Shown here: piece after piece, positions 1-35,234 of the stretch
Numbering within the stretch: position 1 is the stretch's first letter
Layout: the number at the start of each line of letters is the position of its first letter
Sequence record: SRR20825006_2923
Reading direction: 5' to 3' (one strand)
DNA: 35,234 bases
Program-made: the position numbers and the translations under genes
Notes under the pieces: model-generated
The model's database searches: none
The model's input: the letters and a program-made list of their open reading frames with translations, nothing else
What the model was told of the DNA's origin: nothing

Positions 1-26
1 CTCTAACCAACTGAGCTACAACCACC
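1..26 (-). tRNA. 5' part of a tRNA, probably tRNA-His (truncated by the window edge)
   Basis: Reverse complement is GGTGGTTG-TA-GCTC-AGTTGGTTA-GAG, i.e. acceptor strand, T8A9 and D-arm. Eight nt before T8 fits the encoded G-1 of bacterial tRNA-His (compare E. coli GGTGGCTATAGCTCAG). The anticodon lies outside the window. Confidence 0.8.
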
Positions 27-69
27 ATTTTTCCTTTCAATTCTTACGACTAAGAATCCTTTGGGAGCG

Positions 70-77
70 CAAATATA
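70..77 (-). promoter_or_regulatory. Bacteroidota primary-sigma -7 box (TATATTTG) for the tRNA
   Basis: Exact TAnnTTTG match on the minus strand about 45 nt upstream of the tRNA 5' end. Confidence 0.6.
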
Positions 78-156
78 TGCAATTAGTTAAATATTCGATT
101 CCTTTGTGTGGAGATTTTTTTTAATTTCAATCAAATTTTTAATTAAGCAGTTGAAC

Positions 157-663
157 ATGAGCATTAAAAATCACGTAATCCTAGAGTTTGAAAAGCGCGT
201 TTTTGAGGAGTCTTACCCTAGAATCTACAAATGTTTAACCATGCTTACTGAGGAAGAACTATGGAAATCTCCAGTGAAAACGGTTCCTTCAGTTGGTAGT
301 CTTGTTCTTCACCTTTGTGGAAATGCCCGTCAATGGATTCTCTCTGGTTTGGGTGATTTACCCGATAATCGTGAAAGAGACCAAGAGTTTCAAGTTCACT
401 CGAACATTAGAAAAAGTGATTTTATCTTTTTACTTGAAAATTTAAAGTCGCAATTAAGAAGATGTTTAAATGAATTAGATGAGGCAGATTTCAATAAAAT
501 TCGATCCATTCAAGGATTTCAAGTAACTGGCTTTTCTACCATCATTCATGTGCTAGAACATTTCTCTTACCACACAGGACAGATTACCACTCTTACAAAA
601 TTGTATACGGGTAAATCAACAGGGTATTATGAGGATATGGACCTAAACCATAGAAATAAATAA
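157..663 (+). CDS. DinB/DUF1572-like four-helix-bundle protein
   Basis: Motifs SVGSLVLHLCGN, RERDQEF and HVLEHFSYHTGQI carry the DinB His triad. ATG at 157 is preferred over the GTG at 106. Confidence 0.85.
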   Translation: MSIKNHVILEFEKRVFEESYPRIYKCLTMLTEEELWKSPVKTVPSVGSLVLHLCGNARQWILSGLGDLPDNRERDQEFQVHSNIRKSDFIFLLENLKSQLRRCLNELDEADFNKIRSIQGFQVTGFSTIIHVLEHFSYHTGQITTLTKLYTGKSTGYYEDMDLNHRNK

Positions 664-792
664 ACTGAAAATCCTGATCGTTTTACAATCTTCATCTATT
701 GTAATTTATTAATAGATAATTAAATAAGTTTTTATTGAAGTAATTTTTGGAGGATATCATTTTTCGCGTATCTTCACTTTGCTAAACTAAAA

Positions 793-3700
793 ATGAAAAC
801 TATGAACTTTTACAGCCGTATAAGGGTGCTAATCGCTGTACTCTTATTTTCGTCTGCATCTTTTGGCCAACAGGATTCCAACTGGGTGGACATGATGCAG
901 AATCCCAATTCAAATTTTTATGACGTTCAACAGGCCTTTGAACAATATTGGGTAGGTAAAACTATTGAAAAAGGAAAAGGCTATAAGCAATTTCGTCGTT
1001 GGGAAGAATATATGGCTCCAAGAGTCTATCCTTCTGGTGATATGACCTTACCCTCACTGTCTTATGAGAATTTTTTGGAATGGGAGGCAAAACAACCTTC
1101 TTCTGGCACGTCAAAAAGCTTGCTCGGAACATGGACTTCAATGGGGCCTTACGGAAAACCAACGGGTGGAGGAGCTGGACGTTTGAACTTTATTCGGTTC
1201 GATCCGGTTACACCAACTAAAATGTATGTCGGCGCACCAGACGGTGGTCTTTGGATCTCAACCAATGGCGGGACTTCTTGGACAACCAATACCGATCAAT
1301 TAACGGTAATTGGATGTACAGACATTGCAATCGATCCAACGAACGCACAAGTAATGTATCTAGCCACTGGTGACGGTGAAGCGGGAGATAGTTACAGCGT
1401 TGGAATTTTAAAATCAACGAACGGCGGAGTAACTTGGAATACAACTGGACTCAATTGGACAGCTAGTCAGGGAAGAAGGATTTCGAAGTTGCTCATGCAT
1501 CCAACCAATTCTTCCATCCTTATTGCGGCAACAAGCAACGGAATTTACCGAACAACAGACGCTGGAGCTACATGGACACAGACAAGTACAGGTAATTTTA
1601 AAGACTTGGAGTTTAACCCAGGGAATGCAAATATTATGTACACTTCGGGATCAATCTTAAGAAGATCCACGAATAACGGAGTATCATGGACGACTATTTC
1701 TTCAGGTTTACCAACAACTGGAATTCAAAGAATTTCAATTGCTGTTTCACCTGCAAATAGCGCTTACGTTTATTTACTCATTGGAAGATCGTCGGATCAA
1801 GGATTGCTTGGAGTTTATCGATCTACAGATGATGGACTAACGTTTACACAACGTCACGGAGCTACTGGACCAAACCTTCTTGGTTGGAATACAAATGGTG
1901 GAGACAGTGGTGGACAGGCATTTTATGACCTTTCAATTGCCGTTTCTCCAACCAATATTAATAACGTAGTTACAGGAGGTGTGAATGCTTGGGAATCCAC
2001 AGACGGAGGAACCAACTGGGTATTACATGCTCACTGGACGGGTGGAGGTGGAGCTCCGTATGTACATGCGGATATTCATGATATCGTTTTTACAAGTGGA
2101 ACAACGCACTACATTGCTTGTGATGGAGGTTTATTTAGAACCACAAACTCTGGAAACTCTTTTCAAGACATCAGCGGAAACCTAGAAATTGCTCAACAAT
2201 ATCGTATAGGTCTTTCTACAACGATAGAAAATAAAGTAATTGCAGGACATCAAGATAACGGAACTAATATGCTCAACGGAGGTTCATGGGCACAAATCTA
2301 CGGTGGTGATGGAATGGATTGTTTCATCGACCGAACCAATAGCAATACACTTTTTGGATCGTATGTCTACGGAGATTATTATCGTTCCACAAATAATGGA
2401 GCCAATTGGACAACAATTACAACGGGTTTACCTGGTGGAACATGGTTGAGTTCGTGGCATCAAGACCCAGTAACGGCTGCAACATTATATGCAGGAGGAA
2501 GAACAGCGCTTTATCGAAGTACCAATTCTGGTACTAACTGGTCCGCTCTTGGAACTCCTTCTGGATCTGGATCTATCATTGAGTTTGCAATTGCGCCAAG
2601 CAATAATCAAGTTATTTACTCCGTGAAATCAAATGCCGTTTCTCGTTCTGCAAATGGAGGTACTTCATGGACGAATGTAACAGGCACATTACCAGTGGGA
2701 TCTGCAGCTCTTACAAATGTTGCGGTTTCAAATACAGACCCGAACAAGGTATGGGTAACATTCTCAGGATATTCAGCAGGGAATAAAGTATTTGCTTCAA
2801 CGAACGGAGGTTCTACATGGACAAATATCTCAACGGGTTTACCAAATTTACCGTGCAACACGATTGTTTTCGAAAATGGTTCAACTACTGATCCTATATA
2901 TGTAGGAACGGATGTTGGCGTTTACTATAAAGACGACACGCAAGGAACGTGGACAACCTTCTTCAGCGGCCTACCAAGATGTGGTGTCCGCGATTTAGAA
3001 ATTTACTATGCAACCGGAAGAATTCGAGCGGGTACATTTGGTCGAGGAACATGGCAAAGTGATTTACATACGAATGGAAACGACCCACCCATTGCTGATT
3101 TTACGGCAAATCAAGTTGTTTGCGTTGGTTCAACAGTAACTTTTACTGATCTCACAGTAGGAACTCCAACAACATGGTCTTGGAGCTTTCCTGGAGGAAC
3201 ACCAGCAACTGCAACGGGACAAGGACCTCACACAATAACATATAACACCGCAGGAACTTATAATGCCACGCTTACAGCATCTAATGCATACGGTTCAGAT
3301 GTAGAAACAAAAACAGCATATATCACTGTCAGTAGCGCAACTGCTGGTCCACTACCAATTGTTCAAGGGTTTACAGCAGCTACATTTCCTCCAACTAACT
3401 GGGTGTTAAACAATTTAGGGATTGCATACACATGGGAGAGAACAACAACAGCAGGAAATAGCTCTGCGGAATCAATGCGCTTCGATAACTATACAAACGA
3501 CGACAGAGGTTCAAACGATGAGATTATTTTACCAGCAGCTAATTTTACAGGAGTGTCAGCCGCTCAGTTGACCTTTGATGTGGCGTATGCTCCTTACAAC
3601 GGAACTTACTACGACGGATTGGAAGTGTTGGTTTCTACAAACTGTGGAGCATCATTTACACAAGTGTATTTCAAAGAGAACTTAACATTGGCAACTGACC

Positions 3701-6201
3701 CTGCAAATGCAACAGGTTTGTATGTGCCTGGAACATGGAGAAATGAACTGGTTAATCTAAATGCATATATCGGGAACCCGAATGTGCTTGTGAAGTTCAG
3801 AAATATCGCTGGGTATGGACAGGCACTGTATATTGATAACGTTAATTTATCAGGAACATCAGCGCCTACTGCCATTTTCTCTGCTACGCCAAGTTCGGCT
3901 TGTACAGGACAAACTGTTACTTTCACAGATGCATCATCCAGTGCAACATCTTGGAGTTGGAATTTTGGAGTAGGTGCAACTCCTGCAACTGCAACGGGAG
4001 CAGGACCACATTCTGTAACGTACTCGTCAGCGGGAACTAAGACAATTACTTTAAGCATTAATGGTGGAGCAAGTACTTCTAATCAGAACGTAACAATTAC
4101 TGCACCGCCTGTTTCCGGAACACTTTCTGGAGTGCAAAATGTTTGCGTAGGATTAAATACAACATTCTCAAGCACGCAATCGGGTGGAACTTGGTCTTCA
4201 TCAAATACAGGAATTGCAACAATCAATGCTACTACAGGAGTTGTAACGGGAGCTGCTGCGGGAACGGCTACAATGACTTACACAGTAACTGGCGCGGGAG
4301 GTTGTTCGAATGCTACGGCAACGAGAACGGTAACTGTAACTGCGGCTCCAGTGTCTGGAACACTCTCAGGAACTCAAACAGTGTGTAGCGGTCTAACAAC
4401 CACTTTTGCTTCAACGCAATCGGGTGGAACGTGGTCGTCATCGAATACTGGAATTGCAACAGTTAACCCTACAAACGGCGTGGTAACTGGAGGTTCAGCG
4501 GGAACGGCGACTATGACTTATACCGTTACAGGTTCGGGTGGTTGTCCAAATGCATCAGCTACAAGAACAGTGACAGTAAATCCTACTCCATCAATTTCAT
4601 CTGGAACAGTTACAAACCCTTCGGCGTGTGCTACGCCAAATGGTTCGATTCAGATTTCAGGTTCTGCAACAGGAACAGTTTCGTGGACAGGCTCGGCATC
4701 AGGGAACTCAGGTTCTATAACGCTGCCTTATTTGATCAGCGGATTACCCGCAGGATCATATACGGTAAGTTTTGTGAATGGATTTGGTTGTACTTCCAAT
4801 ACCGTAAACGTGAATTTAGTTGATCCTACACCTCCAGCTTCACCAACAGTTACTGCAAGCGGAGTAACAACGTTCTGTGCGGGAGGATCTGTTACGTTAA
4901 CCTCTTCTCAAGCAACAGGAAATGTTTGGTCAACAGGAGCAACAACACAATCAATCGTCGTTTCATCAACAGGGGTTTATTCTGTGACCTATACAAATGG
5001 TGCAGGATGTGCTTCAACTTCGAGCGGAACTTCGGTAACAGTAAATGCGTTGCCTTCTACTCCGTTAATCTCAACGAGTGGTCCAACAACTTTTTGTGAT
5101 GGTGGTTCTGTAGATTTAACATCATCTTCCTCAACTGGAAATATGTGGTCTACTGGAGCGATAACAGAAACGATTTCAGTATCCATCTCAGGAACTTATT
5201 CAGTGACTGTAACTGATGGAAATGGATGTTCTTCATCATCTACGGGTACAGCCGTTACGGTGAATGCGCTTCCATCCACACCAGTAGTGACTGCAAGTGG
5301 GGCAACATCGTTTTGTTCTGGTGGCTCTGTAACGCTAACATCTTCTCAAGCAACTGGAAATGATTGGTCAACGGGAGAAACAACCCAATCAATTGTTGCG
5401 AATACCTCAGGGAACTATTTTGTTCAATATACAGACGCGAATGGATGTAGTGCTGTTTCCGCGACAACGGTAGTTACAGTAAACTCGCTTCCTGCAACGC
5501 CAACTATTTCGGCAAATGGTCCAACAACGTTCTGTGCTGGTCAGTCGGTAGGTTTAACGTCTTCGTCATCAACAGGGAATCTTTGGTCAAATGGTGGAAC
5601 AACACAAACTATTTCTGTAACAACAGCAGGAACTTATTCTGTTACAATAACAGATGGAAATGGCTGTTCAGCAACGTCTTCGTCTACTTCAATTACAGTG
5701 AATAATCTTCCTACGGTAACGTTGGGTAGCTTCTCTGACATGTGTGAAGCGGACAGTCCGATAACGCTTTCTGGCGGAACACCTGCTGGCGGAACATATT
5801 CAGGAACAGGTGTGAGCGGAACGACATTTGATCCAGCTTTGGCGGGAACTGGAACTGCTCAAATATCCTACACATTTACGGATGCGAATAACTGTCAAAA
5901 TTCGGCGCAGTCGAGCATTTTTGTTGATGATTGTGCAGGAATCTCGGAAGGAGTTTTAATCAATTATGATCTTTATCCAAATCCAACAGAGGGAGAAATC
6001 ACCATTGTTTTCGGAAGTAAAGTCCAGTTGATTCAGGCCTTACTTTATGACGCACATGGAAAGCAAATTCAGCGATTTGAATCTGTCGAAATGAATGATA
6101 CTTACCACTGGAGTTTAGTTGATCTGCCAAATGGAGTCTACTATTTGGAAATGATTACTCAAGATTCTGTGATCAGAGAAAAAGTACTTCTTCAGAAGTA
6201 A
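793..6201 (+). CDS. Large T9SS-secreted protein: Asp-box/BNR (VPS10/GH74-like) beta-propeller, PKD domains, Ig-like repeats and type A C-terminal sorting domain
   Basis: Signal peptide ending ASFG-Q; at least 11 Asp-box-like motifs, (S/T)-x-(D/N)-x-G-x-(T/S/N)-(W/F); PKD motifs (TWSWSFPGG, SWSWNFG); Thr/Ser/Gly-rich Ig repeats; C-terminal LYPNPT...LPNGVYYLEM...KVLLQK. Confidence 0.9.
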   Translation: MKTMNFYSRIRVLIAVLLFSSASFGQQDSNWVDMMQNPNSNFYDVQQAFEQYWVGKTIEKGKGYKQFRRWEEYMAPRVYPSGDMTLPSLSYENFLEWEAKQPSSGTSKSLLGTWTSMGPYGKPTGGGAGRLNFIRFDPVTPTKMYVGAPDGGLWISTNGGTSWTTNTDQLTVIGCTDIAIDPTNAQVMYLATGDGEAGDSYSVGILKSTNGGVTWNTTGLNWTASQGRRISKLLMHPTNSSILIAATSNGIYRTTDAGATWTQTSTGNFKDLEFNPGNANIMYTSGSILRRSTNNGVSWTTISSGLPTTGIQRISIAVSPANSAYVYLLIGRSSDQGLLGVYRSTDDGLTFTQRHGATGPNLLGWNTNGGDSGGQAFYDLSIAVSPTNINNVVTGGVNAWESTDGGTNWVLHAHWTGGGGAPYVHADIHDIVFTSGTTHYIACDGGLFRTTNSGNSFQDISGNLEIAQQYRIGLSTTIENKVIAGHQDNGTNMLNGGSWAQIYGGDGMDCFIDRTNSNTLFGSYVYGDYYRSTNNGANWTTITTGLPGGTWLSSWHQDPVTAATLYAGGRTALYRSTNSGTNWSALGTPSGSGSIIEFAIAPSNNQVIYSVKSNAVSRSANGGTSWTNVTGTLPVGSAALTNVAVSNTDPNKVWVTFSGYSAGNKVFASTNGGSTWTNISTGLPNLPCNTIVFENGSTTDPIYVGTDVGVYYKDDTQGTWTTFFSGLPRCGVRDLEIYYATGRIRAGTFGRGTWQSDLHTNGNDPPIADFTANQVVCVGSTVTFTDLTVGTPTTWSWSFPGGTPATATGQGPHTITYNTAGTYNATLTASNAYGSDVETKTAYITVSSATAGPLPIVQGFTAATFPPTNWVLNNLGIAYTWERTTTAGNSSAESMRFDNYTNDDRGSNDEIILPAANFTGVSAAQLTFDVAYAPYNGTYYDGLEVLVSTNCGASFTQVYFKENLTLATDPANATGLYVPGTWRNELVNLNAYIGNPNVLVKFRNIAGYGQALYIDNVNLSGTSAPTAIFSATPSSACTGQTVTFTDASSSATSWSWNFGVGATPATATGAGPHSVTYSSAGTKTITLSINGGASTSNQNVTITAPPVSGTLSGVQNVCVGLNTTFSSTQSGGTWSSSNTGIATINATTGVVTGAAAGTATMTYTVTGAGGCSNATATRTVTVTAAPVSGTLSGTQTVCSGLTTTFASTQSGGTWSSSNTGIATVNPTNGVVTGGSAGTATMTYTVTGSGGCPNASATRTVTVNPTPSISSGTVTNPSACATPNGSIQISGSATGTVSWTGSASGNSGSITLPYLISGLPAGSYTVSFVNGFGCTSNTVNVNLVDPTPPASPTVTASGVTTFCAGGSVTLTSSQATGNVWSTGATTQSIVVSSTGVYSVTYTNGAGCASTSSGTSVTVNALPSTPLISTSGPTTFCDGGSVDLTSSSSTGNMWSTGAITETISVSISGTYSVTVTDGNGCSSSSTGTAVTVNALPSTPVVTASGATSFCSGGSVTLTSSQATGNDWSTGETTQSIVANTSGNYFVQYTDANGCSAVSATTVVTVNSLPATPTISANGPTTFCAGQSVGLTSSSSTGNLWSNGGTTQTISVTTAGTYSVTITDGNGCSATSSSTSITVNNLPTVTLGSFSDMCEADSPITLSGGTPAGGTYSGTGVSGTTFDPALAGTGTAQISYTFTDANNCQNSAQSSIFVDDCAGISEGVLINYDLYPNPTEGEITIVFGSKVQLIQALLYDAHGKQIQRFESVEMNDTYHWSLVDLPNGVYYLEMITQDSVIREKVLLQK
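4108..4587 (+). repeat. Two tandem 240-bp (80-aa) Big_2-like Ig repeats
   Basis: PVSGTLSG..VC.GL.TTF.STQSGGTWSSSNTGIAT...GVVTG..AGTATMTYTVTG.GGC.NA.ATRTVTV occurs twice, starting at 4108 and 4348. Confidence 0.9.
4843..5718 (+). repeat. Four tandem 219-bp (73-aa) Ig-like repeats in ABAB order
   Basis: Units start at 4843, 5062, 5281 and 5500 with the pattern P...(S/N)G.T.FC.G.SV.LTSS...GN.WS.G..T..I.....G.Y.V..T...GC...S....(V/I)TVN.LP. Confidence 0.9.
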
Positions 6202-6220
6202 AAAATGCATCTTAAAGAAG

Positions 6221-6252
6221 AGCTGCTCATTCATTTGAGCAGCTTTTTTTTT
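6221..6252 (+). terminator. Rho-independent terminator
   Basis: AGCTGCTCA-ttcatt-TGAGCAGCT followed by a T run, 19 nt after the stop codon. Confidence 0.9.
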
Positions 6253-6315
6253 GCAATCACACTAAATCTGTTAATAAAGTCTGATTACTTCTAGCGACTG
6301 CTTCCTTTGTCTTGT

Positions 6316-6323
6316 TATTTTTG
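6316..6323 (+). promoter_or_regulatory. -7 box TATTTTTG
   Basis: TAnnTTTG match about 20 nt upstream of the ATG at 6343. Confidence 0.55.
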
Positions 6324-6342
6324 TATTATAAATATATTGCTG

Positions 6343-7341
6343 ATGCTAAAAGTAGGAGTGTTAGGTGCAGGTCACCTTGGGAAAATTCATATCAAACTCT
6401 TGTTAGAGTTGAATGATCGATTTCAATTTGTTGGATTTTATGATCCAAGTGATTCGAATGCCCAAACGGCTACTGAAACCTATGGAATAAAACGTTTCGA
6501 CACAATCCAAGGATTATTGGATGAGGTAGATTGTATCGATATTGTTACACCAACACTTTCTCACTTCGATTGCGCTTCTCAAGCTTTGAGAATGAGCAAA
6601 CATGTTTTCATAGAAAAACCGGTGACTGAAACAGTGGAGGAAGCTAAACGACTTATTGGATTGGCACAAGAAGCTGGAGTGAAGGTTCAAGTTGGACATG
6701 TGGAGCGATTTAATCCAGCATTTCAAGCGGCGATTCCTTACTTCAATAATCCAATGTTTATTGAAACACACAGACTCGCTTTATTCAATCCAAGAGGAAC
6801 GGATGTTCCAGTTGTACTTGATTTAATGATTCACGATCTTGATGCAATTCTGAGTGTTGTGAACTCAGGAGTTAAGAGAATTTCAGCTTCTGGTGTTGCC
6901 GTTGTAAGCGATACTCCAGATATTGCCAATGCTCGAATTGAGTTTGATAATGGTTGTGTCGCGAATTTAACCGCAAGCAGAATTTCCATGAAGAACATGC
7001 GTAAATCGAGATTTTTCCAGAAAGACGCATATATCAGTGTCGATTTTCTTGAGAAAGAAATGGAAGTAGTGCGCATGCAAGATGTGGAAGGAGAACCAGA
7101 CCCGTTTGACATGGTATTTGACATGGGAGAAGGGAAACCAATCAAGAAAATTTTGTTTGATAAGCCTGATATTGAACCAACGAATGCTATTAAGGAAGAA
7201 TTAGCTGCTTTTCACGATGCAATTGTGAATGATACTATTCCAATTGTACCACTCGAAGATGGATACCGTGCATTGGAAGTAGCGCAGAAAATCGTTGAAA
7301 AATTAAAAGCGTCAACATCTGTAATGGTAGACAATAAATAA
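6343..7341 (+). CDS. Gfo/Idh/MocA oxidoreductase, GnnA-like (possible UDP-GlcNAc 3-dehydrogenase)
   Basis: Rossmann VGVLGAGHLG, plus EKP, GHVERFNPA and RGTDVPVVLDLMIHDLD. ATG at 6343. Confidence 0.85.
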   Translation: MLKVGVLGAGHLGKIHIKLLLELNDRFQFVGFYDPSDSNAQTATETYGIKRFDTIQGLLDEVDCIDIVTPTLSHFDCASQALRMSKHVFIEKPVTETVEEAKRLIGLAQEAGVKVQVGHVERFNPAFQAAIPYFNNPMFIETHRLALFNPRGTDVPVVLDLMIHDLDAILSVVNSGVKRISASGVAVVSDTPDIANARIEFDNGCVANLTASRISMKNMRKSRFFQKDAYISVDFLEKEMEVVRMQDVEGEPDPFDMVFDMGEGKPIKKILFDKPDIEPTNAIKEELAAFHDAIVNDTIPIVPLEDGYRALEVAQKIVEKLKASTSVMVDNK

Positions 7342-7376
7342 ACGAAGTTTTCGTTCTAGAACGTACTACGCAGAAT

Positions 7377-8240
7377 ATGAAAAAAATACTAGCAATTTTA
7401 GCCATCGCATCTTTATTTAGTGCGTGCATAAAAAACAATCCAGATCCTTCTTGGCTGGAAATTACAGCTTGGGACTTACAAGTAAATCCAAATTCTCAGT
7501 ATCCAACTGGAGAGCTTACGGAAAGTTTTACGAATGCTTGGGTGTATGTGAACGATCAACCAGTAGGTGTTTTTGAACTACCAGTTAGGTTACCATTACT
7601 CCTGGAAGGTGAAACAAAAGTGACTATTTTCCCGGCAGTTTTGAACAATGGGATTTCTGCAACAAAGAAAATCTATCCGTTCGTTGAGGCATATCTTACA
7701 ACGGTAACTTTGTCCAAAAATGCTACAACAGTGGTGAACCCAACCACCCGTTACATCAGTAATACCCGTTTTTGGATAGAGGATTTTGAGGAAGCTTCAA
7801 TCAAAATAACGGATGATGCCTCTTCAACGTCAATGCTTGATACAAGCGGAGACCCTGCGATTATTCAACCGTTTAATAATTCTAGATTCGGACGGATCAC
7901 TTTGAATTCTACCGAAAATAAATGGGTGGCATTTACGGATGATTTGCAACTTCCGAAAGGTGCAGAAGTTTACTTGGAGTTGGACTATCACAACACAAAC
8001 TCAGTGCTGACGGGAGTACTAGGAATCGGCTCAAGTGGGGTTGCAGAAAATCCGAATATTCAATTGAATCCTCAAGCTGCAGGTGAAGTGCAATGGAAGA
8101 AAATTTACATTGATCTTAAAGAAATCGTTTCGAACTCTCAAAGTGCTGAGTATTTCAAAGTTTCGTTCCAATCTATCCTAGATGAAGGGCTTTCGACAAG
8201 CGAAGTAAACATCGATAATGTAAAACTGGTATACTTCTAG
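7377..8240 (+). CDS. Hypothetical lipoprotein
   Basis: Lipoprotein signal MKKILAILAIASLFSA-C; beta-rich body ending IDNVKLVYF, suggesting a beta-sandwich. Confidence 0.8.
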   Translation: MKKILAILAIASLFSACIKNNPDPSWLEITAWDLQVNPNSQYPTGELTESFTNAWVYVNDQPVGVFELPVRLPLLLEGETKVTIFPAVLNNGISATKKIYPFVEAYLTTVTLSKNATTVVNPTTRYISNTRFWIEDFEEASIKITDDASSTSMLDTSGDPAIIQPFNNSRFGRITLNSTENKWVAFTDDLQLPKGAEVYLELDYHNTNSVLTGVLGIGSSGVAENPNIQLNPQAAGEVQWKKIYIDLKEIVSNSQSAEYFKVSFQSILDEGLSTSEVNIDNVKLVYF

Positions 8241-9635
8241 ATGAACGCTAGACTGCTTACAATTGTGCTGATTTTAACTGATTGGCTTACGGCTATTTTG
8301 TCGTGGGGCATGTTTTACTACGTGCGAAAAGTAAAGCTCGAAATGACCGAGTTTAAAGTTAGTGAGTCGTTTTACTATGGATTACTTTTCATTCCTCTCG
8401 TTTGGATTCTGTTGTATCTGTTGCAAGGAACGTATCACGATGTGCGCCGTTTACATAGAATAAAGATTTTCAATCTAACATTTGTCAGTTCTCTTTTTGG
8501 AGTAATCGCTTTGTTCTTCTTATTCCTTCTCGATGACGAGATTAATGGCTACCGACAGTATTATTCGGCAGTATTTCTCCTATTTTGTATTCAATTTATT
8601 GTCACGTTTATTCCGCGCTTAGTAATTGTGAGTGCCATCGTTGGAAAAGTTCACAATCGAAAGGCAGGATTTAAAACATTGATCATCGGCGGAAACGAAA
8701 AAGCTGTGGATGTTTACAATGAAATTGAAGGACTTCCGAAGGGAATAGGCGCAGACTTTGTTGGCTTTATCAATATTAATGGTGTAGACAGACTACTCGA
8801 AGAAAAGTTAACTTATCTTGGACACATCGATGATGTTGAGAACATTCTGCGACAGAATGAAATCGAAGAGGTCATTATCGCACTAGAAAGCGTTGAACAT
8901 GATCGGCTCAAAAAAATAATCTCTCGTCTCGAAGGAGGGGATGTAAAAATCAAGATTCTGCCAGATATGTATGATATTTTATCTGGAACAGTTCGGATGA
9001 ATAATATCTTCGGAGCGTTACTGATTGAAGTAAACGCGGAGGTAATGCCGATTTGGCAAAGAACGCTTAAGCGATTCTTAGATATTTTAATTTCTACCGT
9101 CGCCATTATTATTCTCATTCCCGTGTACATCATTTTGGCTCTTTTGGTGAAATTTTCTTCTCCAGGTTCCATGTTTTTTATTCAGGAGCGAATTGGAAAA
9201 AATGGAATTCCGTTCAATATTATCAAGTTCAGAACGATGTACATAAACGCTGAAAAAGAAGGCCCTCAACTTTCTTCATCAAGCGATCCGAGAATCACAA
9301 AGATTGGGCGTTTCATGCGTAAATCTCGCTTGGATGAATTTCCTCAGTTTTTTAATGTGCTGATCGGAGACATGTCACTCGTAGGACCGCGACCTGAGCG
9401 TCAATTTTTCATCGATAAAATTGTAGAAGTAGAACCGCAGTTTTTAGAACTAACCAAAGTTCGACCAGGTATTACCTCATGGGGACAAGTGAAGTACGGC
9501 TACGCTGAAAATGTCGATCAAATGCTCGCGCGAATGAAGTACGACCTTCTTTATTTAAAAAATAGAACATTATCACTCGATTTTAAAATCATGCTTTATA
9601 CGGTTCTGATCGTTTTTAAAGGAGCTGGGAAATAA
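8241..9635 (+). CDS. Polyprenyl glycosylphosphotransferase (WcaJ/WbaP-type priming sugar transferase)
   Basis: Four N-terminal TM helices, a CoA-binding-like middle region, and Bac_transf motifs KRFLD, KFRTM, DPRIT, RLDEFPQ, SLVGPRP and PGIT. Confidence 0.93.
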   Translation: MNARLLTIVLILTDWLTAILSWGMFYYVRKVKLEMTEFKVSESFYYGLLFIPLVWILLYLLQGTYHDVRRLHRIKIFNLTFVSSLFGVIALFFLFLLDDEINGYRQYYSAVFLLFCIQFIVTFIPRLVIVSAIVGKVHNRKAGFKTLIIGGNEKAVDVYNEIEGLPKGIGADFVGFININGVDRLLEEKLTYLGHIDDVENILRQNEIEEVIIALESVEHDRLKKIISRLEGGDVKIKILPDMYDILSGTVRMNNIFGALLIEVNAEVMPIWQRTLKRFLDILISTVAIIILIPVYIILALLVKFSSPGSMFFIQERIGKNGIPFNIIKFRTMYINAEKEGPQLSSSSDPRITKIGRFMRKSRLDEFPQFFNVLIGDMSLVGPRPERQFFIDKIVEVEPQFLELTKVRPGITSWGQVKYGYAENVDQMLARMKYDLLYLKNRTLSLDFKIMLYTVLIVFKGAGK

Positions 9636-10874
9636 TCAAACTTCCTCTTTCTTCATCATTTTTAGTGTAAACCAACCTAATAATAAAACGATGACTCCCA
9701 TAATTCCATACAACCACCAATTACTTTGAAAATACGGTTCTGAAGAAGATGTCTTTTCATTAACAAGGTGGGCAATTTCCTTTCCAAGCTTTACGGTTTC
9801 TAAGTTTTTAGGAACGCGATCCATAAAATATGCGATGTCGTAGTTGGGTGGAGCAATGGAGCTATTTCCATAAACCATCGAGTAGTTGGCTGGATCACTG
9901 AATCGGACAATAGCCTCGTAAACAGATCCATTGACAGTAACTTTGTCCAAACTTAGAGGTTGATTGTCACCGTTCTCTATGGTTATTCGAATCTTTTTTG
10001 CGATGATGTTCGAGCAATCAAATTGATTTTTTTCTAGCGAACTTAAGGTTCCGTGATACATGTCGCGGTAAGTATAATTCACTCCCTTTTCAGTCACAAT
10101 ACTATCGTAGAGATAAGAAATCGTAATCGGACGATAGTAATCAAATTGTTCGTTCATTTTTAGCGCAATAACGCTTACTGGAACTGCATGAGGAAGTTCA
10201 AAATTGATCGCAGTTTGCTTCTTCGCTTTATTTTGCTGAACAGCAATGTTCTCGACAGAATAGTTTTTTTTCTTTCCTTCAACCACTGTTCGCTTGATCA
10301 TTTTTGGAGAAATCACCACTGGATTCGCAGAAAGAGGAAGCGTAATTCGAACGTAAGAATACTTTACTTCATTGAAATCGATTCGATCGAAGGCATATTT
10401 TGCATATTCATTTCTAATCTTGAGCAATCGATAATCCTCCACAACCGTTTTCCAATTACTTCGATCATTACTTCCTTCAACCGTGATTTCCCAATCATAA
10501 TTTTCCTCTGAGAACTCTAAGTTTATTTGATTGATTGCCTCCGGATGGTGAAATAAAAATGTGTACTCGAATCCACGGGTTGTTTTTACAAGGTCCACAA
10601 ATTTATAGCTGACCTGAAACTCATTTACCTCAGTGCTCGTGTATCGGATTTGATAGGGCGCTTCAATCGTGTCGTTGGAATTTGTGATTCCAAAAAAGCG
10701 AAGATCACCAAAATCTGGACTAACCTTGGAAAACAGGTCATCTGGAATAATCAGTTTATGCCATTGATTTTTAATTCCTGAGATTTCCCTAGAATATACA
10801 AAGCTGTTTTCTTGTGAATTTCCAAAAAAGGAAAGTGATAGAAGAAGGAGAATCAGATTACTTTTCATCATCAT
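9636..10874 (-). CDS. DUF3999-like secreted protein with C-terminal membrane anchor
   Basis: Signal peptide; DFGDLR, EAPY, VEGSND...W, IENGDNQPL and YGN...PNYDI motifs; C-terminal TM. It overlaps the end of the DUF2339 gene, a common pairing. Confidence 0.75.
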   Translation of the reverse strand: MMMKSNLILLLLSLSFFGNSQENSFVYSREISGIKNQWHKLIIPDDLFSKVSPDFGDLRFFGITNSNDTIEAPYQIRYTSTEVNEFQVSYKFVDLVKTTRGFEYTFLFHHPEAINQINLEFSEENYDWEITVEGSNDRSNWKTVVEDYRLLKIRNEYAKYAFDRIDFNEVKYSYVRITLPLSANPVVISPKMIKRTVVEGKKKNYSVENIAVQQNKAKKQTAINFELPHAVPVSVIALKMNEQFDYYRPITISYLYDSIVTEKGVNYTYRDMYHGTLSSLEKNQFDCSNIIAKKIRITIENGDNQPLSLDKVTVNGSVYEAIVRFSDPANYSMVYGNSSIAPPNYDIAYFMDRVPKNLETVKLGKEIAHLVNEKTSSSEPYFQSNWWLYGIMGVIVLLLGWFTLKMMKKEEV

Positions 10875-13503
10875 TATTCATTTTGTTTTGATACTTGTTG
10901 TACATAAACGAGATGACAAGTAAAATCAATCCCAATGCGATAAATACGATCGTTTTCGAAATGGTAGAAAGATGCGCGATATCGTAGAAGAATAGTTTGA
11001 GTAATACAGCACCAAACAGAACAAAGGACGCAATACGCAAGTGAATTTTATTCTTCCAAATTCCAATTCCAACAAGCATGAAAGAGTAAAGTCCGCAAAG
11101 GATACTCAATCCAAGTTTATGTTGACTTTTCGATCCTGACAAATCAAGCCAGTTGATTAATTCGCTACATGCTATCCAGAGAATGAGTCCATACACGAAT
11201 AGTTCGAGGACATTTTTAATCGGTTTTTGACTAAATAGACTGGTTTCTCGGTAGATTAAGTACGTTGGAATCGCTAAAAAGGCCAAAGCAATGTATCGAA
11301 TCACAATTAAGAAGCTTCCATAATTGTACAATTCCGGATATGTTGGCTGCAAGTACGACTCTCTCAACTCACTAATCTCATAAAGACCTAAAGTCAAGAA
11401 TAACACTGCCGCGAGCAAGTAGGCAAATCCATTTGTGATCGCTAAAACTCTATTTTTCACAAAGAATTGATTCGCAATAGACAGAATTCCAACGAATACG
11501 AGTGTATAGATTAACATCCAAATATGACTTATTCGGGAATAATCGTAGTTTTTAATGTACCCATAACCTAAACCGCTCGTATCCACTTTTGATTCCAGTA
11601 ATCGGTGATTCCAGTAGAGGTCAATTTCGAACCTAAATGCGTTGTATGCAAGTACAATAAATACGGCAGGAAGTAATATTGACAAGGCATTGAGCTGATC
11701 GACGCCTGGTTTTTCTTTGCGTTCATTTTTTAGGTAAGCACGATTAATGAATACCATGATTCCAAAACTTGCCGTCACAATGAGTGAAGTAAGGAAGATC
11801 GGATTGAAAATCGGATTCAAGTAACCGCTCGATTTGAATATAAAGGTGTATCCTTCCGTCCAATCGCGGGATAAACTTACAAGAGCAAATACCATTACGG
11901 GATAGGAAATCCATTCGTAAATCTTGACATTCTTAGTGCGTCCAATCCAGAACAATAGTACGGCCTCGACTGCCCAAAGCATAGTTACCCAAGTTCCTTC
12001 TAATTGAACAGGAATCGCAATAGTCAGGAAAACCAACACCATTCCAGCCGTAAGGAAGAATAGATTTCGATCGGCCAGTTTTGTTTTATATAAAATGACA
12101 CTGACGATAAAATGAACAATTCCAACGACTAGTGTAAACAATCCGAGGTAGTTCCTACCAGTCCCATGATCGTCAAGAATAGCGTAGGTTAATCCATAAA
12201 AAATGAACGAATTTAGTAGAATAATTACGACATCTTCTTGTAAGAATTTGTCCTTTTTAATGAGTTTGTACGCGAGAAATGTAGCGTAGAATAACAAGAA
12301 AAAGATTGTTCCAAATGAAATTGCAAGGGAGAAATGCTTTGAAGTGGAATAATCTACGGCGAACCATACGGCGTAAAGGAACCATGTTACTCCAAAAGCA
12401 GAGTAGTAGAGCGCTCTCCAGTTTTTCACGAAGCCAATGATTAAAATTCCCACATTGATAATCGTCATATAGCTAAAAAGAGCAAGTATGTTTCCAGAAC
12501 CGTTACTTAACAAGAATGGAACAGCATAAGCGCCTACCAATCCAATAAGCGCAATTACTTGTCGATTAAATTTAATTGCGGAAAACACAATGAAAGCGGT
12601 AAAGATTACCATCATTCCAAATGCCATCAATTGGGGCATCAGATGGTACAAACTATAGGCGATGAAGGTGACAAAATACATGATTGAAATGGCTCCGCTT
12701 ATGAGCACGGAACTGAATTGCTCGTATTTCAACTTTAGTTTCATTCCTACGGCTAGAATCCCAGCGCCAAGCACATATCCAAGCAAAATTCTCGTTAATG
12801 GACTGATCAAATTGTGATCGATAGAATATTTCAGACCAAAAACAACTCCAATGAGGACAATAACGATTCCTATCACCGTTATAATATTTTCACCGATGTA
12901 TTTTTCTATTGCTGATCGCTCTTTCGGAGCTGCTGGCAACACTGGTGCTTTCGGAGTAACTATACGAGTTGATTCCACATGCGTTGTTGACGATTTTTGA
13001 ATCAATGAAATTCCGCAAGCATTCGTGATGGCAGAAATTAAATCGTGTCCCGAAACAACTTTCCCTTTGTTCACTCCACTCAATACAGAGAGCGTTTTAC
13101 CATTGTCCTTAAATCGACCATTCGCAATAGATGTACCTTGGTTGTTTTCCGCAGACCATTTTCCACTTTCCGCTAAAAGTGCGGTATATTTAGTCGAATT
13201 CTCTGTAAATTCTATTCGAATATAAGCAGTTCCCGATTTTGTTTTCCCCGATACTGCGTTCGAATAGAGGAGTTGAATAGGAGTTAAGTCTACTTTGTTT
13301 TCCCAGTAAGTTCCTTGGTTAGTAGTTGATTCTAAAGGAGCAGAAACAATTTCGGGTGCAATTTTATCGGAGATTACACCCGAACGAAGGGCATTGATTT
13401 CACTTTGTAGGAACTTGATTTCGTCCGAGAACAAAGAATGTCGTTGAATTAATGCCTGAAGCCGCTTGGCAAGTTCATTAATTCGTTCTTCTCGATCAGT
13501 CAT
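10858..13503 (-). CDS. DUF2339 multi-pass membrane protein
   Basis: N-terminal coiled coil, IEKYIGEN..., LISPLTR, many TM segments, and C-terminal KLFFYDI...KTIVFIALG. Confidence 0.9.
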   Translation of the reverse strand: MTDREERINELAKRLQALIQRHSLFSDEIKFLQSEINALRSGVISDKIAPEIVSAPLESTTNQGTYWENKVDLTPIQLLYSNAVSGKTKSGTAYIRIEFTENSTKYTALLAESGKWSAENNQGTSIANGRFKDNGKTLSVLSGVNKGKVVSGHDLISAITNACGISLIQKSSTTHVESTRIVTPKAPVLPAAPKERSAIEKYIGENIITVIGIVIVLIGVVFGLKYSIDHNLISPLTRILLGYVLGAGILAVGMKLKLKYEQFSSVLISGAISIMYFVTFIAYSLYHLMPQLMAFGMMVIFTAFIVFSAIKFNRQVIALIGLVGAYAVPFLLSNGSGNILALFSYMTIINVGILIIGFVKNWRALYYSAFGVTWFLYAVWFAVDYSTSKHFSLAISFGTIFFLLFYATFLAYKLIKKDKFLQEDVVIILLNSFIFYGLTYAILDDHGTGRNYLGLFTLVVGIVHFIVSVILYKTKLADRNLFFLTAGMVLVFLTIAIPVQLEGTWVTMLWAVEAVLLFWIGRTKNVKIYEWISYPVMVFALVSLSRDWTEGYTFIFKSSGYLNPIFNPIFLTSLIVTASFGIMVFINRAYLKNERKEKPGVDQLNALSILLPAVFIVLAYNAFRFEIDLYWNHRLLESKVDTSGLGYGYIKNYDYSRISHIWMLIYTLVFVGILSIANQFFVKNRVLAITNGFAYLLAAVLFLTLGLYEISELRESYLQPTYPELYNYGSFLIVIRYIALAFLAIPTYLIYRETSLFSQKPIKNVLELFVYGLILWIACSELINWLDLSGSKSQHKLGLSILCGLYSFMLVGIGIWKNKIHLRIASFVLFGAVLLKLFFYDIAHLSTISKTIVFIALGLILLVISFMYNKYQNKMNNDDEK

Positions 13504-13715
13504 ATTTTCAGTTTTTGGTAAGCATCAGTTCTCTAAAGATAGAATTTCGCTTTTGATTCACAGAAAGATTCCATCGTTGAGCGTATATTTTTCAAAGCTG
13601 CCTATTTCTAACGTTGAGAAAAAGTCAAGTATTTTGAAAAAATTACGATATACTGTTAATCAATTGTTAGTTCACAGGTTAATTGTGCCTGAATTAACCT
13701 AACATTCGTACTTTT

Positions 13716-14579
13716 ATGAAAAAACTAGAAAATATGAAATTTGGATTAATAGCAGGAATTTGTCTAATTGGAACAACTTCTTTTGGGCAAATTCAAGGCC
13801 CAAAATTGAGTCCAGCTGCTGAGCTTAAGCAAACAGTTGGTTTAACGGATGTTACAGTGAAATATGCTCGACCAGCGAAACGAGGGCGCGTGGTTTTCGG
13901 AGATATTGTTCCTTTTGATGAAGTGTGGCGAACAGGTGCCAATGAAAATACAACGTTTACAACTACCGATTACCTACTAATTGGAAAAGATACATTGAAA
14001 GCGGGAACATACGCCTTGTACACGATTCCAGGAAAGACATCTTGGAAAGTGATTTTCTACAAAACAACTGACAACTGGGGAACGCCAGACGAATGGAAAG
14101 AAGAGTTAGTGGTTCTTTCAACGAGTTCAACGGTAAAGAAAACAGCAAGTACAGTTGAAAATTTCACCATTGGATTTGAGAACGTAACTACAAAGGAGGC
14201 GACACTTACACTTAGTTGGGATCAAGTTCTTGTGAGCGTGAATATGAAGTTTCCGACGGATGAGAAAATGAGCTCAACCATCGAAAGCGTAATGGCTGGG
14301 CCAACAGCAAATGATTATTATCGTTCGGCAGATTACTACTTGAACGAGAAAATTCAACTTCCAAAAGCTCTTGAGTACATTAATAAAGCAATTGCAATGC
14401 AAGAAGGAGAAGCTCCGTTTTGGATGTTAAGAAGAAAATCATTGATTCAAGCGGAAATGGGTGATTTCAAAGGAGCAATTGAAACTGCAAAAGTCTCACT
14501 AGAAGGCGCTAAAAAAGCTGAGCACAAAGGATATATTGATCAAAACGAACGCTCAATTAAGGAGTGGTCAAAAAAGTAA
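13716..14579 (+). CDS. DUF2911 family protein with C-terminal TPR-like helices
   Basis: SP...QTVGLT...Y.RP..RGR.VFG..VPF.EVWRTGANENT and AGTYALYTIPG motifs; signal peptide. The start may be the second Met at 13734. Confidence 0.9.
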   Translation: MKKLENMKFGLIAGICLIGTTSFGQIQGPKLSPAAELKQTVGLTDVTVKYARPAKRGRVVFGDIVPFDEVWRTGANENTTFTTTDYLLIGKDTLKAGTYALYTIPGKTSWKVIFYKTTDNWGTPDEWKEELVVLSTSSTVKKTASTVENFTIGFENVTTKEATLTLSWDQVLVSVNMKFPTDEKMSSTIESVMAGPTANDYYRSADYYLNEKIQLPKALEYINKAIAMQEGEAPFWMLRRKSLIQAEMGDFKGAIETAKVSLEGAKKAEHKGYIDQNERSIKEWSKK

Positions 14580-14616
14580 TGTGATCCTACAGAAAATATT
14601 CTGAGGGAAATATTGT

Positions 14617-14652
14617 TGAGGGCAACTTTTGTAAGTTGTCCTCATTTTTTTT
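14617..14652 (+). terminator. Rho-independent terminator
   Basis: TGAGGGCAACTT-ttgt-AAGTTGTCCTCA (one G-U pair) followed by T8. Confidence 0.85.
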
Positions 14653-14744
14653 GAGTTTTAGCGTGACAGTCGTCCTGAGATTGGGGAAATTGAATTACAA
14701 AATAGTAAATCGAGAATAAAGTGGTAAAGAGGAAGAACGAATAA

Positions 14745-15722
14745 TTATTTATCAATCGTGATTTGATCGACGAGCCCTGCAACTTCAATGGCTCCAGACC
14801 TCCCGATGTCATCCAACACTATTTCACCCTTCCTTTTATCAATCAATTTCACGTGAATTTCTGCAGTCATACTTTCTTCTACGCGACCATCCATTAAACC
14901 ACCAATGGGAGCGATAAGCGCAGTTGAGGATCCGCGATGAGCACGTATTTCCAATTTGTATTTTCGGTTTTCAAGAACGACTTCTACAACTTCATTTCCA
15001 GGAATTGATTTTCTCAATTTTGTAAAATTATAAGTCGTAAACTGAATGATTTCGTTGTTGATCCAGATCCCTGCAATGAAACCAATGAACTTGGTTCCCA
15101 GCCACGGAATTTTGGCAACGGAACATTTCATGGATACATCGGCACGCGAAAAATGATTGGATTGCATCCAGAGATACGCACTTGGAAATGAATGTCCCCA
15201 GTCTTTTTCTAAATACCCTTTTCCTCCTGTAAAATCAACTTCTTTTTCACCAATTTTGAGTGAACCTTCAATAGTATGATTCATACTTACAATGCCGTGA
15301 TAGCATTCCATAAACGGGAAAAACGAAAATGGTCCCATGATGTTTGGAGAATACCAAGATGAAGGCCATTTAACTTGCTCGTTGAACCGAAGTTCTCCTT
15401 TTAGATCTATTAAGTTCAAGGAAATTAGGTCTTCCTTAAATCGATTTTCTCCGATCTTTAAATCAAATGTATTGGGAGTTGGTTGAAAGTCCTCCGCCTG
15501 GAATTTATGATATTTCGCGGTAAACTTTTTGCCATCAAGTACCTGAATGAAGGCTTGCTGTTTACCGGCTTTGTCCATCGCTATTCCTGGAATTAAAGCC
15601 AACGCATGCTCTTCGTCCGCACTGACAATTTTAAAGTACCACCCTTCAAAAAAGCGTCTTTTTTTCTCCCATCCGTGGTATTGCTCTGGGTTGAATAATG
15701 CTCTAATTCTCTTTGTGGGCAT
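14745..15722 (-). CDS. Tocopherol cyclase family protein
   Basis: FFEGWYFK, IMGPFSFFPFMECYHG, GKGYLEKDWGHSFPSAYLW.QSN. Confidence 0.88.
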   Translation of the reverse strand: MPTKRIRALFNPEQYHGWEKKRRFFEGWYFKIVSADEEHALALIPGIAMDKAGKQQAFIQVLDGKKFTAKYHKFQAEDFQPTPNTFDLKIGENRFKEDLISLNLIDLKGELRFNEQVKWPSSWYSPNIMGPFSFFPFMECYHGIVSMNHTIEGSLKIGEKEVDFTGGKGYLEKDWGHSFPSAYLWMQSNHFSRADVSMKCSVAKIPWLGTKFIGFIAGIWINNEIIQFTTYNFTKLRKSIPGNEVVEVVLENRKYKLEIRAHRGSSTALIAPIGGLMDGRVEESMTAEIHVKLIDKRKGEIVLDDIGRSGAIEVAGLVDQITIDK

Positions 15723-15744
15723 AGGTTTTCCGATGGATCAACTC

Positions 15745-16956
15745 CTACGTTTTCTTAAATGGACGCTTTTTTTTGTTGAAGTTGCGATTCTTATTTTTCG
15801 GAGCGGAAGTTTGCCATTCAGGACCTGCACCAAATTCTTCTGGTGGTTGAAATTTCACTATCTCAGATTCTATCAATCGTTCAATTCTATGGAATTTAAC
15901 CATGTCCTTTTGGTTCACGAATGTACACGCTTCTCCTTTTGTATTCGCTCTCGCTGTTCTTCCAACTCTATGTACGTAATCTTCGGCGTCGTGAGGAACA
16001 TCATAGTTTACGACCATATTAATCTCTTTGATGTCGATTCCCCTGCTCATAACATCCGTGGCAACTAATATGCGAATCCGCCTAGATCTAAAGCCGAGTA
16101 ATACCTCTTCACGTTTGTCTTGTTCAAGATTTGAAGAGATTCCAAACGCTGGAAACCCTTTTCTTTTTAAGGCTTGTACAATGTCAAATACTTTACTTTT
16201 CGTCGATGTAAAAACGATAATGCTTTCATAATGCTCTCGCTCAGAAAGGATGCTCGCCAAAACAGGAATTTTCTGCTCGTCGAAGGTAAGATAGACTTTT
16301 TGATCTACTCCTTCCGCTGGTTTAGAGATCGCCAAGCTGATTTCTGCAGGATTATGAAGAATTTTTCTTGCCAGCTGATCAATTGATTTTGGCATCGTTG
16401 CACTGAACAAAAGGGTTTGATGATTCTTTGGCAAATAAGAAATAATATCGCGTAAATCATCAATGAATCCCATGTCTAGCATACGATCTGCTTCGTCAAG
16501 TACCAAGTGCTTTACCTGAGAAAAATTGACATATCCCATTTTTAAGTGGGAGAGTAATTTACCTGGCGTAGCAACTATGATGTCCGTACCTTTTGTCAGT
16601 GCTTCCTTTTGAATAGACCAATCTTTTCCGTCACCTCCACCGTAAATTGTCTGCGAACCAACGGAAACAAAATAAGCCAAACCTTGAATTTGTTGTTCAA
16701 TTTGAATCGCTAATTCTCGCGTAGGCACCACGATGAGTGTATTGATGTTCGGATCGGTTTTTCCGACTAATTTGTTCAAAATAGGAAGTAGGAAAGCTCC
16801 TGTTTTACCCGTACCTGTTTGAGCACAGGCGATAAGATCTCTGTTTTCTAAAACAATTGGAATTGCCTTTTCTTGTATTGGGGTGGCATTCTCAAACCCC
16901 ATGTAAGCGATCGCTTCTAAGAGCTGATCGTCTAGTCCAAATTCACTAAATTTCAT
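15745..16956 (-). CDS. DEAD-box ATP-dependent RNA helicase (RhlE-like)
   Basis: Q motif, AQTGTGKT, PTRELA, TPGK, DEAD, SAT, RGID and HRVGRTARA. Confidence 0.95.
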   Translation of the reverse strand: MKFSEFGLDDQLLEAIAYMGFENATPIQEKAIPIVLENRDLIACAQTGTGKTGAFLLPILNKLVGKTDPNINTLIVVPTRELAIQIEQQIQGLAYFVSVGSQTIYGGGDGKDWSIQKEALTKGTDIIVATPGKLLSHLKMGYVNFSQVKHLVLDEADRMLDMGFIDDLRDIISYLPKNHQTLLFSATMPKSIDQLARKILHNPAEISLAISKPAEGVDQKVYLTFDEQKIPVLASILSEREHYESIIVFTSTKSKVFDIVQALKRKGFPAFGISSNLEQDKREEVLLGFRSRRIRILVATDVMSRGIDIKEINMVVNYDVPHDAEDYVHRVGRTARANTKGEACTFVNQKDMVKFHRIERLIESEIVKFQPPEEFGAGPEWQTSAPKNKNRNFNKKKRPFKKT

Positions 16957-17001
16957 TGTGCATGAAGATACGCATTTTTATTGTCGTACGTATGGAACTC
17001 A

Positions 17002-17217
17002 TTATTCTTCCTCAATTACATTTTTCACACGACCAACTTCGCCTGTTTCCAATCTCACTTTTATGCCATGTGGATGATTCGGAGACTTGGTTAGGATTTG
17101 CGCAACAACTCCTTTGGTAAGTTCACCTGTTCTTTGATGATGCTTTTGTACAATTTCAACAAATGAATCAATGTGAATATTCTGACGATATTGACCTGAC
17201 TTTTTAGCTTCTTCCAT
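17002..17217 (-). CDS. YwbE/DUF2196 family protein
   Basis: VEIVQK..QRTG.LT.G.V..ILT.S..HPHGIKVRLE.G.VGRV signature. Confidence 0.9.
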   Translation of the reverse strand: MEEAKKSGQYRQNIHIDSFVEIVQKHHQRTGELTKGVVAQILTKSPNHPHGIKVRLETGEVGRVKNVIEEE

Positions 17218-17286
17218 GGACTAAAAGTAGAAAATTATTGCCGTTTCATGCCAGTTATCGTAAATTCATGACTCAATTTTTAAGCT

Positions 17287-17841
17287 ATGGCATTAACAGA
17301 ATCAACTTTATTTCCCCAAGGAACAATTGCTCCCGATTTTACTTTATTAGATACAATTTCGGAAAGGGAGCTATCATTAACTGAGCTGAAAGGGGAGAAG
17401 GGGACAGTCGTTTTTTTTATCTGTAACCACTGTCCGTTTGTGCTCCATATTAACGCTGAACTGGTTGCAATCGCTAACGACTTCACATCTAAAGGAATTT
17501 CTTTTATCGCAATTAGTAGTAATTCTGCCATCACGCATCCTCAGGATGGACCAGAGTTTATGAAACGACACGCGAACAAGATGAACTATCCTTTTCCATA
17601 TTTGTACGATTCCACGCAAGAAGTTGCGAAATCGTATGATGCTGTTTGCACACCTGATATTTATGTCTTCGATGAGTCTTTGCGCTCTGTATATCATGGA
17701 CAACTAGATAGTTCGCGTCCTGGGAATGATATCCCCGTTACTGGAGAAGATGTTCGAAGTGCGCTTTATATGTTGCTAGAGGGTGGGAATCCATTGGAGG
17801 TTCAAAAGCCAAGTATTGGGTGTAATATCAAGTGGCACTAG
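17287..17841 (+). CDS. Thioredoxin-family (AhpC/TSA-like) protein
   Basis: APDFTL, FICNHCPFV, YLYD.TQEVAK.Y.A.CTPD and PSIGCNIKW. Confidence 0.92.
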   Translation: MALTESTLFPQGTIAPDFTLLDTISERELSLTELKGEKGTVVFFICNHCPFVLHINAELVAIANDFTSKGISFIAISSNSAITHPQDGPEFMKRHANKMNYPFPYLYDSTQEVAKSYDAVCTPDIYVFDESLRSVYHGQLDSSRPGNDIPVTGEDVRSALYMLLEGGNPLEVQKPSIGCNIKWH

Positions 17842-17869
17842 AGCTTTCTGCGACTTCTTCAAACAAAAT

Positions 17870-17937
17870 AGGGTGATTGACGCATGCAGAAATGGTATTT
17901 TCCGCATTGCAAAACCAAACCGAATGACCTATTTTTG
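17870..17937 (+). promoter_or_regulatory. Promoter with two 22-bp-spaced regulator boxes and a -7 box
   Basis: AGGGTGATTGACGCAT (17870-17885) and ATGGTATTTTCCGCAT (17892-17907), then TATTTTTG at 17930-17937. The layout matches 20605-20694. Confidence 0.6.
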
Positions 17938-17942
17938 AATCA

Positions 17943-18083
17943 ACCGAAATCACTATTCAGGATTTTTAAAACGTTATGGGAGTTACGTAATAAGAATCGT
18001 TTTTTCGGGATGAAATTTCATTCTAGAAAACTGGAAATGAGATCACAACTAGTGGTAAAAGTCCGGTTCTGCCGGACTTTTTT
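17943..18083 (+). ncRNA. Putative structured small RNA (~140 nt), unannotated
   Basis: Lies between a -7 box and a terminator. Folded by eye: P1 17949-17955 with 18050-18056; P2 17961-17998 capped by GGGA; P3 18015-18043. No self-contained ORF beyond a 4-codon MGVT. The 5' end is estimated. Confidence 0.55.
18057..18083. terminator. Bidirectional intrinsic terminator
   Basis: AAAAGTCCGG-ttctg-CCGGACTTTTTT with an A run on the left and a T run on the right, between convergent units. Confidence 0.88.
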
Positions 18084-18111
18084 CTTTTCTATTGATTACT
18101 ATTGGTTGATT

Positions 18112-18768
18112 TTAAGCCTTTAGGATTCCGTGCTTTACTCCGTACATTATGAGTCCAATTGCATTTCTCGTATTGGTTTTCTTCATCATGTCGCTTCGAT
18201 GCTTATCTATAGTTCGCGTGCTTCTGAAAAGCTTGTCCGCAATTTCTTGAGTGGTAAATTCTTTGGACATTAATTCAAGAATGGCAATTTCCATCTGATG
18301 AAGTTCTACATCCTTATTCGCGAAGGTTGGAGTGATCTTCCCCTTATTAATCATCGATTTGATGAACAACTTAGAAACGCGATCATTAAAGTAGTATTGA
18401 TTATCGAGTACTCCTTGGATGGCGAATTCTAATTCTTCGAGATCATCATCTTTGGATAAGTAAGCATTTGCACCATTTTCGATTGCTTTTTCAACAAAAC
18501 TTTCGTCATCAAACATGGAAAGAATGATGATCTTAATGTCTGGATACTTCTTTCTGAGCTCGCGGCTGGTATCAATTCCTCCCATAATTGGCATCTTATA
18601 ATCTAAAATGGCAATATCGAGTATTTCTACTTCCTTACTTTCCAGCAAGGCTTTTCCGTTTTCGGCTTCAGTAATTACTTCAACACGATCAAATTGATTC
18701 AGCAAGTGGGAGAGTGCTTTTCTGAAAATTTCCTGGTCTTCTGCTATTCCTACTTTAATTTTGCTCAT
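18112..18768 (-). CDS. NarL/FixJ-family response regulator (REC + LuxR HTH)
   Basis: IAEDQ, ILDYKMP (phospho-acceptor Asp), LSM, YLSK, and HTH TTQEIADKLFRSTRTIDKHR. Confidence 0.95.
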   Translation of the reverse strand: MSKIKVGIAEDQEIFRKALSHLLNQFDRVEVITEAENGKALLESKEVEILDIAILDYKMPIMGGIDTSRELRKKYPDIKIIILSMFDDESFVEKAIENGANAYLSKDDDLEELEFAIQGVLDNQYYFNDRVSKLFIKSMINKGKITPTFANKDVELHQMEIAILELMSKEFTTQEIADKLFRSTRTIDKHRSDMMKKTNTRNAIGLIMYGVKHGILKA

Positions 18769-19540
18769 AATAAGGTGTTTGAATAATTACTTTTGTTCCA
18801 CCGTTCACCAACTTGTTGTATTCAATTGAACCATTCACCTGCTGAATTCTACTTTTAATATTTTTCAAACCTAGGGAGCCTGATTTGGTTAAATCATTTT
18901 CTGAAGGTGAAAAACCATCACCGTTGTCAATAATTTCAAGAACGTAATGATCTTGCTCAATTTTTTCCACAACAAGCACTTCGCTAGCGTTGGCATATTT
19001 TACAATATTATTCAAAATCTCTTGAATAACTCTATAAATTGCGAGTTCTTCTTGATCTGAATGAATATGTTGAGACAATTCACTTTGTTGAACCAAGTTA
19101 AATTTGATTTGCGAAGATCTTTCGAGCATTTCAATGAGCTTTCTCATAGCCATTTGGAGTCCCATGTCTTCCAAGATAGACGGCATTAACTCATTTGAAA
19201 TCCTTCTGACATCATTTCCGATAGATTTTATACTGTCTCCGATCCATTTTTTGTCTTCTAACTGCAAATCCATTTGAATCAATGACACTTTTAAAGCAGT
19301 CAGAGCAGAGCCGATTCCGTCGTGTAATTCCTGTGCAATTCGCTTTTGTTCTTTTTCCTTGGTCAGGATTACCGCTTCCATTAATTGCTTTTGCGTCTCA
19401 AGTTCAAGCTCTTTTAGTTCTCGCTGCTTTGTGTAAAGCCTTCTTTGATAGGCAATCACAAAAATGATAATCGCAAAGGCAAGTAACAGCATTCCCGCGG
19501 TTCCAAAAACAATAATTAAGTCAATCTTCTTCCAGTCCAT
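18755..19540 (-). CDS. HisKA_3 sensor histidine kinase with a single N-terminal TM and no sensory domain
   Basis: TM LIIVFGTAGMLLLAFAIIIFVIAY, coiled coil, RIAQELHDGIG, EILNNIVKYA, DNGDGF and GSLGLKNI. ATG at 19540 (MDWKK) is preferred over 19597. Confidence 0.93.
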   Translation of the reverse strand: MDWKKIDLIIVFGTAGMLLLAFAIIIFVIAYQRRLYTKQRELKELELETQKQLMEAVILTKEKEQKRIAQELHDGIGSALTALKVSLIQMDLQLEDKKWIGDSIKSIGNDVRRISNELMPSILEDMGLQMAMRKLIEMLERSSQIKFNLVQQSELSQHIHSDQEELAIYRVIQEILNNIVKYANASEVLVVEKIEQDHYVLEIIDNGDGFSPSENDLTKSGSLGLKNIKSRIQQVNGSIEYNKLVNGGTKVIIQTPYYEQN

Positions 19541-20139
19541 AGTACCAACGCGTAGCAGCAGTTTATAATAATATTTAATACCGAATGAACGTCCCAATAG
19601 TAACTAGCAACTTCCTTTTCAACATAGTTATAAGTCGCAAATAGAAACAGTGTTCCACAAAAGTAAATTAAGATAACACTTGTTAGTAAAAAGTAGGGGT
19701 CACGTTCTAATTTTTCAATTTTTAAGTCCTTGAAAAGTTGATTGAAGTAGATCAAGCAAACAATTATTAGAATAATTCCTTCCAAGTACCGCTGATTGGA
19801 GTTGAATTCCATTAAATTTTCAAGAAAAAAACTGTTTAAAATTGAAAGCGAATAAAAAATAGCGGCAAACACCTTGAGTAGCTTGAGTTTATCTTTTGAG
19901 AGTATATCCGAATATACCCATAGGAAAAATCCAAGTTCTATGTATGTATGAAGATGGAATAGATATAAGTTATATATTCCATTTTGTGCGAGAATTGTAC
20001 CAACAAGGTCGAAGAGAAACCAAATAAAAAGGAACACACTCAATTTCTTGAGTGTGTCATTTAGCTTCTTATAAAGCAGTAAAGCTATCAGTGCGGGAAA
20101 AGTCACTGAATAGGATGATATTATCGTTAGCGTTAACAC
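19516..20139 (-). CDS. Stand-alone 7-TM membrane protein, putative receptor subunit of the adjacent kinase
   Basis: Seven hydrophobic segments with short loops. The GTG start directly abuts the upstream TAA, and the 3' end overlaps the kinase start by 25 nt. Confidence 0.85.
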   Translation of the reverse strand: MLTLTIISSYSVTFPALIALLLYKKLNDTLKKLSVFLFIWFLFDLVGTILAQNGIYNLYLFHLHTYIELGFFLWVYSDILSKDKLKLLKVFAAIFYSLSILNSFFLENLMEFNSNQRYLEGIILIIVCLIYFNQLFKDLKIEKLERDPYFLLTSVILIYFCGTLFLFATYNYVEKEVASYYWDVHSVLNIIINCCYALVLWTGRRLT

Positions 20140-20451
20140 TTAGCTATTCAAGACATTTTTTGAAGAGCAATTATTAGGACATGGGAACCCCATATCTGCA
20201 ACTATCGCTAACATATCATCTTCACTTTCATCTGCGCCAACAAATACTAATTCGTTTTCTCCAGATTCTATGTCTTTTGCAAAGTAAACTCTAATTCCTT
20301 TGCATCCTGTTTGATTCAGAATGCTGAGCAATACTTCTTTACCCATAAATAATCCTAAGCGCGCCTTAGGGTCAGCGTTTCTGTACGCAGCTGTCATTTC
20401 TGATGCGAGAGTTAGTGGGATTGATCCTCCTTCAGTTCCGTTAAATGCCAT
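20140..20451 (-). CDS. Small soluble protein with GCxGIRVY and C-terminal PCPxxC motifs, function unknown
   Basis: 103 aa, no signal peptide, Cys50/Cys91/Cys95; first gene of the operon. Confidence 0.85.
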   Translation of the reverse strand: MAFNGTEGGSIPLTLASEMTAAYRNADPKARLGLFMGKEVLLSILNQTGCKGIRVYFAKDIESGENELVFVGADESEDDMLAIVADMGFPCPNNCSSKNVLNS

Positions 20452-20604
20452 TGTCAGTAGTTTTAAATTATTATTACTTCAACTATTCTGTTGATGAATT
20501 TACTAAATTCTCAATGCTTTTTACTCAGAGAATTTACAATAATGTGTACGAAGAAAGATAAGTTATTGGAATTAAGGTTATTAATTCTTAAAAAATGCGC
20601 ATTA

Positions 20605-20694
20605 TTGGCAGTTCCCGTATGAATAAATGCGGAATCCCGCAATTAGATTTAGTAGTTCCCGTGTAGGAATCCTTAATTCCTCCTAGTTCCTTTG
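20605..20694. promoter_or_regulatory. Three 22-bp-periodic regulator boxes in a divergent promoter region, with a near-consensus -7 box
   Basis: TTGGCAGTTCCCGTAT (20605), ATGCGGAATCCCGCAA (20627) and TTAGTAGTTCCCGTGT (20649); TTCCTTTG at 20687-20694. Confidence 0.65.
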
Positions 20695-20713
20695 TGATAA
20701 CTGAAAAAAAACA

Positions 20714-20914
20714 ATGGAACGTGTAATAATTAATGTAATTAATCTTTCTGTTGACGAAGAAATTAGGCAACTGGCTGAACGCTTGAGTTGCCCTAAGGCG
20801 GTAGTGATCTATTGCTCGAAGAAAGTTGGACCTTCTGTATCTGCCATAGAGAGCTATTGGTCGATGAATAAAGAATGGCTCATAAAGTATAAAGGAAAAC
20901 CAAGATTGTGCTAA
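20714..20914 (+). CDS. DUF3606-like small protein
   Basis: INLSVDEEIRQLAERLSCPKAVVIYCSKKVGPSVSAIESY resembles the DUF3606 pattern as I recall it (IN....E...W...lG.s...L..Av..VG.s...v..yL). Confidence 0.6.
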   Translation: MERVIINVINLSVDEEIRQLAERLSCPKAVVIYCSKKVGPSVSAIESYWSMNKEWLIKYKGKPRLC

Positions 20915-21058
20915 AACAGTTTGTGCTGTTGGATTCCTTGCTCTAAATTTAATAGATATTTTTTATTTCCTATTCCACCACTGTAGACTGTCATTGCCCC
21001 ATTCGAACCGATCCTGTGCCTGTTAATTTAATAAGAGTCTTAAATCAGTAAGCTTCCA

Positions 21059-21751
21059 TTAGAAAAGGGGAGTGCCATTGCTATCAGTTGTGAGTACTTC
21101 ACTCATATAATCGAAAAATGGACGCATGATTTTGAAAGTATCGTTCGCAACTTCATGGAAATTTTCAGAAATAACTTCCTCATCCGTGAAATTTGTTCCA
21201 ACCACAAATTGCTTAAATCTGAGTAAATCTACGTCGGGATGCTCTTTATCGAAGCCTTTTGGAGCGGTTTTAAGTTGTTCGCTGTGAACTGAAAGACCTT
21301 TGAAAGTCTTCACGAAATCTTTATCCGCCAAAATTGATCTTAGTTCACTTGCGTCGGTCGCGATATCTTCCCGAATTCGCAAAAGATCGTCCTTGTTTGG
21401 ATTCCAAAATCCTCCTCCGATAAATGAATTTCCTCCTGGCTGTATGTGAAAGTAATAACCACCTCTGAGCAACTTAGTGGCACGAGAAAAACCTCCGCTC
21501 CAGTGTGTTTTGTAAGGAGATTTATCCTTTGAAAATCGAACATCTCGGTAGATGCGAAATAAACTTTTTTTACCAGAAACAGTTTCAATAGTGTCGTGTT
21601 GGTTCATTTCTGAAAGCAGCGTATCGGCGAAAGAAATCAGGTCTTGATGATTTTTCTCGTAGCGAGCTTTATGTTCGGTAAACCATTCTCTATTATTGTT
21701 TTTTTCTAGGTCGTTTAGAAAATCAAAGGTTTCTTTTGAAAGTTGTGACAT
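21059..21751 (-). CDS. DUF2461 (TIGR02453) family protein
   Basis: NNNREWF, FRIYRDVRFSKDKSPYKTH, GYYFHIQPG and LKTAPKGFDKEHP. Confidence 0.93.
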   Translation of the reverse strand: MSQLSKETFDFLNDLEKNNNREWFTEHKARYEKNHQDLISFADTLLSEMNQHDTIETVSGKKSLFRIYRDVRFSKDKSPYKTHWSGGFSRATKLLRGGYYFHIQPGGNSFIGGGFWNPNKDDLLRIREDIATDASELRSILADKDFVKTFKGLSVHSEQLKTAPKGFDKEHPDVDLLRFKQFVVGTNFTDEEVISENFHEVANDTFKIMRPFFDYMSEVLTTDSNGTPLF

Positions 21752-21795
21752 GCAAAATTGTTTGTAGCCGAAAGTTATAAAGATTTAACCGATTT

Positions 21796-22260
21796 TTAGT
21801 TGGTTTTCCGATAAAGAATGAAGTCGACACGACGGTTTCTTGCCTCATCTTCTTCTGTTTTTTCTGGAAAAGCTTTGGGAATTTCATTGCTATATCCTTT
21901 GTAGGTCATTCGGTGCTCAGAAATACCATTTCGCTTAAGAAATCGATAGACGTTTCGTGCTCTTTTCATGCTTATTTTAACACCTGGTCCGCAGCACACA
22001 TGTCCGCGAATGTGAATTCGGAGCGTAGTGTCTTTTTCGAGTGTTTCCACCAAATATTCCATAATGTAGCGATAATTCTGATTGATCGTGACACTTGCTC
22101 CCTGATAACGAAGCTCAAACCTGAATTCGACCCGAGTAGAATCGCTTTTTTGAGCAAAAAGAGGAGTGAAGAAAAGCGTAAATAGGACGATCACACTGAG
22201 GTTCTTCAGTAATTGACTCTTCTGCGTTTGTGTAATGTGATTGCTCAATTTTATGACCAT
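21796..22260 (-). CDS. OmpA-like peptidoglycan-binding domain protein
   Basis: IHIRGHVCC, ISMKRARNVYRFL, RMTYKGYSNEIP and NRRVDF; signal-like segment ending PLFA-Q. The start is uncertain. Confidence 0.8.
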   Translation of the reverse strand: MVIKLSNHITQTQKSQLLKNLSVIVLFTLFFTPLFAQKSDSTRVEFRFELRYQGASVTINQNYRYIMEYLVETLEKDTTLRIHIRGHVCCGPGVKISMKRARNVYRFLKRNGISEHRMTYKGYSNEIPKAFPEKTEEDEARNRRVDFILYRKTN

Positions 22261-22359
22261 TCTGATGGAAAGATAATAGGAATACTCGAAGTGTTCTAAT
22301 CTCCAAAACAAATAATGACTAGTAAGTTAGTTCTCACAGGAATAGAATTCGCAGTGGGT

Positions 22360-23724
22360 TTATTCAAAACGAGTAAAGGTAAAGGACATAGATTTTTCTT
22401 CAAGATTAACCCAGTATGGAACGTTACTTGGCACGATTGAACCGGAATTTTCAGATTCTGACGTAATCGAAGAATGGTTCGAATAATCAATCACTCTTTT
22501 ACTAATCATTTTGAACCTTGTTGGATTGTTTAAAGACTTGGATTTGGCTCTTCCTTGAGCGAAGTATTCCTCTTTCATGAGGGTGTTGTCTAAGTAAGTA
22601 TATTCTATGCAAGTCCAAGGACGAGAGTGTATTTGTTCAGCGCTTATTTTGAATGAACAACTTACGGATTTGTAATAGACTTTTGTTAACCGCTTTTGTT
22701 CGTCAAATTCCTCCCAACTGATTAAAATTGGTTCGCGTACAGAATTCGTATCAAAAACGATTGATTTTTTCCGAATAAGTCCATTTTCACCTTCCGTTTC
22801 TTCCATAAAACTCGTATGAGCACATCCGTTGTATTCGCTTGTGCCAAAATGTATTGTTGGATATGTGCTATTCACTGGAAGGATTTGAAAGTTTTTGGAA
22901 CAAATAGCCTCAATTCTTTTGGGTATATCACGATAGAAGCGATACGAAGTTGGTTGATTTGGAATTGAATTTACGACAACCCGATTGTAAAGCGTATCGG
23001 GCATCGCGTATGGGTACAATTTTGACACGATGTTAGGAATCATCTCAGAATGTAAGAGCGTGTCGAATATGTTTGTAGAATATTTCAGTTCATTAACTTT
23101 TTCTCGAGGACCTCTATAATTATCACGATAATCTTTGTTCCATTCGGTTACATTCATCCGATTATTCACATTTTCTATTCGCAAATATGAAAGTGTGTCA
23201 AAATCAAAATCCCATTCGCCGTATCCAGTTGGGGTACATTCAAAAATTTCGGTAAGATTTCCTTGATCATCAAATTTGTATCCATGGGAAAGCCATTTTA
23301 GACTTAATTGATCAAATGGATGGATGTTACTATGCTCAAAAATGAGGGTGTTTTGGACATCAAATAAATAGGATTTTTTAAGAAACTTGTCACCTTTTTT
23401 ATAGCGTTCATGCGTGATTCCATTGTTGCCTTTGTAGGTCGTGTCTAGAATAAATTGCGACTCTTTGCTGGCATAGGCAGAATCGTAGACGTGATTGAAT
23501 ACTCTTAATTCTGCGAGCACTGCGTTTTCCGAAAAGCGATACACCTCCGTTACACTAATTTTTTCACTAGGTGCGTATGAGTCATCATTATACGAAACAA
23601 CTAATTCTTTAATATTATTGCTCTTAACAAATGCGTTTACCGCTTTCATGTTTTCATTGAGAATTCCTTGAGAAAACACAGGCGATAAATGGACAATGAC
23701 AATTAGAGAGAAGATTAGTTTCAT
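22360..23724 (-). CDS. Hypothetical secreted protein with YD/RHS-like beta-hairpin motifs
   Basis: 454-aa ORF with a signal peptide ending VFS-Q; motifs YLFDVQNTL, YKFDDQGNLTE and EFDEQKRLTK. Confidence 0.7.
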   Translation of the reverse strand: MKLIFSLIVIVHLSPVFSQGILNENMKAVNAFVKSNNIKELVVSYNDDSYAPSEKISVTEVYRFSENAVLAELRVFNHVYDSAYASKESQFILDTTYKGNNGITHERYKKGDKFLKKSYLFDVQNTLIFEHSNIHPFDQLSLKWLSHGYKFDDQGNLTEIFECTPTGYGEWDFDFDTLSYLRIENVNNRMNVTEWNKDYRDNYRGPREKVNELKYSTNIFDTLLHSEMIPNIVSKLYPYAMPDTLYNRVVVNSIPNQPTSYRFYRDIPKRIEAICSKNFQILPVNSTYPTIHFGTSEYNGCAHTSFMEETEGENGLIRKKSIVFDTNSVREPILISWEEFDEQKRLTKVYYKSVSCSFKISAEQIHSRPWTCIEYTYLDNTLMKEEYFAQGRAKSKSLNNPTRFKMISKRVIDYSNHSSITSESENSGSIVPSNVPYWVNLEEKSMSFTFTRFE

Positions 23725-23791
23725 ACGGGACTATAATTGCGTTTGGAGATGTTGGTTACAGAAAATATGCCTTATCTAGTTCTTTAAAACC

Positions 23792-23823
23792 AAAAATCCC
23801 CGAAACTGAAGCTTCGAGGATTT
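23792..23823 (-). terminator. Rho-independent terminator after the M16 pair
   Basis: Minus strand reads ATCCTCGAA-gcttcagt-TTCGGGGAT followed by a short T run. Confidence 0.7.
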
Positions 23824-23841
23824 AATTTTATAAAATTGGAA

Positions 23842-25929
23842 TTACTTTTTATACTCTTCCAGGTCTAATTTCCCGTTTAATTCAAGCGAAGTCACTTTTC
23901 CTGTGAATGTCATTTCTCCCAGAGAAACCGTTTGGGTCATAGGGAAGAGGATTCCACCTTTGTCGGTATAATCGGAATACGTTCCGCTCACTTCTCTTAC
24001 TCCGTCTTCGTCAGAAGTAATTGTAATTGACGCGATTTTCAATGATGAATTCTTGTCAAAATAATCGTATCCTTCTGATTCTCCGTCCGTCATTTTGAGA
24101 ACGTAACAGTCAACACCGTTCTTTTTCTCAATTCCAGTAATTTCATAGGTCATTCCTACTTTTTTGTAGTTAAATTCTGGAATCAATCCAACCGTTTTGC
24201 TCTTTGCAGCAATTTCTTCTGGTGTGAATGGCGTTTTCCCATCAACTGAATTGACTTTAAATCCAGAAGTTCCATCGAAATAAGAACGTTGAGTTACCGT
24301 TCCATTCATATTTAATTTGCTCGCTTTAACTCCTTCACTCGACCAAACTTTTGTCGATAAAAGAGGGAAAGGCATTTGCGCCATCGACATTTCCATTTCT
24401 TCTTTCATGGATTTGACTTTTTTCAACTTTTTCGCTGCTTTTTTCATGGATGTTGTCTGTGTAACAGCCATTACGTAGCGATTCAAGAGTTCATCTGCGG
24501 AAATATCTGCTGCGATGACTTCTTTCACTGGATTTCCAAAAGCATCCAGTTTTTCGATCTCTCCATCGGCATCAAATTGAGCCAGTCGATCTAAAATTTC
24601 TTCGTTCCCTACAACGACAATATTGCAATTATTTGGGAGGAAATATTTTTGTGCAACCATCAATAAATCGTCCTTTGTAATCGCTTCTAACTGCTTGAGA
24701 TACGTTTGATAGTAATCTTTAGGAAGTTTATTCTTAATGATGTTTAAAGCAAAACGCGCAACGGTTGACGATCTTTCAAGGGATCTGGCAAATCCACCAG
24801 CCATTGAAGATTTTGTTAGATTAATTTCGTCATCGGTTACTAATCCATCCGTAATGTGCTCTATTTCATAAAGTATTTGTGTAATTGCGCTATCTGTAAC
24901 GTCATTTCGGAAGTTTCCACCTGCGGAAAACCAGCTTCCATTTTCGGTAATTTGAACCCGTGAGCGACACCCATAAGTGTAAGCTTTGTCTTCACGCAAA
25001 TTTTGCATCAAACGTGAACCAAAAACGCCACCTCCAAGGATTTCATTTAACACGGTCAATTTAAGATAGTCAGCGTCGCCAGGCTTCACATTCATAGGAA
25101 AAGAAACATAAACAACCGATTGTACCGCTCCTGGTTTTTTAACAAACAAGACACGGTTTCCTTGGTTAAATTGTCCTGTTCCCAATTCTGCTTTGTAAGG
25201 TGCAGCACCAGTCCAGCTCATGAAATAAGTATTCACCAATGCTGTTGCTTGTTCTTTTGTTACGTCTCCAACAATAACCAAATAACTTCCTTTTGGAGTG
25301 AAGTTTTCGATAAAATAGTTCAACACGGCCTCTCGGTTGAATTTCTTTAAGCTTTCTTCTGTCATTACTTCACCAAAAGGATGTCCTTTCGGAAAGTTAG
25401 CGACTGCTTCCGCATTTTGCGCCATTGTTCCAGCATCTGATTTCGCGGATAGAAGGGAAGACTCGTTTTGAGAAATAATTCGAGCAACTTCGCTTTCTGG
25501 GAAATTGGCATTTAACAGTACGTCAGACATTAACTCAAGACCTTTATCTACGTGCTTTGTGAGACAAGAGAGGTAAATGGAGTTATAATCAGCAGACAAG
25601 GATGCACCGATGTAATCGATTTCATTATCCAGCTGATCTTTTGTCCGTGTGTTGGTTCCAGACATAATGAGTGATCCCGCTACTTCTGAAAGTCCAGCCA
25701 TACTCAATTCAGCTTTAGGAGTAGAACCCATCACGAGATTGAATGACACTTTTGGCAATTTATGATCTTCGGAAAGAATCACCGTAATTCCAGTGGAAGT
25801 GGTGAAAACTTCTGAGTCTTTAATATTAATGATTGGAGCCGCTTTCGGTTCTGGTCTAATTGATCGATCGAGTTGACCAAAAAGAAGTGTTGGAAGAAGT
25901 ACTCCGAGAATTAAGATGTAATTTTTCAT
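23842..25929 (-). CDS. M16B peptidase, non-catalytic subunit with C-terminal extension
   Basis: M16 fold motifs but no HxxEH; ILGGGVFGSRLMQNLREDKAYTYG supplies the R/Y pair; extra ~220-aa C-terminal domain; signal peptide. Confidence 0.88.
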   Translation of the reverse strand: MKNYILILGVLLPTLLFGQLDRSIRPEPKAAPIINIKDSEVFTTSTGITVILSEDHKLPKVSFNLVMGSTPKAELSMAGLSEVAGSLIMSGTNTRTKDQLDNEIDYIGASLSADYNSIYLSCLTKHVDKGLELMSDVLLNANFPESEVARIISQNESSLLSAKSDAGTMAQNAEAVANFPKGHPFGEVMTEESLKKFNREAVLNYFIENFTPKGSYLVIVGDVTKEQATALVNTYFMSWTGAAPYKAELGTGQFNQGNRVLFVKKPGAVQSVVYVSFPMNVKPGDADYLKLTVLNEILGGGVFGSRLMQNLREDKAYTYGCRSRVQITENGSWFSAGGNFRNDVTDSAITQILYEIEHITDGLVTDDEINLTKSSMAGGFARSLERSSTVARFALNIIKNKLPKDYYQTYLKQLEAITKDDLLMVAQKYFLPNNCNIVVVGNEEILDRLAQFDADGEIEKLDAFGNPVKEVIAADISADELLNRYVMAVTQTTSMKKAAKKLKKVKSMKEEMEMSMAQMPFPLLSTKVWSSEGVKASKLNMNGTVTQRSYFDGTSGFKVNSVDGKTPFTPEEIAAKSKTVGLIPEFNYKKVGMTYEITGIEKKNGVDCYVLKMTDGESEGYDYFDKNSSLKIASITITSDEDGVREVSGTYSDYTDKGGILFPMTQTVSLGEMTFTGKVTSLELNGKLDLEEYKK

Positions 25930-25933
25930 GAGA

Positions 25934-27412
25934 TTATTTTTGATCAGTTTCTTCTTTTGGTAAGTAATGTAAGATGATGCGTTTATCTTGCGTTAAATAT
26001 TTCTGTGCAACGCGTTGGATATCTTCGCGTGTAACGCTTAGATAGTTTTGTAATTCTGTATTGATTTTTTCTGCTCCACCATAGTAAACATGGTTATCTG
26101 CCAAGTTTTCTGCAATACCTGCGATGGTTGAATTTGAAGAGATGAAATCATTTTCATATTGATTGAGGATTTTCTCAAACTCTTCTTGCGAAATTAATTC
26201 TGTCTTGATTTTTTCGATTTCAGCATCAAAGGATTTTTGAATTTCTTCCAATGTTTTGTCCTTAGCTGCAATCGCTGCAAAAATTCCCATTCCTGCATCT
26301 TCCAAGCCATACGAAAACGAAAAGGCGAACTGGGCAATTTGTTGTTTTTCAACTAAATTTTTATTGATTCGCGAGCTGCTTCCACCTGATAAAACATCAT
26401 TCATCATTTGAAGCGCATACATGTCTTTATTAGTTTGCTCGGGAAAACGATACGCCATGAACAATCCAGGCAATTGGATATTATCATAAATAACGTCCTT
26501 TATAACTCCCGTTAATACATCTGTAGATTTCTTTGGTCGCGGGATTACAACTTGCGTTGCGCTGTATTTTTCGATGAGTTTTTTCGCCGCTGGATCTGTT
26601 GGATTCAAAAAATCGTTTGCAGAAAATTTCGACTTCATCACTGAATACTTTTCCTCAAAGCTTTCTGCCGTTAACGTTTCGTAGTCGCGGTAAAGATTAA
26701 TTGCTTCACCTTTTGGAATGGAACCGAAATACTTACTGATCCATTTTTTTGTTTCGGTAACGTTTATGTCGCCTGCAATGGAGATAGTTGCATTTGACGG
26801 TACATAAAAAGTTCTGTAGAAATTTATATAATCCGCTTCCTGCGCAGCGTCCAAATGCGCCATACTTCCAATCGGTACCCAATTGTAAGGATGCACGGTA
26901 AACATTCGCTTAAATGTTTCTGAAATAAATGAAGCGTACGGTTGATTGTCGACACGTTGGCGTTTTTCTTCTTTCACCACACTGCGTTGAGTTTCAATCC
27001 CTGTATTGTCTACTTTGGCATGAAGCATTCGCTCACTTTCGAGCCAAATCCCAAGTTCCAATTGATTGGAAGGTAGAATTTCATAATAGAATGTACGATC
27101 TTGTGAAGTGTTGGCATTAAGTGTACCTCCGTTTTTCTCTACAAGTTCGCTATATTCTCCACGTCCAATATTTGCAGAACCCTCAAACAACAAATGTTCA
27201 AAAAAGTGCGCAAATCCTGTTCTGTCAGGAGTTTCATTTTTAGATCCTACGTGATAAAGAACCGAAACGGCAACAATTGGCGTCGCATGTTCTTCATGCA
27301 AAATAACATGAATTCCATTTGGAAGATCATATTCTTCGTACGCTATTTTTCGTTGAGCATTTGCGGAGAAATGCAAGCTAGCAAGTACGATTGCGATTAT
27401 ACTATATTTCAT
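25934..27412 (-). CDS. M16B zinc peptidase, catalytic subunit
   Basis: HVGSKNE...TGFAHFFEHLLFEGS, NANTSQDRT and LESERM; signal peptide. Confidence 0.93.
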   Translation of the reverse strand: MKYSIIAIVLASLHFSANAQRKIAYEEYDLPNGIHVILHEEHATPIVAVSVLYHVGSKNETPDRTGFAHFFEHLLFEGSANIGRGEYSELVEKNGGTLNANTSQDRTFYYEILPSNQLELGIWLESERMLHAKVDNTGIETQRSVVKEEKRQRVDNQPYASFISETFKRMFTVHPYNWVPIGSMAHLDAAQEADYINFYRTFYVPSNATISIAGDINVTETKKWISKYFGSIPKGEAINLYRDYETLTAESFEEKYSVMKSKFSANDFLNPTDPAAKKLIEKYSATQVVIPRPKKSTDVLTGVIKDVIYDNIQLPGLFMAYRFPEQTNKDMYALQMMNDVLSGGSSSRINKNLVEKQQIAQFAFSFSYGLEDAGMGIFAAIAAKDKTLEEIQKSFDAEIEKIKTELISQEEFEKILNQYENDFISSNSTIAGIAENLADNHVYYGGAEKINTELQNYLSVTREDIQRVAQKYLTQDKRIILHYLPKEETDQK

Positions 27413-27574
27413 ACTAGTTTGGATTATTTGATCGCCAATTTACAAACAAATAGGGAGACTCTTAGCGTGAATGACGATCAATTTTAAGCAGAACAGGCGT
27501 AAATGAAGAGCGATTCTGAAGAATGACTTTTGTACACTTTCTCTTTGGCGCGAAATTTGGTATTTTTGAAAACA

Positions 27575-28654
27575 ATGAAATATATACTTTCCTTTATCAC
27601 TTTTGTGATTTTTTTTCAAGCTTCAGCTCAAGATGTTGCTCCCTTTGTGGATTTTAACGGATACTTTAAAAGTTTTCAAAATGGTTTCTTTAGACAGATT
27701 GAATTTCAACGCATTGTTGATTTTAAAGTCGGGGACGAACTGGTCGGGTATGTCGACAATAAAAAGAACCTACGCGTATTCGATGGTGGAGAACCTAGAG
27801 ATCTTTCCAATATCGTTGGAGAATATCAAGTTTCTGATCACTTGTTGACTTGGAATATTGGCACAACGCTGAATCTGTATGATGGAGGTAATGTGCGAAC
27901 ACTCACATATTGGTCTAATGAATATGAGGTGAGAGATAGTATTGTGGTATACCAACATACGCAGACAAATTCAGTGATGGTTTATTATAACGGAGCAACG
28001 TTTGAACTTTATTCTTCCGTTGGAGTTCCACCAATGCCAGATTATATCGGAGAGAATATAGTAGCATTTAGAGATAATGGAAACAACTATAAAGTATTTT
28101 GGCAAGGGAAAATATATGAATTGGGAGTTTGGCACAATCAGATAAAATTCCAAGGCGGAACTGATATTTTGTGTTTTAACGATCCGATTAATGGAACCTT
28201 CGCAATTTTTGAAAATGGTCAATTTTTGGACGTAGAAGGTTTTTTCATGACGAGTTACAAAGCGGGGAGAGGATTTATCGTTTATGAGAACCAAAATCAT
28301 GACTTAATGATTTATGGAAATGGCAAAAAGCAGAAGTTAACCAATTTCGGAGCCGATTTTTGGGATGTGAAAGACGATGTAGTTATTTGGAGAGAAAACA
28401 GTATTACATACGCTTTTGTTGATGGTCAGAAAATAGAACTTGCGCGTTATGTTCCTGAGGATTATGTCCTTAAGAATAATACAATTGCGTTTAGAAACAT
28501 GATGGGTGGTGTTGACGCACTCATGAATGGAAAAGTAAAGACGCTCACAAATCAAAATGAGGCGCAGTATAGTATTTATGGTAACTCTGTTCTTATTGAG
28601 CTCTTTAATAGTTCATTTATTTACTTCACAGAAGGAAAAGAATACAGAAACTAA
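27575..28654 (+). CDS. Hypothetical secreted beta-repeat protein
   Basis: Signal peptide MKYILSFITFVIFFQASA-Q; about 10 degenerate ~36-aa repeats; TATTTTTG at 27561-27568. Confidence 0.8.
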   Translation: MKYILSFITFVIFFQASAQDVAPFVDFNGYFKSFQNGFFRQIEFQRIVDFKVGDELVGYVDNKKNLRVFDGGEPRDLSNIVGEYQVSDHLLTWNIGTTLNLYDGGNVRTLTYWSNEYEVRDSIVVYQHTQTNSVMVYYNGATFELYSSVGVPPMPDYIGENIVAFRDNGNNYKVFWQGKIYELGVWHNQIKFQGGTDILCFNDPINGTFAIFENGQFLDVEGFFMTSYKAGRGFIVYENQNHDLMIYGNGKKQKLTNFGADFWDVKDDVVIWRENSITYAFVDGQKIELARYVPEDYVLKNNTIAFRNMMGGVDALMNGKVKTLTNQNEAQYSIYGNSVLIELFNSSFIYFTEGKEYRN

Positions 28655-30129
28655 AGATACCCTGTTTCCAAGACCTCAGAAATCATCATCTTGCTTGCTC
28701 TAGTCGTATTGTTCGATTTATGGACAATCGTTCCCTTCACATAGTTCATCTCGTAATCTTGTAACCAGATTTTATGATTCTGAGCTAATAATGTGACTGA
28801 AGAAATCAAATAGTGTACTTCTTCATTGGTTGTGGTTGGGTGAATTGAAAGTCTAATCCAACCCGGTTTATTTGTACAATCTCCTGAAAGAACTTTTGAT
28901 CTGATGCTTTCCGAATCTGTTTCATTTACATTGAAGAGATAGTGTCCATAAGTTCCAGCGCAAGAACAACCTCCGCGTACTTGAATTCCAAAGCGATCGT
29001 TCAGTATTTTTACTCCAGCGATGTAGTGTAAATCATCTATATAGAAAGAAACAACTCCTAAGCGATTTTTTTGATCGTCGGCTAAAATGTGCAAATTAGT
29101 CACTGGCTCAAATCCTCGCCAAATCAGATCTAAGAGTTCATGCTCGCGATGCATAATGGCTGTAACGGTCATTTTATCTTTCAACTTTATTGCCATTGCC
29201 GTTCGGATTGTTTGAATGAAAGCAGGAGTTCCACCATCTTCACGAGCCTCAATATCTTCGATATAGGCATGACCGCCCCAAGGATTCGTCCATGTTACGG
29301 TTCCTCCACCCGGGTTGTCTGGGACGTCGTTTTTATAGAATTTTTTATTGAAAATCAAAACACCCGCGCTTCCAGGGCCACCAAGAAATTTGTGCGGAGA
29401 AAAGTAAATGGCATCAAGATGTGTTCCTTCTTCCTTCGGATGCATGTCAATGTTAACGTAAGGCGCTGAACAGGCAAAATCGACAAAGCAATAACCTCCA
29501 TGATTATGAATTATCTTAGCTATTTCGTGATATGGCGTCATGATCCCTGTTACATTCGAGCAAGAGGTAATCGCAGCTATTTTTATAGGTCGATCCGCGT
29601 AATCTTTAAGCAATTCCTCAAAGTTGCGTGGAGACACGAGTCCTTTTTTATCTGGCGGAATAATCACCACCTCTGCGATGGTTTCTAGCCAACTTGTTTG
29701 ATTAGAATGATGCTCCATGTGCGTAACAAAAACCACTGGGCGCTCCTTCTCAGGAATTGAAATTTGACTTTTAAATGACTCATGAACTTTGAATCCTAAA
29801 ATCCGCTGAAACTTATTAATTACACCTGTCATTCCAGATCCATACGAGATCAAAACATCATCTTCACTCGTGTTTACGTGTTTTTTAATGATCTCCCTTG
29901 CATGGTGATAAGCGTAGGTCATTTTCATACCTGTTTCATTCGTTTCGGTATGTGTATTCGCTATGTACGGAAGTAAATCGTGTTGAATTTTTTTCTCAAT
30001 CAATTTATAGCATCTTCCACTTGCCGTCCAGTCAGCGTAAACAATGGGAATGCTTTGATGATAAGGGGTTTGGATTTGATGGTCGATTCCAATAATGTGT
30101 CGACGAAACTCCTCAAAATACTCTTCCAT
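28651..30129 (-). CDS. Aminotransferase class V PLP enzyme (cysteine desulfurase/selenocysteine lyase-like)
   Basis: YADWTASG, EHHSN, FSPHKFLGGPG (PLP Lys) and RGGCSCAG. Confidence 0.92.
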   Translation of the reverse strand: MEEYFEEFRRHIIGIDHQIQTPYHQSIPIVYADWTASGRCYKLIEKKIQHDLLPYIANTHTETNETGMKMTYAYHHAREIIKKHVNTSEDDVLISYGSGMTGVINKFQRILGFKVHESFKSQISIPEKERPVVFVTHMEHHSNQTSWLETIAEVVIIPPDKKGLVSPRNFEELLKDYADRPIKIAAITSCSNVTGIMTPYHEIAKIIHNHGGYCFVDFACSAPYVNIDMHPKEEGTHLDAIYFSPHKFLGGPGSAGVLIFNKKFYKNDVPDNPGGGTVTWTNPWGGHAYIEDIEAREDGGTPAFIQTIRTAMAIKLKDKMTVTAIMHREHELLDLIWRGFEPVTNLHILADDQKNRLGVVSFYIDDLHYIAGVKILNDRFGIQVRGGCSCAGTYGHYLFNVNETDSESIRSKVLSGDCTNKPGWIRLSIHPTTTNEEVHYLISSVTLLAQNHKIWLQDYEMNYVKGTIVHKSNNTTRASKMMISEVLETGYL

Positions 30130-30312
30130 GCACGATTAAAATTAGTCAGTAACGTTAAAGTTATACAATAGCGCAACGATAGTAAACCTGTTTCGATTCA
30201 AATGTTAGGATGTCTCAGAAAGCTAATTATCTCTATCTACTTACTAGACTATTGGAATAAGAGAACCACTGATTTAAGCTTTTTTGAGAGCCCCGATTCC
30301 AAATTCTCTGCG

Positions 30313-30320
30313 TATCTTTG
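30313..30320 (+). promoter_or_regulatory. -7 box TATCTTTG
   Basis: Exact TAnnTTTG about 22 nt upstream of the ATG at 30343. Confidence 0.65.
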
Positions 30321-30342
30321 TAAACGAATAAAAAATGCAACA

Positions 30343-30933
30343 ATGAACAACTGGTTTACGGTCAAAGTAAAATATACAAAGCAATTAGACAACGGAGCAC
30401 TAAAGCGTGTTTCTGAACCTTATTTACTAGCGGCAATGACGTTTACGGATGCTGAAGCGCGTATTTATGAGGAACTAGGTGCTGTAATTAGAGGAGAGTT
30501 TAATGTAGTAGGAATCACACGAACGGAGATTCATGACATTTTCATGTATGATGACGCAGACGTTTGGTATAAGTGTAAAGTTCGCTACGAAAACATAGAT
30601 GCAGATACGGAGAAGTCTAAAAAGGTTACACAAAACTTTTTGGTTTCAGCGGGTTCTGTTAAAGACGCATTCGATAGAATCCAAGAGAGTCTATCTACTT
30701 TAATGGTAGATTTTGAGATTCCGTCAATCATCGTTTCACCGATTGTTGAAATTTTCCCTTATTCGGAGGATTTGGACAGAGAGATTTCGCGCAAGCCAAT
30801 TGAGGAAATAGAAGATGATGCTCCTGTAACTGGGAAAGGTGCTGTATTCAGTGCGTCTGGATCAGATACAGATGAACTAGAAGAAGAGGAAGAAGTTGAA
30901 AGTGAAATTGAGGACGAATTTGACGGTGAGTAA
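30343..30933 (+). CDS. DUF4494 family protein with acidic tail
   Basis: WFTVKVKY...G..KRVSEPYLLAAMTFTDAEAR, with a second repeat WYKCKV...NFLVSA. ATG at 30343. Confidence 0.9.
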   Translation: MNNWFTVKVKYTKQLDNGALKRVSEPYLLAAMTFTDAEARIYEELGAVIRGEFNVVGITRTEIHDIFMYDDADVWYKCKVRYENIDADTEKSKKVTQNFLVSAGSVKDAFDRIQESLSTLMVDFEIPSIIVSPIVEIFPYSEDLDREISRKPIEEIEDDAPVTGKGAVFSASGSDTDELEEEEEVESEIEDEFDGE

Positions 30934-30936
30934 TTA

Positions 30937-31575
30937 ATGAAGGATCTTTTAGAGAGCTTCCGAGATAGTCACCATGAATTTCAAACGAATGGTGAGCCAA
31001 TCAACGGTTTTGATCCGTATGAGCTTTTTGAAGCATGGTTTCAAGAGGCTGCATCTGGTGAAAGAGAAGCAAATGCATTTGTGTTAACGACTTCCAATTT
31101 GGAGGGGCAATCAAGTGCTCGCGTTGTCTATCTTAAAGAGATTTTAGAGCAACAATTCGTGTTCTATTCTAATTATACAAGTCAAAAAGGTCGAGAAATT
31201 TCTGAGAACCCAAAGGTTTCCATGCTTTTCTTCTGGCCTGAGCTTTCACGTCAAGTGAGAATTGAAGGAGTTTGCACGAAGACGGCAGAAAAAGTTTCCG
31301 ACGATTACTTTAATTCAAGACCACGAGGAAGTCAAATCGGTGCTTGGGCATCAGATCAAAGTGCTGAACTAGCCTCACGTGAAGAATTAACCGATCGAGT
31401 GGAAGAATTCGAAAAGAAGTTTCCAACCACAGTTCCCCGCCCACCGCATTGGGGTGGATTTCAGATCAAGCCAAAACGCATTGAATTTTGGCAAGGTCGC
31501 ACGTCTAGATTACACGACCGACTTGTTTTTTCAAGTGTTGACGGAAAATGGACGGTTATCAGAAAGAATCCATAA
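30937..31575 (+). CDS. pdxH: Pyridoxamine 5'-phosphate oxidase
   Basis: RVVYLK, YSNYTSQKG, RQVRIEG, YFNSRPRGSQIGAWASDQS, PRPPHWGG and EFWQGRTSRLHDR. Confidence 0.96.
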   Translation: MKDLLESFRDSHHEFQTNGEPINGFDPYELFEAWFQEAASGEREANAFVLTTSNLEGQSSARVVYLKEILEQQFVFYSNYTSQKGREISENPKVSMLFFWPELSRQVRIEGVCTKTAEKVSDDYFNSRPRGSQIGAWASDQSAELASREELTDRVEEFEKKFPTTVPRPPHWGGFQIKPKRIEFWQGRTSRLHDRLVFSSVDGKWTVIRKNP

Positions 31576-32807
31576 TGTTTGAAATAAATCCAGAAATAAT
31601 TGAACTATCCAACGGGATCCGTGTGGTTTATGCCAAACGAGAAGCTTTTGTTGCGCATTTAGGTGTGATGATTTTAGCAGGTTCGCGTCACGAACTTCCG
31701 AATGAACAAGGATTGGCTCATTTTATCGAACACTGTATTTTTAAAGGAACAGAGAAACGAAAAGCGCTTGATATTTTCACAGATCTTGATTCTGTAGGTG
31801 GTGAGTTAAACGCCTACACGAATAAGGAAGAAATTTGTGTTCATGCATCGTTTCGAAAGGCACATTTTTCAATTGCCTCGGAGCTTTTGGGAGATATTAT
31901 CCAAAATGCAACGTTTCCAGAAAAAGAATTGAAGAAAGAGAAAGATGTCGTCCTGGATGAACTTATCTCTTATATGGACAGTCCTTCGGAACGCATTTAT
32001 GACGATTTTGAAGCCTTGATGTTTAAGGATAATGCCTTGGGTTACAATATTCTTGGAACAAAAAAATCGGTAAAAGGATTTAAAGGAGATGATCTTCGTG
32101 CATACATCGAACGTAATTTCCGACCATCAAACATTGTAATTTCCTTTGTTGGAAATATTCCCTTGGAAGAGGTGAAAACCATTCTCGAAAATGATTTTGG
32201 TGGAATTAAACCGAATGATACGGAGATTCCGAAGTTTGAAGAGCCAACATTCTCTCAATTTCATTTGACACAACGGAAATCAAATTTTCAAACGCATACG
32301 ATTATTGGAGGAAGCGCACCTTCGGGAAATGATACGTCACGAAGAGCGATGACACTTCTTACAAATGTCTTGGGTGGTCCAGCGCTTAACGCACGACTGA
32401 CCTTGCTTGTTCGCGAGAAATATGGCTACGCGTACAACGTTGAAGCGAACTACACAGGATATTCAGATGTTGGATTTTGGATGATTTATGTTGGAACGGA
32501 TAAAAAGTACCACCAAAAAGCACTTGGACTCATTTACGACGAGTTGGCGTTGGTGTGCGAGAAAAATCTTTCCGAAAAAGAATTGCTTTTAGCGAAAGAA
32601 CAACTCAAGGGACATATCGCGTTGTCGCTAGACAGCAATATTGAATTAATGTTCAATTTGGCGAAGACTGTATTATTATATGGTAAAGTAGATTCCATTC
32701 AGAAGATTTATCGTCAAATTGATGAAATTACCCTTCCAGAATTGGATGAAGTAGCTAAAAAATTCCTCGCAAAGGAAAATCTGTCCGAATTAGTCTATAC
32801 TTTTTAG
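31575..32807 (+). CDS. M16 family zinc peptidase (cytoplasmic)
   Basis: AGSRHE...GLAHFIEHCIFKGT, LNAYTNKE and VREKYGYAY; TAATG overlap with the pdxH stop. Confidence 0.92.
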   Translation: MFEINPEIIELSNGIRVVYAKREAFVAHLGVMILAGSRHELPNEQGLAHFIEHCIFKGTEKRKALDIFTDLDSVGGELNAYTNKEEICVHASFRKAHFSIASELLGDIIQNATFPEKELKKEKDVVLDELISYMDSPSERIYDDFEALMFKDNALGYNILGTKKSVKGFKGDDLRAYIERNFRPSNIVISFVGNIPLEEVKTILENDFGGIKPNDTEIPKFEEPTFSQFHLTQRKSNFQTHTIIGGSAPSGNDTSRRAMTLLTNVLGGPALNARLTLLVREKYGYAYNVEANYTGYSDVGFWMIYVGTDKKYHQKALGLIYDELALVCEKNLSEKELLLAKEQLKGHIALSLDSNIELMFNLAKTVLLYGKVDSIQKIYRQIDEITLPELDEVAKKFLAKENLSELVYTF

Positions 32808-32812
32808 TCGGA

Positions 32813-32920
32813 ACCCCTTTAAAATATGTTGATTTTGAAATTACCCCCTAAATTAACAGGGGGTGTTAATAAAATTTAATACAAGTTTCGTATTTACCCC
32901 CTTGATTTTATCTAAATTTG
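32813..32920 (+). promoter_or_regulatory. glnA promoter with ACCCCCT-N8-AGGGGGT palindrome, extra half-sites and -7 box
   Basis: Palindrome at 32843-32864; half-sites near 32813 and at 32896-32902; TAAATTTG at 32913-32920. Confidence 0.65.
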
Positions 32921-32936
32921 CAGAAAAATATGTTTT

Positions 32937-35126
32937 ATGGCTGCGAGCAAAAGATTACAGGCGTTTCATGATGTACTTCACCGTACACCTAAGCACATCG
33001 AGTTTAACGGTAGAGTTTCTGATATTTTTGGAGAAAATGTCTTTCATTCTGAGATAATGCGTGAATACCTTCCAAGCGAGGCATTCAAATCGATGATGGA
33101 AGCTGCACAAAATGGAACACGCCTAGATCGTAAAATGGCGGATCAAGTGGCATCTGCTATGAAAGATTGGGCACTTACGAAAGGAGCAACACATTACACG
33201 CACTGGTTTCAGCCATTAACAGGTTCTACTGCCGAAAAACACGATGCTTTCTTTAAACCTGTTGGTCCAGGCAGAGCAATAGAACGTTTTGATGGTGAAT
33301 TACTTGTTCAACAAGAGCCGGACGCCTCTTCTTTCCCGAATGGTGGAATTAGAAATACGTTCGAGGCACGTGGATATACAGCTTGGGATCCATCGTCACC
33401 AGCTTTTGTTATTGATAAAACATTATGCATTCCAACGATTTTCATTTCCTACACAGGAGAGGCGTTGGATTACAAAATGCCACTTTTGAAAGCGCTTCAT
33501 GCAGTAGACAAAGCTGCGGTTGAAGTGTGTCAATTTTTTGATAAGAATGTAAAAAAGGTCATTGCTACACTCGGTTGGGAGCAAGAGTACTTTTTAGTTG
33601 ATAAAGCATATTTTAATTCTCGTCCAGATATTCAAATGACAGGACGTGCGTTGTTTGGTCACGCTTCGGCAAAGGGACAACAATTGGACGATCATTATTT
33701 TGGTTCTATTCCAGCACGAGCAACGGCGTTTATGCGTGAATTTGAAACTGAAGCAATTCGTTTAGGGATTCCAGTGACTACGCGTCACAATGAGGTTGCT
33801 CCGAATCAATTCGAATGTGCACCAATTTTTGAAGAATGTAATCTAGCAAATGATCACAATTTATTGTTGATGGATTTGATGGAGAAAATTGCACGTAAGC
33901 ATGATTTCCGCGTATTGTTGCACGAAAAACCGTTTGCAGGCGTAAATGGTTCTGGAAAGCACAATAACTGGTCACTTTCTACAGATACAGGAGTGAATTT
34001 ATTGGCTCCAGGGAAGAATCCTAAATCGAACTTGCAGTTTTTGACGTTCTTCGTTAATACAATTAAAGCAATTCATGATAATGCAGATTTATTGCGTGCA
34101 TGTATCGCTGGCGCAGGAAACGATCACCGTTTGGGAGCGAATGAAGCGCCTCCAGCGATTATTTCTACGTTCATCGGTTCTCAGTTGTCCGGTTTACTGG
34201 ACAAAATCGAGCGTGATGTGAAAGCGGGGAAAATGACTCCAGAAGATAAAACAGAATTGAAATTGAACATCGGGAAGATTCCACAAATTATGTTGGACAA
34301 CACCGATCGAAATAGAACTTCACCTTTCGCGTTTACAGGAAACAAATTTGAGTTCCGTGCGGTTGGATCTTCTGCAAACTGTGCTTCTGCAATGATCGTG
34401 ATCAATACGATTATGGCGAATCAGTTGTTGGTCTTCAAGAAAGATGTTGATGCTCGCATGGCGAAAGGAGAAGGGAAGGACGAAGCGATTTTGAAACAAT
34501 TGCAAATCCTGATTAAAGAGTCTAAAAAAATTCGCTTCGAAGGAAATGGATACGGCGATGAATGGGTAAAAGAAGCTGAGAAAAGAGGTCTTTCAAACCT
34601 AAAAGATACGCCACGTGCGTTGAAAGTATGGGGAGATAAGAAAGTTCAAACGCTTTTCAACGACATGAACGTTCTTACGCCAAGAGAGTTGGAAGCACGT
34701 CAAGAAATTGAATTTGAAAGCTACGTGTACAAAGTTCAAATTGAAGCACGAATTTTTGGTGAAATCGCTCAAAATACGATCATTCCAGCAGTCATTGAAT
34801 ACCAAAACGTATTGTTGAAAAACATTCAAGGTTTGTTTGATGTATTGGGAGATAAAATGGGGAAAGAAGCAGCAGACGCTCAAATCGATTTGCTGAAACG
34901 CATCTCTATTCACCTCAATAAAATGAAAGATACGTGTGATTTGATGCTTTCGGAGCGTAAGAAAGCGAATAAAATCGTTCACATGGAAGAAAAAGCAGAA
35001 GCGTACTGCGATAAGGTAAAAATCCATTTTGACGAGATCCGTTACCACGCTGACAAGCTGGAAACATTAATCGACGACAAATTGTGGCCACTGCCAAAAT
35101 TCAGCGAAATGTTGTTTACGAGATAA
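32937..35126 (+). CDS. glnA: Glutamine synthetase type III
   Basis: 729 aa; HWFQPLTG.TAEKHD, EPDASSFPNGG.R.TFEARGYTAWD, EQEYFL, HNEVAP.QFE, HEKPFAGVNGSGKH, RLGANEAPP and RNRTSPFAFTGNKFEFRA. Confidence 0.97.
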   Translation: MAASKRLQAFHDVLHRTPKHIEFNGRVSDIFGENVFHSEIMREYLPSEAFKSMMEAAQNGTRLDRKMADQVASAMKDWALTKGATHYTHWFQPLTGSTAEKHDAFFKPVGPGRAIERFDGELLVQQEPDASSFPNGGIRNTFEARGYTAWDPSSPAFVIDKTLCIPTIFISYTGEALDYKMPLLKALHAVDKAAVEVCQFFDKNVKKVIATLGWEQEYFLVDKAYFNSRPDIQMTGRALFGHASAKGQQLDDHYFGSIPARATAFMREFETEAIRLGIPVTTRHNEVAPNQFECAPIFEECNLANDHNLLLMDLMEKIARKHDFRVLLHEKPFAGVNGSGKHNNWSLSTDTGVNLLAPGKNPKSNLQFLTFFVNTIKAIHDNADLLRACIAGAGNDHRLGANEAPPAIISTFIGSQLSGLLDKIERDVKAGKMTPEDKTELKLNIGKIPQIMLDNTDRNRTSPFAFTGNKFEFRAVGSSANCASAMIVINTIMANQLLVFKKDVDARMAKGEGKDEAILKQLQILIKESKKIRFEGNGYGDEWVKEAEKRGLSNLKDTPRALKVWGDKKVQTLFNDMNVLTPRELEARQEIEFESYVYKVQIEARIFGEIAQNTIIPAVIEYQNVLLKNIQGLFDVLGDKMGKEAADAQIDLLKRISIHLNKMKDTCDLMLSERKKANKIVHMEEKAEAYCDKVKIHFDEIRYHADKLETLIDDKLWPLPKFSEMLFTR

Positions 35127-35164
35127 GCGTCGTTTTTATCGATAGCAGTCAATGCACATTATTG

Positions 35165-35197
35165 AGCCCGTTGAGAATTTTCTCAACGGGCTTTTTT
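35165..35197 (+). terminator. Rho-independent terminator
   Basis: AGCCCGTTGAGA-attt-TCTCAACGGGCT followed by a T run. Confidence 0.92.
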
Positions 35198-35234
35198 ATT
35201 GAGGTGTCTCGTCCTAGAAAAAGTTGACTTAAAT

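Follow-up and report, generated by a model that had tools for sequence, protein, structure and literature searches.

A proposed split-sensor two-component system of Bacteroidota with a seven-helix membrane protein and a candidate small RNA output

The signals of most Bacteroidota two-component systems are unknown, and sensor-less kinases anchored by a single helix are hard to interpret. How such a kinase may obtain its input is the question raised by a Bacteroidota operon that lies in a 35,234-nt stretch of DNA, hereafter the window. Its four minus-strand genes span 20451-18112 and encode, in order, a small CPxxC protein of 103 aa (20140..20451), a seven-transmembrane (7-TM) protein of 207 aa (19516..20139), a histidine kinase of 261 aa (18755..19540, ATG at 19540) and a response regulator of 218 aa (18112..18768). 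The tight coupling reported in the preliminary description was borne out: the small gene and the 7-TM gene meet with a 0-nt gap (20140/20139), 25 nt are shared between the 7-TM and kinase genes, and 14 nt between the kinase gene, which ends at 18755, and the regulator gene. For the operon's own promoter, no canonical TAnnTTTG was found by eye within 20452-20600.

Pfam identified HisKA_3 (27.5 bits, cut-off 24, E 4.6e-06) and HATPase_c (48.6 bits, cut-off 26.4, 1.2e-12) in the kinase, and Response_reg (79.5 bits) and GerE (38.5 bits) in the regulator, which makes the pair a two-component system of the HisKA_3/NarL (GerE) class. The kinase consists of a short N-terminal stub, one TM helix (residues ~8-30), a coiled coil, HisKA_3 with an ELHD H-box (His73, counted by hand) and HATPase_c; Asp56 of the NarL/FixJ-type regulator is the presumed phospho-acceptor. 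The earlier view of the kinase as a one-TM protein lacking an input domain agrees with Pfam, which shows these two domains only, and the protein has no extracytoplasmic part. NCBIfam returned only the C-terminal halves of MctS, UhpB, LiaS and NarX, far below their cut-offs (UhpB, 106 bits against 408; NF052531 Strep_LiaS, 67.8 bits against the equivalog cut-off of 450). Every NCBIfam match of the regulator is likewise below its equivalog cut-off, including NF007018 (UvrY/SirA/GacA) at 96.2 bits against 280. Because the kinase is an anchor and a catalytic core only, we propose that its input comes in trans from the 7-TM protein, and we consider it fairly probable that the locus is a split-sensor, multi-component two-component system of a Lia/Uhp-like kind with an sRNA output.

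The 207-aa protein is thus the proposed membrane sensor module. It matched no Pfam family at E<=0.1 and no NCBIfam model, and it has 1658 representative relatives (clusters) at E<=0.001. Its AlphaFold2 model (pLDDT 95.2) contains 7 helices, and the best 50 of 48,161 chains compared with it are all GPCR/rhodopsin-type, with 186-206 residues aligned at an rmsd of 3.4-4.7 Å and Z of 10.9-14.0, although values under about 13 are often seen with helical bundles; Foldseek gave no E-value below 0.14. The model suggests a GPCR/rhodopsin-type fold, a likeness at the level of fold and not of homology, and it lends support to the earlier idea of a 7-TM receptor. The topology is N-out, C-in, with 9.45 K+R per sequence in the inside loops versus 2.42 in the outside loops. 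As TM7 contains no lysine, the protein is not a retinal protein. The family conserves a polar periplasmic patch (N57, H62, N113) and has no near-invariant Cys. In two cases, L013 and G340, tandem 7-TM paralogues lie downstream of a single small gene, an arrangement compatible with diversifying receptors. No fused 7-TM-kinase protein was found, an absence that the search tool rates as weak evidence.

The 103-aa protein ends in FPCPNNC. It has no Pfam family at E<=0.1 and no NCBIfam match, yet belongs to a large Bacteroidota family that lacks a Pfam model. The C-terminal CPxxC is kept in 15/16 members in one comparison and 25/27 in another. The protein is a conserved acidic domain of ~95 aa (net charge of the protein -6), modelled by AlphaFold2 at pLDDT 74, and a fold search with this model gave no match. 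It has no signal or leader peptide and is predicted to be cytoplasmic. This speaks against the preliminary description, which had considered the small Cys protein as a ligand or signal source and had likened the locus to Agr/Com quorum sensing. In such a system the small protein would be a processed and exported precursor that is sensed outside, and the 7-TM protein would have the part of AgrB. In favour are a gene order like that of agrBDCA and a Cys motif close to the C-terminus, whose tail is modelled with low confidence; however, the entire ~95-aa domain is conserved, the stretch past CPxxC varies, the 7-TM family lacks a near-invariant Cys, the kinase has no outside loop, and the regulator is of the GerE type, not LytTR. 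Moreover, no processing or export gene (protease, ABC exporter) recurs among the flanking ORFs of the 30 phylum loci scanned. We therefore regard quorum sensing of this type as very improbable. The locus was also not assigned to Agr itself, as the two upstream proteins have no Pfam match and GerE stands in place of LytTR.

We compared a close set of 13 loci and a phylum sample of 401 Bacteroidota genomes, in which the flanking ORFs of 30 loci were scanned. In the close set, all 13 loci have the small gene next to the 7-TM gene, and the kinase follows in 11/13 and the regulator in 10/13; two loci (L005 and L012) have another genomic context, and their kinases and regulators are only ~40% identical. 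Across the phylum sample, 7-TM matches occur in 75/401 genomes, and in 26/30 loci the next gene 3' of the 7-TM gene, read in the same direction, encodes a histidine kinase. These 26 kinases comprise 17 with HisKA_3, mostly followed by a GerE-type regulator, and 9 of the PAS-HisKA class; all 26 have a single TM helix at the N-terminus, in many cases carrying a GT motif, and in 24 of them the kinase ORF, taken at its longest, touches or runs into the 7-TM gene. Directly 5' of the 7-TM gene, the small gene was detected in 21/30 loci at first pass and in 25/30 after iteration. Seen from the small protein, 67 of 78 matches in the 401 genomes have a 7-TM match directly downstream, and one seemingly unlinked case sits alongside a divergent polytopic protein and a 1-TM HisKA_3 kinase. 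The small protein is not obligatory, since 81 of 150 7-TM matches have no detected small-protein match upstream. The four-gene cassette is thus conserved in both samples, and the suggested neighbourhood check across Bacteroidota found both families linked to kinase and regulator genes.

Gene linkage is nevertheless unable to separate an input partner from co-regulated cargo, since it gives no direction. The two-component system could control the two proteins, or merely share a transcript with them, and they might act as a transporter or membrane enzyme with a cofactor protein while the kinase responds to another cue. Four of the 30 loci (L030, L032, L037 and L042) keep the small and 7-TM pair with no kinase directly downstream; when their flanks were extended, a kinase appeared one gene further in two, and none at L030 and L037. 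The PAS-containing partner kinases carry their own input domain, which favours the cargo reading and is a point against a split sensor. On the other hand, the pair precedes two unrelated kinase classes that have nothing in common but the single TM helix, and for the short HisKA_3 kinases there is no other source of input. The genes also keep a fixed order, with overlaps of the translational-coupling kind, and the conserved boxes are on the opposite side, toward the mini-protein gene. On balance, we hold the cargo explanation to be unlikely.

These boxes bear on the output of the proposed split-sensor system. On the right flank, an array at 20610..20662 contains AGTTCCCGT at 20610-20618, the palindrome TGCGGAATCCCGCA at 20628-20641 and a second AGTTCCCGT at 20654-20662, positions that give a 22-bp register; the TGCGGAATCCCGCA site is the sole match with <=1 mismatch in the 35 kb. 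On the left flank (17885..17906, plus strand), TGCAGAA (17885-17891) and TTCCGCA (17900-17906), separated by 8 nt, precede an sRNA candidate; the proximal heptamer is at about -42 to -36, and 22 bp upstream lies the degenerate repeat TGACGCA. PMC9723704 gives the promoter consensus TAnnTTTG at position -12 to -5. The -7 box of the sRNA candidate, TATTTTTG (17930..17937, plus strand), matches TAnnTTTG, and that of the mini-protein gene, TTCCTTTG (20687..20694, plus strand), is an imperfect version, from which transcription would start at ~20699. From the end of the promoter-proximal heptamer to the TTTG of the -7-type box there are 27 nt on the left and 28 nt on the right.

Within the window, 9 copies of TTCCGCA compare with 4.4 expected, a palindrome with <=3 mismatches is expected 1.26 times by chance, and a promoter scan was not enriched (14 sites versus 14.7 expected). 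The within-window statistics are therefore modest, and the case for these putative regulator sites lies in boxes and spacing conserved at related loci. The right-flank layout recurs in 9/9 loci carrying the DUF3606-like mini-protein gene, 7/9 of them with TAnnTTTG at the corresponding position, and TTCCG.A and TA..TTTG are invariant in an 8-locus alignment of the sRNA region. Boxes are present at 9/9 loci whose regulator is >=70% identical to that of the window and absent from L005 and L012, with regulators ~40% identical. Genome-wide, the palindrome has 0-5 sites per genome compared with 0-1 for a reversed control; in two related genomes, additional sites flank a TonB_C/MORN gene. The matched boxes reported earlier for both flanks were thus recovered as TTCCGCA-type heptamers, spaced by 22 bp, promoter-proximal and conserved in relatives.

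Downstream of the left boxes, the sRNA candidate of ~150 nt (17942..18090, plus strand) would be convergent with the regulator gene and end in a strong plus-strand terminator hairpin (18057-18081) and a T run. Its fold z-score is -3.97. Syntenic homologues were found at seven loci (L003, L004, L006, L007, L008, L010 and L013). A covariance model built from six homologues matched the window weakly (18.1 bits, E 0.1) and, in a search of 151 genomes, gave a credible match in its own source genome only. Rfam has no family match anywhere in the window, the best sub-threshold match being sroD (32.2 bits versus 50) over the terminator. On the other flank, the divergent ORF of the 66-aa mini-protein (20714..20914, plus strand) matches DUF3606 (PF12244) at 17.1 bits, below the 24.3 cut-off; 2/9 members match at E<=0.1, again below the cut-off, with a best E-value of 0.0018. 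Relatives were detected by tblastn in 8/13 close loci, and the alignment, with C26, C34, G39, S41, A44, M51 and N52 invariant, indicates conservation at the amino-acid level. Boxes, sRNA and mini-ORF could all be chance features of AT-rich spacers, the hairpin serving as a shared terminator of convergent genes, as the weak motif and promoter statistics of the window alone would allow. This is highly unlikely, as the heptamers and their 27-28-nt distance to TAnnTTTG are found again at 8 RNA loci and at 9/9 mini-gene loci, the CTAGT.G-terminator end is shared by 8 loci despite diverged surroundings, the terminator stems vary by paired substitutions, and the mini-protein shows the conservation described above.

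Because conserved boxes are promoter-proximal on both flanks, Gac-like wiring from a NarL-type regulator to an sRNA is reasonable. As in GacS/GacA-RsmY/Z, a palindromic box, here with putative binding, lies just upstream of a small-RNA promoter and the regulator is of the NarL family; in contrast to GacS, the kinase is not of the hybrid, unorthodox type. CsrA is the partner of Gac-controlled sRNAs. CsrA/RsmA (PF02599) was found in 0/5 genomes related to that of the window, with positive controls in E. coli, B. subtilis and T. maritima, so, judged by these relatives, the RNA cannot act by CsrA titration. The resemblance to Gac control suggested previously therefore extends to the wiring and not to CsrA. 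Membership of Gac/Rsm was rejected on the missing CsrA/RsmA in these five genomes and a regulator that is not a GacA/UvrY equivalog.

In the split-sensor reading that we favour, the 7-TM protein would expose its conserved periplasmic polar patch (N57, H62 and the EFNSNQRY loop) and couple to the kinase helix-to-helix inside the membrane. The small CPxxC protein may dock on the inner loops of the 7-TM protein, which are rich in lysine, on the basic juxtamembrane stretch of the kinase, or on both, as a modulator or second input that might depend on a thiol or a metal. Once phosphorylated, the NarL-type regulator would bind the TTCCGCA-type heptamers, which form an inverted pair and recur at 22-bp intervals, two turns of the helix, with their centre at about -40 of two sigma-A type promoters. 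It would thereby switch on the convergent ~150-nt sRNA and the divergent 66-aa protein, and probably also feed back on the operon.

Several known systems share parts of this design. The Firmicutes systems LiaFSR and VraTSR combine a sensor-less HisKA_3 kinase and a NarL-type regulator with autoregulation via boxes near their own locus. That an accessory membrane protein sets kinase activity is established for them (PMC3543457; bioRxiv 10.1101/2025.01.23.634444). The present locus likewise joins a sensor-less HisKA_3 kinase and a NarL-type regulator to a co-transcribed membrane protein, but this protein has 7 helices, a putative GPCR-type fold and no LiaF/VraT domain by Pfam, a soluble CPxxC protein is added, the kinase has one TM helix instead of two, the host is a member of the Bacteroidota and one output is an sRNA candidate. 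With no LiaF/VraT-family protein and a kinase that is not a LiaS equivalog, the locus was not placed in LiaFSR/VraTSR. It could still be a Lia-like stress module, in which the 7-TM protein, alone or together with the small one, would inhibit or scaffold the kinase in the manner of LiaF or VraT, while the kinase would sense within the membrane and signal disturbance of the membrane or envelope; wiring and outputs would be unchanged and only the nature of the input would differ. A kinase devoid of an extracytoplasmic part, LiaS among its partial NCBIfam matches, the precedent of such accessory proteins and the envelope theme of the TonB_C/MORN sites all fit. The polar periplasmic patch (N57, H62, N113) and the tandem 7-TM arrays are, however, more typical of ligand-binding receptors, and no LiaF-type match was found at E<=1 among 16 relatives, leaving this version rather doubtful.

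A second precedent for the split-sensor reading is UhpABC of E. coli, where the receptor UhpC, a 12-TM MFS homologue, signals to the HisKA_3 kinase UhpB, which has its own 8-TM domain, and on to the NarL-type UhpA. The locus shares with it a separate membrane protein as proposed receptor, a HisKA_3 kinase and a NarL-type regulator, whereas its receptor candidate has 7 TM helices and no known family, and its kinase a single helix. A polytopic membrane domain is also the kinase input in 7TMR-DISM and 5TMR-LYT sensor kinases; there it is fused to the kinase, whereas the 7-TM protein of this locus is encoded separately, and Pfam gave no match to the models of those families. We also entertain, more tentatively, a modular system of the Bacteroidota's own, in which a stand-alone GPCR-fold 7-TM receptor of a periplasmic ligand and a dedicated soluble CPxxC 'transducer' would feed interchangeable single-helix kinases (HisKA_3 or PAS-HisKA), with an sRNA-centred regulon in the clade of the window.

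In summary, two large families without Pfam, NCBIfam or PDB relatives gain a testable role as histidine-kinase partners. Few regulatory chains in Bacteroidota are specified as completely as the one proposed here, with box, -7 spacing, sRNA candidate and mini-protein; to our knowledge, there is very little documentation of sRNAs under two-component control in Flavobacteriia. A whole class of sensor-less single-helix kinases would be accounted for by a 7-TM protein dedicated to supplying their input in trans. If the modular version is true, its receptor/transducer/kinase architecture would be undescribed for bacterial two-component signalling, and about one fifth of the Bacteroidota genomes sampled would have such a receptor system.

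Four minus-strand ORFs spanning 20451 to 18112 make up the operon, encoding in order a small protein of 103 aa (20140-20451), a polytopic seven-transmembrane (7-TM) protein of 207 aa (19516-20139, with a 0-nt gap to the small-protein gene), a kinase (18755-19540, whose ATG at 19540 creates a 25-nt overlap with the 7-TM gene) and a regulator (18112-18768, overlapping the kinase gene by 14 nt). Pfam assigns HisKA_3 and HATPase_c domains to the kinase and Response_reg and GerE domains to the regulator, and neither the small protein nor the 7-TM protein has a match in Pfam or NCBIfam. The ORF coordinates, overlaps and domains show that the genes had been described correctly in the preliminary description. 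The NCBIfam matches of the kinase and regulator are partial and far under every equivalog cut-off (MctS/MctR, UhpB, LiaS, NarX/NarL and GacA). The N-terminus of the kinase runs from MDWKKID through one hydrophobic helix, a basic stretch and a coiled coil to the H-box ELHD, a sequence layout that leaves no room for an input domain. Within the 7-TM gene, a perfect inverted repeat of 10-11 bp, ACACACTCAA..TTGAGTGTGT (20034-20057), lies in coding sequence and scores as terminator-like on both strands.

Word-index homology searches gave no more than 3 and 2 relatives, so 1.84 billion representatives were scanned in full with HMMER; for the 7-TM protein this recovered 1658 relatives with E<=0.001, of which 377 have E<=1e-10. 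The best 150 are nearly all stand-alone proteins of 190-230 aa; those sampled are labelled 'hypothetical protein' in their sources, and none of the 16 sampled has a meaningful Pfam match. No longer, fused protein was found with a 60-sequence alignment, which by the tool's own warning is weak evidence. The protein also has no relative among PDB sequence profiles and no named cluster in the ESM atlas. Using an evenly drawn phylum sample of 401 genomes and a threshold of E<=1e-10, we found 7-TM matches in 75 genomes, often several per genome. Of the 30 top-ranking loci, each from a different genome, 26 have a histidine kinase gene immediately after the 7-TM gene in the same orientation; in 24 of these, the two genes overlap or abut when the longest kinase ORF is taken. 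Seventeen of the 26 kinases are of the HisKA_3 class, of which 15 are short and resemble that of the window, most of them followed by a GerE regulator; the other two are a PAS-HisKA_3 protein (locus L038) and a 520-aa protein (locus L041). The remaining nine are PAS-HisKA(-REC) kinases. In two of the four loci with no adjoining kinase, the kinase follows one ORF of ~184-209 aa further on; of the extended flanks of the last two, one (L037) lacks a kinase and holds an ORF of 164 aa that matches PAS_8 weakly, and the other (L030) contains no signalling gene. Whatever their class, all 26 partner kinases start in the same way, with a short stub leading into one N-terminal TM helix in which a G-T pair is frequent. 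There is reason to think from these sequences that this helix couples the kinase to the 7-TM protein, mainly because it is the only feature common to all partner kinases.

The AlphaFold2 model of the 7-TM protein (60 sequences, pLDDT 95.2) consists of seven long helices. The matches returned by Foldseek, all to rhodopsins/GPCRs, were weak (E>=0.14, TM-score <=0.65). An exhaustive structural alignment against 48,161 chains placed GPCR-like or rhodopsin-type bundles in all of the top 50 positions, with 186-206 residues aligned at Z values of 10.9-14.0, which the tool warns are common for helical bundles. For that reason our claim is confined to fold type and does not extend to homology: as modelled, the protein would adopt a GPCR/rhodopsin-type fold. 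It is not a retinal protein, as TM7 lacks a lysine. Loops assigned as cytoplasmic carry a mean of 9.45 basic residues per sequence versus 2.42 in the remaining loops, and the topology is therefore N-out, C-in. Given this orientation, the most conserved polar positions of the family, namely N57, H62 and the EFNSNQRY loop with N113, would lie on the periplasmic side, where a binding site would be expected.

The small protein is a frequent companion of the 7-TM protein. An HMM built from 16 close homologues picked up an ORF immediately preceding the 7-TM gene in 21 of the 30 loci, and in 25 after two local iterations. A 36-sequence alignment run against the 401 genomes had 78 matches, spread over 50 genomes, and 67 of the matches have a 7-TM match just downstream on the same strand; one of the apparently unlinked cases (L066) is followed by a divergent 222-aa polytopic protein and then a single-TM HisKA_3 kinase. 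In this sample, the neighbourhood survey proposed in the preliminary description bears out the co-occurrence of both proteins with kinases. As a small-protein match was detected for only 69 of 150 7-TM matches, the protein is frequent and not obligatory. A C-terminal C-P-x-x-C motif occurs in 15 of the 16 close homologues, the exception (L013) lacking both cysteines; among 27 distant domains, 25 carry it and two have a pair of cysteines at different spacing. The third cysteine of the window protein, C50, is replaced by alanine in two relatives (L004 and L007). The protein is acidic (net -6 in the window, family median -5), and its model, with an overall pLDDT of 74, comprises two helices, a three-stranded sheet and a low-confidence C-terminal tail. 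It has no Foldseek match and no relative among PDB sequence profiles, and in the ESM atlas it matches only unnamed Bacteroidota clusters; a resemblance to the CopG fold was dismissed, the best VIA Z of 3.5 not being meaningful. The proposal that it acts as a ligand or signal source proved the weakest part of the preliminary description, since everything about the protein, which has no signal peptide, points to the cytoplasm. Duplications were also seen upstream of 7-TM genes: the CPxxC domain is tandemly repeated within one ORF in locus L041 (2228-2890, -), and two adjacent, nearly identical genes are present in locus L034 (2245-3093, -). The gene at 17287-17841 (+), which immediately precedes the sRNA box on the same strand, encodes a cytoplasmic member of the AhpC/TSA-Redoxin family bearing a CNHC motif; at the corresponding place downstream of the regulator in L004 and L007, visual inspection suggests a thioredoxin-like protein on that strand. 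Together, the CNHC and CPxxC proteins hint at a thiol/redox theme.

When a small 7-TM alignment was run against species-representative genomes, 13 related loci emerged, nearly all from Crocinitomicaceae/Flavobacteriales MAGs. By tblastn, the small-protein and 7-TM genes are neighbours in all 13, the kinase comes next in 11 (one of them cut by a contig end) and the regulator in 10; the contig of L011 stops within the 7-TM gene. In L009 the pair is followed by a 91-aa stub consisting of a TM segment and a coiled coil (6528-6803, +) in place of the kinase. Divergently upstream of the same pair is encoded a polytopic protein of 319 aa (4479-5438, -) that has a LuxR-type HTH at its C-terminus and was ruled out as a 7-TM relative (hhalign probability 1%). 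In two loci (L005 and L012) all four genes lie beside ftsZ/ftsA, with a kinase and regulator only ~40% identical to those of the window, indicating that the cassette moves as a unit and does not merely reflect inherited synteny. Three tandem 7-TM paralogues stand between a single small-protein gene and one kinase in L013 (5424-7359) and again in a genome of the phylum sample (G340:C1:2383416-2386104), a pattern suggestive of a diversifying membrane module. L013 is the closest relative of the window (DEAD-box helicase 85%, regulator 84% and kinase 68% identical). Its record is titled as a Henriciella pelagia MAG, yet all relatives of the contig are Flavobacteriales, and it seems to have been misassigned to an alphaproteobacterial bin.

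With all loci set in one orientation and TGCGGAA/TTCCGCA marked, the boxes flanking the operon follow a common layout. Between the operon and the divergent mini-protein gene, the window carries AGTTCCCGT at 20610, TGCGGAATCCCGCA at 20628-20641 and a second copy of AGTTCCCGT at 20654. Read in the sense of the mini-protein gene, all nine loci with that gene share a TCCG half-site, ~13 nt, the palindrome TGCGGAAWTCCGCA or a close variant, ~15 nt, TTCCGTM and, 27-28 nt further on, the TTTG of a TAnnTTTG box, whose TA is imperfect in the window and L013; successive TTCCG heptamers are 22 bp apart. On the sRNA side, on the opposite strand downstream of the regulator, TTCCG.A and a TA..TTTG box are invariant in eight loci at the same 27-nt distance. 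The shared flanking boxes noted earlier are thus conserved on both sides. TAnnTTTG at -12 to -5 is the sigma-A -7 box of flavobacteria (PMC9723704), so the promoter-proximal heptamer would cover about -42 to -36, the predicted position of a class-II-type activator. The boxes are present in all nine loci whose regulator is at least 70% identical to that of the window and absent in both loci with ~40% identical regulators. Motif statistics within the window alone are unimpressive, so the claim rests on conservation. Genome-wide, the palindrome (<=1 mismatch) occurs 0-5 times per genome versus 0-1 for a reversed control. In two related genomes, perfect or near-perfect palindrome pairs ~1.35 kb apart (L046, 1501 and 2855; L051, 1501 and 2849) bracket the gene of a 417-aa TonB_C/MORN protein and adjoin genes for a 186-aa protein and a DUF2459 protein; these may be further regulon members.

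The RNA candidate lies at about 17942-18090 (+). It folds better than 200 of 200 shuffles (z -3.97) and has no Rfam family match. The one sequencing run presumed to be RNA covers just 18130-18392, within the regulator gene. Within its variable body, six loci share the blocks GAGCCGGGAGTCT and AAATCTAATTTCTAGTAGTAG; in eight loci the 3' part reads CTAGT.G followed by a strong hairpin whose stems vary by paired changes (GTCCAG/CTGGAC, GCCCCAT/ATGGGGC, GTCCGG/CCGGAC). Besides this terminator, the consensus fold contains a single small hairpin, and it shows one compensatory pair. A covariance model from six relatives (R1) scored both L013 (25.2 bits, E 0.0027) and the window (18.1 bits, E 0.1) in the syntenic place, and the candidate of the window is a divergent member of its group. 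Among 151 genomes, BLAST and R1 each gave matches in two, the second R1 genome having neither operon nor box near the match, and neither method traced it outside the clade; the RNA is either narrowly distributed or diverging too fast to follow. Pairing between the sRNA and the start of the mini-protein mRNA, judged by duplex energy, gave no consistent signal in six loci with 30 shuffles each: 1 of 30 shuffles was as good or better in two loci, and 14-24 were as good in the other four. By eye, five GGA triplets lie in 17942-18090 (+) versus ~1.5 expected from composition by a rough estimate, one of them in the relatives' conserved block GCCGGGAGUC. CsrA was found in none of five related genomes, making Rsm-type titration unlikely, and any protein partner of the RNA would therefore have to differ. 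The mini-protein (66 aa, 20714-20914, +) shows amino-acid conservation, nine positions being invariant and two cysteines among them, and is no more than marginally DUF3606-like, its Pfam match being sub-threshold (17.1 bits versus 24.3); full-text literature searches found no function for DUF3606.

Full-text literature searches likewise found no description of the gene combination, the small-protein family or the 7-TM family. LiaFSR/VraTSR and UhpABC share the logic of the locus, and GacA-RsmY/Z resembles it in the wiring to an sRNA. The locus has no LiaF domain or equivalog-level score, its kinase falls far under the UhpB-type equivalog cut-off, its regulator lies under that of GacA and CsrA was not found in the five related genomes, and it is for these reasons not a member of LiaFSR/VraTSR, UhpABC or Gac. 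The evidence best supports reading the locus as a split-sensor two-component system, in which a stand-alone 7-TM module would provide the input, a plug-in kinase with a single helix would pass it to a NarL-type regulator, and a cytoplasmic CPxxC protein would frequently serve as an accessory. The 7-TM protein may be a ligand receptor or a Lia-type inhibitor, and the CPxxC protein may provide a thiol switch, a metal site or a docking tail. The TTCCGCA boxes would set a small regulon comprising the sRNA, the mini-protein and probably the operon itself.
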